Positions 1 to 64,000 of a stretch of 64,000 bases of DNA are shown piece by piece. The stretch lies in contig BROI01000018.1 of NCBI GenBank assembly GCA_027923505.1, forward strand, positions 124,001-188,000, given 5' to 3'. Under the pieces are notes generated by a model. It had not been told where the DNA came from and made no database searches. It worked only from the letters and a program-made list of their open reading frames with translations. Numbering within the stretch: position 1 is the stretch's first letter; each line of letters begins with the position of its first letter. The translations under genes were made by a program, and so were the position numbers. This stretch comes from Mayamaea pseudoterrestris. Its lineage: Eukaryota.

Positions 1-2956
1 TTCGGCCGGCATCATTTCCGTCTTGTTCAGAGCCAGCTTCTGATGCCCTGCCGTTGCAAGAATTGCCTGGACACCAACTCCCCAACCAGTCTCGGTACAT
101 CCTTCATTGTCATAACAGCTGTCGGACAACGAATGATACATCATCTTCGCCCATTCAGCGCCGTCACGCGCCTCTGAAATAGCTGTGATAGGCATGAGCT
201 GAATTCCATATGCAAGGTACGGAGCGCTTCCAAACCATGTTTGGAACTGTGTCATCGTTTGCCAAAGCATACCGACAGCAAATTCCACGTAGTTCTGGGG
301 ATAGATCTTGATATTGTCGTTTCCTCCTCTAATGATATGCCAATACATTTTGGTCGATCGAAGCTCGGTCGCAGTCGCGACCAAGCCAGCCGCATACACT
401 TCACGCGCGGCGCTCGTCAGCTTTGAATCATGGGCCTCTTCCCCGACAGCAATCATGACTTTACCGTAGAGGGCGACGCCTTCGTACGCAGCAACAGCCT
501 CGCTAGATGACTCTTGATTCTTGCCGTTCAGGTAGAGCATAGCAATACCACTCGCCCATGAATTGCCTTGATACCAGTCCTTTTGTCGCCAGCTTGGGAA
601 AAAATCGTCATCATCCGACGGATTGGCAATGTCTCGGATAAGAAGGAGAACATCCTCGAAGTGCTCACGTGCCCAATCATGGTCGAAATGCGAAAGGATC
701 GCGGCAGCATAAATCATGTACCCGTAATGAAAATGATGATCGTTGTAGAAGCCTGCGAAGGTGTGCCAAATCGATGAGACAGATCTGTCGCATACAAAAT
801 GTATCGCGCAATAATAAACTTACCGTTACCAAAATCAAGACCAGGATCCGTAAATGTCGGACAGTTGGGAAAGCGATTTCTACAGTCTCTGGTTGATTCG
901 TCAAAGTCACAGCCGCAACTCACGAGGCCACCCCACTCCGAATCATACACAAAGGGTGTGATGGCACTTCCATTGACCCAAATTTCCACTGCGCTACGTA
1001 GCTCAGACACAGCATTGTCCATGTCCTTCGATGATGGCAGCGAAATGCGGTTGCAAACGTCTGAATAAAGAGCATTTTTCCCGTTGCATATCTCGATTGT
1101 TTCTTCGGCTATTGCGAGAATGCGCCCAAGCTTGGCAAGGCGCTTGCCTGAAAAGTACGTGTCGCCGGCACCCTTTTTGTAGTACTTGGGAAGTGTGAAT
1201 TGAATGTCATCCTTTAAACTGTCCGCCAAGGACTCCATCGCCCAAGGCGCCGGTGGTCGAATGGCTCGCATGCCAATATCAGGTACATCTTCGTCGATTT
1301 CCCATTTCGCCCCACGAGTGAGACAGGCAGGCCCAATCATTGAATGCACGCAATAAATTTGAGAGTCAAATTTCGGCATGGTTTCGAACAAGTCGTAATG
1401 ATGGGGCAAGGCGAACGTAATAAGCTGACTGTTACTCACATCAGCGTCATCATGATCCGGCGACATGCGCTGCACATCCCAGTCAAATGTCAAGGCAATC
1501 TTGTCCTTGCTTTCGTCCACGGCGTAGCTAAATTTGGCGTCAGGTCCAGGATAGTAGTTGGAATGGTTTCGGAGAATGTCGCCATACAACCCTTGGCCGA
1601 GCATGAGAGCGCTCGGGTGCATCAATTCCTGATGACAGTAAATAGGGTTGCCGCCGGTACTGCAGGACTTGAGCCACGCGACACGCACCACAAGTGGCTT
1701 TGTCTTGAAATCATCACGTGCGTCGACCGTTCCCACCACCTGCAAGCTGAACCCAGATTCCTTACTGGAGACGCACCGAACATTGACAGGCTCTGAAAAG
1801 AAAGCCAACCATGAAAAGTCGCTCTCCGAAATAAGCATTTCGACTTCTCTTTCTACACGAAACGTTTTTGAATCGTCGCACTTGATTTTGTGTTGATCAA
1901 CAATGGGATCGGCGGCCAGAGACTTGATCGAGTTGATGGTGGGACGAATGTGCTTGCCGTCCTTAGTCTTGGCTTCAATGGCATCATATACCATGGTAAC
2001 GTAAGGCATTCCCTTGGCGATTGATGCATGCATCGGAAAGTCGTTCTGTACCGGTGAAAGAGTGTAAATAAATTAGCAAATCAGTATATGCGCCACGGAG
2101 ACACGCAGCATTATATAATACGTACCCATTCCAGTGTCACGCTCAAGCTCGACATGTTTCGAACAAAGTATTGGTTGGAAAGAATCTTTTCAATTTCACT
2201 GTCGCTACCGTCACTATTCTTGTCGCTGTGTGAGCTGCTCTTGTTACGCTTTTCGCCATGATGATCAACTCCAGCGCCAAGAACCATGCCGTATTCATCC
2301 ATGGAGTAAATCTGCACAATGGATGTTGACGCAGCAATGTGATTTGCAAAAAACTGAAGGCCAGGAATGGCTCCTGCCATGTCAATCAAGTAGGGAATCG
2401 AATATACGCGGTTGAGACCTGATGGTTCGCCGTCGGAGGTCATGAGTAAGTTTTGGTACCACGAGTTGGTGGGAAAAACTCGAGATTTGCCAGAGTGCTT
2501 CTCGTCGTGAAAGAGAAACTTGGGCGGGCGAGAATCTTTGGGACGCTTGAAGGCAGCGAGACCAAGATCGTGCACAGGATCCTTATTTGAAAGCGGGATG
2601 GCTCCAGTCGACACGTGGTGAAAGGTTTGCGGAATGAGCGAGTGCTTTGGTGGGACATCCGATCCTTCGTCTTGTTGCTTGTCGCTTCTTGCATATCCAA
2701 TGGCTCCGATGAGCGTAGCAAAGATAAGCACTGCCACAACGGCACGTCGGCACTTTTTCGTCGTCTTGCCGCCTTGACTTTCGTCAGCCCACCATGCACC
2801 GTTTCCTTGGCTCTGCTGAGGTCGAGCAGCCGAATTTTGAAAGGAAGTTCCGTTGGATCCGAGACCAGGCTCAGTGTCGGCGAGCAAACTCTTCGTTGAG
2901 ACCTCATCGGTGAGATTTGGCGATGGCAGAAGGAGCCGACTCGTTTCGGACGGCAT
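1..2956 (-). CDS. Glycoside hydrolase family 81 endo-1,3-beta-glucanase, type II membrane-anchored; 3 exons (2956-2126, 2045-824, 752-<1), runs off the window
   Basis: GT-AG introns 2125-2046 and 823-753 join the ORFs in frame. Motifs FPTNSWYQN, GDTYFSGK, DFGNGFYNDHHFHYGY and NGKNQESSSEA are typical of GH81. N-terminal TM segment AVVAVLIFATLIGAIGY. Confidence 0.92.
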
Positions 2957-3646
2957 GACTTGCTGTTGTTGTCGGAGAAGTATACCCACTGATTGACGTC
3001 TTCTCGCTCGGAGACCTGCTTGACGAGAAATTCAAGTTAATTTCTCAAATAATGGCGCAGCAATGCCGATCAATAATATTTGGGTGGTCTTGGTGCAAAG
3101 ATGCGAATGGAATCGACGACGAAATGCGATATCATGGATGATGTCTTTCAAGAAACGGCAGGTGGCCGAGCGCGCCGGCCTGGTTGACTGACGCACTTTG
3201 GTTTCCCCGAATTACGTGTGTGCCACGTGGCAGATTCAGGAGCAACTGCGACGTCTTCCGTCAAGCAGCTTTAGCTATCCATTGCAGATGACAATTAAGA
3301 AAGACTGTCGTCAGTTAGTTGTATCAAGCTACATACACACAAGCCCAAACAATAAGCGAAGCATGTTCCAGCTAATGGCAAGCCTGCTACGTTACCTACC
3401 GATAGACCACCAAGGATGAGTGAATAACAAAGAATCGTTAACTTTGTAGATGTAGCAGACTCCTTCATTGTGTCGATACCAAAAGGGAATATTGATTTAT
3501 GTCTATGTGTGTTGTAGCGTATTTTTTATAATATGCAATGTTGGACATTACTAGGCGCAAATAAGAACCGAAAAGGTAGCAAATGAACATGCGAACAGCC
3601 TGTCGAAGCACGAGGACGAGGCATCGAAGGGCTCGAAAACACAACA

Positions 3647-4147
3647 TCAATCCGTCGAGACGAAACGCAACATTTCCTCCTCAAGTAACTGGCGGTCCCA
3701 GTCTCGATGAGAGTCCATGAATGCAGCCCTTTCAAGGGCATTCGGCGCAGAAGTTTCATTGACAATCTCTGGTCGAAAGGATGCATTGTAGTAGGACTCA
3801 TTGCTGTTTGGTATGGTCTCTTGCATGAAATCTTCCGTAGTTCGATTATTCATGCCAATGGATCCATCTTCGTTAAAGGTGGAGGCCGCATGATGATTCA
3901 TGGATCCAATCTGTCCCGGATATACAAAGCGATATCCATATCGACATGGATCGTCGCGCGGGTCCTCCGGTTCGACGAAATGGTCGGACGGGTACAAGGC
4001 TTCCTGAAGACTCGACAAGGGTCGGTGCAAGGCCGCGTCTCCAACGTGCGAGGAAGACGACCAGTGCATGGAGCTAAAGGTGCGAGCGGTCGCGGAGCTG
4101 CACCTAGAAATCTTGGAGAGGAGCGCCTTGGAAGCGTGGGCAATCAT
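3647..4147 (-). CDS. Hypothetical protein, possible mitochondrial presequence
   Basis: Open frame from ATG 4147 (MIAHASKALLSKISRCSSATARTFSS), Ser/Arg-rich acid-free N-terminus; no family recognised. Confidence 0.5.
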   Translation of the reverse strand: MIAHASKALLSKISRCSSATARTFSSMHWSSSSHVGDAALHRPLSSLQEALYPSDHFVEPEDPRDDPCRYGYRFVYPGQIGSMNHHAASTFNEDGSIGMNNRTTEDFMQETIPNSNESYYNASFRPEIVNETSAPNALERAAFMDSHRDWDRQLLEEEMLRFVSTD

Positions 4148-5321
4148 TCTTTCAAACTTGTTTGGATGGCGGCGAGTTGTATTGGTAGTGCAAGTTGTGA
4201 TTGTCGTTGTGGGCTTTGTGTGAGCAAGAGAGATAACGATGATGTCAAAGAGAGATTGCAAATAGGTTGATATCGTATGGCCTTGATCAGTGGTGTCGGG
4301 GCTGTCTCGTTGAGAGAAGTGAGGCTTCACTTGCCTGTCAGCAGCAATGATGATGCAACAGCCTCGGCGCGGTGGGAGCGGTGCTTGATGGCGTGTGGAG
4401 TGGAATGGAAGACTAACAAATATCGGTCCATGCGAGCGCAGTAGAGCACTTGAAAACAATGTGCGAACGTTCGTGCTCAACTTCACAGATGCTTTTGTTT
4501 ATTTACCAAATGACCCAATTACGTCAGACTATGGTCGACTCCTTTCCTGGTGGCGCAATGGTAGCGCGTGACACTCCTAATGTCAAGGTTGCAAGTTCGA
4601 GTCCTGCTCAGGAAATATTTTTACTTTATCTACCGGTAGTATGATTCAAAAAGCATGAAGTCATCCTCGAGTATAAGGAAAAGAGCGTGCATGCCCTGTT
4701 GTGCGCAATCTATGTTGCGCACGTCAAGGTTTACTACATGGCCAACATGTTTAAAATTGTCAAAGCAAGCTGCGCCAAGTGCCTACCGTAGATATTGCCC
4801 CTGATTACTTGGATGCGCACAATGCGCGTGGCCGGTACTTTGGCGCGGCCAAAGCCTTTTATACTGTCATTACAAAGAATACGAAGCGGCTCTTTCCAAA
4901 TGTGATTACTGGCTTGCCTCGAGTCCTGGCGTCAAAGGAGGATGCTAATGAAGCTAGGTGGGGCGGAGTTGTTCCTGTCCCAAAAATGTTTCTTTCGACG
5001 CTCGATTGACAGGCTAAGGTTTGGATTGCGAACGACCTTGCCGGACTCTTCTGATTCTGAGTCGGGCTCTAATGCGAGTGTTGAGTTGTAGATTGATGGG
5101 GCACACTGGTCGCAGTGTGGCAGCATCAGTAAGTGTATGTCACTACATGCTGTTTGTGCTTGCAGGCAGAATGTAAATCCATACACTGGAATAATGAGAT
5201 TGTTAACTAGCGCTTTAATACAAAAACAACCAACTCCGTTACGTTCTATACTCGCCACGCTAGCGTCCTATCCTTTTTCGCGAGAAAAGGATGCATGGCT
5301 GCAACGCTCAATCACCCGACT

Positions 5322-5379
5322 GGCTTATCAGTTTTCGTTGATGCATTCATTTAATGCACCATCTAAACGTCATTCAGCC
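5322..5379 (-). promoter_or_regulatory. SECIS-like element (non-canonical spacing) in the 3' region of the 5555-5953 gene
   Basis: Minus strand GGCT-ga-ATGAC-GTTT-aga-TGGTGCATT-aaatg-AATGCATCA-acga-AAAC-TGAT-a-AGCC: helix I, ATGA/TGA core (5373-5370 / 5330-5328), helix II, apical AA 17 nt after ATGA. Confidence 0.5.
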
Positions 5380-5469
5380 GTGAGTTTCAATTGATTATCA
5401 ACAAGCACGATCCTTTCCTTTTATTCCCAATTCGAACACCACAATGCATCTAACAGGCATCATAGTGAA

Positions 5470-5542
5470 GGACCTGCTGGATCAATCCGGATCGCTTCAA
5501 CGCCAGCAGCGCATCATCGGAGGTGCATGATCCAGCAGGCCC
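5470..5542 (-). other. Long RNA hairpin just downstream of the TAG TAG stop of the 5555-5953 gene
   Basis: GGGCCTGCTGGATCA...TGATCCAGCAGGTCC: 12 consecutive Watson-Crick pairs, extended to 15 through a G-U that works only on the minus strand; inner TCCG/CGGA and CGCT/AGCG pairs. Confidence 0.65.
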
Positions 5543-5554
5543 AGCCTAGGCCTA

Positions 5555-5953
5555 CTAGAGACCAGAGACTGGGCAATTGGTCTGCCCGGCTCATCCAAAG
5601 CAGAATCCGCCTGTGCAAGAAGAGGAGAGAATGGATGATGGATGAGTATGCGTGCGGTGTGCGTTGTCGATGATCTCGGCGTGCGCGGTTCTGTTATTTG
5701 CGCTACCATTCGAGAGGTCGACACCACAACCTGTCCATCAACAGTAATTCGTGCAGGTTTTCACAATTCTTTGCTGTGACTTACACTTGCGCGCAGGATT
5801 GATGTTGGGGTCTGAAACGACGCTCGGGTTGTCGAGGCCCGTCATGCTCGCAGACTTGATTTCACTCATGCCCATTTGCACAGGACGAGCAGGGTTGAGA
5901 AAAGCGACGGCAGCACCGATGATAACGGCAGAGGTAAGGGCAAAGAGCTTCAT
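5555..5953 (-). CDS. Small plastid-targeted Cys-rich protein, candidate selenoprotein (in-frame TGA 5593-5591); exons 5953-5785 and 5610-5555
   Basis: Signal peptide MKLFALTSAVIIGAAVA-F; intron GTAAGT(5784)...CTTGCACAG(5611). Spliced C-terminus NPARKCGFCFG-TGA-AGQTNCPVSGL-TAG-TAG. If the TGA is a true stop the CDS ends at 5591. Confidence 0.7.
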
Positions 5954-6392
5954 GGTGGATTTCTTTCGAGAAGGCACGAAAGTATTATGATGGTGATGAT
6001 CGCGCAAGTAGTGGTGGATGGAAGGTCATCATCGATTCCAATTTGTCGCTGGTCGCACCGCGACAACACTCCTTTCGCCCACCTTAGCTATCCGCTTGCA
6101 AGCTGAACAGTGTCAAACGCATCATATCAGTACTTGTATAAGAAGTATGAAAATACGCGCAGTCAAGTCCAATCGCTATAATAAGACAATTTCAGCACAT
6201 AGAACGCAAACAAGACCTACTACTTAAATAGGGCATGCTACCCAATCGCCATGATCCATGTTTCCAAAGATAAGTACATGCATCCAGAGGTTTTTCCAAC
6301 CAGGTCCTGTATTACCTACTAGCATCTTAGAGTCCAGACACTGGGAAACTGGTTCCGCCAGAGCTCCTCAACAATGAAGACGTACTTGCTCA

Positions 6393-9068
6393 CTAATCGA
6401 GGCCGTACAGTAGCATGTAAGCGAGCTCCTGCTTGCTTTCCGACGAAACAATTCTATCTAACGAGGTCATCGCAGTCGATGTGTCGTCAAATCCAACCCA
6501 GACGGGAGTTGCAGCTGTTGAAGGGACGCCATCGGTTGCAGGGGTTCCCTCAGGGATGACGCGTAGCGCATCGGCTGAATAATGGCCCGACTCTGCACGA
6601 GGACCGTGATGGTATACTATGCTTTTGAGTGAGTACACCTTCGAGGCACTTGCCCAGTCCACATGTGGTGCCCAAAAAAAGTCCAAGTCGAGCTTTTCAG
6701 AGAGCGAGACTGGATCTTTTTTCTTCTTTAGCACATACTCGATTCGCGGTGGCTTCGGACTGTTGTTTTCTGTGTTTTCGTCCGTGACGGGCTCGGTAAT
6801 CTTGTTCTCCGACCAGATGAATCGCTTAAGGTGAAGAATGAGAAATTGCGGTCTGTTTCGCAGAATATGAGTCAGGGATTAGAATGTCTACAACATCTCT
6901 CGGCTTGCGCTAGTCAGCAGCAAAACTTACCTGGAAATGACGCGCATTGTTTGCAAAGCATGCGTACCGTCCGTACAACGCTCACACTTGATTTCGCGAA
7001 CTTCCGCCTGAAAAAACTTCACCAAACCAGCCGCAACGGATGCTTTTTTGCTGTCAGCATTGTCGGTAGTTTCTTCTGAGCAGACGTCAATTGAGACGTG
7101 GCGGTAAAACTCTTCTTTTGACCTGCCAAACGAAGTGTACAAGATGAGGATCGAAGTGTTACGCATAAGCACCCGTGTATGTGCGTGGACTCACCTAGTA
7201 TAGTTGCATGAGTTGCACTTTAAACTAACCTCAACCGTCATTCGAAACTTATCCGTAGGAAGCAAGACCTCGGCAGAGTCGATGGTAGACGACTTTGGAT
7301 CATCGGTTGCGGCTATCGGCGCTGCCATTCCATCGAGCGCAGCAGAGTCCACATGAGATTCCTTTGCCTTTCCCGCCAAGACTTCCTTTTCCAGTTCTTC
7401 ATGCATGCTCTCGACGAGATCACTGATAAACTCGTGAGCGTCTCGTTGCAAATTGCCGGCAAACTTATCAGTAAGCTTGTCGATTTCAGCTTTGACGCCA
7501 TCGAGACGGACGGACTTGTTATCAGTTGTATCAGCTACTCGTTCAGCAAGTTGAACAACCTGTTGAGTGAGTGGGCCACCTCTGTTGCGTAGCTGCGCCA
7601 AGAGTGCATGTGCGGTGAAAAGCATTTGCAGCGACGCAGCCATATAACAAGTGTTACCAAGGTTATACATGCCTCGAAACTTAAAGATTGGCTTTTCCTT
7701 GACCAATTCATCATCCTTGACGGTATCATTAGTATTTTCAACATTGGTATTGGATCGAAATTGCAGCCGCGAGCGCTCAAAGCTATCTGATCGAAAGCGC
7801 TTGTACTCCTTGCCGCCGTGCGAAAGTCTTCGACCCCGCTCCGTACTCGGTCCAAATGAACAAAAACTGGCCCGTTTAGAACATGAAAGAAGTGGCTTTG
7901 TGGGACTACTCACAATGTCATCTTTTGTAATGGCCGAAAAAGGTGACTTCGTGCCGAAAAGAGCCATGGCCGCCTTCTCGGATGACGACGTTCGAGTCGG
8001 ACTAGTGTGGAGCCACTTATCGGATCGCTGGAGCTCATTTTTTCGCAAAGATTGCTTGATGATCTGAGCTGATCGTGGTGTAGTTGCATAGCGTGTAGGT
8101 GATGGCGACGGTGTGTCAATTTGAGTCGATGTGCTGTTGCGTTCAAGTAGTGCTCTTGGTGAAGGTTTCGACGGCGTCGAAGAAGCTGGTTTGGCAAGGA
8201 AGTATGATGTCAGTGTTCCCTTTTCGTTCTTCGGTAAAGTTTTAGTTCCAGGAGTGACGCTCCGATCCGGTCTACTTGGAGTGGTCAGGTGACTTTGAAA
8301 CAAGAAATCCTCATCGTCGGATTCGGCGTCGCTTTGAATCTTGCTTGTGATTCGGTGCTTGCGTTTCGTGACCACGTTTGTCCGACTCAGCGTCGGTGGA
8401 CGGCTTACCTCCTCGTCCGAATCTTCCCCCAAGAGATCACCGAGTTCAAATTCTTGTTGATCGTCAATGGTAGGAGACGTGTGATGCAACGATGACTCCT
8501 GCTGTTGCTGAGGCCTACTTTGAAGGCTTTCGTCATCTGAAAAGTCGAGTTTGAGATCCAACTGTTGTTGCTGTTTTTTCTTTGTGTAAATTGAATTGTC
8601 TAATCGATCCGGAAATATTCTTTTTGCCAGCTCGCTCTTCGCCGTGTTGCTGCCCATTGCATTCGGTCGCGCACCTCTTCCAAATGCTACTCGTGGACGG
8701 GCGGGTTGATGCTTTCTGCGAGCACCCAATGCCTTGCCACTCGATTGCTCGAGAAATGACTCGGCTTGCGGATTCTTCTTCCTGTACAAGTACGACAATT
8801 TTTCTGCGAAGGCGGCAAACGAAACGGCATCTGCTGGTCCGCTCATGACGTAAATCTCATCCTTTTTCGCATGCTGGATGCGAATGGATTCCGCATCTTG
8901 GTCAATGATCAACTCTGCAATGTCCTTTGGTTTGACTTCATACTTTCCTCCCCCAAAGTAAAGTCTATTTTCTTCAATTGTTGCTTTTGATGCACCGAAA
9001 TGCTTGGATTGGAGGCGAACATGCAGCTCAAAGTTGTCAAAGTCGCAGGCAATGTCTCGCTTCTTCAT
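6393..9068 (-). CDS. Ubiquitin-specific protease (peptidase C19); 3 exons (9068-7195, 7122-6931, 6852-6393)
   Basis: Cys box GMYNLGNTCYMAASLQ, QRDAHEF, ILHLKRF, His box VYHHGPRAESGHY, WVGFDD; introns restore the frame. Confidence 0.92.
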
Positions 9069-9496
9069 GCTGTTCGGAATCCGATAGCGCAACAGAAAAT
9101 GGAGTGGAATAGCTAAATACCTTCAGAGGCTGCCTGACTCTCCATATGTTGATGCAGCCAGTATCTACCGGCTGCTTTGACTTGTAGCTTCTGATCTCGC
9201 CCCTCGCCCGCTGTCTTCCTCTTGGTTGTGTGTTTGGCGCGCCATGATTTGAACGGAAAGACGGAACCGATATGACGTCATGATGAGTGTCGCGGTGTGA
9301 CAGGTCAAAGTCTGGCACATGGCGTCATGGGGCATATTTATTGCAGTCACGAGGCACCCGTTGCGCATATCATGATCATCGCCAAAAGCAGTTTCGAACC
9401 TGTCTGCACCTCTCTCAACGTCCTAAGTTCATTCGTCTACAGCACCGGTAGGTTCGTCCATCATAGAGGGAACTCTACATAGCGATAGCAAAAGTC

Positions 9497-11929
9497 ATGA
9501 AAATTATTTTCGTGGTAGCGAGCTTGGCTGTGTCCATTGAGGCTAATAACAACGACCTTTTCTACTACGGATTCAGCGACGTAGACATTGAAGGAGGGAC
9601 GGCCTATGGGCAACAAAATTGGGGAGATGTGACCTGCGATAATTTGGAAGAGTGTGTAAGTGCAAAGCGAGTCACTTTTTTGAAACATTTGAGAATATGC
9701 TCACACATACATTAATTCTGTTTCCATCAAAGTCTGGATATCCCGACAAATACTTGCAGGGCAAAGGATTTTCCGTCGGTGGTAGCAGCAATTGCTTGTG
9801 GTGCCCTGAGAATGGGCCTCAGAACTGTGGACTGCACCGACAGTCTCCCATCAACTTGGAACGCAATCGTGGCCTTGTCGGCGATCCCATGGAAAAAGAG
9901 TGTCCTGATTGGCACTTTATGCATGCGCAAGAAGGGAGTTGCGTTTGGGAAGACTTGCTAGATCAATTTGAAATTGAACGACACGCTTTAAAGCTGAAGA
10001 TTCCAGTTCAAGATGATGGGGAGATTGACTGCGTTGACACAGACGGCTTGCGTAGGTTTCCTCGAACGGATTACTCGAAAGGATTCCCCGATTGGTGGTG
10101 GATGGACCACACCAGCATTCAGGTACCATCTCAGCACACTCAAGAGGGCAAGCGCTACGATGCTGAAGTACAGCTCAATCAGTTTTATGAGATTGAACAC
10201 CCGAAGAACCAGGTACGTTGACCGGCGATGAGCGAGAATGGTGGCAAGACATACGCTAACATTCGCTGTTCGAAAATTACCAGTTGGGTAGCATCTCAGT
10301 CTTTCTCGATGCCTACAATAACACCGCACCTTGGCCCATGCTGGACAAACTCATTTGTCAATGGCGCAAGGTAGAGGAGGAGGCTCGCAGTGGGTGCGGA
10401 CTTGAACCATCGCCGCCGCAGGACGTGCGCCTTGTTTCGAGACCAGGAGCCCACGACGCGTGGACTGCGGAATTGAAGGGAGAATTGTTCGCTTACACAA
10501 GATCGCCGAACGCAAAAACAACCAAACCGCCCATTGCCTCAGCAAACGAGACAGAGGCCCATTTGCATCCCAGCGACTACGGAACCCACAATGCAGGTGA
10601 CGTCCACTCCGTCCCAACTGCCTGTATCAGCGGCCCCAACACCGAGGTACATCAATAACCGCACTCTGAGAAAACGGTCGCTCCTTCTTCCGAAGCAGCT
10701 CCTTCGGATAGAACTCCTTGGTGGCAAGCTTGGGGTCGACCAGATGGTTTGGTTCCGACACCGACCGCCCTCCCTCAATGGCACCTGGCGCTGTGCAGAA
10801 CGTCACGACAGGCTCTGTACCGGCCGCGATTGAATGCAGCGCATATCCTGCGTCGAGCATTGAACGAATGTGTTCATCGTCGCAGCCATGCTGTGAATCT
10901 ACTCGATCGGAGACAACCTTCTGCTGGGATATCTACGAGAATGTTTTCCCTGGCTCTTTGATTGAGCGCTTGCCACCAACGCTGCGCAACTCCCAAAGAC
11001 ATTGGCCCACCGGCTGATCCATTGCCTGAAGCCAAAGACGTACAATGTTCTGCTATAGACAGTCCATACCGAATTTGCAAGCCAAACAGTTGTTGCGTCA
11101 GTCCCCGCTCGACTAGCACTTATTGCATGGAGATATACGACCAGTTCGGTGAAGACATGGAACAAATATGTGTAAGTGTAAGAGTTGGCTGTGTTTATTA
11201 TGCCAATAATCACAATGGCGCTTTCTGACCATTATCGTCACCCCACATCCTGCAGCACTATTGCTGCGCCGAGAGTCAGGTAGTGGGACCGGCGCTTCGC
11301 CGAAATTTACGCGGTCCCGACGCCAATGAGCTGCAGCGTAAGAGCCGATCGAGCACTCAGGAAGCTGACGCTTATGGACGACACCTCCTCCTTGGCCCAG
11401 AGAATTTTGATGGATCAGTTGATGAGCATGCCTACTATGAGCACGTACAAGATTACCAACGGCAACGAAAACTTCAAGAGTCCATGGTGCACGAGGAAGA
11501 CTATGCTGATGTCGACTATGGCACATTTGACTGGCTGATTGAAGCCAACACCGAATACTACTTCAGGTACGAAGGCACGCAAGTCGTTCCTCCGTGTTGG
11601 GAGGTGGTACACTGGCGGGTGTTGAAGGACCCGATTAAAGTCCATCCGCGCAGATAGCGAGCTATCGGCCGCTGGCCTGAGAATTTTTACAAGCGGATCC
11701 AACCGCTGTGAGGTAGACACCGCAGGCCGACTTTCGAGGATGGTAACTCTATGAACTAAGTCGGGAGACGCACACCCACCTCCTCCACCGAGACGTCTTC
11801 TGCGAGTGCAAGGATTGGCCATCAAAGTTTGAGTCTGACAAGCAGTGGTGCAAAAATTGGATGAATAAGACGGCGGAAGAACGGTTTTACAAAACTCCCT
11901 ACAGCTTTGATAGCAATGGAGAGTGGTAG
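9497..11929 (+). pseudogene. Secreted alpha-carbonic-anhydrase-like gene with a Cys-rich insert; several frameshifts (pseudogene or consensus errors)
   Basis: Signal peptide; RQSPINL; VPSQHTQEGKRYDAEVQL; YFRYEGTQVVPPCWEVVHWRVLKDPIKV; C-terminal FCECKDWPSK...GEW*. Introns 9656-9732, 10213-10283, 11172-11255. Frame breaks between ~10420 and ~10970 and at ~11650-11790. Confidence 0.75.
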
Positions 11930-11963
11930 CAAAACATGCTAAGGGGTAGCTTGTAAACAGTAA

Positions 11964-12740
11964 TTACATATACATGAGATAAAGTCTGCGGTTAGGCGTG
12001 AACTCATGGAACCGTCTACATGGCGTTTTTGGCTTTGAAACTGCCGTAGCATTTGCAATGCCTCCATTTTCATCTCCTGCTGGCAATTCAATGTCTTTTA
12101 GCTTCCTTCTTATCCAGTTGGCACACTCACAATATACTAACTGCAACAGGGGTCACTGTTTGCATGTTTGCAATGGTCCAATCACTTTATTTGCGCATTT
12201 TGCCTGCGCTTTCCCTCCGACAAGAAGGTAGATAATTCTTTTGTCTGAAAGAGCCTCAAGGCGACCAAGCTAGGGAGGCGAAAACTAACCAGGCAAACGC
12301 ATGACGCTCCAGCGAACTTGCTCCAGGCATGGAGGCATAGTTGTCGAATCTCATGTTTGAGGGACAAGCTGGAAAGAGTCAAAGAAGGCACGGTCAGTGT
12401 CGACACCTGCGGGGCCCAGGCCATTTAAACCCCGATGTTGAGCGCACGTTTTCGCAACTTTGAGAGCTACAGCTTCCCAAACTTGTATAAAAGCTCAAAG
12501 AAACCATAGGAGCCATTTTCATCGCTCACTTCGATGAGAATGGCGACGTTGCCAATGGAGTTTGTCCTTTGCATTGCTTGTAGTCGTGTGGGACAAGATG
12601 ATATCGGCCATGTACCGGGTAGCGTTTGCCATCGATGGTATGCCGACTTGAAATCGCCACGTCTGTAAACTGTAGGTACCATGGGTAGGGAAATCCGAGG
12701 GAGAAGTCAATCGTTGGTCGGATATAGACACTTTGGCTAC
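11964..12740 (-). pseudogene. Degenerate second alpha-carbonic-anhydrase-like copy, convergent with the first
   Basis: Fragments in shifting frames, RPTIDFSLGFPYPWYLQFTDVAISSRHTIDGKRY (~12720-12620), IGNVAILIE, STTMPPCLEQVRWSVMRLP (~12347-12290) and LVYCECANW (~12140), are collinear with the 9497-11929 gene. Confidence 0.65.
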
Positions 12741-13273
12741 CTAGTAAGCGCGAAGGACATGGGGGAGAACCTGGCTAGCGGTACGGGAGGATTTGATTGC
12801 TGAGCTTAAACGTGCAAGGAAGCATTCGAATCTCATGTAGAGGCAAACTTACAAGACACGGCCTTCCGCGCGGCAGTTTCCGATCAGAAACTTAATACAG
12901 AAACTTAATAAGATGGAGTGCTCGCCAGGCACGTTGCAGCGTTACATTCTTTAGCAAAGCAATTGTGCTCAGTGTATTGTTGCGATGATTAAAGGCCCGC
13001 GTGCGCAGATGACGCAATGGTATGAGAGAATGCTATGTCTTATGACGTTTCAAATGGTTATCAGCCTCACTCGAGGCGAGACGAAGTTAACTACTGAGAA
13101 CGTTGCAAGCAAAAGCTAACACGCACTCTTTGAATAGTTTTAGCAATCCACCGGCAGCACAAGAATCTATGGATCAAAAGTATATTGCATTTAAAGCTTT
13201 TAAAATTCCTCATTAACTCCGCGGCATGACACTTTGCAAGACCCACACCACCCTTTTCGTCAAAACTCCTCAT

Positions 13274-13972
13274 TCAATCCTCATCTTCGTCGTCGTCTTC
13301 TTGCTCATTATCCGCATCAGCATTCCTATCATAATCATCTCCGTTCCTGCCAAAATTTGCGTCATCGTCGCCCTCTGCAACAGCATCATCCGAATGCTGC
13401 GACCGAAAGCGCCGCACCAACTCCATTTCGTTGTAGTGTCGCTTTCTATGCTCCTTGAACTCCAACTGGCGCATTTCACTCTTGCGATCATCGACAACTT
13501 CCTCATCATCCGCTTGACAGCTACTCGCCGAAGGACTGGACGGATACGTTTGCTGGACGGCAGCGACAGAGTCAAGTCTTGTCTGCAGCAAGTCCCAGTC
13601 AACCGATGGTTTCTGATTGGCGGGTGACTTGCAGCGACCCGATCCATCCGACTCGGCTCCAGAGTCATACTGCGCGTGATACGGCGTGTTTGGTTCATCA
13701 ATCGACTGTCTCGTGCCTCGCAGCTTGTTGTGTTCGGCAATCGTTTCCTCGTCAAATTTGAGTTGCTTCTTTTGATGGTCCGACTCTTGCTGCTGCTCGC
13801 GGTTCTTTTTCAATGCAGGTTTCGCAGCAGTCTTGTGTCCATCTGCTGCAAGTTCATGATCAAGAGAATGATGATGTTCGTCCGTGTCACTCCCGCTGTC
13901 AGGCAAGAATGAAGTCTTGTCGGATGCTGGCATTTTTTGATCCTGGTCGACGCCATCTACTAATTCGCTCAT
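13274..13972 (-). CDS. Protein phosphatase 1 inhibitor-2 (IPP-2 family)
   Basis: KPALKK, LKFDEETIAEH, IDEPNTPY and FKEHRKRHYNE motifs; acidic tail. Confidence 0.9.
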   Translation of the reverse strand: MSELVDGVDQDQKMPASDKTSFLPDSGSDTDEHHHSLDHELAADGHKTAAKPALKKNREQQQESDHQKKQLKFDEETIAEHNKLRGTRQSIDEPNTPYHAQYDSGAESDGSGRCKSPANQKPSVDWDLLQTRLDSVAAVQQTYPSSPSASSCQADDEEVVDDRKSEMRQLEFKEHRKRHYNEMELVRRFRSQHSDDAVAEGDDDANFGRNGDDYDRNADADNEQEDDDEDED

Positions 13973-14309
13973 GGTTCTAAACGATATGTCAATTAAGTAT
14001 GGCGAAGGCTGCAAGCTCTGCCTTACTATGTATTTGGTTAAACGTGAATGGAAGCCGAGTTGAAGAGAAGGGCAAGTGAAGTGAGCTTGGTGTGTGATGG
14101 GAGGATCGCGTGAAGCGCGCCATGGTCCGTCGTCAACCGTTGCGTAGATTGCAGCTTGCGGCGCGTGTGCTCCACGCAGGATCGGGCCGCATGTTGCGTT
14201 CGCACAATGGCGCACAGCCGCTGCTTTGAAATAATTCAATCTGCTGCCGTAAACAGTGGTGCTGCTATTACTCCTCCATAGCCATCTTACTACGCAACGA
14301 TATTTCGCA

Positions 14310-16670
14310 ATGAATCCCCCACAATCCTTGTTTTCGCCTCCGGCGCAGCAGCCATTGAAGAAGCAGCGCGCCACGGATACGCCGGATCGGTTCATTGGAC
14401 AAGTGGATGACGCAGTATCTCGAAGGAAGGCCGAGTTAGCCAATCTGCAGAATCAATTATCAAGCAGTCGGCAGAATAATGCGCATTCTGATATCTTGGC
14501 CCGTGCCCGCATGTCTCTGCAGAACTCCACGACAAGCCAGCCTCCAGCTCCTCCATTTCCAGGCCAACAGCAAATGGTGGGGCGTCGCACCAGTGATTTG
14601 TTTCCAGAAGCTCCAAAGACGGCAATCCGTCCGGGACCTCCGCACGGAAATTCTTCTCCTTCCCCGCCTGGGACGACGCCTGAGACAGCAAAGGTTGTGC
14701 GACGCTTGGATGTTACTTTTGCGTCAAATCGCAAGAGTGTGAGTCCGCAGCAGCCGCAGCCGCAGCCGCAGCCAACATCTGCCTTGCGATCCAAGAGTGC
14801 TCCTCCCCAGCGACCTCCGCCGCCAGGTCCACCTCCTAATACGCAATCGGAGCATCCAGAGAAAGCTCGCCCTCCTCCGCCGCCGCCCCGTCCAAGCCAT
14901 ATTCCTCCGCCTCGGCAAGGAAATCCTCCACCTCCTCCTCCGCCAGTGGGAGTTGCCAAGCCGGCTGCCGCTGCTGGAGCACCTCCAGTCTTTTTCAAGC
15001 AGCAGCAACCTCCGCCGCCACCACCACCGACTCCGACCGCTCCGTCCGTCTCATTTGCTGCAGCAGCAGAGACTCTCCCAGAACTTGTTTTGGATCCAGA
15101 CATGTTGTCTCCACCTGCTGCTGCAACTCATACAAAGACGTCGTCCATGGACATTGACTTTGGTAGCGACAGTCATGATGCCGACTTTCTTACCATGGCA
15201 ACAGAGGATGCTCCGGCTCCTATGCAAACGCCAGACGCTGAAGCGTCCAAGCCAGCCAAGCGACGCAATACTCCGTACTTTGCGCGATCGAGCTTGGATT
15301 TGAGCGAGGAGGATGATGAAGAAGACGAAGAAGACGCATTGGACGGACATGGAACAGAGACGCCCAACACTATTGACTTGATGCAAAGCGTATCTGAAGG
15401 GCAGGATCATGAGCAGCAGCAGCATCACCATAACAACATTTACGCGGGAACTGTAAGCGCGCCGCCAGATGCAGCATCCGTCGACTTGCGCCTCGCCAAG
15501 GAGCTGGCGCGGGCCGAACAGGAAAAGGCGCAAGCCATGGAGCGAGTCACGGAGCTGGAGCAAAGGCTGTTTGAAGTGCAGCAGACGCGTCACGACGAGT
15601 TGGGTCCTGGAAGCAATCGCGGCAGCAATGGCGCGGCAAATTACGTAGTCTTGTTTGACAAGATTAACCAGTATGGCGTTGATGTGGCGTTAGATTGGGC
15701 TCGTCAAGAAGCTGCGAATAGTCACAGCAATGGAGTCAATGACTCCTTTTTGGAGCCGGCGATTGCGAACCAGCATATGCACCGAAAAACGCCCATGCCC
15801 CGGCCCAAACCAGCCCAAGAAATGGATTTGGAGATGGATCTTTTAATTGAAACGACAACGCAGTGCTCCCACGAGTTTGTCGACGACGATCATCGTGTCG
15901 TATTTATTGTTCGCCGCCCATATGGCGTAGAAGACGACCGAGAGCTTTGGTTGTCAGGTGGTCAGCTTCCCAATAAAGGCTACGCGAACAAGGCGAGCGT
16001 GACGCAGTGTCGATCGATCGAGCTGGTTGCTCGCATCCCGTTTGACGACAGTGTCTTGTCGTTGTTCGATGAAGGCAATGTCCGCCATCAGAATGCACTT
16101 GGTGACTGGGAAGACTTTGGAAATGTCTACGAGCGTAGCGGCCCACTTGGGTCAATCCTTTACGTGGATAGGGACGAGGGGACGCAAAAAATGTACTCTT
16201 TGGATGACATTTTCGACAAGGCTATTGCTACCCGGCAGTTTTATTGTCAGACTATCCTTTCCGCTGCTACGTGTTTGAAGCGAGGCAAGGCCTTGAGTGT
16301 CGCCCATACTCCGCTTGCTGCGAATGACGTTGCACCAATGTCGCCCGGCAAAGATGTGGGAGTCGATACGAATGATTTGCCAAAGCCAAAAGCACCAAAG
16401 ACAGTTGCGAAGAAAACTGCTCCTCCTGCTCCGGCGGAGGCCGTTCCCGATGTGGCGACACAGTTCTTTAGCATGTTCATTTCTGGCATTGTTTGGTTGC
16501 TGTGGAGCATTTTTGTTCGTTTGCCTCTTCGGATTCTTTTTAATATTGTTGCCTTGTCAGCTGCCGTTGCCCTAGTCGCGTTTGCATGGGTGTACTTGGA
16601 AAGTAGCTCCAATGCAGCTCATTTCGGATCAGCGGTCGATGCCATGTTCAACCAGCCTGGTATCATGTAA
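14310..16670 (+). CDS. Proline-rich, coiled-coil protein with a C-terminal membrane anchor; unknown function
   Basis: Single long ORF: poly-Pro tracts, acidic stretch, heptad-like segment (LAKELARAEQEKAQAMERVTELEQRL), hydrophobic C-terminus and short tail ending FNQPGIM. Confidence 0.8.
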   Translation: MNPPQSLFSPPAQQPLKKQRATDTPDRFIGQVDDAVSRRKAELANLQNQLSSSRQNNAHSDILARARMSLQNSTTSQPPAPPFPGQQQMVGRRTSDLFPEAPKTAIRPGPPHGNSSPSPPGTTPETAKVVRRLDVTFASNRKSVSPQQPQPQPQPTSALRSKSAPPQRPPPPGPPPNTQSEHPEKARPPPPPPRPSHIPPPRQGNPPPPPPPVGVAKPAAAAGAPPVFFKQQQPPPPPPPTPTAPSVSFAAAAETLPELVLDPDMLSPPAAATHTKTSSMDIDFGSDSHDADFLTMATEDAPAPMQTPDAEASKPAKRRNTPYFARSSLDLSEEDDEEDEEDALDGHGTETPNTIDLMQSVSEGQDHEQQQHHHNNIYAGTVSAPPDAASVDLRLAKELARAEQEKAQAMERVTELEQRLFEVQQTRHDELGPGSNRGSNGAANYVVLFDKINQYGVDVALDWARQEAANSHSNGVNDSFLEPAIANQHMHRKTPMPRPKPAQEMDLEMDLLIETTTQCSHEFVDDDHRVVFIVRRPYGVEDDRELWLSGGQLPNKGYANKASVTQCRSIELVARIPFDDSVLSLFDEGNVRHQNALGDWEDFGNVYERSGPLGSILYVDRDEGTQKMYSLDDIFDKAIATRQFYCQTILSAATCLKRGKALSVAHTPLAANDVAPMSPGKDVGVDTNDLPKPKAPKTVAKKTAPPAPAEAVPDVATQFFSMFISGIVWLLWSIFVRLPLRILFNIVALSAAVALVAFAWVYLESSSNAAHFGSAVDAMFNQPGIM

Positions 16671-16851
16671 GCGACGTGGACAAGGATTATCCATAAATGG
16701 GTACCAAGATACAAGTAACGAGTAAACGCATCTAAACTATGTTTGGAGTACCTAGCGGTGACTTTTTGAGTGCTTCCATTAGTCGCGCAAAAGAAAACTG
16801 AATTCGAAACCGACGCAATCCTCGTCTGCCACGACCGCTTGATTTCGCGAT

Positions 16852-17631
16852 TCAATTCATGACCGGCCACTCCTTGAAACGCATGAAATGATTGCAATAG
16901 CCTGATGGATTCTTTTCGAGATAGGCCTGATGTTCGTCGTGCGCCGGATAGAACGTCTGAATGTCGTAAATTCCAGTCTCAATCTTCTTGCCGGAATACT
17001 TTATCTTGCCGGCATCGAGCAACGATTGCAGCTCCGTCTTGACCTTTCCAGCAATCTCCTTTTGCTGATCATCGCTGCAAAAGATTGCCGAACCATATTG
17101 CGATCCCGTGTCGTTGCCTTGGCGATCCTTGGTCGTTGGGTCATGGAACATGTAAAAGAACTTGATCAACTCTTCGAAATGCTTCTCCGGCTCGTTGAGT
17201 TCAACGTTTAAAACTTCCACGTGGCCCGTTGAACCAGAACAAACCTGCAATATGGCGATATGTTTAGTCAGTCATCGTGTTTTAGAAATTATCTAATGGA
17301 AGTGTGCAAACGCCAATCGTACCTGTCGATAAGACGGATTCTTCATGGCATTTGGATCGGGGCTCATAAAACCCACGGCGGCCGAGGCAATGGATCCGGG
17401 AAACATCTTTTGAAAGTCCTTGACGACATATTTTTCGGTACCCCAGTAGCAGCCGGCGCCCAACGCAAGAGTCTTGGAGAGTGGAATCATGTTGCTGCTG
17501 CTATCGGTCGTTGTGCTGTTCATACGATGAGATGGCGAAAGGTAGGCGGCAATCGATTTTGTTGCAGTCGAAGCGATTGAAGACTTGTTAGTAGTAGAAC
17601 GTAACAGCTCTTGTGAAAGTCGACGAAGCAT
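16852..17631 (-). CDS. msrA: Peptide methionine sulfoxide reductase A (Cys form); exons 17631-17323 and 17244-16852
   Basis: GAGCYWGTE active site, NPSYRQVCSGSTGHVE across the intron, HDPTTKDRQGNDTGSQY, EHQAYL. Start may be 17631 (transit-like) or 17523. Confidence 0.93.
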
Positions 17632-17924
17632 AAGTAGTTGGCGTACCGTTAAGTTTAAACTGGCTCCGATAACTTGTTCGAGTCGGAATGGCATGTTAAA
17701 CATCGAAGAAGATCGCGCGAGCGCCATGGTCGATCGTCGTCGCCAGCTCATCAAACGCGTGTCGGACCGGTTAAACCGAGTACCGTAGCGACTTCACTGA
17801 AGCTGCGCGTTTCAACCATCCATCTGCTTCATTTCTGGATTTGTTCCGCGAAAGACCTGTGGGTTTGGATTCTATCTCGTGTGGAACCTCATAAGTTAAT
17901 CAACGAGATAGCAAAGAGACTAAC

Positions 17925-18789
17925 ATGGCAACTCGGTGTGCCTTTGAGAATTCTAACGAAGTAGGCGTCTTTGCGGCGCTCACGAACGCTTACTGCCTGA
18001 CAGGTATGTGTGGTGTCGTGATGTCTCTCTCGTTACACCGATGAAAGTATGTACATCTCCATGTATAAACTTTTTCCTTGCTAACGCTCCAATTCGTCTA
18101 TATTTTGTGCTACTTCAGGCATTGGTGGTTCCGAAAACTTTTATTCCATCTTTCAAGCCGAGCTTTCGCAACACATTCCCGTCGTTCATGCCACCATTGG
18201 AGGCAACCGATTCGTTGGTCGCACCACGGCTGGCAATCGCCGCGGACTCCTTGTTCCAAGCACGACGACCGATATCGAGCTGCAGCATTTACGGAACAGT
18301 CTTCCAGATTCAGTTGTTGTTCAAAGAATTGAAGAGCGACTCTCGGCGCTTGGAAATATTATTGCGACGAATGATCACGTTGCTCTCATTCATCCTGATA
18401 CAGATCGGGAGACGGAGGATGTGATTGTTGATGTGCTTGGAGTCGAAGTCTTTCGACAAACAGTAGGAGGACAAGCTCTTGTTGGAAGTTACTGCAAGTT
18501 TACGAATCAAGGAGGTATGGTGCATCCCAGGACGACAGTTGAAGACATTGAAGAACTTTGTGGACTTTTGCAAGTACCTTTGATTGCTGGAACAGTTAAC
18601 CGCGGTTCAGACGTGCTTGGAGGTGGCATGGTGGTTAACGATTGGAGCGCCTTTGTTGGTTTAGATACGACGGGTACGGAAGTATCTGTCATTGAATCAA
18701 TCTTTAAGCTGCAGCAGCGCGGCGCGGGTACACAGGGCGCAAGCATGGTGACGGACATGCGCTCGTCGTTGATTGATCAGCTATCTTAA
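17925..18789 (+). CDS. eIF6: Eukaryotic translation initiation factor 6; exons 17925-18003 and 18119-18789
   Basis: [25 protein letters not shown]..., [41 protein letters not shown]. Confidence 0.95.
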
Positions 18790-19069
18790 CTAAAGTATGC
18801 ATGCATGGACCTGCTTTATTAGCGTATTATTAGCATATCGCTAGAATGTGTTTCAAGTTTTGGCGACATGACACAAAAAGCTGGAACTGTACATGTTCGA
18901 ATTCTATACTTATGGAAGCGCGAGCAACCAAGCCAGGGAGGCCGTGACAGCAAAAGCCTTTTGTATGCGTCCGAATCGTTGTCACCGCCTATGCCGCCAC
19001 AAAGGTGAGCTGTATCAATTCGTCATGTGATGGCGCCAGCTAACTCGCAAGGCAATGTTGCTCAAACTC

Positions 19070-20918
19070 TCATCGCTCTAAGTTACCCAGATCCAGTGCG
19101 GAGACGAGCGTAGAAGTAGTCACATTCTCTTCCAGTGTTTCTTGATGCCATATGTCACTGATGAGCGTCTCGGATATGGTGGGTAAAGCTGGCTCATCTT
19201 CAGTCACCGCAGCAGTCAGCATCGTCTCGCTTTCCAAGCGCTTTGCAAGCTTGGCGGCGCGAATAGATTCCTCCGTTTGCAGAATACCATTCTCTTTTAG
19301 CACATCCGCAAGCGAGCTGTATCCTTCGAATGGCTTGAATAAAACCGTTGTGAGATCAGCAATGAATGAGCCAAAAAGTGAAAACCCAACTAGAAACATG
19401 ACTGGAAATGTGAGAAGATCAGATGCAACCAGGGCTTCCGGTTCCAATGACAAGTCCCCTAAGCCGACTGTAGTCAAGCTCACAAAGGACCACCAGTAGG
19501 CGTCACTCAAAGAGAGATCCACACCAAGTCGCACATACTTCCATTGCTGGTAAACATAAGCAATGACAAGCATCCAAAGGTACAGCAACACTGCCCAGAA
19601 AATGCAGGAAATCCAAGGTTTGGACTCAATTGGAATTCCTTGCCGAGACGCAAAATCATTAGCAAGTGAACTTAAAACATAACCAGCACTCGCAGCGACT
19701 GCGCCAAAGAGGAGAATGTTCAAAAAGCCAATGGTAAAGAACATCGTCCGCCCTTGCCAAGTGATTGGGACAGCATTGCCATACCCTATGGTTGTCATTA
19801 CAGTAAACCAAAACCAAACACTGGCTACACTGTTCGGGTAGCATCCAGCTCTACCAGTCGCTTGGTCGACTGATCGCAAGAAAATGTCATGCTTTGCTTG
19901 AGCTGCTTCTGATGAGTTCATTGCCGACAAGTCTATCTGATTTAGTTCATCAAAGTAAAATGTGAGGGCATCTCTGTTCCAATCATTCTTATATTGCAGA
20001 TTTTGCGAGGCCTGAAATGGTTGTGTGTAAGTCAGCGACGAGTGAGCATTCAACGACTCAGTCTCACTCTCGCATACTTACTGGCAGCAAACTTTTTCGA
20101 TATGCTTTACTCGCTCCTTTCAAAATGACTGAATCCTCAAGTGCTCCTTCAAGTGCAGTTTGATTCCACAACGTGCTATTGGCCTTGAGAGGACAGCGGT
20201 TCCAGCTAAAGGTCAAGTCCGATGTTGCATGAATCCGACTAGCAGTTGATGTTACGCCATCAACCAATTCGCGAACGTACGGCTCCGCGGAAGCACTGCA
20301 ATTTTCAAGAAAGGTCAACAACTCCGTAAAGTTGAGCGTCTCATTCGTGTGGTTTCGGATGTATTCCGTCAATAAAGATCCGCTTTGTGCCGCCCGCGAT
20401 GGCGGACCGGGAGCCACGAAGCCTTGCTCGTAACTCCCATCGTCAGGAACGCTCGGCAATATGTCAACGATTCGATCGTTCGCCACTTGCGAAATAGTTT
20501 TATTCGAGATGTAGATCTCTAAACACATGGTAGGAAGACGTTGCGTTATATTCGCAAACGTTGTAGATTGAAAGGTTGCGAGTGCTTGGTTCTTTAGAAT
20601 AGCGTCGTTTTGCTCAAATTCTGGTCCACTTTCATAAACGGCAAGACCATAACCGAACGCAAATGAGACAAAAATCAAAGACCATAGTGGCAGAATCACA
20701 CCAAGTAGCAGCGCCCAGCAGCGAGGACACATGAGAAACCACTTTCCAGGCGGCTTTTTGCGCTTCGGTTTGTCGTCGTCGCTCTCGTGTGAACGCTGCG
20801 AGCCATTTTCATTGTCATCTTCTTCGTCGTCAGTGCCGTAGCCAAAATGTGCGGCATGAATGAGTTCTTCCGCACTTCCCTCCACTGGATCAGGCGGAGG
20901 ATGTGTTATTACAGTCAT
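19070..20918 (-). CDS. Two-pore-domain (K2P-like) potassium channel; exons 20918-20082 and 20011-19070
   Basis: Pore loops TVMTTIGYGN and SLTTVGLGDL, four TM segments, long extracellular region after M1. Confidence 0.88.
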
Positions 20919-21430
20919 ACTGCTGTTTGACTGTCTTGGGCGAGCGACGGTACCATGGTCGAGTCCACAACTCACGGAAGTGCAGTCACGTCACGCTGCG
21001 TCAAGTTGCATTGTGTACATTAACCCCCAGAGTCATCAGGAATAGAGGTCGTAGCGGTTTCCAGTTCAGATCGCCTCCGAATGTTCCCGCATTGCATTGT
21101 CAAGTTTAGTGTGGAGTCCATCATCACCGGGCCACGGGACTTGGTAGATTCAACAAAAGGTTGGAGTTGCCAATCATAATAATAACTCACGTTCAATCCA
21201 ACCCAGTCGTTTTCCTGGAAGGTTTGAAGATATATCACTGAATGAATTGCACATCCTACATCCTGTATGCTTGCCTAGCAACCGCAGAGACTCTTATTGA
21301 AGCTTGCTGGCCCATGGGTATGGCAATTAAGTGTGTTAAATTGACTGAAACCCTTGCTGCCTGCCTGCCAGCAATGACTTTACTCGACCCACACCCTGTC
21401 ATTTTCCTGGAGGGTTTGAAGGCATATTAA

Positions 21431-22749
21431 TTTGCAGGTTGGCTTGCTGCTGACTAGTTGGTACAGTACGTTACGTTTGCGGGCGGACTAAGTGGTACCA
21501 TTTGGCTTGCGGCTGACCAATTGGTACAGTATGTGGGGGACAGGTACCGTGGGTGGACAGTTGGTGCAGACGTGGGGCGGACTAGTGGACCATAGTTGCA
21601 GGTTGGCTTGGGGCGACAAATGGTACAGTACGCAGTTTGCGGGACGGACTAAGTGGTACCATTAGTTTGCAGGTTGGCTTGCGGCTGACAAATTGGACAG
21701 TATGTTTGTGGGCGGACTAAGTGGAGGCAGGTTGTTGGGCGACAGTTGGACAGTACGGTTGGCGGGTGGACTAAGTGGTACCATTAGTTTGCAGGTTGGC
21801 TTGCGGCCGACTAATTGGCACCATATGTTTGGGGAGGACAAGTGGTACCATTAGTTTGCAGGTTGGCTTGCGGCTGACTAAATGGTACCATACGCTTTGG
21901 GGCGGATAAGTGGTACCTTAGTTTGCAGGTTGGCTTGCGGCTGACTAATTGGTACAGTACGCTTGCTGGGTGAGCGGGCACCATAGATTGCAGGTTGGCT
22001 TGTGGCTGACTAGCGAGGGACTAGGGAGAGGCGTAGGACGATGTTTGGCGGGACACGTGCAGGTTGGCTGCGTGACATTGCACCAAATGTGGGGTGGGGG
22101 GCGTACCATTAGTTTGCAGGTTGGCTTGCGGCCGACTAATTGGTACCATACGCTGGCGAGGGTACCATAGTTTGCAGGTTGGCTTGGGCCGACTAATTGG
22201 TACAGTACGCTTGCTGGTGGACAGGGCTACCATTAGTTTGCAGGTTGGCTTGTGGCCGACTAATTGGTACAGTACGCTTATGGGCGGACCAATGGTACCA
22301 TTAGCTTGCAGTTGGCTTGCGGCTGACTAATTGGTACAGTACGCTTGAGCGGGCAGACAAGTGGCACCATTGGTGGAGGCTGACTAATTGGGACAGTATG
22401 TGTGTGTGTGGACAAGTGGACCATTAGTTTGCAGATTGGCCGGGACTAGTTGGTACAGTACGCAGTTTGTGGACTAAGTGGTAACATTAGTTTGCAGGTT
22501 GGCTTGTGGCTGACTAAATGGTACAGTACGCGAGTTTGCGGGTGGACTAAGTGGTACCATTATGTTGCAGGTTGGCTTGGCGGCTGACTAATTGGCACCA
22601 TACGCTTGCGGGTGGACTAAGTGGTACCATTATTTGCAGGTTGGCTTGCGGCTGATTAATTGGTACCATACGTTTGGGGCGGACTAAGTGGTACCATTGG
22701 TTTGCAGGTTGGCTTGCGGCTGACTATTTGCGTACAGTACGTTTGCTGG
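21431..22749. repeat. Tandem satellite, unit ~65-70 bp, roughly 20 degenerate copies
   Basis: Approximate consensus GTGGTACCATTAGTTTGCAGGTTGGCTTGCGGCTGACTAATTGGTACAGTACGCTTGCGGGTGGACTAA; GTGGTACCAT recurs at 22551, 22621 and 22688. Confidence 0.92.
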
Positions 22750-23070
22750 TGTTGCAGGATGCGAACGAAAAACAGCGAAAATCGGGCAAGTCACACCGAA
22801 TGTCCGATAGGGTGACACAGCGGCACTCGCGGCTCACCACAGCCTCACGATCGCGTGATGCGTGGCAGCGACGGCTTCGAAGCGATTCAACAAGTATATT
22901 GCTGAAACTAGTGCGATATAGAGTAGAAACAAGCAGACTTACGCTTGAAGAGTTAAGAAAGCGATTTATTCGTCTCTCGTATTGTAGCAACTGCAAGCTT
23001 GGATTGGCCATCCAAGGACAGCTACAAGCGAAAGGTGCAACGATTTGATTTACAAGTTACAAGATTAACA
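22750..23070 (+). repeat. 5' LTR (right boundary tentative)
   Basis: Starts TGTTG; the first ~119 bp are duplicated at 29015; a candidate end ...TAACA at 23070 gives TGTT/AACA termini. Confidence 0.65.
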
Positions 23071-23210
23071 CTGTCTTGAGACTCATTGCCTCGGCATAGA
23101 GACTTTATCGACGAAGAGTACTATTGATTTACGAAGTAACGTGGACGCACGTTGGTTCTGGCCCGGAAAGTTCCGCAGGTGATAGCAAGAACATTGTCAC
23201 GACGACAACG

Positions 23211-25121
23211 ATGGCGGAAACTCGCGCGCAGAAAGACGCGGCGTTTGCGCATGTTTACGAAGAGAACGTAGGCGTTTTCCAAGATCCTCAGTTCAAGGAG
23301 TTATTCGACGAACTCGGAGTAGAATCGCTTACGCAACTGATCGAGATGGAGTACGACGATTTCGCGACGAAGTGGAACGTCACGACGACGACAACGACGA
23401 CGACTGACGATGGCGACAATGTCACGCAGGAAACGAGCGAACACTCGCTAACGAAGATGAAACAACGCACGATCACGAACGCGATCGAATGGTATTTGGC
23501 GCAAGAGTCGCCGGACATCAAGACATGGTCGCAACTGACCACCGAAACGCTGGCGACGTTCGTCACAGCACGAGCGAAGGAACGAGTCCAAGCGCGCAAC
23601 ATTGCGAGCGTGGGCAGCGGAAGCGGAGCGAAACCTCCAGCGAAGGAAAGCGAAACGGAATCCAAGAAGGACGAATCCAAGGACTCCACGCTAACGAACG
23701 AAGGCAACGAGTCGAAGCCTGACTCGGCCGACAAGGTGCCACCGACGAGTGTGGACGTGGACACGAAGCAGTCACCGACATCCGTACTGGACCTCGGCGA
23801 CGACGAAGACGACGAGAAGTATTCAGACCAATTTACGAAGTCTATCAAGTTCTCGGCGAGGGATTGTAAAGAAATGAAGCTGGATTCCTCGTGGAAACAG
23901 TGGATTTCCGAGTTGAAAGTCATCGCTACATTGCATGACTTCCACGAAGTCTTTGACGACGATTATGACCCGAAGGAAAAGGGACCGAAAGAACAGAAGG
24001 CGTATGCAAAGAAGAATGTGTTTGTATACAGGATCTTTCTCACGCACTGTCGAACTCCGTCTGCATCACTCGCAGTACAGCAGTTCAAGAAGACGATGGA
24101 CGGACGCGAAGTCTACCAACGATTGCGAACGCGATACGAAGAAGGCGCTACTGCTCACATCGAGAAGGAACGCGCCGGAAAGGAACTGCAGGGAATGCGG
24201 CTGACCGAGAAGTGGTCACGGCCGACGATCGAATTTCTCGCACTGTTCTACAAGAAAGTCATCTGGCTGCTCGAAATGGACGCAGAAGCTCTGACAGGTT
24301 TACAACGATACGACATGCTACGCGACGCTTCCTCCGAGCACACAGGATTCAGCGCATCACTAGCAGGTTTTGACGGAATGATTGCCATCAAGAAACACAT
24401 GGGGCAACACGACTCGGAAGACAATTTCGCGCAGTTGTACGCGCACTTAGAAGAGTGCTGCATCAAGTATGACAAGAAACACCCATCGACGACGAAGACT
24501 AAGCGCACAATCAATCAAGCGCAGTCTAGTGGAACGAAAGGAGGCGGCGGCGGCAATGGCGGCGCGACTCCAAGCGGCTTATCGGCGGAACGATTTGCAG
24601 CGATCATGAAGAAACCTCACGCGAGCGTGAAGGATGAAGTCTGGTTGGAGATGAAGTTTGATCAGCGAAAGCAGTTGAAGGACAAGCGAGCGACGGCGCC
24701 CAAGACACCCGAAAACGGATGGCGACCGCGCAACCAACGAGGCACGGCTACGACGCAGACGCAAGTCAACGCGGCGCATCAAGAGCGTCACGCGACGGAA
24801 TCTGTAGCGAACGATCACGCAAGCGTTCCTGGCACGATTAATATTCAGCCCGGCAATAGTGGAATGTCAGTCCAAACGGCTGCACGATCGGTTCTGCAAG
24901 CGAACAATGCGAGTACTACAACTCAGCAAGTGACAGGATCGTTGACGACTGATAACACCGGACGAGGTACATTCAGCTTCAACATGCATCGTCGATGCGC
25001 GTCAATCGCGCACACTACGAGCGGATCAACGAAGGCGCGCTCATCGACAGCGGCGCGAACGGAGGCTTATGCGGAGGAGACATGCTCGTCGTTTCGGAAA
25101 CGAACGCCGAGGTGGATGTGA
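23211..25121 (+). CDS. gag: Copia Gag-like ORF
   Basis: Long ORF directly after the LTR, with the copia gag-like segment FKKTMDGREVYQRLRTRYE; no CCHC knuckle seen. Confidence 0.8.
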   Translation: MAETRAQKDAAFAHVYEENVGVFQDPQFKELFDELGVESLTQLIEMEYDDFATKWNVTTTTTTTTDDGDNVTQETSEHSLTKMKQRTITNAIEWYLAQESPDIKTWSQLTTETLATFVTARAKERVQARNIASVGSGSGAKPPAKESETESKKDESKDSTLTNEGNESKPDSADKVPPTSVDVDTKQSPTSVLDLGDDEDDEKYSDQFTKSIKFSARDCKEMKLDSSWKQWISELKVIATLHDFHEVFDDDYDPKEKGPKEQKAYAKKNVFVYRIFLTHCRTPSASLAVQQFKKTMDGREVYQRLRTRYEEGATAHIEKERAGKELQGMRLTEKWSRPTIEFLALFYKKVIWLLEMDAEALTGLQRYDMLRDASSEHTGFSASLAGFDGMIAIKKHMGQHDSEDNFAQLYAHLEECCIKYDKKHPSTTKTKRTINQAQSSGTKGGGGGNGGATPSGLSAERFAAIMKKPHASVKDEVWLEMKFDQRKQLKDKRATAPKTPENGWRPRNQRGTATTQTQVNAAHQERHATESVANDHASVPGTINIQPGNSGMSVQTAARSVLQANNASTTTQQVTGSLTTDNTGRGTFSFNMHRRCASIAHTTSGSTKARSSTAARTEAYAEETCSSFRKRTPRWM

Positions 25122-28100
25122 CTGGTATTGACGATCATATTGTCCCAGCTCTCAAGATTGGCACTGCAGCTGGACTGGCAAAGACCCTTAGTGGCGAAAC
25201 CATTCTGCTTCTGTGTCACCAGTATGCTTTAAAGCGAGACGGACCGACGATTCATTGCCCGAATCAATTGCGCGCAATGGGACATCGCGTCGACGATATT
25301 CCGACCATGTTTGGCGGAACGCAACGAATTACGACGAACATTGAGGCTACGTTTTGCCATTGGCAATTCGCGATGGCCTGGTGTACTTGGACGTGACGAA
25401 ACCCACGTTCGATGATTTGGATAAGTATCCGACTGTCATCATGACGTCGGACGTGCCGTGGGACCCGACTGTTTACGATGTCGAGCACGCGCACGACGAT
25501 TTCGACGAACGAGATCATGATTATGGATCTTTCGACGAACGATTCGATGATGACGGTATCACGCACCGCAATCGTCACACGCCGACACGCACTGGCGACG
25601 AACTTGACGTACTGATCAATCGGTGCGTGCGACACGCTCAGTTTTCACGCGTTAATTTGCGGAAGCTAAGAAGCAAGGAACCGGACTATAATGCTCTTCG
25701 GCCGTACCTCGGATGGGTCCCGACTGAGCGCGTTCAACAGACTTTACGTCACACGGAAGCATGGTATCATCTCAGCGCACACCCGCGATTACCATTTCGA
25801 CACCTCACGAAATCACGATTTCCGGCCGCGAACGTTCAGCGGTTGCGCGAACTATTCGCCACGGACACGATACACTCTGACACGCCAGCTTTGGATGATG
25901 GAATTCTAGGGCAGGTGGGAGCTACTAAGATGCAGCTCTTTGTTGGACGAGAAAGTTTTTACACTTGCGGCTACCCGATGAAGTCGGAGAGCGAAATTTC
26001 AAACTCTTTAGAGTATTTTATCCGCGAAGTGGGCGCGCCTAACGGACTGCTCAGCGACAATGCCAAGTCGGAGACTGGCAAGGCTGTGAGGGATCTCTGT
26101 CGGATGTACAATATTCCTCAAGTGACCACAGAACCGGGTCATCCAGAACAAAATCCATGCGAACGTCACACGTCGCACATTAAGCCAATGATGGAGAACC
26201 TCCAACGAGATTCGGCTTCGCCAGGCCATTGCTGGGTTTTGCTGATTAAATTCGTAATCATGATACTGAACGTCCTCGCGACGAAATCGCTGGGATGGCG
26301 CACGCCAACGGAAGTTGCGTTCGGAAATCTGCCGGATATTTCGCCTTTGTTACATTTCAAGTGGTGGGAACCGGTCACGCTTGAGGCGCAGGGGAGTTTA
26401 CCCTCGGCGGTACGATCTGGCAACGGCCGATTCGTGGGCATCGCAGAGAATAGCGTCCGCACATGACTTTTCCGTTCTGACGGACGACACGCTTCAGGCG
26501 ATTCCGCGCTCCAACGTGGTCTCGCGCAGCTACTTGTTACCACGAGAGTTGCCTTCCTTCCCTGAGTCTGGAGGAGATTTCTGAAGAAGCTACACGCGCA
26601 AGCGAGCGAAATTTTGAAACTCCAGATCTCGCGACAGGACGCTACCATAGCACGCATGCGACAGAAAGTAGTCACGACAACTACGAAGGAAACGACGACG
26701 AAACAATTCCGATGGCGAACCACGCCAACGTACCAGCGAAGTTCTTCAGAAGGGCTGAGCAAGAATCAGGAATAAATGCCCTCTGTTCTCTCCAAGCGAA
26801 CTCATCGGACGCACGTTCGTAAGGGAACACGAAAACGGTCAGAAAATGCGAGCGACTGTATGCGAATATATCGAAGTACGCGATAACGAGCTACTCGAAA
26901 CGACGAAAGGTTTCCCTAATCCAAATGGGAGAGGAGCCAGCGAAAGACTTAATAAGTTACAACGAACTGTCGGATTTAATCGAACGACAGATGGACGAAG
27001 ATATACGAAACGATCCGGCGACTCAGTGGGTATTCACGAAGGTAATCGGACACGAGCTTAATTTGAAACCGAACGATCCGACATACAAAGGAAGTTCAAG
27101 TAACGTTCTCGTCGAATGGACTGACGGAACGACGACGTGGGAGCCTCTCGCGATCATGAAGAAGGACGATCCGATAACGATCGCAGAGTATGGACTCAAG
27201 CACGGCTTACTCGACAAGCCAGGATGGAAGCAGCTGGAGCATTACACTCGGAAGCGAAAGAAGTTTCGACAGATGGTAACAGCGGCGAAACGAAAATCGA
27301 AAGCAAACGGCGTACGCTACAAATTCGGCGTAAGGTTGCCGCGCAATTATAAAGATGCGAAAGCTCTCGACGAGATCAACGGCAACACGCTGTGGACGGA
27401 TGCGATTCGAACGGAATTAAATCAGATAAATGATTACGACACGTTCGCAGATCAAGGAGTCGGTAAGGTTATGCCGGCGCCGTGGAAACGAATAAACGTG
27501 CACATGATATTCGATGTCAAGCACGATTTGCGACGGAAAGCACGACTCGTTGCAGGAGGACATATGACAGAGCCGCCGAAGGATTCAGTTTACTCGGGCG
27601 TTGTGTCATTGCGAAGTCTACGAATGGTAGCGATGTTAGCGGAACTCAACGGTCTGGAACTGTGGGCAGCTGACGTCGGCAACGCATACTTGGAAGCGAA
27701 AACGAAAGAGAAGGTTTATATCGTGGCAGGTCCGGAGTTCGGGGAGCTCGAGGGTCACACGCTCACGATCGTGAAGGCATTATACGGTCTTCGCACGTCA
27801 GGCGCACGCTGGCACGAGCACTTTGCAGACACGCTCCGCGACATTGGCTTCATGCCGTGTATCGCAGAACCGGACGTGTGGATGCGCGATAAAGGCACGC
27901 ACTACGAATACGTTTGTGTGTATGTCGACGATTTAGCGATAGCGATGAAGAATCCGGAAGGAACTAACGGATCTTTTAATTGAGAACTACAACTACAAGT
28001 TGAAGGGCGTCGGTCCATTGGCATATCATTTGGGCGCAGACGTTTGGCGAGACGACGACGGCGTACTCTGCTTCGGAGCGAAGAAGTACGTCACAAGACT

Positions 28101-28998
28101 ACTAGCGAACTACAAAGAAATGTTCGGCGAGGAACCGCGACCGCAGACAAGTCCACTACGCGACGGCGATCATCCGGAACTCGACGAAACGAAAGAACTT
28201 GACGACGACGGAATTGCGAAGTATCAATCGATAATTGGTGCGTTGCAATGGGCAGTAAGTTTATGTCGATTCGACATTCACTGTGCTGTCATGACTATGG
28301 GGAGATTCCGAGCTGCGCCACGAGCGGGGCACTTGGAACGGTTGAAGCATATTTGCGGATACTTACGAAGATACCCGGATGGAGCGATTCGATTCAACGT
28401 TTCGATTCCAACGGACGAGCGATACGCGACAGTTGACAAGATGGATTGGGATTACAGTGTGTACGGCAAGATCTGCGAAGAGCTTCCGTGGAACATGCCC
28501 ACGCCGCGCGGCAAGGCGGTGCGAATGTCAACGTTCGAAGATGCGAACCTGTACCACGATTACACGACGGGACGGGCAGCGATGGGCATGCTACACATGT
28601 TGAATGGAACAGTCGTTGATTGGTTTTCGAAACGCCAAGCGACGGTCGAGACGGCGACGTACGGCTCGGAGTTTGTAGCAGCGAGAGTGAGCACGGAGCA
28701 GATCATGGATCTTCGCTTCACGCTACGCATGTTGGGAGTTCCGCTCGACGGACCTTCATGGATGTTTGGAGACAACAAGTCGGTAACGCAAAGCAGCAAC
28801 CTACCGCACTCTAGTCTGACGAAGCGACACAATGCACTGGCATTTCACCGTGTACGCGAAGCGATTGCGGCGGGAATTATTAATTTCAACCACATCATGG
28901 GAACGACAAACCCGGCGGATGTACTTACCAAGTTTCTTCCACGGGCTACGGCAAGCAAGCACTTAAAGAACCTGCTCTTCAAGGAATCTAACTATTAG
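24995..28998 (+). CDS. pol: Copia Pol (protease, integrase, RT, RNase H), broken into several frames
   Basis: PR ALIDSGANG; IN FATDT..LLSDNAKSE..PEQNPCER; RT RKARLVAGGH, ADVGNAYL, KALYGL, YVDDL; RNase H ATYGSEF, FGDNKSV, NPADVLTK. Confidence 0.92.
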
Positions 28999-29014
28999 GT
29001 ATGACTTGAGGGGA

Positions 29015-29132
29015 GTTGCAGGATGCGAACGAAAACAGCGAAAATCGGGCAAGTCACACCGAATGTCCGATAGGGTGACACAGCGGCACTCGCGGCTCAC
29101 CACAGCCTCACGATCGCGTGATGCGTGGCAGC
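29015..29132 (+). repeat. Truncated 3' LTR
   Basis: Identical to 22751-22869 except one A in a homopolymer; stops at TGGCAGC, which is shared with the adjacent satellite. Confidence 0.9.
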
Positions 29133-32100
29133 TCCAACAAGTTATTGGATCTGCTGAGTCCCACCATGGCAGACAGGCTGGTGGATATGGGGGCAATAGT
29201 CACCACAGCATTGGCTCAAAATATCAACAAACATAAGTGGAATGGGTTGGATGGCTTAGCAGGCAAGGCTGATGATCCTGTAGCCAAAGCATGGTGCACT
29301 GCTTGCACATTCAACAACTTGTTGAATGTGCGGAGTCTCATGGCACAATGCTGCGTTCCACACCACAATTGACATGACTATTGGTCCAATTGTATCATAT
29401 GTATTTTGGTTCTAATATTCTTGGATCTGCAGGGCACTCTGGCAGTCTGTGTACCAGTTGAGGTGCACCGCTGGCAGACCTTACAAGTTATTGGATCTGC
29501 CAAGTCTCACCATGGCAGACATGCATGGGGATATTGGGGTGAAAGTCACCCCAGCATTGGCTCAAATGTCAACAAACATAAGTGGAATGGGTTGGATGGC
29601 TTAGCAGGCAAGGCTGATGATCCTGTAGCCAAAGCATGGTGCACTGCTAGCACATTCAACAACTTGTTGAATGTGCGGAGTCTCATGGCGCAATGCTGCG
29701 TTCCACACCACAATTGACATGACTAGTGGTCCAATTGTATCATATGTATTTTGGTTTCAATATTCTTGTGACTGCAGGGCACTCTGGCAGTCTGTGTACC
29801 AGTGGAGGTGCACCGCTGGCAGCTCCTACAAGATATTGGATCTGCCGAGTCTCACCTTGGCAGACAGGCTAGTGGATATTGGGGTGATAGTCACCACAGC
29901 ATTGGATCAAAATGTCAACAAACATAGAGAAAAGGGGTTGGATGGCTTAGCAGGCAAGGCTGATGATCCTGTAGCCAAAGCATGGTGCACTGCTAGCACA
30001 TTCAACAACTTGTTGAATGTGCAGAGTTGCATGGCGCAATGCTGCGTTCCACACCACAATTGACATGACTAATCGTCCAATTGTATCATATGTATTTTTA
30101 TTCTCAGGTCTGCAGGCCATTCTGGCAGTCTGTGTACCAGTGGAGGTGCACCACTGGCAGATCCAACAAGTTATTGGATCTGCCGAATCCTACCGTGGCA
30201 GACAGGCTGGCAGATATGGGGGTGATAGTTGTTCCAGCATTGACTCAAAATATCAACAAACATAAGAGGAATGGGTTGAATGGCTTAGCAGGCAAGGCTG
30301 ATGATCCTGTAGCCAAAGCATGGTGCACTGCTAGCACATTGTGCGGAGTCTCATGGCGCAATGCTGCATTCCACACCACAATTGACATGACTATTGGTCA
30401 AATTGTATCATATGTATTTTGGTTTCAATATTCTTGGATCTGCAGGCCAAATTTGGCAGTCTGTGTACCAGTTGAGGTGCACTGCTGGCAGCTCCAACAA
30501 GTTATTGGATCTGCCGAGTCTCACCATGGCAGACAGGCTGGTGGATATTGGGGTGATAGTCACCCCAGCATTGGCTCAAAATGTCAACAAACATAAGAGG
30601 AATGGGTTGGATGGCTTAGCAGGCAAGGCTGATGATCCTGTAGCCAAAGCATGGTGCACTGCTAGCACATTCAACAACTTGTTGAATGTGCAGAATCTCA
30701 TGGCGCAATGCTGTGTTCCACACCACAATTGACATGACTATTGCTCCAATTGTATCATATGTATTTTGGTTTCAATATTTTTGTGACTGCAGGGCACTTT
30801 GGCAGTCTGTGTACCAGTGGAGGTGCACCGCTGGCAGATCCAACAAGTTATTGGATCTGCCAAGTCTCACCATGGCAGACAGGCTGGTGGATATTGGGGT
30901 GATAGTCACCCAAGCATGGGCTTAAGATGTCAACAAACATAAGCAGAAAGGGGTTATATTGCTTAGCAGGCAAGGCTGATGATCCTGTAGCCAAAGCATG
31001 GTGCACTGCTTGTGCGGAGTCTCATGTCGCAATGCTGCGTTCCACACCACAATTGACATGACTATTGGTCCAATTGTATCATATGTATTTTGGTTTTAAT
31101 ATTCTCGGGTCTGCAGGGCACTCTGGCAGTCTGTGTACCAGTGGAGGTGCACCGCTGGCAGCTCCTACAAGTTATTGGATCTGCCAAGTCTCACCTTGGC
31201 AGACAGGCTGGTGGATATTGGGGTGATAGTCACCACAGCATTGGCTCAAAATGTCAACAAACATAAGTGGAATGGGTTGGATGGCTTAGCAGGCAAGGCT
31301 GATGATCCTGTAGCCAAAGCATGGTGCACTGCTTGCACATTCAACAACTTGTTGAATGTGCGGAGTCTCATGGCACAATGCTGCGTTCCACACCACAATT
31401 GACATGACTATTGGTCCAATTGTATCATATGTATTTTGGTTTTAATATTCTCGGGTCTGCAGGGCACTCTGGCAGTCAGTGTACCAGTGGAGGTGCACCG
31501 CTGGCAGCTCCAACAAGTTATTGGATCTGCTGAGTCCCACCATGGCAGACAGGCTGGTGGATATGGGGGCAATAGTCACCACAGCATTGGCTCAAAATAT
31601 CAACAAACATAAGCAGAAAGGGGTTGGATTGCTTAGCAGGCAAGGCTGATGATCCTGTAGCCAAAGCATGGTGCACTGCTTGTGCGGAGTCTCATGGCAC
31701 AATGCTGCGTTCCACACCACAATTGACATGACTATTGGTCCAATTGTATCATATGTATTTTGGTTCTAATATTCTTGGATCTGCAGGCCAATCTGGCAGT
31801 CTGTGTACCAGTTGAGATGCACTGCTGGCAGCTCCAACAATTTTTTGGATCTGCCGAGTCTCACCATGGCAGACAGGCTGGTGGATATTGGGGTGATAGT
31901 CACCCCAGCATTGGCTCAAAATGTCAACAAACATAAGAGGAAAGGGGTTGGATGGCTTAGCAGGCAAGGCTGATGATCCTGTAGCCAAAGCATGGTGCAC
32001 TGCTTGCACATTCAACAACTTGTTGAATGTGCGGAGTCTCATGGCACAATGCTGCGTTCCACACCACAATTGACATGACTATTGGTCCAATTGTATCATA

Positions 32101-34704
32101 TGTATTTTGGTTTTAATATTCTCGGGTCTGCAGGGCACTCTGGCAGTCTGTGTACCAGTGGAGGTGCACCGCTGGCAGCTCCAACAAGTTATTGAATCTG
32201 CCAAGTCTCACCATGCTAGACAGGCTGGTGGATACTGGGTTGATAGTCACCCCAGCATTGGCTCAAAATATCAAGAAACATAAGAGGAATGGGTTGGATG
32301 GCTTAGCAGGCAAGGCTGATGATCCTGTAGCCAAAGCATGGTGCACTGCTAGCACATTCAACAACTTGTTGAATGTGCGGAGTCTCATGGTGCAATGCTG
32401 TGTTATACACCACAATTGACATGCCTATTGTCCAATTGTATCATATGTATTTTGGTTTCAATATTCTTGTGACTGCAGGGCACTCTGGCAGTCTGTGTAC
32501 CAGCGGAGGTGCACCGCTGGCAGCTCCAACAAGTTATTGGATCTGCTGAGTCCCACCATGGCAGACAGGCTGGTGGATATGGGGGCAATAGTCACCACAG
32601 CATTGGCTCAAAATATCAACAAACATAAGTGGAATGGGTTGGATGGCTTAGCAGGCAAGGCTGATGATCCTGTAGCCAAAGCATGGTGCACTGCTTGCAC
32701 ATTCAACAACTTGTTGAATGTGCGGAGTCTCATGTCGCAATGCTGCGTTCCACACCACAATTGACATGACTATTGGTCCAATTGTATCATATGTATTTTG
32801 GTAAATTATTCCCGGGTTTGCAGGGCACTCTGGCAGTCTGTGTACCAGTTGAGGTGCACTGCTGGCAGCTCCTACAAGTTATTGGATCTGCCAAGTCTCA
32901 CCTTGGCAGACAGGCTGGTGGATATTGGGGTGATAGTCACCCCAGCATTGGCTCAAAATGTCAACAAACATAAGAGGAATGGGTTGGATGGCTTAGCAGG
33001 CAAGGATATTGATCCTGTAGCCAAAGCATGGTGCACTGCTAGTACAATCAACAACTTGTTGAATGTGCGGAGTCTCATGGCGCAATGCTGCGTTCCACAC
33101 CACAATTGACATGACTAGTGGTCCAATTGTATCATATGTATTTTGGTTTCAATATTCTTGTGACTGCAGGGCACTCTGGCAGTCTGTGTACCAGTTGAGG
33201 TGCACCACTGGCAGCTCCTACAAGATATTGGATCTGCCGAGTCTCACCTTGGCAGACAGGCTAGTGGATATTGGGGTGATAGTCACCACAGCATTGGTTC
33301 AAAATGTCAACAAACGTCAGAGGAAAGGGGTTCGATGGCTTAGCAGGCAAGGCTGATGATCCTGTAGCCAAAGCATGGTGCATTGCTAGCACATTCAACA
33401 ACTTGTTGAATGTGCGGAGTCTCATGGCACAATGCTGCGTTCCACACCACAATTGACATGACTAATCGTCCAATTGTATCATATGTATTTTGATTTAATA
33501 TTCTTGGATATGCAGGGCACTCTGGCAGTCTGTGTACCAGTTGAGTTGCACTGCTGGCAGCTCCTACAAGTTATTGGATCTGCCGAGTCTCACCTTGGCA
33601 GACAGGCTGGTGGATATTGGGGTGATAGTCACCCCAGCATTGGCTTAAGATGTCAACAAACATAAGCAGAAAGGGGTTATATTGCTTAGCAGGCAAGGCT
33701 GATGATCCTGTAGCCAAAGCATGGTGCACTGCTAGCACATTCAACAACTTGTTGAATGTGAGGAGTCTCATGGCGCAATGCTGCGTTCCACACCACAATT
33801 GACATGACTACTGGTCCAATTGTATCAAATGTATTTTGGTTTCAATATTCTTGGATCTGCAGGCCATTCTGGCAGTCTGTGTACCAGCGGAGGTGCACCG
33901 CTGGCAGCTCCAACAAGTTATTGGATCTGCTGAGTCCCACCATGGCAGACAGGCTGGTGGATATGGGGGCAATAGTCACCACAGCATTGGCTCAAAATGT
34001 CAACATACATAAAAGGAAGGGGTTGGATGGCTCAGCAGGCAAGGCTGATGATCCTGTAGCCAAAGCATGGTGCACTGCTAGCACATTCAACAACTTGTTG
34101 AATGTGCAGATTCTCATGGCACAATGCTGCGTTCCGCACCACAATTGACATGACTATTGGTCCAATTGTATCATATGTATTTTGGTTTCAATATTCTCGG
34201 ATCTGCAGGCCATTCTGGCAGTCTGTGTACCAGTGGAGGTGCACCGCTGGCAGATCCAACAAGTTATTGAATCTGCCAAGTCCCACCATGGCAGACAGGC
34301 TGGTGGATATGGGGGCAAAAGTCACCACAGCATTGGCTCAAAATGTCAACAAACCTAAGAGGAAAGGGGTTGGATGGCTTAGCAGGCAAGGATATTGATC
34401 CTGTAGCCAAAGCATGATGCGTTGCTTGCACATTCAACAAGTTGTTGAATGTGCGGAGTCTCATGGCGCAATGCTGGGTTCCACACCACAATTGACATGA
34501 CTATTGGTCCAATTGTATCATATGTATTTTGGTTTCAATATTCTTGGATCTGAAGGACAATCTGGCAGTCTGTGTACCAGTTGAGGTGCACTGCTGGCAG
34601 CTCCACCATTTTTTTTTATATCTGCCAAGTCTCACCATGGCAGACAGGCTGGTGGATATTGGGGTGATAGTCACCCCAGCATTGGCTCAAAATGTCAACA
34701 AACA
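29126..34704. repeat. Tandem satellite, unit ~345-347 bp, ~16 copies; each unit is a dimer of ~169 + ~176 bp subunits
   Basis: Anchor GATCCTGTAGCC at 29274, 29619, 29965, 30303, 30634, 30981, 31304, 31651, 31975, 32321, 32666, 33011, 33358, 33704, 34050 and 34397. Confidence 0.97.
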
Positions 34705-34708
34705 ATAG

Positions 34709-35043
34709 AGGATATTATTCTCGAAAACATGGGCATCAAAGCAAATACTCATGGTTGCCATGACATTCATGCTAGCGTGCGCCTCGCGCGGTCTAGACAC
34801 AATTTCTTTGGAGGGTTATCCTGCGGGTGGTATAATACAACGCATTTTGAATTTTTTGTTGCCCTACGCGGTACCGGTCATTGTCAGCACTGGAAGGCGC
34901 TTCACCAGGCAGACGATACAAGCGAATCTTCCATTTCGTCAACGAAAGGTACAAGAATTAGGCATCCAATGGAGGAATTGATATTTAGCAATACATTTGG
35001 AGAGCCCTTGCATGAGGCGTCGGCGCTGCCGAGCAATCAATGA
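34709..35043 (+). pseudogene. 3' fragment of a nitroreductase-family gene abutting the satellite
   Basis: KTWASKQILMVAMTFMLACASRGLDTISLEGY...YAVPVIVSTG, then in another frame RHPMEELIFSNTFG, resembling a nitroreductase C-terminal half. No 5' half seen. Confidence 0.6.
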
Positions 35044-35100
35044 ACGGCGCGCAGTTACTATTAGTCTTAGGTTTATGACAGTCTTGGCATGTTTATGTCA

Positions 35101-35823
35101 TTACACTTGCGTCGTCGGCTTGCGAAAGATTTGCTTCACGCCTTCAAGTGGCTCAATGTCCCACGTCTCCTTGTGCGATACAATCAAGTTTGATTCCGGA
35201 TCAATCTCGCAAATGACTCCCCATGGCCACGCCAATACAGGTTTCCACGGTAGATTGAGCTGCAGCTTGACCATGAACTTTGTCGTTACGACTGGTGGAG
35301 TGGCCAATGCAGTGTTGCCGGCATTTTCTTTCGTCGACTCGTCGTACTGGAGCGGCCTGGCGCTGTACTCGGTAATGGATGATCCCAAGTTGGCCAGGTT
35401 TTGTACAAACCGATCTCGTCCCCGAAAAGAGACGAAAGGGTCGCTAAAGACGCAGTCGGGGTCATAAATGAGTTCATCAATGCTGCCGGATAAAAAGTAC
35501 TGACGCTGATTGTCGGCTTGGATGCGTTGCAAAGTTTCTTGCAAGGACGATGGCGGCTGATCCATGCTGTACACTAGTGAAGCTTGCGTTGCTCCAGGCG
35601 ATTGCTGCTGCTTACTCTTGTCTCCAAATAGATTGCCAAAGGCTTCAACGGCGTACCATGAAGCCTTTGTCAAAGGATTCAAGTCTTCCGATTCGTCTCG
35701 CGTTTTCTTGCCATATAGCCGCGTCAGGATTGCCGACCGTCTAGTATCATGGAGAGATTGAAAGGCTTGCACACTCCTTGCTATTATCACAGCGCATGAA
35801 CATAACGAGACTAGTAGCTTCAT
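35101..35823 (-). CDS. Plastid-targeted SnoaL/NTF2-like protein (DUF2358-like)
   Basis: Signal peptide ending VQA-F; YFLSG, IYDPDCVFSDPFVSFRGRDRF, LNLPWKP, IVSHKETWD. Confidence 0.8.
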   Translation of the reverse strand: MKLLVSLCSCAVIIARSVQAFQSLHDTRRSAILTRLYGKKTRDESEDLNPLTKASWYAVEAFGNLFGDKSKQQQSPGATQASLVYSMDQPPSSLQETLQRIQADNQRQYFLSGSIDELIYDPDCVFSDPFVSFRGRDRFVQNLANLGSSITEYSARPLQYDESTKENAGNTALATPPVVTTKFMVKLQLNLPWKPVLAWPWGVICEIDPESNLIVSHKETWDIEPLEGVKQIFRKPTTQV

Positions 35824-35991
35824 TGTGTATACATCAGGCCTTGAGGAATGAATGAGCCACGCGATCTTGTGAATGAAACGAAAACGTGACGGCGCGCCTG
35901 CGCGCGCGGCGCGGCAACCGCGCGTGCCGTTTCCAAAGCAACTCGATCACTTTGCTTCGCACTTGATACGACGAGATGAATCAAGACCACC

Positions 35992-37617
35992 ATGACTACC
36001 CATCGTGAAGCTTCACATGAGGATGATGGTGACAGTCAGGATGAGGAGCAGCAGATGTCTGTTGCAGAGCAATTTCCAAATGGTTCCGACGCAAACAGCG
36101 AAGGAGACGCAGCACCAGCATCAGATGCGAGCAGCTCGTTGAAAAATGTCGTTGACAATCCACAAGCGAAAGCACCGACAGAGTCTATCATACAAGCGTC
36201 AGCAGACCCGAGACAAAGTAATATCAGCGAAAGAGGTGGTATCTGTTATCGACTCATTACCAAAAATAGATGCTTATGGCGGTGTCTTAAGTCTTTTCCT
36301 CGGATTACAGCCTTGTGCTACGGCGTCTTGCTTCCATTGGGACTTCTCGTGGTGCTGGCAACACTTGTTGGACTCATGCTGGCCAAGTCGGAGGCTCCCA
36401 ATGAAGTTCATGTTAATGACAAGAACCTTGAAAATACTGCCAAGAGTTTGTCGGCTGCCATGACTCTTGGCGAAATCACGTCGCGCATTCCCAAGCTTTG
36501 TATGAATTTGTTCTTTTTCAATGACACGCAGTCTCATAATTTGACGGAGAAACTGTCAGACTACATTCTCAAAGCTAGTCAAGATAGCAATTCCTTTCAA
36601 GATGTCTATCGCAATGATCAAAGCAGTTCTGGAAGTATGGTGACGATCAATACGACTGATCTGTACGAATTCATGAAGGAGTGTGGTCAAGCGGCCACTC
36701 CAGCGGTAGAACAACTCTTTCGAAAGCTCAAGAACTCAACGGCAAACTCGGCTAGCATGACCTTCAACTGGATTCGGTGTTTTCCAGGTGCACGTGGCAT
36801 TGAATCACTTTCAGTTCCATGGTTGACGAGATCCAACCTCAGTGAGATCCAGCCCCAAGCCCAGCGAGACTTGTTTACGCAAACTTGGTGGGCGGATCAG
36901 CAACAGCTATATCAGCAGCATTTGAATGCATCTATTGCCTCTGGGGATGGTAGCGACCCGGTGAATCTAACAAAAGCTAAACTGCATGCCTACCAACAAA
37001 GCATTGACCAAGCGACTGGAGGCACTGCATGTGAGTTGAATGCAGCAGCGAGCGGCTGGTTCTGGTTCATTATCTTGTCGACGGTGGGTTACGGAAATCA
37101 AAACATTACAACTGCCATGGGTCGCCGTATAGTTTACGTGCTTGGTTTCTTGTCCATTCTGGCGTTTGGTGCAATCTTGTCGACGGCTGGCTACGTCGTC
37201 GCAAGTATTGTTGACGACGCTCTTGTTCGCTACAAGCTGCGCTTCCTTACGCGAACCTGGACAAGCTGCTTTCTTTGGGGCGGGTTGTACATTTTATCCA
37301 TGCTGTCGATTGCCAGTTTCACGACGCGGTGGAAACATGAACGACTCGATGGAACTGCTTCAACCTTTACCCTATCGGATGGGTATTGGTTTGGCTATAT
37401 TAGTTCAACATCGATTGGCCTAGGTGATATATTCTTGGAACCCGAGGTCTTTCTTGGAATTGACTTGGTCACATTTCCCATGTTGTTTCTGTTTTCCTTC
37501 GTCTTGGCGTCTGCGTTCATCGCCAAGTTTGTCCATTGGGTGGTCTCGGTGGTTGGAAAGCGGTCGATACTTGAAAATCTGCTAACAGAACTCAAGACAA
37601 TTGATCCTTTAAAGTGA
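35992..37617 (+). CDS. Two-pore-domain (K2P-like) potassium channel, paralogue of 19070-20918
   Basis: Pore loops ILSTVGYGN and SSTSIGLGDI; shares GVLLPL/GVILPL, WIRC/WNRC, DQATG and LEPE motifs with the other copy. Confidence 0.88.
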   Translation: MTTHREASHEDDGDSQDEEQQMSVAEQFPNGSDANSEGDAAPASDASSSLKNVVDNPQAKAPTESIIQASADPRQSNISERGGICYRLITKNRCLWRCLKSFPRITALCYGVLLPLGLLVVLATLVGLMLAKSEAPNEVHVNDKNLENTAKSLSAAMTLGEITSRIPKLCMNLFFFNDTQSHNLTEKLSDYILKASQDSNSFQDVYRNDQSSSGSMVTINTTDLYEFMKECGQAATPAVEQLFRKLKNSTANSASMTFNWIRCFPGARGIESLSVPWLTRSNLSEIQPQAQRDLFTQTWWADQQQLYQQHLNASIASGDGSDPVNLTKAKLHAYQQSIDQATGGTACELNAAASGWFWFIILSTVGYGNQNITTAMGRRIVYVLGFLSILAFGAILSTAGYVVASIVDDALVRYKLRFLTRTWTSCFLWGGLYILSMLSIASFTTRWKHERLDGTASTFTLSDGYWFGYISSTSIGLGDIFLEPEVFLGIDLVTFPMLFLFSFVLASAFIAKFVHWVVSVVGKRSILENLLTELKTIDPLK

Positions 37618-38074
37618 GCTGACAATGCGGACAATTTTCCAGGCTAGCCGCTGCGCGTCGATTCGATCTAAGAAAAGATTGTCAAAGTGTAACACAGATT
37701 TGTCTATAAAAGTTACAAGTACTTTGCTTTCATCGACTCTCAATGCGAAGAAGGACCGAGGTGGAAGAAGTCGACGGCAAAGATGAACAATATCGGGTAG
37801 ACGAACAGCATGTATGGATTCTTCGTTGGCAGCAGCCAATCCAATTGAAACGGATCAGTTTTAATTTCGTCAACAGCTTTCTTCTTGTTGGTGGCATCCA
37901 ACAAAGGTACTCTGATCGGCTTGATCGACGCCACAGGGGCGTCCGGTAAAATGACTTTTCGTGACTAAATGTCATACTGGCACTCAAGTTTCCGTTGACG
38001 CTTCGAAGATCAGTTGAAGGCAATGCCGGCGCGGCGCGCCAGCCCGTCCAGCTGTTTCAGAGTCTGCGATTTGC

Positions 38075-38190
38075 TACTTTCAGACAATGTCTGAAAGTAT
38101 CTTTCTGATTCAGACAATGTCTGAAAGTATCTGGCTTAATCAGACAATGTCTGAAAGTACTTTTTACTTTCAGACAGAATCTGAAAGTAT
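38075..38190. repeat. Left subterminal array of the MITE: 4 x 30-bp palindromic units
   Basis: TACTTTCAGACA-A-TGTCTGAAAGTA core and variants at 30-bp period. Confidence 0.9.
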
Positions 38191-38756
38191 GTGACTATTA
38201 CGTTTAAAGTACTTTTTGCAGATGCTGTAAATATCAATGGTCAAAAAAGTCATTTTTATTATGTGCAGCCATCCATGACGGTGAACTTGATGCCTTCGAC
38301 AACGCTCGTTGCCGTGCATACGCTTACAAGCACTACCACTGTCAGCTCAAGCTATAGAAGGCCAATTCTAATAATTTCATCTTCAAAATAGACTAAATAA
38401 TATATGGCGATTGGATCTGTCAAGTTGGTTTGGTCGTGAGGGGCCTGTGGAGCTCACGACGACACGATTTGTGTTCATGGGGGCCCAGGCGCCAGTTCCG
38501 CTTCATGCAGCCAACACATCATCCTTTTCCTGGGAAACCATTACTATATTGCCAGGTTCTTGACACGAATGACCATTTATAACACGTATTGCAACAAGCT
38601 GTATGGCTAGTCAGTGCTTGTCGAAGGTGCCATGGTCGTCGTCGTCGAAAACTTGGTGGTGGCAGTCATACCATCGAGACATTTCAATGGAAACAGCTGC
38701 CTCCACGACCAATCATAAGCTATAAAATATCATTGACTTCGCTTTCAGAAAAATTA

Positions 38757-38873
38757 GGCTTAATCAGATAGAATCTGAAAGTATCTTTCACTTTCAGACA
38801 GTGTCTGAAAGTACTTTTCTGATTCAGACAATGTCTGAAAGTATCTTTCTGATTCAGACAACGTCTGAAAGTA
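38757..38873. repeat. Right subterminal array of the MITE: 4 x 30-bp palindromic units
   Basis: Same TCAGACA-N-TGTCTGAAAGTA core at 30-bp period. Confidence 0.9.
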
Positions 38874-39473
38874 AATTCGGCGATCCGTTGGCGCGCAAGC
38901 ATAGACTGGATTGGCACGCGCGCATTTTCACCAATCAAATCTTATCCACGACTAAAATTTAGAAGCGGTGCGACATTTTCGGCGAAAATGACGTTTTACC
39001 GGACGCTCCAGGAAGTGTCGTTGGCTTGTTTCGACTGGCCCGTGTGACTACCGGTGCTATAATGTTAGATACATGGAAAGCGTTAGTTCCCGCAAGAGTA
39101 CTGAGCACGAGTAGAGCATAGATTAATGCCTTCATGTTATTGTCTGCTCGCCTTCGTGTGTTGCATTGTGCGAGGTTGAGAAACGTCGCATGCTTCCAAA
39201 TTTTTCAATGTCTTAGAGGTTTTCATTAGCTAACGTACATTCTACCAGTAATGCTGTTGATATAATAGCCAAGCGCACCTTCCCATGCCTTGACTAAAAT
39301 GTAAAGCAGCTGTTCATTTGCATTTATGTACCATGCTTAATATTCAACCTTTTAAGCACTTCAAAGCATTGGAAGACGGTACACAGTCAGAGAATGCTCT
39401 ACAAATACGTGACTGCAATAGTTGCGGAATTAATTTACTCCCCGTGTTATAGCATATTAAGACCGATAAGCCA

Positions 39474-40996
39474 TTACACTAAAACCTTGTCATCGCGAAA
39501 CTTGCCACCTGCCAACTCGACACCGTCGTCCTCGTCGTCGCGCTCGTCCAACATTTTGGTCATTTCCTCCGACACTTCCAATAGCTTTGGGCCGTGGTCG
39601 CCACCATGGCCACCACCCTTCTTCGACTTGCCCATGAAATTCATTACCATGGCGCCAACGCTTACTACAAGCCCAAAACATTGCGTCGAGTTCAAGTAGT
39701 GGCCATAAAAGTAGATACTTGCAATTAACGTTGTGACCTTTCGGGCCAGCCCAATGATGGAACATGTCAGTGCTCCAAACTTTGCAATCGTGACAAAGAT
39801 GAACACCTGACCGAGCGCACCGGTCAAGCCAAGTGCGACCAGCAAGAATCCCATGTCTTGAATCATTTGAAGGAATACATGCACCTGGTTGAACACCAAG
39901 AGACCAACACCTGCCAAGATAGTCTTGCCGAGTTGGATGTTATACATTAAATCAAACGGCTGCACCGAGTGCACACTCATGAGCTTGTCTTCGTAGGCTC
40001 CAGTGCCGCCGTCGAAACATAGCGACACAAAGAGCAAGAGAATGCCAATCACTTGAGCCGCCGAGTCTGTATTACCGTCAGCGTCGCTCGACTTTTTCTT
40101 GTCGCCCGCTCCCATGAACAAGGCGACTCCCAATACAATCATGACAACGTTGACATACTTTTTCATTGGATATCGCTTGCCCATGAGTGTGCCCATGAGC
40201 ATGACTGGGACGGGCTTGCAACTCTTGGCGAGGACTTGAATGGGATAGATAACGTAGCTGTATCATGTTGAAGAGATTAGAAACAGTGTAACAGAGAAAC
40301 AGGGGAGGCGATGTGAGACATTGCCCTTCATTGACGTGAAAGAAAATCGTAGGAAACTGCCCGAGTTTAGTCTACTCACCGCAGAGACCGCACCGAACAG
40401 AATGTACTTCCCATACTCGTCAAGCCAAGAATTGCAAATCGAGCCGGTGGAATGGTCGTTGGAGTTTCGTCTCGAACATAGCGTCCAGCAGCAGCCGTGA
40501 GCGTGTACAATCCCGACGTGACAAACAGAAAGGAAAGCTCGTGGAGCTTGCGGCCACCACTCGTCGTGTACTCGAGCAAGAGGCCGTAGGCGACAAAGGA
40601 AAACATGATTCCCATGAAACATATGAATAACCAAAATAGTTCTTGTGACTTTGGTGATTGATGGGAGGGTGAAGAAGGCGATGTACCCAGCTCGTGATGA
40701 TCAAGTGATGTATCCGTTATTCCGAAATGGTCATTGTCCTTGTAAGGACTTTGTCTCTTTGGTTGCAAAGGATCACTCCCATATATATTATCTTCGGCAT
40801 CCTCCGCTGCTTCCGTGTCTTCATATTCCAATGTATTGCTTGATTTTGCTCTTGGTTCATCCAAAATAGATCGCTCGCTCTGGGCCGCGTTTGTCGATGG
40901 CGTGCGTCGCTGCGGCTTGGCGCCTCCAGAGCCGGCTCCTCCCGCTGTAATTACTTGCACATTATTGCCTATATTAGCAAACCCTTTCCCTGACAT
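39474..40996 (-). CDS. UAA-family nucleotide-sugar/PAPS transporter (SLC35B-like); exons 40996-40380 and 40257-39474
   Basis: SLRYVIYPIQVLAKSCKPVPVMLMG across the intron; DGGTGAYEDKL; GQVFIF; many TM segments. Confidence 0.9.
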
Positions 40997-41592
40997 GTTC
41001 AGATGGCTTTTGTTGTCAAAGTAACACTATTACGACGGTAGTGAGACGGCGACAATCCCATGGTCGACTCTCGTCACTGCCAATGCTTGCTCTGATTTAT
41101 AAAGTCGCACCGTCACTACTCATCCACGACTTGCTGCTTTGATGAAAGGTGTCACCTTTAGCTACCATACCTTAGCACCTTTTAACTTTGATACAGAAAG
41201 TCCGGTACAAGTGGAAGCACTCCTAGATGTTCATGCTGGACATGCTGGGCATGCTGGACGAATAGGGCAATCGGCTAGGAGGAGGTGCAAGTTTTGAACC
41301 AAGATCACTACCGGGGACTTTGGTGCCCTTTCATAGAATAGTTAGGAATATATATAAAAATATGATTGGCAACAGAAACTCATGGACCAATGGGCAAGGA
41401 GGCAAAGGACTGAGAAAATGGCTGGCGTCCTTGCACGCGAAACGCGACTACGAGGACTCAACTACTCGGCGTAGCAAGTACACCACGCGGCTGAGTTTGT
41501 GAAGGACGATAAGGGAAACGTTTGCGGCTAGATCACCAATTAACCAGTGATTGAAACGGCAATAAATGACATTTCAAGTAATAAGCTCGCTA

Positions 41593-42786
41593 CTACTCTT
41601 TGCCATTCTTCTTGCTGCCGCTATTAAGAAACGCTTGTTTGCGTCCTTCGAAACCAGCGCGTGACTGACGCCGACCACCCGCCTCGTCCTCCGACTTGCC
41701 GGGCGTTGTCGTTCCAGGCGTCTTGATTTCCTTCTTGCTCAAATTGGCGCCCGCCTTGCCACCAACCTTGCGCATGTTCAAGTTATGCGAGCGAATCGAT
41801 TGACGCTCCTGCGCCGCCTCCTTGGTACCTTCCGCGCGTGTCTTCCAAGCCTTGGTTGACTGCTTCTTCTTGGCAACCTTGCGCTTGAGTTGCTTCTTGA
41901 GCTTGTGCGGATCATCCTTGACGCGGGTGCCATCAGCTTCCGCCAGCGTGTCCTTCCAAAGCATGGCCTTGGCCTTGGCTTGGTCGTCCTCGGAACCTTG
42001 CTTTAGTTGCTCCAGCTTTTCGCGCTTCTTTTCTGCATCCTCAAGTAGTTTCTTAATGTTTTTGGGTTTAGACAAGTTCTTTAAAGCCTTGTTTGATTCC
42101 ATATAGTTGCTGCTCGTCGATTGATTGTGGTTCCATCCAGCAATTCTGCCAAAATCCAAAGTCTGCAAGTCACTCGCCACATTGTTGTCTCGCGATCCAT
42201 TCGCATCCATCTTGTACACCGTCGGCTGACTCGCGTTACGATTGACTTGACTCGTCGCAGCTCGCTTTTGCTGCTCCTGCTTGCGTTGCTCCTTCATGGC
42301 GCGGCGCGCGGCACGCTTGCTGACTTGGTCGGGCGGTGGGCGATGGCCAGCCTTTTCGGCAATCTTGGAGTGCAGCTTCTCGCGGAGTGCTTCGATGCGA
42401 GACTGATGAGGTGAAACGGCCTTTGGTGTCGAGCTAGTGGCTGCCTTGGCTGCTACTGGGGATGATGCTGGTGCAGGTAGAATGCGAAGAGTCGTTGTGC
42501 CGTTGCTTTCTTCTAGACGCTGCTTGACTTGCACCGTTGACTCCGTTTGCGCTGGATCAAGCTTACGACGCTTGGAAGCTTTGGCCTCGGCCCGTCTCGA
42601 CTCCTTGCTGTCCTTGTTTGGCATCTTTTGGTAGCGAGGATTAAAGTCGTCGCCTGATTGGCCGGCAATGTAAAGCTTCGATGGAATCATGTCAACCACC
42701 ATGTCGAAAAAGGCATTATGTTCTGCGAGCTCAGCTAGCATGTCATGCGCCGAGATGACTCCGCGAGAGGAGGAACGTGGAGTCAT
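41593..42786 (-). CDS. SURF6: SURF6/RRP14 nucleolar ribosome-biogenesis protein
   Basis: N-terminal HNAFFDMVVDMIPSKLY (RRP14-like); KDDPHKLKKQLKRK..KKQSTKAWKTR; RAGFEG. Confidence 0.88.
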   Translation of the reverse strand: MTPRSSSRGVISAHDMLAELAEHNAFFDMVVDMIPSKLYIAGQSGDDFNPRYQKMPNKDSKESRRAEAKASKRRKLDPAQTESTVQVKQRLEESNGTTTLRILPAPASSPVAAKAATSSTPKAVSPHQSRIEALREKLHSKIAEKAGHRPPPDQVSKRAARRAMKEQRKQEQQKRAATSQVNRNASQPTVYKMDANGSRDNNVASDLQTLDFGRIAGWNHNQSTSSNYMESNKALKNLSKPKNIKKLLEDAEKKREKLEQLKQGSEDDQAKAKAMLWKDTLAEADGTRVKDDPHKLKKQLKRKVAKKKQSTKAWKTRAEGTKEAAQERQSIRSHNLNMRKVGGKAGANLSKKEIKTPGTTTPGKSEDEAGGRRQSRAGFEGRKQAFLNSGSKKNGKE

Positions 42787-42962
42787 TTCAAGTATAAATG
42801 CGTTCACAGCGTCGCCTTAGAGATGAGTACACGCTGCTTCGATTCTCGCTCTCCGATCTCGGATCCTCGTGTCACGCTGCTGCGTGATGGAAAATCGGTG
42901 GCTGCCAGATAATGTCGTAGCGGTGATAATTTGTCGTAGCGGTTATTTTCTGCACCTCCATC

Positions 42963-44159
42963 ATGAACGCAACCATAATGGTCACCATGAGATTGCGAGC
43001 GCTATGCTGTCTCATACTGCAAGTAAACGTGATCACAGCATTGCAGAAGAATGTTATACTTCCTGCTCTTCACGAAGATGTCGACTTCAAGGCAGCTTTC
43101 GCTCGTCTTGTGAACTGCGAATACACCCAGATAGATCGCGATGCCTCGGCAGTCACAGTTCCAGCTTTGCAAGCTAGCATTGTTATGAAAGAAACAAGAA
43201 TGAACAAACAACGATATGCAGAAATGCTGCTCCGGTTTGACTGCAAACAAGGCTCAGATTTTGGATGGTTATGTCAACAGCTATATGCTAACCGACGAAA
43301 CGTTGAAAAAGAACTCGACCTGCAACCGTTGCGAGTCGCCATTGTCGAGCACTTGAATGCATCGCCTCCCGAACCAGGGCATCAGCCGCCATTGACGATA
43401 CCAAGTCAACCAGCCTTTCAGCGCCTACAGCAGCTGCTTGAATGTAAGGATTCTCTGGAGGCGCTACGCAGTAAGGGCTATGTAGTGCTAAACGACATTT
43501 TGCCAAGTGACTTGATGACCTTGTCGAGTTTAAAAGATTGGACCGAACAACTACAAAATACCGGACAAGGAGACCATATCCGTACTGATCATGTGCATTT
43601 CCATAGTCGACAAGTAGCCGAGACACGCGGTTGGGCCGAGCCGTTTGACTTGCTCATGGCTTGTGCGACGATTCTGAACGATCAACTCCATTTACCGCCC
43701 AGCCCATCATACACACCAATTCATCCAGCGACTCTAGAACGACCACTCACTGTGCCAAAGGAGATTCAATATGCCGAATACAAACATGGTGATTTCTATA
43801 AAGCGCATTCTGACAATTCCTTGACGAATGAACGAGCGCAACAAGACAATCAACTTATTCGAAGCAACTTTCGCGCGTACACTTGCATACTGTACATGAA
43901 CGATCAAGAGTGGAACCTTGAAACGGACGGAGGAGCTCTTCGGCTTTGGCCATATACGCAGCATTTGAGGAATGTTGACGATGCGCAGAGTATGGACTAC
44001 GTTGATGTGGCACCTAAGCATGGTCGACTGCTCGTGTTTGATTCCTGCTTGGTTCATTCGGTGCAAAAGGTGAAGCATCAGAGCAAGGTCAGAAGGGCGC
44101 TTACTTTGTGGATTAATCGACCAAATGATAGTGGCGTCAAGGGAGAAGTTTATTTTTGA
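42963..44159 (+). CDS. 2-oxoglutarate/Fe(II) dioxygenase (prolyl-hydroxylase-like)
   Basis: YKAHSDN (HxD), TCILYMN, GGALRL, distal HSV, RRALTLW; hydrophobic N-terminus. Confidence 0.85.
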   Translation: MNATIMVTMRLRALCCLILQVNVITALQKNVILPALHEDVDFKAAFARLVNCEYTQIDRDASAVTVPALQASIVMKETRMNKQRYAEMLLRFDCKQGSDFGWLCQQLYANRRNVEKELDLQPLRVAIVEHLNASPPEPGHQPPLTIPSQPAFQRLQQLLECKDSLEALRSKGYVVLNDILPSDLMTLSSLKDWTEQLQNTGQGDHIRTDHVHFHSRQVAETRGWAEPFDLLMACATILNDQLHLPPSPSYTPIHPATLERPLTVPKEIQYAEYKHGDFYKAHSDNSLTNERAQQDNQLIRSNFRAYTCILYMNDQEWNLETDGGALRLWPYTQHLRNVDDAQSMDYVDVAPKHGRLLVFDSCLVHSVQKVKHQSKVRRALTLWINRPNDSGVKGEVYF

Positions 44160-44369
44160 TAAGTTGTCGCGCTGGAAGCCACTTTCAACGTGCTGAGTAG
44201 AGGCAATCACGATCGTCCGTTGCATGAGACGAACGCAATCACACTGTTGCTACATACAGCTCTTTCAGCCTTCTAAGTACGATTTCTTCATAACCTATCT
44301 TTGTCATAATAAAGCCCAAGTAGTGCAACTCCCAGTCAGACATTTCATCTCATTAAACTCTGTCACCAC

Positions 44370-47246
44370 TCAAGGTCGACGTTTCATCCGAAAACGCCGG
44401 TCGCGGAGGCAGGCAGATTGAAACGCTGATGCGGCAAGATTGAATTCATCACGGGCCAAGTTGGTGCTCAAGGCTCCCATAAAATCATTCTTCGCCCGCT
44501 CCGGTACAGCCACCGATCCGAACGCCGACGCCAGCCACTGGCTCAGCAAGTTGGGGCAAAGCAAATTCAACTTCCAAATGAGCTCTGGGATCTGGTTTGT
44601 GTAGATCGGCAAATCGCCCATTAACGCGCGCGCCAGATTGTGAACGAGTCCAGCACCTTGCTGTGTCAAGACATTCTGCAGAGAAGCTGAGCACTCCGGG
44701 CTCTGACGCTCTCGGAGCGACAATCCGTATGACAACGTCTTATTCAGAAAATCAACTGTTCCCTTGTTAGCGCGAGAATGGTCCAGCTGAATGGCAACAA
44801 CAGCGCACTGGAACAAGGAAGCCAACAATGGGTTGACAATTAGCAGGTCGGCACAACAGCTAATAACCCGAGCCATCAAGTAAAACAATTCTTCAACAAC
44901 GTCAGGGTGATTCGTCATGTCCTGAATACTTTGTAGAAACGAAAACGACGTAGATGCCATGGACGCCACCATCTCAAATATTTTTGTCGCAAACGCAGGA
45001 TTTTGCCCGTATTCAGTGACGACAATGCTTGCCGCATATAGATACGGTGATTGCCTCGTCACTTGGTAGCTGGTAACTAACTGCTTGATCAGCGCATCGA
45101 GCACTGGCGCATATTGACTTGCACCCACCGACCGAATCGTATGCTTATGCAGGCGGCAAATCTTCTCAGCCAGCATGTTGTCGGCAGGAAAGCGAGTCGT
45201 CGCTTGATCTAAAAGATTCCATGTCGAAGACATGAGATCAATGACAGGGTGTGTCGTGCCTGGGTTCGGGACAATTGTCAAGTGCTGAATGATGATGGTC
45301 AGGCGATCAAGTTCTGGAGTAATGCGGCGTGCCGATGCACTAGGATTGGCGATAGCTGCCGCAAGACGACTGCCAACTGGATTTGCCAAGCTAATGAGAA
45401 CATCCGACCCATTCGAGTGCTGTCCAATTATTTGGCGTGACAGCGCTCGGCACAACCCTTCAAGAATATGGAGCTCATCCTCTAACTCCAAATGTTTAGC
45501 GTTGCCACTGTCGATAATGTTTTGATAAAGATGCATGACTGGCTCGGCAATAACAAAGTTCTGGTTCGAGCTCTGGCATAATTCTTTAATGGCAACCGCT
45601 GCTGCTGGAGCGCATTCGGGTATGTCAAGACCTTCCGCCAAGAACGGGAGCAATGGCTGCAGTAAAGCAGGATGCATGGACAGCCATGACGCAAATTTAC
45701 CAATCACCTTGCTTGCCGTAAAGCGCAAAGGCTTGATATCGCGTCTCAACTGCGGAATAAGTTGAAACATTTGAGGCAATAACGATGCTTCGTCGCTTGG
45801 AACAAACCGATGAATTGCCGCAAAGCACGCCAAGCAAGATTCAATACCCCGCCATTCTGCCTGCTGTGGATGCGTGCCACCAAGTTGCTCAACCTCGTTT
45901 CGAAACAAGTCTCCTAGGCGCTGCAAAATGACGCGGCCTCCCAGCAGTCGGCAGCAATCTTCCACTGTCTCCGTCACGTAGTATCGATGCCGATGCAAGT
46001 CCTCCACCAGGTCATCCGGTAAATCATCAATATCAGTTGGATACTTCATAAGCGCTTTGACGCAAACGTCAATCAACCGCAAAATTTGTGGCTCATAGAC
46101 GGCAATCAACTCCTCGCGCCATTCGTACGGATCAATGCACTCCAAGTCGATAATCATGCGATACCAAAAGTGCAGCGTAATGCTAGCAATCTCCGTGCTT
46201 TGAATCGTCGAGCATTGCAAAACGCTCTCCACCAAGGCACGTTCGTGGACGTGATCGTTGGACGACGGCGCAAGGATGCACGACATGTAACTCTCGCCCA
46301 TTTCCGTCACGACGCGAGTATATGCCCTCAACACGTCCTCATTGTTGCTTTGTAGCGCGTCTTGGATAGGGAGCTGCGACAAGATTGGAATGAGCCATTG
46401 CACAAGTGTTTCATTGCCACGATTGTGGCTCGGATACATGCGCAGCACTTCCACGACAATGTCTGCGGCCGACTCCAGAAATTGGGTTTGGTGCAGAGTT
46501 TGAATGGACATTTTCAGCAGAGCGCAGTCCAGCAGCGACGACGGATGGACAGGAACCCATCGTATCCATGACCAAAAGGCTTGCAGCACGCGCGCTGTTT
46601 GCAATTGTACTTGCGCCTCCAAGAAGCGAAATACATGAGGAGCCGAGGCAACCAAGTGATCGCGCATTTGGAAGCGAGCATGCTCATCCTGCAAAAGCAA
46701 TCTATCCGAAGCACATTCCTCCGGCAGGACCGTCAGCACCGAAAGCATGAGCATGGGATGGGAAGCTTGATTCGCCAGCAAATCGGAAAGAATGGTGGTC
46801 CAATTCATTTGCACCGCCAAGGCTGAAACGGCCAATGCGAGTTGCGTCAGCAACGCCGCGGATGGAGCAGCCACAGCTGCGTATCGGTTCAAATGGCCTA
46901 ATAACGAGTCTCGGAGTGAACCCATTGCATCCTGCGGAAGTTCCTGCACGTCGAGACGACATTTTGTATGCAGTGTTTGCGCCGCAAAAAAACATTCCTG
47001 CTCATTGCCTTGCTGCAGCAAGCGATCGCAAACCATCCAGCTAATCTGCTGCGTCTGGAAACTCGTCAAGTAACGATCCGCTAATTGTCGTTGTTGGAAA
47101 ATGCCATGTTGCTGCTGCTGGACATTGGAGGGCGAGGCAAATATTGTTTCCAAAGCCAAGCGCACACGCTGCATCTCCTCATCGACATTCGTGCTGTGCG
47201 GCGGCAATGGATCGGGTTGCGGCGCGGCTCCCGATTGTACTGGCAT
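44370..47246 (-). CDS. TNPO3: Transportin-3/MTR10-like importin-beta family protein
   Basis: ADRYLTSFQ..ISWMVCDRLL, FFAAQTLHTK, LTVLPEE, HPDVVEELF; helical repeats over 958 aa. Confidence 0.85.
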   Translation of the reverse strand: MPVQSGAAPQPDPLPPHSTNVDEEMQRVRLALETIFASPSNVQQQQHGIFQQRQLADRYLTSFQTQQISWMVCDRLLQQGNEQECFFAAQTLHTKCRLDVQELPQDAMGSLRDSLLGHLNRYAAVAAPSAALLTQLALAVSALAVQMNWTTILSDLLANQASHPMLMLSVLTVLPEECASDRLLLQDEHARFQMRDHLVASAPHVFRFLEAQVQLQTARVLQAFWSWIRWVPVHPSSLLDCALLKMSIQTLHQTQFLESAADIVVEVLRMYPSHNRGNETLVQWLIPILSQLPIQDALQSNNEDVLRAYTRVVTEMGESYMSCILAPSSNDHVHERALVESVLQCSTIQSTEIASITLHFWYRMIIDLECIDPYEWREELIAVYEPQILRLIDVCVKALMKYPTDIDDLPDDLVEDLHRHRYYVTETVEDCCRLLGGRVILQRLGDLFRNEVEQLGGTHPQQAEWRGIESCLACFAAIHRFVPSDEASLLPQMFQLIPQLRRDIKPLRFTASKVIGKFASWLSMHPALLQPLLPFLAEGLDIPECAPAAAVAIKELCQSSNQNFVIAEPVMHLYQNIIDSGNAKHLELEDELHILEGLCRALSRQIIGQHSNGSDVLISLANPVGSRLAAAIANPSASARRITPELDRLTIIIQHLTIVPNPGTTHPVIDLMSSTWNLLDQATTRFPADNMLAEKICRLHKHTIRSVGASQYAPVLDALIKQLVTSYQVTRQSPYLYAASIVVTEYGQNPAFATKIFEMVASMASTSFSFLQSIQDMTNHPDVVEELFYLMARVISCCADLLIVNPLLASLFQCAVVAIQLDHSRANKGTVDFLNKTLSYGLSLRERQSPECSASLQNVLTQQGAGLVHNLARALMGDLPIYTNQIPELIWKLNLLCPNLLSQWLASAFGSVAVPERAKNDFMGALSTNLARDEFNLAASAFQSACLRDRRFRMKRRP

Positions 47247-47717
47247 TTTTTCACCTAAATTAGTTGCTAAGGGTTAAATGAATAAGATGTTCTTAGTAGG
47301 CTGCAATAGATGATTGAAGAATGGAGCAAATGTGTACCTCAATTCCCATGGTGGCAGCTCCGCGCGCATCGATCGGAGGGTCGTGGCGGCTCCCCACTTT
47401 TCAGTGCCGCTCTGTTAAAGATCGGACATGACGTATTCGGTTCGTTCGCGACCGTCCGCGCGTGCGAGCTGCGCCAAGGACACAGCAGCAGCAGCAGCAG
47501 AGAAGCAATTGACAAAGGGGACCATGGGATTCTAGAAAGTTTATTGTTGGCGTAGTTAGTTCAGCAAGCACGAGAAAGGCGAGCGTGTCTGGTTTTTTGG
47601 CTCTGCTAATCTGGATAACAGTTTGAAGATATATTTGGAGTGGGGAGGTGCAAGCACTCATCCATCGGAAGTCTTCTGCTCGACCTTGTTATTATTTCAG
47701 TAACTGAGGGGAACATT

Positions 47718-49649
47718 ATGAACACCAAGGACTACGTCTACTCGTGGCACTTATCGCTTCGAGTGGATCGTCCTCTCGAGGGCTGTCCCATGCAGCCGCA
47801 CGCCTACATGTACGGCAAGAAGCTGGACGAGCGAGAGTTTGACAAGCAAGGCGGAATTATGCAACCGCACTCGAAGAAAATGAAGGAACCACCACCGCAG
47901 CATGAGTTTTCCTACAGATGGTTCAAGGGACCCTTGCATGAGGCGTGCGCGTTCGAAAAGTGTCCGAGGAGAACATCCTTTTGTCCCCATGACTGGAGCA
48001 AGCATGCGCTTGGAGGAACGGACTGCGCGTTGCAATGCGTATCAACACAAAGTTCACTCTACAAGTGTACCTTTTGCAACTCGTCATGTTTTATCAATGC
48101 CTGGAAGACGCAGTACACCGTACCAAAAGAGCAGCTGATGAGTGAAGGAATCACCATGCATAGCCGAAGCAATACTCCGTCTCGATCCAGATCGGCGTCC
48201 TACGGTTCCGACATCGATGTTTACGATGACACTGGATCGATTCAATCCAGCGGCTCCAAAAGTCCAACACATCCGTCAGCAATTGCTAATCCTGTCACGC
48301 CAGCACCTCGAGGATTTTTGGCTGGATATGGCGGACAGAGCAGCAGTAGCAACAATCACAGCATGCAGAATGCCAATACGCCGCACGGAGGTTACAGCGC
48401 GGCGGACGCTGCTCACGACGAGTACGTTGAAATCTCACGCGACCAAGTATACGTTCCTACGCAAGACGACGTTGGGCGCAAGTTCAAGGTGGAAGCGGCC
48501 GCCTACTCGTTGGAGACTGGCGAGCTGTTAATGTCGCGCGTCGTCAAGACGGACGTTGTGCTGGCCCGAGCGCCGCCACCAGCCAAGCGCAACTTTGTCA
48601 CGGCCAAGGCGCAGGCTGGAGTTGGTCCACGCTTTCGTGTGGCCACGTATAATGTGCTTGCCGAAATTTATGCGACGCAGCAGCAGTATCCGTACTGTGA
48701 CTTTTGGGCGTTGAGTTGGGACTATCGATTCTACAATATTTTGCGAGAAATTGTGGATGCGGCACCTGATGTATTGTGTTTGCAAGAGATTCAAGCGGAT
48801 CACTATGAGAATCACATTTACGCAGCTTTAAGTGATGCTGGTTACGAAGGTGTCTATAAGCAAAAAACGCGACAGAGCATGGGTTTGGCTGGCAAGGTGG
48901 ACGGTTGCGCGTTGTTTTGGCGGCGATCAAGGTTCCATCTGGTTGAATCGTACAGCATTGAATTCAACGAAGTGGCGCAGCGACAGGCGACGCAAGTGCT
49001 AGGTCTTAATCCGCGGAGTGAGGAGGGATCGGCTTTTATCAATCGCCTATCCAAAGACAATGTAGCGCAGTTGGTGGTCCTTGAGTTTATTCAGCCTTCG
49101 AGGTCATCACGCGACATTAATCAAGTCTGTATTGCAAATACGCACCTTTATAGCAATAAGGACTTCCCGGATGTCAAGCTTTGGCAGTCCTGGCAATTGT
49201 TGCAGGAGCTCGAGTCGTTCATTATTGGTCGTGGCTCAAACTTACCGCTCGTTATATGCGGAGACTTCAACTCGACGCCGGATACAGCAGTGTACGATCT
49301 GATGATGCGACAAACCGTTCACCCTGGTCATCCGGATGTCAATTTTACGGGTGATGATGTCGCAAATGTTCTACCAGATGCAATGAACATCACACACTCG
49401 TTTCAGCTTGGCAGTGTGTACCAAAGTGTTCTTGGCGAAGAACCGTGGACGACCAATTACACGGAAAACTTCAAGGGAGTTCTTGACTATGTTTGGTATT
49501 CGGCGCAGAATCTGATGCCGCTTTCCGTCGCCGCAGTACCTACGGAAGAGCAGCTGACGCGATTGGGACAGGCGTTGCCGTCGACTCAGTTTAGTTCGGA
49601 TCATATCATGCTTGTGTCGGATATGCAAATAGTAAACGGCTCGAGATAA
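47718..49649 (+). CDS. CCR4: CCR4-type EEP deadenylase with an N-terminal Cys-rich domain (plant CCR4a/b-like)
   Basis: TYNVLAEIYA, LCLQEIQ, VDGCALF, IANTHL, ICGDFNSTP, LDYVWY, SDH. Confidence 0.9.
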   Translation: MNTKDYVYSWHLSLRVDRPLEGCPMQPHAYMYGKKLDEREFDKQGGIMQPHSKKMKEPPPQHEFSYRWFKGPLHEACAFEKCPRRTSFCPHDWSKHALGGTDCALQCVSTQSSLYKCTFCNSSCFINAWKTQYTVPKEQLMSEGITMHSRSNTPSRSRSASYGSDIDVYDDTGSIQSSGSKSPTHPSAIANPVTPAPRGFLAGYGGQSSSSNNHSMQNANTPHGGYSAADAAHDEYVEISRDQVYVPTQDDVGRKFKVEAAAYSLETGELLMSRVVKTDVVLARAPPPAKRNFVTAKAQAGVGPRFRVATYNVLAEIYATQQQYPYCDFWALSWDYRFYNILREIVDAAPDVLCLQEIQADHYENHIYAALSDAGYEGVYKQKTRQSMGLAGKVDGCALFWRRSRFHLVESYSIEFNEVAQRQATQVLGLNPRSEEGSAFINRLSKDNVAQLVVLEFIQPSRSSRDINQVCIANTHLYSNKDFPDVKLWQSWQLLQELESFIIGRGSNLPLVICGDFNSTPDTAVYDLMMRQTVHPGHPDVNFTGDDVANVLPDAMNITHSFQLGSVYQSVLGEEPWTTNYTENFKGVLDYVWYSAQNLMPLSVAAVPTEEQLTRLGQALPSTQFSSDHIMLVSDMQIVNGSR

Positions 49650-49712
49650 TTATGTTGTGTTGTCTATTTTAGTAATTGTAGGCGTGATTTAGCAAGATGT
49701 AGCGACGGCAAT

Positions 49713-51607
49713 TTACTTTGTGCTCAAGGAGTGACCTCCAAGCAATTGCTCATAATTATGTCCACCGGCTTTTTCCAAATTCGTAACTAACTCTTCAAAG
49801 TCTGTTATTGTCAACAGACGCTCTGGGCCTCTGCCTAAATGTGACTTAGTTTCTCTTTGATCAAAGTCGAGAGAAAGCACTGGTTTACCATTCAGAAGGA
49901 CGCGAACGACATGGGTGCGACTCGCATCAGTCGACGGCCCATCCTTGATCCGCACCAGTTCAAAAACCAAATGACTAGCATATTCTGGCCAAAAGCGTGC
50001 GTCGATGCTCGTCCCATCAAAAAGAAAGTCAGCGCCGATGCCGTAGAGCAACCCCAAAATGGTCTGAGCGAAACAATGTTGCGAGTGTGAACGCGACATT
50101 TTCAGCAACATATGGACGAAATGTACGTTAAATAGGTTCCACTTACAATATCATGGCAACTGTAGATCACAAAAGGACGCCTTTCTCCTTGTGGCAGCTG
50201 GGCAGTATCGCGTAACAGATTCGAAATCTCGCGCAACGGAGGAGCTGCAATGGCTGCAAGAAGTCTCTTATTTTCGTACCACATACGAAACCTCCAGGCC
50301 AAATGGGCAGTAGTTTGATAGGCCATAGCGGCGAGGGTTTGTTCAACTCCACTGTCGTGCTCAAAGTCCGTAAAGAGGGCCAGGTCAACGCCGTGCGCTT
50401 GCCGACTGTCAATTCATTACGTAAGGATATCGCATGAGCGTACACGATCCTTCCAGGTCCATTCTGTGAACATACATAACGACTTTGTTTTTGTTACGTA
50501 CCACACGAAATGGTCCGCTGCTTCTACCCAATTTATCCCTGATGGGGACTTGGCGCTAAAATCAGATCGAAACGGTCTCACCAAGCCTGGTAAAAAGTTG
50601 GCCAGCCTCGCCGCGAGCGGGGCAGCTCCAGCGTCCTTGTTCAAAAAATCTGGACTCAACATTACTTCGGAAACAAGCTCGGCAATTAGATCGGGATTGC
50701 GATCAAACGCGTTGAGCGGGTCGTTGGCCAAGTTGCGTACCCGTATACCAACGAGAGTGTCGTCGTCGTCATGGTCATGGCGTTGCATCGCAGCTTTATT
50801 CTTCATTTGCGTCCCATGCTCTTCAACTTTTGCCCAGGAATGATCTGGAACTCTCTCTTCCTTATGTACATGAAGTTGCAATGACCGGGTATGCTGATTT
50901 TGTGTGAATTCGTAGCACTTGGTTCCAAGCATTCCGTCCAAAAAGCTTTGCACCGACATGATTGTCCGCAAATAGTTGGTTGAGTATACAGCCACATTCC
51001 AAGCATCCAAAAAGTCTTGTGCACCTTCGTAGCTGAATTTATCATGATCGGGCAAGTGATACCCATGGTGATTGTAGCGGTTGAAGAAGCGATGCCCGGT
51101 TTCGCGTAGTTGATCGAGTCCGCTCAGCGTGAGAAATCCAAAGGGATTTCGGTGCACATCAATGAAGCTCCCTTGGTTAGTTCCTGGTTGAATGAGTAGT
51201 GGAAATCGCTTGGAAAATTTGGCAAAGGCCGTGGCTGTATCTGGATAAGGTAGCCGAGTCACCCAGTAGGCAGCTTCCTCGTCACGACGATGCGGCGGGC
51301 AGAGAGGTCTCGATGGCGCTCGATCGCCGTGTCGTATGAACATCCAGACACCTTCAACGACTCCTTCGTTTGTCCGAAAGCTGTCTGATTGGGTGTCGCC
51401 TTCACTTTCAGTGGAAAAGTGGCGACATGATGGAATCGCAGCATGGCCAGCGGTCCGATTTCTGCATCGCGAGCCATGGAGGAAACGTCGTCGTATTATA
51501 CTTTGTTGCATAAAGACTAACAGGACTTCATTTTTAGCTTGTATCTGGCATGCAAAAGGATTTGATAATCCACTGACGGCCAGCCGCCGCGCGGAAGGTG
51601 CCGCCAT
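49713..51607 (-). CDS. Histidine acid phosphatase (branch 2); exons 51607-50502, 50405-50147, 50063-49713
   Basis: RHGDRAP, GFLT, STNYLRT, YSCHDIT, WPEYAS; two GT-AG introns restore the frame. Confidence 0.88.
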
Positions 51608-51770
51608 GGTGAGATTCCAGATAATGGGCAGCCGCGAAGCTTCGCGAAACGTCACTAAAATGTCGCATCATGACTGCAGATTGTCTTATCGTGACTGAAA
51701 AAGATGGAAACGGCCCGCTAGCGCCGCGCTAGCGCGCCTCGACATATTATATTCGTGCACAAGAGTGACC

Positions 51771-52482
51771 ATGGTGGAGCTGCACACTGGCCCGCTGAAT
51801 CAGCTGGCTCTATTAATCAATGGAGCTTTCCGAGCAATTAAAACGAATGCTTTTCCTGTCGTTCTCGCGTTAGCATTCGTCTATCTGTTTCGGGAGCCTG
51901 GTGAGTCATGTGTCTTGTTCAGTCGACGAATCAATGTTGCAATTTGTGACATTCCTCATTAGCAAAAGGGCACTATCGTGCAGCGATTTATGACTTTTGA
52001 CCAATCTAATTCTTTTGTTCGCAGTCATTCGAACTATCCATGATGTACGAGACAGGTTTATAACACGCGGAGGCGGTTCGCAAGCTCTGAAACAACGAAC
52101 GCCGGTCGACGAGCAACATTATCGCGAGGAAATGCTTCGCATTCGAGCCGCGCAGCAGGAAATTGCCAATGAAAAGGCCAAGGAAGCTGCTGCCAAGCGA
52201 AAGGAGAAGGAAGTTCAGGAAAAGGAACGAAGAAACAAGGTTGCAAAACCCGACGACAAGGGTCTTGGCTCTGGCAATACACTCGGCAGAGGACAACCCA
52301 CCTTGAATGCGACTGTATTCAATCCAATGCAACCATGGAGTGGGACGTCTAGAGGATATAGGTGAGTGATAGTGTATGTAGAATATGATATTTTAGCTAC
52401 GTTCGTCTCATTTCATCGATGCTTGTTGTGCCTCTGATTCAGACCAGCCCGTCGAACGGTTCGTAGGGGATGAGGCCCGTAG
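51771..52482 (+). CDS. SELENOS: Selenoprotein S (SelS/VIMP-like); exons 51771-51900, 52025-52361, 52443-52482; Sec TGA 52471-52473
   Basis: Single TM, charged coiled coil, Gly-rich tail FNPMQPWSGTSRGYRPARRTVRRG-U-GP*, matching the SelS C-terminal pattern (NP..G...RP.RR...GUG). Confidence 0.85.
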
Positions 52483-52574
52483 TTCCAAGCTTGCTTTACT
52501 TATAAACAACCAATGCATGCTTGGAACGCAGACTTAAATGACATTCTCGTCAATACGTGAGAACTAAAACGACG

Positions 52575-52646
52575 AAAGCATGTGCGAATGACGCTTTGGT
52601 GGCTGGTGAATGTTCATTAGCCAACTTGCTGACGAGCCATGGCTTT
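52575..52646 (+). promoter_or_regulatory. SECIS candidate for selenoprotein S
   Basis: AAAGC-ATG-t-GC-ga-ATGAC-GC-tttgg-TGGCTGGTG-aatgtt-CATTAGCCA-actt-GC-TGAC-ga-GC-CAT-g-GCTTT; core at 52588 and 52630, 117 nt after the TGA. Confidence 0.7.
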
Positions 52647-53051
52647 AATCATAAAATGATTTAACTTTTGTCTCATGTTAGTACTGTTACTGTACAGAAG
52701 TAGTTTTCTATCGACATACATAATATCTGGAAGCCAGCCAACGTCTTATACTTTGCCATTTGCCAATAGATGCCCAGCGAACAGCGAATTGATCTCACAA
52801 GCCAGGTATGAATCAGCGAAATACACGCAATGAACAGGATCTTACATTAATTTCGGGCTGACGCATGTACTTGTGGGATCAAGCATGCCGCAAAAGTACA
52901 GTACAGAATGGAAGCGAGATGCAAGGGTAACGTAGCAATATTGTGTGTCTCACCACGACTGCGACTCGACATCACGACGAGATTAATTTTGTGACCTCCA
53001 CATTCACTTTTCTTTCACCATGCTGCCATTAGACTCATTAGCAGCGCTGAT

Positions 53052-54311
53052 ATGACGGCTGTGCGCCGAAACCAGAGACATCGACGTTGCTGTTGCTCAG
53101 TACCATGGACCTTTTTTGCGCTCTCGGTATTTGTAATTATCCTTGCAAGCTTTCAGTTGCTGCACCTCGGAGAGACCGTGTTCCTCGCACCGTCGCCTTC
53201 GCGGCAGGATGAAGTTATACAGCATGGGCATTCGTCATTCAAGCATCTAAATGATTTAGACCAAATTGGATCGATTGAGCGATACAACATATCGCATATG
53301 TCGCTTCGAGAAAGAGCGAATCTTCGACGATCCAGACAACAGCAAGCGATTAGTCATGATGCACAAATACGACAGACTGCTGCAGGCCTTGCTCGAAGCA
53401 AACGGCACAATTTCCAAAAACTACGAACTCAATCACCAAGTGGCGGTGCCTTTATACACATGGGAAAGACTGGCGGAAGTGCCATTTCGCTGCTGCTTCG
53501 GAACGGCTGCCATTCATTCATGCCGCATCCGTGTCGCCAAGTCGTCGATGAAACGGAGGCTTCGAGGCGCATTGAAAGCTACTATCATGTCCCTGACTTT
53601 GCCCTTCTACAACATTCTCATCATGATTTCTACTTGATATCGACACGAGATCCATTTGACCGACTCGTCTCGGCGTTTGTCTACCAACATGTACGAAACA
53701 TTGACGCCAGAGGTGACATTGACATCAAGGACAAGCGAGAAAAGTACGCCGTTGCATCAAGCTGCTTTGCATCGCTGGAATCCTTCGTTTTATATCTCGA
53801 AGGGAACCACACAGACTATTACTATCCCTACTCGCAAGATGATGTCGTGCCAACATCATGCAAGGATTTTGCGAGGGCTGTCTTTCATGGGCGAGTGCGC
53901 ATCTTTTCGCACTTGTTCTTCTCCTTTCGACGTATATTGTCATTCATGCCAAACATTAGGCAGCAAGTCATTTATGCGTCACGGCAAGGTAGTCTGTGGG
54001 ATGACTGGACTCGTGTCAATCAACTGCTGGGACAGACGAAGCCAGTAAAAATACCAGTAAATCAAACCAAGCAGGCTCGCAATACGTCGCACCACAGTAC
54101 CTTACCAGTGACGAGGGAGCTGAGCTCCAAAGCAGTTCAAATTCTTTGTGGAGCATTGCAGGAAGAATACGATGCATACTTTCTTTGGCTGCAATTGGCT
54201 AGGAACTTAAATGAGCAAGAATACGGGGCCGAGAGTGTTAAAGTCCGCCGGCGGTGCCCCATGGTCGTTGTAAAGGCCTACGATGCCAAGAAATGGCGTG
54301 CCATAGTTTAA
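53052..54311 (+). CDS. Type II membrane sulfotransferase-like protein
   Basis: N-terminal TM; 5'-PSB-like FIHMGKTGGSAI and 3'-PB-like RDPFDRLVSAF. Confidence 0.75.
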   Translation: MTAVRRNQRHRRCCCSVPWTFFALSVFVIILASFQLLHLGETVFLAPSPSRQDEVIQHGHSSFKHLNDLDQIGSIERYNISHMSLRERANLRRSRQQQAISHDAQIRQTAAGLARSKRHNFQKLRTQSPSGGAFIHMGKTGGSAISLLLRNGCHSFMPHPCRQVVDETEASRRIESYYHVPDFALLQHSHHDFYLISTRDPFDRLVSAFVYQHVRNIDARGDIDIKDKREKYAVASSCFASLESFVLYLEGNHTDYYYPYSQDDVVPTSCKDFARAVFHGRVRIFSHLFFSFRRILSFMPNIRQQVIYASRQGSLWDDWTRVNQLLGQTKPVKIPVNQTKQARNTSHHSTLPVTRELSSKAVQILCGALQEEYDAYFLWLQLARNLNEQEYGAESVKVRRRCPMVVVKAYDAKKWRAIV

Positions 54312-54366
54312 CAAAAAAAGGCATGCGGTAAATGATTCTTATTTTTACGTTAATAAATTTCTACGT

Positions 54367-56805
54367 TTACTGCAACACGGAATACACTTCTCGAGCTGCA
54401 TTCTTCGCATCGTCACCATGCTGCGATGCAGCAGGCTGTACTTTTGGCGCCAGAAACAAGGACTGCGCGGCATTCTTCGCTTCTGGTACACCCATGACAA
54501 GCGTTCCAAGTCCAATGAGCGTCCTCAAAATGGCCTCTGCTTCGTACAGCTTGTAGTTGCTGAGTATTTCGTCAATGATCGATAGAAGTTGCAATGGAAA
54601 GAATATTGAACCACCTTGTGCTACTGAATGGAGGTACAAGCAAATGTTCCCGATTAGCGTAGCAATGGAAAGCCGAACGTTCTTGTTCGGCGATGTTGCA
54701 TACGATTTGCCACAGTCCACTATTGATTCCAAGTTAGTTGCTGCAGCTTCCAGTGAACCAGCACCGCCCTTGAAAGCGTTTGCAAACAAGCGAAGCGACA
54801 GCATAGGAATACCGACAGCAGCTGGGCCTTCGATATTTTCGGTCGCCGACGTTTCACACAATTGAATGGCACGTTGAATAATTTGACTCCAGTAGGCTGA
54901 GCGACCCCGGCTAGCCGCATCGGGATGTAGCACTGCCATGCGACCAAGATCCAACGCCGGAAATGCTTCTGCTGGTGGAAAGGTGTTTAAAATTACCAAA
55001 ATGACTTGTAGTTCTGCATCTGAGATTTCGCTGGCGTGATACCGGCTCGTCGCCTGGAGCGTATTCATCAAGCTTGAGAGCGAAGCCAGCTGATCATTTG
55101 ACAGATTGCCGACAACCTCAATCTTAGCCTTCATCTTCTCCATAGTCGTAGCCGCCTGTTTCTCTGACAAGTCAAACACCTTGTACGTCTTCATAGGCAG
55201 GTAATTGTATGCAGCAAAAGGCACGCCCGTTACGGCAGAAGGCATGCTGCCACCTGAGAAGCCACCAGCTGGACCTCCTAGCGTCACTCCAGCATGTCCT
55301 GATCTCTGCGTAATGTAATCCGCAATTTGTGACAAATGGTATTGCGGCAATACATGGGCATCAATAAATCGTTGTGCAGCAACAAAAGGATTTTCGCCAT
55401 TATTGTAACCCAGTCTCAAACTCGCGACGCCCCCAGGATGACTCGGTGAGTCGACTTCGATCGGGAAAACATGATCATATGTAATGCCATCAATGACGTT
55501 ATCGCCACCGCCGCCGCCAGGGTTGCCCATTACTTGGCCTACTTCAATCCAAGTTTGCGAAGCAGCGCTCCACTGCGCGGCAATAGCAATGCCGTCGCGC
55601 TGAAACAGTTGAACCTGTCCTTCACTCGACCCACGCAATCGTAGATTGGTTTGCCATTGAGGCAATTTAGCAATCTCCTCTGCTGACGGTCCAGACCCTT
55701 GCTTCTTCGCCCGTACTTCATCCGCAAACGCTTGTCTCACCTCTAAAGGAGCCATGCGATCAGTCGATCGCGTGAAGATGCGAACATGCCCGTCCTGGCA
55801 AGCCGTAACCAAGTCACCATCCAGCAATCCATATACGCTCCAAACAGTGGATCCGTGAACCAAGAGTTGTGGTTCAGATTCTTGCTGATGCATGTTCCAA
55901 ATTACTACAGCTCCGTCTTCTGCGGCGGCCGCCAGTGAGTCCTCCGCGACAGGAGCAACAGAAAGCAGCATGGGAGGTTGCTGCTGCGCTTGATCCGGCA
56001 TTAGAAAGGAAAGGGTGCTATTGGCATGACCAGTAGACGAATCGCGAAGTTTAACTGTTCCGTCGTTGGAGCACGAAGCAACCAGCGTCGTCCCTTCGTT
56101 TACTTTAAAAGTACAAAGTCCTCGAATGGGACCATCATGATCGCCTGCAACATGGTGCTGCATATTAACTTGTCCTGAGTGGACGTCAACTGACCAAACG
56201 CGAATCGCATGTCCAACAATTGAATTGTTTTGCGCAAGGCCAGCCGATCCAGTCACGACACAAACTTCCTTGTCGCTGCCTTGTAGTGCAGCAACACAGA
56301 CAGAATTTTCATGATCTGGAAGCGTTGCCAAAAGCGAGTAATTGCTCAAGTTCCAGACGCGAGCCGTTCCATCCCAAGAACCAGAAACTAGAAGGTACAA
56401 AGATCCTGCTTGCGCGAAAGCAAGCGAGGTGACTGGTTTGTCGTGCCCTGTCAGCTCCTTGACCAATTCATGAGTCTTGTTGTCAAATATCCGAATGACT
56501 GCGTCCTTGCAGGCCGTCGCGTAAATGTTTAATGCGTCTACTGAGAGGACAGTCGTGACGGCGTGCGGATGCCGGTGCAGAGATTCGCACGACAAGAACC
56601 GACTCCCATTGTTACTCGCCTCATCCTTCTGACTCGATAGATTGTAAAGAACTAAACTTCCTGCTTGCGTTCCTGTCAAGATTCGTACAGTCGCATCATT
56701 GGAATCCTTCTTTTTGTCGTCATCTAGCGAGGGCAAAACGCAGACGGCTCGAACGCCTTCGCCGTCGGACGTTAATGACTCGGATAGCTCCCATTCCAAA
56801 TCCAT
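54367..56805 (-). CDS. PLAA: Phospholipase A2-activating protein / Doa1 / Ufd3 (WD40-PFU-PUL)
   Basis: WD40 repeats (SGSWDGTARVW, SCSNDG), PFU (YDHVFPIEVD..LGYNNGENPFVAAQRFI), PUL (FPALDLGR, LRLFAN). Confidence 0.92.
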   Translation of the reverse strand: MDLEWELSESLTSDGEGVRAVCVLPSLDDDKKKDSNDATVRILTGTQAGSLVLYNLSSQKDEASNNGSRFLSCESLHRHPHAVTTVLSVDALNIYATACKDAVIRIFDNKTHELVKELTGHDKPVTSLAFAQAGSLYLLVSGSWDGTARVWNLSNYSLLATLPDHENSVCVAALQGSDKEVCVVTGSAGLAQNNSIVGHAIRVWSVDVHSGQVNMQHHVAGDHDGPIRGLCTFKVNEGTTLVASCSNDGTVKLRDSSTGHANSTLSFLMPDQAQQQPPMLLSVAPVAEDSLAAAAEDGAVVIWNMHQQESEPQLLVHGSTVWSVYGLLDGDLVTACQDGHVRIFTRSTDRMAPLEVRQAFADEVRAKKQGSGPSAEEIAKLPQWQTNLRLRGSSEGQVQLFQRDGIAIAAQWSAASQTWIEVGQVMGNPGGGGGDNVIDGITYDHVFPIEVDSPSHPGGVASLRLGYNNGENPFVAAQRFIDAHVLPQYHLSQIADYITQRSGHAGVTLGGPAGGFSGGSMPSAVTGVPFAAYNYLPMKTYKVFDLSEKQAATTMEKMKAKIEVVGNLSNDQLASLSSLMNTLQATSRYHASEISDAELQVILVILNTFPPAEAFPALDLGRMAVLHPDAASRGRSAYWSQIIQRAIQLCETSATENIEGPAAVGIPMLSLRLFANAFKGGAGSLEAAATNLESIVDCGKSYATSPNKNVRLSIATLIGNICLYLHSVAQGGSIFFPLQLLSIIDEILSNYKLYEAEAILRTLIGLGTLVMGVPEAKNAAQSLFLAPKVQPAASQHGDDAKNAAREVYSVLQ

Positions 56806-57200
56806 TACTAACTGTGTAAGTCTCTAGTATGCCAGGTCACCTAATGCGACTTGTGAACACTATTTGCTGGGCGTGAATTGCGGCAAACTTTTGTGAGGAT
56901 CGTCGTCGATTGCCATGGGCGCCCGAGCCGTCGATCGACAATGCGTGTCGCACCGCAACTACAATTAGCTAAGCCCCCACGCTACTGGTACGCCGTCCGG
57001 CGGGACCAGTCAATCAATTAAAACCAGACAAAGTGTACTACACCCAGCAGATATAGACGGGTGTAGTAGGCTATTCAGATTGTTTTTCTGGTAACTATTG
57101 CTATTGGTAGGCCTTGCGCAAGCTCCTCGTCTTCGGACTTTTCAACTTGACGGTAGCAGTATATATAGAACTTTCTCATAGTTAGTATAGACTTAAAGTC

Positions 57201-60200
57201 TTACGCCGTTTGAGCAACAGGTTGTTGCTGGCTCAGACTTTGCCATAGCGAAAAGACGGCATTTCGACGCATAGTATCTTCAAGGCCTTGATATAGCTCA
57301 AATGCTTCACGCTGATATTCTTGCACTGGGTCAAGACCCTGATATTTGCGCAGAAGCACGCTCTCTTTCAGATTCTCCATAGTTTGGAGGTGGTCGCTCC
57401 AAGCATTATCCAGCGTCACCAAGGTTATGTAACTGGCCGATCGGCCAAGTGATCCAGGCTTTTGCACCTTGGCATCCAATTCTTTTGACTTGGCGACAAA
57501 CACTTCATCAACGGCAACGGTGAGAAACGTTTCAATGCCATCCGCAGACTTTCCGGCAAGATCGTCAGTTTGTATCAAAGGTGCCACTGGTGGGAAAAAT
57601 TGTGTCATCTTTTCCAAAACTTTGTCAACGTTGACCTGACCGCTGCTGTCGGTTTGACCAGAAACAATTTCGGCAACAGTTCTTTGGTTGTACTTTTGCA
57701 TCGTATCTACAAGAGAGTCGGGAGAAGAAAAGAGGATTGATCTGCGGCGCGAGTAGATGGAACGACGCTGACTGTTCAGAGTCTCATCAAAATTAAAGAT
57801 TTCGCGCCGAATCTCGCGGTACTTTTCTTCGACTGCCTTTTGAACCTTGTCGAGCGCGTCCGACACTTGCGGTGCTTCAACCGGCATGTCTTCGCTGACA
57901 CGAAATGTTTCCAAAATCTTGTTGAGCTTATCACCTCCAAATATGACAAACATGTCGTCCTCAAACGAAAGGAAGAAGCGAGATGACCCAGGGTCGCCCT
58001 GTCGCCCTGCTCGTCCTCTTAATTGCTGATCAATTCGGGAACTCTCATGTCGGTTTGTGCCCATGACATATAAACCACCAAGCTTCTTCACAATTGCCTT
58101 TTCCTCCTCAAGAACAGGCGCATACGTTTCTTTAACAGCATCGGCGGCATCGCGAAGCTTGACTACGTAATCTGCGTCGTCATCGGCCTCCGTAGTGTCA
58201 AAAGCAACCGTGAGTAGCTCGTCTAAATCAATGCTTGTCATGTCTGGCCCAAGCGCCTTCTTGATCGATACAGCAGCATCCTTTAGCATGAACTTAATAT
58301 CATCCGATATTTCGGCCGGAAAGTAAGCTGCAGTAGGAGATGGTGGAAGAGCACTGACCTCGTCCGGCTTCAGCACGCCCTCCTCTAACAAAACAGATCT
58401 AGTCTTGATTCGAGACATGGTTCTGGCGCACCCACCGAGAAGAATATCAGTGCCGCGACCTGCCATGTTCGTAGCGACAGTCACGACGCCTGCGCGACCC
58501 GCTTGAGCAATGATCTCAGACTCGCGGGGTGCATTTTTTGGTGAGGCATTGAGGGTTTCGGCTTGGATGCCAGCCTCGGCAAGTTCCTTCACGAGCGCTT
58601 CACTTTGAGCGACTGACGTCGTTCCGATGAGGCACGGTCGACCGTCCGACTGTCCTCCTTTCACGCCCATTACTTCTTTAATGAGTGCTCGATTAGCAGC
58701 CGCCCTTGTTTTAAACGCTACATCTGGGTAATCTCGTCGTGCGATCGGAAGCGCTGTTGGCACAGGAGTCACTCCAAGACCATAAGTCTGCGCAAACTCT
58801 TCAGCATCCGTCAAGGCCGTACCAGTCATTCCCGACAATCGCGTAAATTGTCGGAAGAGTGCCTGATACGTAACTTTGGCAATCACTTTGCTTTGTTCGC
58901 TCACCTCAATTCCTTCTTTTGTTTCAATGCTTTGATGCAAGCCGTTTGACCATCGCCGACCATCCAAGACGCGTCCAGTAAATGAGTCAATGATGCCAAC
59001 GCCCTTTGACTTGCCTGAGCTGTCTTTCAAAATTGTATACTCCACATCAATGTTAAACAGCTCTTTCGCCTTTATGGCATTAGTGACGTATGGCGCCCAC
59101 GCTTCCCCGTCAGGTCCAATCGAGAACAGAGTGTCGACGCCCAAGGCAGCACCGGCATCCCGATATCCCTGCTCTGTAAGAATACAGTTCTTATTCTTCA
59201 AATCAACCGTGTAGTGTACATTCTTGTTCAAGGCTTCGGCCAACTTGCAGGCTGTCCTGTACTTGCTGCCCGGGGCTGGCACCTGTTTGCTGATAATGAG
59301 AGGTGTGCGTGCCTCATCGATCAAAACAGAGTCCGCCTCGTCTACTACGCAGAATCCATTGAATTCTCCAGCTCCGCCGGGTAATACTGTCTGCTCGGGA
59401 CTGAGCGCCAAGTGGTCGCGCAGGTAATCGAATCCGAGCTCCGAGTTAGTAACGTAAACGACATCACATGCATATGCCTTTTGTCGCTGCTCCTCCGTCA
59501 TTCCGGACTGGATAAGACCAACCGTCAGGCCAAGGAAGCGATGTATTTGCCCCATCTTTTCCATATCGCGCCGTGCCAAGTAGTCATTTACAGTAATGAC
59601 AAAGGATGTTTTGCCGGTCAGTGCATTCGCGTAACACGGAAGGGTCGACACTAGCGTTTTTCCTTCACCGGTAGCCATTTCTGCTAGCCGTCCGTCATGA
59701 AGGATAAGTCCTCCAACAATTTGAACGTCATAATGGCGGAGCTCTAGGACGCGCCTAATAAAACGAAATGGAAAGGCGATTGTGAGCCTGACATTGTGCA
59801 TGTAGATGCACGCTCCGTCTAACGTACCATGAAGCTTCCCGAACAACCGCAAACGCTTCCTCCAACAATGGACCATTCAAATCTTCGCCGTTTTGTAACC
59901 GCTTTCGAAATTCCGTCGACTTGGCTTTTAGTTCGTCATCGCCAAGGTCTTCAATGACCGGCTCCAAAGCGTTGATTCGGTCAACACGGTTCTGCAGCTT
60001 GGCCAAGTATTTTGTGTTTTCTTTCGCTCTCATTGATTCATCCGTTCCGGTCATAAAGTCCTCAAAGACGCCGAAAAGGGACGTCGAAGATGATGACAAT
60101 GTTCTTCTTCGATTATGAAGCAAAGGCGATGAGTAGTCGCCTTGCGATGAGCATGCATAGTTTCTGGTCGCGGATCGCACGATGGTTGCAAACTGGGGTT

Positions 60201-60273
60201 GATTGAGAGCTTGGAAAGTCATAGCTGTCGGAGCTGCGATCAACAATAACGCCCACATTCGATGCGGAATCAT
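57201..60273 (-). CDS. secA: Nucleus-encoded plastid-targeted preprotein translocase SecA; exons 60273-59828 and 59754-57201
   Basis: AFAVVREASWRVL across the intron, EMATGEGKT, NDYLARRD, VDEADSVLIDEARTPLIIS, ATNMAGRGTDI, QLRGRAGRQGDPG; signal-peptide-like N-terminus. Start may be 60258. Confidence 0.95.
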
Positions 60274-60649
60274 TGTGAGAAAAGCAATTTGTTCCGTGAC
60301 AACAAAAATGTGGTGCAATTGCGCTCTTTGGATCTGATATTGTCAATAGATAGCTGCTCGGTCTGATTATTGAGAGGTCGATGTCTACTCTAGAGCTCAA
60401 TAACAGTTGTATAGAGCCAAGTGGAGTAATTACTGATCAGCAATTTACCCTATGTCATGGTCAACGCCGAGGCAGCTTTACAGCTTTTGTCGTCGTCGCG
60501 ATGATTCATTTCGCTGACGTATTGATGTGAAAGCGTGAATGAAAGCTAACGCGGGAGTCATGCACACGAGACGCCTCACTCGTTCGCCAAACGCATTGCC
60601 GACGCAGCGGCTCCTCGTCCACAATATACCCAAGTAGTCGTGTCCCAAC

Positions 60650-61273
60650 ATGCCAAAGGCAAGCTCACAGGCATCTCAGGCATCCAGCGTGAGCAGTCTA
60701 GACTTGGACAATATGTCGGTCGACAGCAGTCGCCTTACCACCATTGCGGAGGAGGCGACGGAATGCGAAATGTCCCAGTCGACCGTGACCGTGAGCCTGC
60801 CTCCTTCGAACCACAAGGAAACGTGGACGGGCGACAAGATTATCCATGACTTGGAGGAAGTGAGTTTGCATTCTGACTGCTCTGAATCTACTGTTTTTGG
60901 AACTGTAAATGGAGATGTCTGCGCCTACCTTGGCTCAAGCCGCATCAACTTTTCGCTCTCAAAGTGCAACATCATCTTGTCCATGGTCGCCTTGGTTTTC
61001 TTGCTGGCGATTGGATACAAGTGGAGCAGCTTTCTGATTGCGTTGATCATTGTTACGGCTTTGCTCATTCATGTCATGGTGATCTGGTGGTTAAATGACG
61101 AAGGATTTTTCTTTCCTGCGCGAAAGGCCGCAAAAACGACAGAGGAACCAGTCGTGCCTGCGAATGCGTCGAAACCAGAGCAATCGAATATAGATCGAGA
61201 TGACATTGAGCTTGGCAGGAGCAAACCCATCAGTCGATCGCAATCGATGCCATCGCGACTTGCTCAAGTGTAG
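60650..61273 (+). CDS. Hypothetical protein with two adjacent TM segments
   Basis: 207-aa ORF, Ser-rich N-terminus, hydrophobic hairpin; no family recognised. Confidence 0.6.
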   Translation: MPKASSQASQASSVSSLDLDNMSVDSSRLTTIAEEATECEMSQSTVTVSLPPSNHKETWTGDKIIHDLEEVSLHSDCSESTVFGTVNGDVCAYLGSSRINFSLSKCNIILSMVALVFLLAIGYKWSSFLIALIIVTALLIHVMVIWWLNDEGFFFPARKAAKTTEEPVVPANASKPEQSNIDRDDIELGRSKPISRSQSMPSRLAQV

Positions 61274-61472
61274 TGCTTCTCGGTGTTTTCACGATTGATC
61301 CATCGATCATTGGCCTAACATTGCGCGCTCGTAATTGACAGAATAAGACAATAATCGATGTAACATAATAGTTCAAAGTTTTGTTTTATATGCTATAAGC
61401 AAATCAGACCCTAGCACTACAGTTCAAGACGCGTACTTGTTCCAAAATGCTCGCACTCACAGTCGGCACATT

Positions 61473-62583
61473 TTAAATCTCGCCACGAGCTTCCGCATCC
61501 GCTCGCTCCTCAAGAATCGTCTTCTTGATACCTCGTCCCTTGGGCAAACTCACTTGCGGGGTGGATCCAGTTCCAATGGTGAAGACGTTCTGCATGCGCG
61601 TGGCAAAAACGTGTCCCTTGGCATCCTTGATGGTGACAACGTCAAAGCTACCTTCATGCTTTTCAATGTGCATCAGTGTTCCGACGCGGCCAGCGTTGCG
61701 CCCGCCCGTCAAAATGACCAAGGCTCCCACCTCAAACTTGATAATGGCCGTCATCTTGCCAGTCTCAAGGCTCACCTTAATGGTGTCGTTGACCTTGGTA
61801 TCAGGGTCTGGGTAGCGAATGGTGCGCCCATCATGCGTGACGGCAACCGGAACCTTGTTTTGTCCAACGTAAACCTTGTTGACGCGGCAGAGCTTGTAGT
61901 CGGCCTCGTCGCGCTTGATGCGGTGGCAGACGAATCGTCCCTTGGTGTCTAGGAGAATGCGAAACATGTCTCCCGACTTTTCCAGTTGGACAACGTCCAT
62001 GATACCCGTTGGGTAGTTGCGGTCAGTGCGGACCTTTCCGTCAACCTTGACGCAACGCTCCATGCAGATTTGCATGCATTCCTTATTGGTAAGAGCGTAC
62101 TTGAGTCGCTCGCGAAGGATAATGGCAATGGGAATGCACTGTCGGAGCTTGTGTGGGCCTGGAGATGGGCGAGGAGCAAAGACTCCGCCCATCTTTCCGA
62201 GGTTCCAGTTGCGAGGCGCATTCAAGCGCTTGAGATGTTTTGGGGGACCGCGAGGCCTGTTAAAGGAAAGGCGATAGAGAATGTGTGTGAGATTATTTGT
62301 GAAGTGGAACGAGCCGAGCAACAAGAAACGCCGAGTTGCGTAGGCGAATCAATTTGAAAAGTAATCAGCCTGCAAACCTTCCACGAAATTGGATTTAATG
62401 CCAGAGTTCTACGCGAGGGCTGATGCATATCTCGAAAATTATTCTTTACGTAAGAATCAGTCCATCGAAGGCACGCATGCTCGTGCATGCTGCCGACGTG
62501 ATGATGCAAGTTTCCTCTTCGAACCTCATAGTTGTCTCTAATACGATCAACAAGATCAATTCATGCGTCTTTGTCACTTACAT
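61473..62583 (-). CDS. RPS4: 40S ribosomal protein S4 (eS4); start codon split by intron 62581-62257
   Basis: AT|GTAAGT...TTTAACAG|G CCT CGC GGT gives [37 protein letters not shown]. Confidence 0.93.
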
Positions 62584-62986
62584 GACTATAATTTACTACT
62601 AATCAGGCAATCGCAACAAGATGAGGAGAGTCTGCAGCTCGTCTTGTCAGTGTGCTTGCGGGCGAGTGGTGAAACTTGCGGTGCGAGCGGAACTGTCGCA
62701 GCGCTATTAGATATTTTAGTAAGCGCGGTAAGTGACACGCACGCCTCACCATGAATAAAGAACCAGAGCAGCAAGCCCTTTACCCTTGCTATTGTAGTTG
62801 ACTCTTTTACTTGTTCGATTGTGAGTAAGCATAGTAGCTCTGAATGATTCAATATTGCTTCTCAGAATGCGACTTGAATCGCAGGACTAGAGAATTTGAC
62901 GACCAAAGTTAGTCAACATTCACCAACTCCTTTGTTGACCTTTGCTCGCTCCCCTTTTACACAGTAACAGCACCAACACCTTCATC

Positions 62987-63442
62987 ATGGGTCGAATGCA
63001 CGCACCAGGCAAGGGTATTTCCCGCCGCGCTCTTCCGTACAAGCGCTCTCCTCCCTCGTGGCTCAAAACGTCGAGCGCCGACGTTCAGGACCACGTTTGC
63101 AAGCTTGCCAAGAAGGGACTCACGCCATCGCAGATTGGAGTCATTCTCCGCGACTCACACGGCGTCGCGCAAGTCAAGTCTGTCACTGGACAAAAGATTG
63201 TTCGCATTCTCAAGGCCAATGGACTTGCTCCGGAAATTCCGGAAGACTTGTACATGCTCATCAAGAAGGCTGTCCAGGTCCGCAAACATTTGGAAATCAA
63301 CCGCAAGGACAAGGATAGCAAGTTTAGACTTATTCTCATTGAATCGCGCATTCACCGACTGGCCCGATACTACCGAACCACCCGTAAGCTTCCGTCCAAC
63401 TGGAAGTATGAGAGTGCGACGGCGAGTACGTTGGTGGCGTAA
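62987..63442 (+). CDS. RPS13: 40S ribosomal protein S13 (uS15)
   Basis: [46 protein letters not shown]; probable 5'-UTR intron 62821-62964. Confidence 0.97.
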
Positions 63443-63873
63443 GGATGAATAGTGCAAGATTTATCAAGGACTCTCTATGCTGGAAAACGTAGCTTACGAC
63501 CAAAGAAAGAACCAAAAATAACACACTTTAACACTAATTTCTATGAGATGCTGTATTGCATTACTATACATCGTCGGCATGCATAGGAACCGCATTACAT
63601 ACAAACTGCTCGCATAAGCGAAACCGCCTTCAGCTTTGACTCGATATGCTTCTCGTCCAACATGGTACTGTTAAATTTACTGTTACGCATAACAAGACTT
63701 TTGTTCAACTAAGTATTGTAATGCATAAGAGTGCTGGACCCCGGCGACAACGAAATAAGGTGGGAAAGTGAAACGGGTGCAGCTCTCTGTCTGCACCATA
63801 CTCTACATCCTAGCGTATTGTAAGCAGAGCCTCACATTGAGCTTATACATTCGGTGCTTAGGCGTTAATGTAC

Positions 63874-63972
63874 TTAAAAGTAAGCTCCGCCAACCCATTC
63901 GTTGACAATGTCAAGCATGGGCTTGCCCTCGACGGCGGTGGCCGTGACGAGCATGGCCAAACCAAGCATTGC
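63874..63972 (-). CDS. Last exon of an LHC-like (HLIP/OHP/SEP-type) protein; the rest lies beyond the window
   Basis: Acceptor TTTTACAG, then AMLGLAMLVTATAVEGKPMLDIVNEWVGGAYF*; AMLG is the end of the ExxNGRxAMLG helix motif. Confidence 0.55.
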   Translation of the reverse strand, partial: AMLGLAMLVTATAVEGKPMLDIVNEWVGGAYF

Positions 63973-64000
63973 CTGTAAAATCGAGAAAGAGAAGGATTAA

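Follow-up and report, generated by a model that had tools for sequence, protein, structure and literature searches.

Does the TGA at 5591-5593 on the minus strand of this contig end a very small protein, or is it read as selenocysteine (Sec)? The codon lies in a two-exon gene within the 64,000-nucleotide stretch of Mayamaea pseudoterrestris DNA that we analyzed, hereafter the window, and a preliminary description made from the letters alone had proposed that it encodes Sec in an undescribed, plastid-targeted micro-selenoprotein. On the evidence set out below, we consider it likely that this small gene, which apparently belongs to a family not listed so far, reads its in-frame TGA as Sec by means of a SECIS element in its 3' untranslated region (UTR), and that its product combines a secretory signal at the N-terminus, probably one for the plastid, with a CxxCxxU..CP center.

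The gene occupies the minus strand, to which its coordinates refer throughout. Starting with the ATG (5953-5951), 56 codons plus the initial base of the codon for Cys57 make up the coding part of exon 1 (5785-5953), whose end is set by the joint in the sequencing contigs described below. A 174-nt intron (5611-5784), beginning with GTAAGT and ending in a polypyrimidine tract and CAG, interrupts the Cys57 codon in phase 1. By spliced translation, exon 2 starts with the remainder of Cys57 followed by G-F-C-F-G (5594-5610) and leads into the TGA, the proposed Sec63, after which 11 codons encode A-G-Q-T-N-C-P-V-S-G-L (5558-5590) ahead of a double stop, TAG TAG (5552-5557). Spliced, the frame runs through 62 codons, the TGA, 11 more codons and TAG TAG, giving a 74-codon pre-protein on read-through; unspliced, it meets a stop 16 codons into the intron. 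Our analysis recovered the whole gene model of the preliminary description, from its coordinates and splicing to the 62-codon frame that reaches C-G-F-C-F-G-TGA, the peptide beyond and the double stop.

Four sequencing runs (X1-X4) from a single study cover the locus. Their library type is unrecorded and none is registered as RNA, and we treated X3 and X4 as transcript assemblies solely because their contigs skip the intron. One contig from each of these two runs joins 5609/5610 to 5784/5785 with exactly 174 nt missing, and the skipped segment is bordered by CT..AC on the plus strand, or GT..AG as read along the gene. The spliced contigs span 5196-5846 in X3 and 5210-6003 in X4; contigs from X1 and X2 retain the intron. 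Because the X3 and X4 contigs skip the intron and span both it and the proposed SECIS, the intron is removed as predicted and the transcript continues ~355 nt beyond the stop, past that element. The part of the 3' UTR that they cover is 5196-5551, and the 5' UTR extends at least over 5954-6003, the spliced X4 contig ending at 6003 and the segment 6003-5953 containing no ATG on the minus strand. We conclude that this is an expressed, spliced gene whose transcription, splicing and 3' UTR extent are demonstrated. The preliminary description had named polyadenylation upstream of the downstream hairpin, which it placed at 5322-5379, as an observation that would count against Sec; the transcript contigs extend past that hairpin. 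Letters that vary among the run contigs spare exon 2 and the hairpin, with no variants in the 75-nt hairpin versus five elsewhere in the 359-nt UTR, but they are too few to show constraint (probability by chance 0.31, our own calculation).

An expressed frame that contains a TGA may simply end there. The codon would then be an ordinary stop closing a 62-residue pre-peptide at C-G-F-C-F-G, with any resemblance to other genes downstream of it, and any hairpins, due to chance or to an RNA feature. TGA does normally terminate translation in this genome, and in the window it ends six of the 18 open reading frames (ORFs) that have Pfam support. The preliminary description had pointed to the sequence around the codon, stating that the same GGA-TGA-G context occurs at the Sec codon of a selenoprotein S gene in the window. 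We found no such gene. GGATGAG is present at two sites only, 3417 on the plus strand and 5593 on the minus strand, and the Pfam family Selenoprotein_S was absent both from the 103 ORFs of at least 110 amino acids and from the 144 ORFs scanned out of 222 that end in TGA and are 55-109 amino acids long, the remainder (78) falling mostly in known genes or repeats.

We then asked whether the coding sequence on either side of the TGA is conserved, and scanned metagenome contigs with a degenerate pattern specifying G-F-C-F-G, then TGA, TGC or TGT, five codons and C-P. The scan returned 30 matches, against ~27 expected by chance on our own estimate, and 29 of the 30 showed no further likeness to the gene. 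The other match, L008 (locus G+C 0.55), is a deeply diverged homolog of the window gene. Pattern scans of viral contigs and of genome contigs gave no matches. L008 has an ATG at 724, a hydrophobic N-terminus and an exon 1 frame that ends in P-A-K-K plus one base. Its intron, deduced from sequence and not from RNA, is 97 nt long with GT..AG borders and splits the Cys codon in phase 1, exactly where the window intron does, and its exon 2 reads G-F-C-F-G, TGA, A-G-D-T-R-C-P-V-G-G-I, TAA. The TGA is at the identical position, and the stop falls at the identical codon, as in the window gene. The same metagenome contig also encodes, at 3-590 on the minus strand, a divergent neighbor that language-model features place with HTTM-like membrane proteins (score 0.94, in clusters that are mostly bacterial) and that has no Pfam match at E<=0.1.

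The N-terminal halves, introns and UTRs of the two genes cannot be aligned, and the genes are therefore far apart. What they share is the last ~35 residues, L-D-N..P-A-[RK]-K-C-G-F-C-F-G-U-A-G-x-T-x-C-P-V-x-G-[LI]. Outside the residues that the search pattern had specified, the common elements before the TGA are P-A-[RK]-K-C, L-D-N, the intron position and the signal-like N-terminus, and those after it are A, G, T, V, G, L/I and the position of the stop codon. Among the 10 codons compared before the TGA, two are identical, seven synonymous and one non-synonymous; the 11 codons after it divide into four identical, three synonymous and four non-synonymous, so that seven of 11 residues are the same, in a comparison of two sequences for which the pattern had fixed G-F-C-F-G, TG[A/C/T], C and P. 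Synonymous and identical codons occur on either side of the TGA, and the protein is therefore under selection both before and after this codon. Two further observations had been expected to weigh against Sec, namely TAA or TAG in orthologs at the position of the TGA and a freely diverged peptide beyond it: the sole ortholog found keeps TGA, and the downstream peptide is conserved in it, including the pattern-fixed C-P.

These comparisons are difficult to reconcile with an ordinary stop. Seven identical residues lie in what would be untranslated sequence, followed by a stop codon at the same position, and changes at the conserved residues are confined to third positions, while introns, UTRs and N-termini have diverged beyond alignment. 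An RNA structure selected for its own sake does not explain the likeness either. The preliminary description had drawn attention to a 5-bp hairpin, GGGCA..TGCCC (5571-5587), and this is indeed present, beginning 3 nt past the TGA; the argument built on it fails, however, as the hairpin is not kept in L008. Since it is unconserved, the RNA reading fails to account for the resemblance of the two genes, and the hairpin itself is probably incidental.

Is there also a signal in the transcript that could direct Sec insertion? The 3' UTR of the window gene contains a hairpin (5314-5385; -26.6 kcal/mol, z -2.64) that lies 220 nt past the TGA, within the transcribed region. It comprises a helix I of at least six pairs, AUGA (5373-5370) facing UGAU (5330-5327), a helix II of ~14 pairs and an apical loop AAAUG. 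The AUGA/UGAU core fits UGAN/KGAW, the SECIS core consensus given in PMC3753652. The SECISearch rule places an unpaired AA 10-13 nt after the core (PMC2375036), whereas the apical AA of this hairpin lies 17 nt after AUGA, and Rfam gave no SECIS match to it, even in a 111-nt slice at E<=10. The element is thus SECIS-like and non-canonical: the preliminary description correctly saw a SECIS-like element ~220 nt downstream, but the 17-nt spacing and the Rfam result separate it from a standard SECIS.

The corresponding region of L008 gave a clearer match. At 1084-1144, 41 nt past the stop, L008 aligns over the full length of the Rfam SECIS_1 model (positions 1-64) with 25.8 bits, which corresponds to E 0.0016 in a 101-nt search and falls short of the gathering score of 35 bits. 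In this element the AA follows AUGA by 12 nt, inside the 10-13 nt rule, and the 3' core, UGAG, departs from the KGAW consensus. Longer Rfam searches lose such matches to speed filters; at E<=10, window 4800-6200 and the entire L008 locus yielded no SECIS. At the gathering score, the whole window yielded only a tRNA-Arg (anticodon CCT; 4543-4616 on the plus strand), which sits ~600 nt past the 3' end of the small gene, on the opposite strand. A SECIS descriptor of our own, written after both elements had been examined, matched four times in the 128 kb of the window (both strands), the window hairpin among them, and once in 103.7 kb of the 30 pattern-match loci, that single match being the element in the L008 3' UTR. 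The other matches to this loose descriptor, at 17072-17015 on the minus strand (inside an MsrA coding region), 17527-17580 on the plus strand and 43710-43654 on the minus strand, were taken as background. A second stable hairpin, of 15 bp, lies between the stop and the SECIS-like element (5470-5542 on the minus strand; -40.4 kcal/mol for 5460-5555, z -2.14). We considered it as a SECIS and rejected it, since it does not form a K-turn and Rfam gave no match to it.

For the ordinary stop, then, the window hairpin can be cited, which breaks the 10-13 nt rule and lacks an Rfam match, as can the fact that just two sequences are in hand and that no homolog with Cys at this position was found. Set against the conserved downstream peptide, and against a full-length SECIS_1-like match 41 nt past the stop in L008, we regard termination at this TGA as unlikely. 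Conservation after the TGA shows translation and not the identity of the residue inserted, and a near-cognate tRNA could in principle insert Cys or Trp by selenium-free read-through. We consider this highly improbable, given the SECIS_1-like element after the L008 gene and the K-turn hairpin after the window gene. Exchange of Sec and Cys is moreover typical in rows of Cys residues, as at this TGA.

We therefore return to Sec as the preferred identity of residue 63, in what we take to be a nuclear gene of a diatom. The best named matches to the eIF6 ORF of the window all come from diatoms (Seminavis, Fistulifera, Fragilaria, Nitzschia and others), at 77-86% identity and with no identical sequence among them. 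UGA63 would be decoded by the ordinary eukaryotic route, through the SECIS hairpin of the 3' UTR; for the organism of the window we infer this insertion, together with the targeting and redox chemistry considered below. The locus resembles eukaryotic selenoprotein genes in having an in-frame UGA with protein conservation on both sides (window versus L008) and a K-turn hairpin in the 3' UTR of the same transcript, the L008 hairpin aligning to Rfam SECIS_1. Unlike those genes, the window hairpin has a helix II longer than the rule permits.

We next looked for relatives of the protein. Neither the two read-through frames nor the two exon 1 frames matched any Pfam family at E<=10, and a protein search with exon 1 produced no candidates. 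Searching a word-indexed protein library with the two-sequence alignment gave two candidates, neither at E<=10, and an HMMER profile of that alignment found none at E<=0.001 among 1.84 billion representative proteins. A form with Cys at the Sec position was absent from the protein libraries and from the 30 pattern matches, which permitted TGY; as tests, the library searches are weak, the peptide being very short and predicted proteins ending at the TGA with ~60 residues. Literature searches on the motif, on CxxCxxU and on diatom, plastid and Phaeodactylum selenoproteins returned no description of such a protein, which may nevertheless be among the families listed in PMC7539508, such as 'Hypo' or 'USGC'. 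In the parts of the two papers available to us, PMC7539508 reports 20-44 selenoprotein genes in four diatom genomes and PMC2375036 lists 16 selenoproteins for Thalassiosira pseudonana, and the family is absent from the selenoprotein family names given there. The two genes probably represent a selenoprotein family with a CxxCxxU center that is apparently undescribed.

Where would such a protein act? Codons 1-17 (5903-5953) encode a signal-peptide-like N-terminus when the translation is judged by eye, with MK, a hydrophobic core and A-V-A, followed by F18. L008, also read by eye, has A-G-A and then L at +1. According to PMC4329603, the +1 residue may be F, W, Y or L under the ASAFind rule, and both residues are thus permitted. 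The ~20 residues after the cleavage motif include many S, T, A, R and K and few acidic residues in both sequences. The signal peptide and this transit-peptide-like stretch would lead the protein into the ER and most likely onward to the complex plastid.

Plastid targeting of the window protein is accordingly plausible, and a selenoprotein that stops short of the plastid stroma, being secreted, retained in the ER or periplastidal, is possible but in our view somewhat unlikely. Such a location would agree with the fact that the evidence comprises a signal-peptide-like N-terminus and a +1 residue read by eye, and with the L at +1 in L008, which departs from the usual F. Stromal import fits better with A-V-A followed by F-L-N-P, which conforms to the ASAFAP-type cleavage motif (a rule taken from PMC4329603), and with the S/T/A/R/K-rich composition of the following segment in both sequences.

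For the chemistry of the center, we favor a redox function. The overlapping CxxC and CxxU, together with the downstream C-P, would form a small thiol/selenol redox center on a short flexible peptide. Sec would be the attacking residue, forming a selenylsulfide with the Cys three residues upstream that could then be passed to the next Cys.

The preliminary description had called the motif ferredoxin-like and proposed a mature peptide of ~40 residues that binds metal or Fe-S, or senses redox, through Sec. On the metal-binding side of that proposal, the four Cys and Sec residues would coordinate an Fe-S cluster or some other metal, Sec being one of the ligands. Four thiol or selenol groups do fall within 13 residues, and the C-P is conserved in both sequences. 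A 4Fe-4S cluster can be bound in vitro by short peptides that combine CxxCxxC with a fourth Cys. The candidate shares with the CxxCxxCxxxCP motif of bacterial-type 4Fe-4S ferredoxins the C-x2-C-x2-[C/U] and a later C-P, but it differs in having a last spacer of five residues instead of three, a single motif and no match to Fer4 or any other Pfam family at E<=10. The description as ferredoxin-like was thus not borne out; the profile search of 1.84 billion proteins found no relatives, and thioredoxin-like selenoproteins usually carry C-x-x-U as their redox motif. We consider metal binding in the manner of a ferredoxin quite improbable.

A redox role can be compared with two groups of known selenoproteins. 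SelW, SelT, SelH and SelM are thioredoxin-like selenoproteins with CxxU, which the candidate matches with C-F-G-U. However, its conserved ~35 residues are too short for a thioredoxin fold and have no Pfam match, and its Sec is 12 residues from the C-terminus. In SelK, SelS and the GCUG arm of thioredoxin reductase, Sec is near the C-terminus. The candidate resembles these in the placement of Sec, in a tail that is probably flexible and in an adjoining resolving Cys, but it is far smaller and lacks both a membrane anchor after the signal peptide and a G-rich tail. It also differs from SelS and SelK in having no Pfam Selenoprotein_S match and in that its sole hydrophobic stretch is the N-terminal signal.

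The most specific form of the proposal, a mature selenopeptide of ~35 residues in the diatom plastid whose Sec is either a ligand of an Fe-S cluster or other metal or a selenium-dependent redox switch, is a conjecture that we put forward very tentatively and think doubtful as a whole. If it were true, selenium shortage would cause the same mRNA to give a truncated peptide ending in CxxC, and selenium supply would alter the form that reaches the plastid. New eukaryotic selenoprotein families are, to our knowledge, seldom found. Frames that are very short and split by introns tend to escape gene callers and selenoprotein pipelines, and the present case suggests that small members are undercounted in algal selenoproteomes. 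The two sequences supply a concrete motif, C-x2-C-x2-U-x5-C-P, and a test system.

Several other features of the window were recorded. An MsrA gene with an intron lies at 16855-17793 on the minus strand. MsrA is a selenoprotein in some algae; the catalytic motif here has the Cys form (G-C-Y-W), and the gene therefore provides no internal control for SECIS detection. A SecA gene at 57204-60342 on the minus strand has a nuclear setting: its ORFs are split in the manner expected of an intron, and genes for the ribosomal proteins S4e and S13 adjoin it. It presumably encodes an organelle-targeted translocase. Finally, at 29000-34600 on the plus strand, a unit of 324-347 bp is repeated ~16 times in tandem. 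The copies are 60-98% alike, the array contains short repeated ORFs, and a Copia-type retroelement (rve and RVT_2 matches at 25345-27980) lies just upstream of it.
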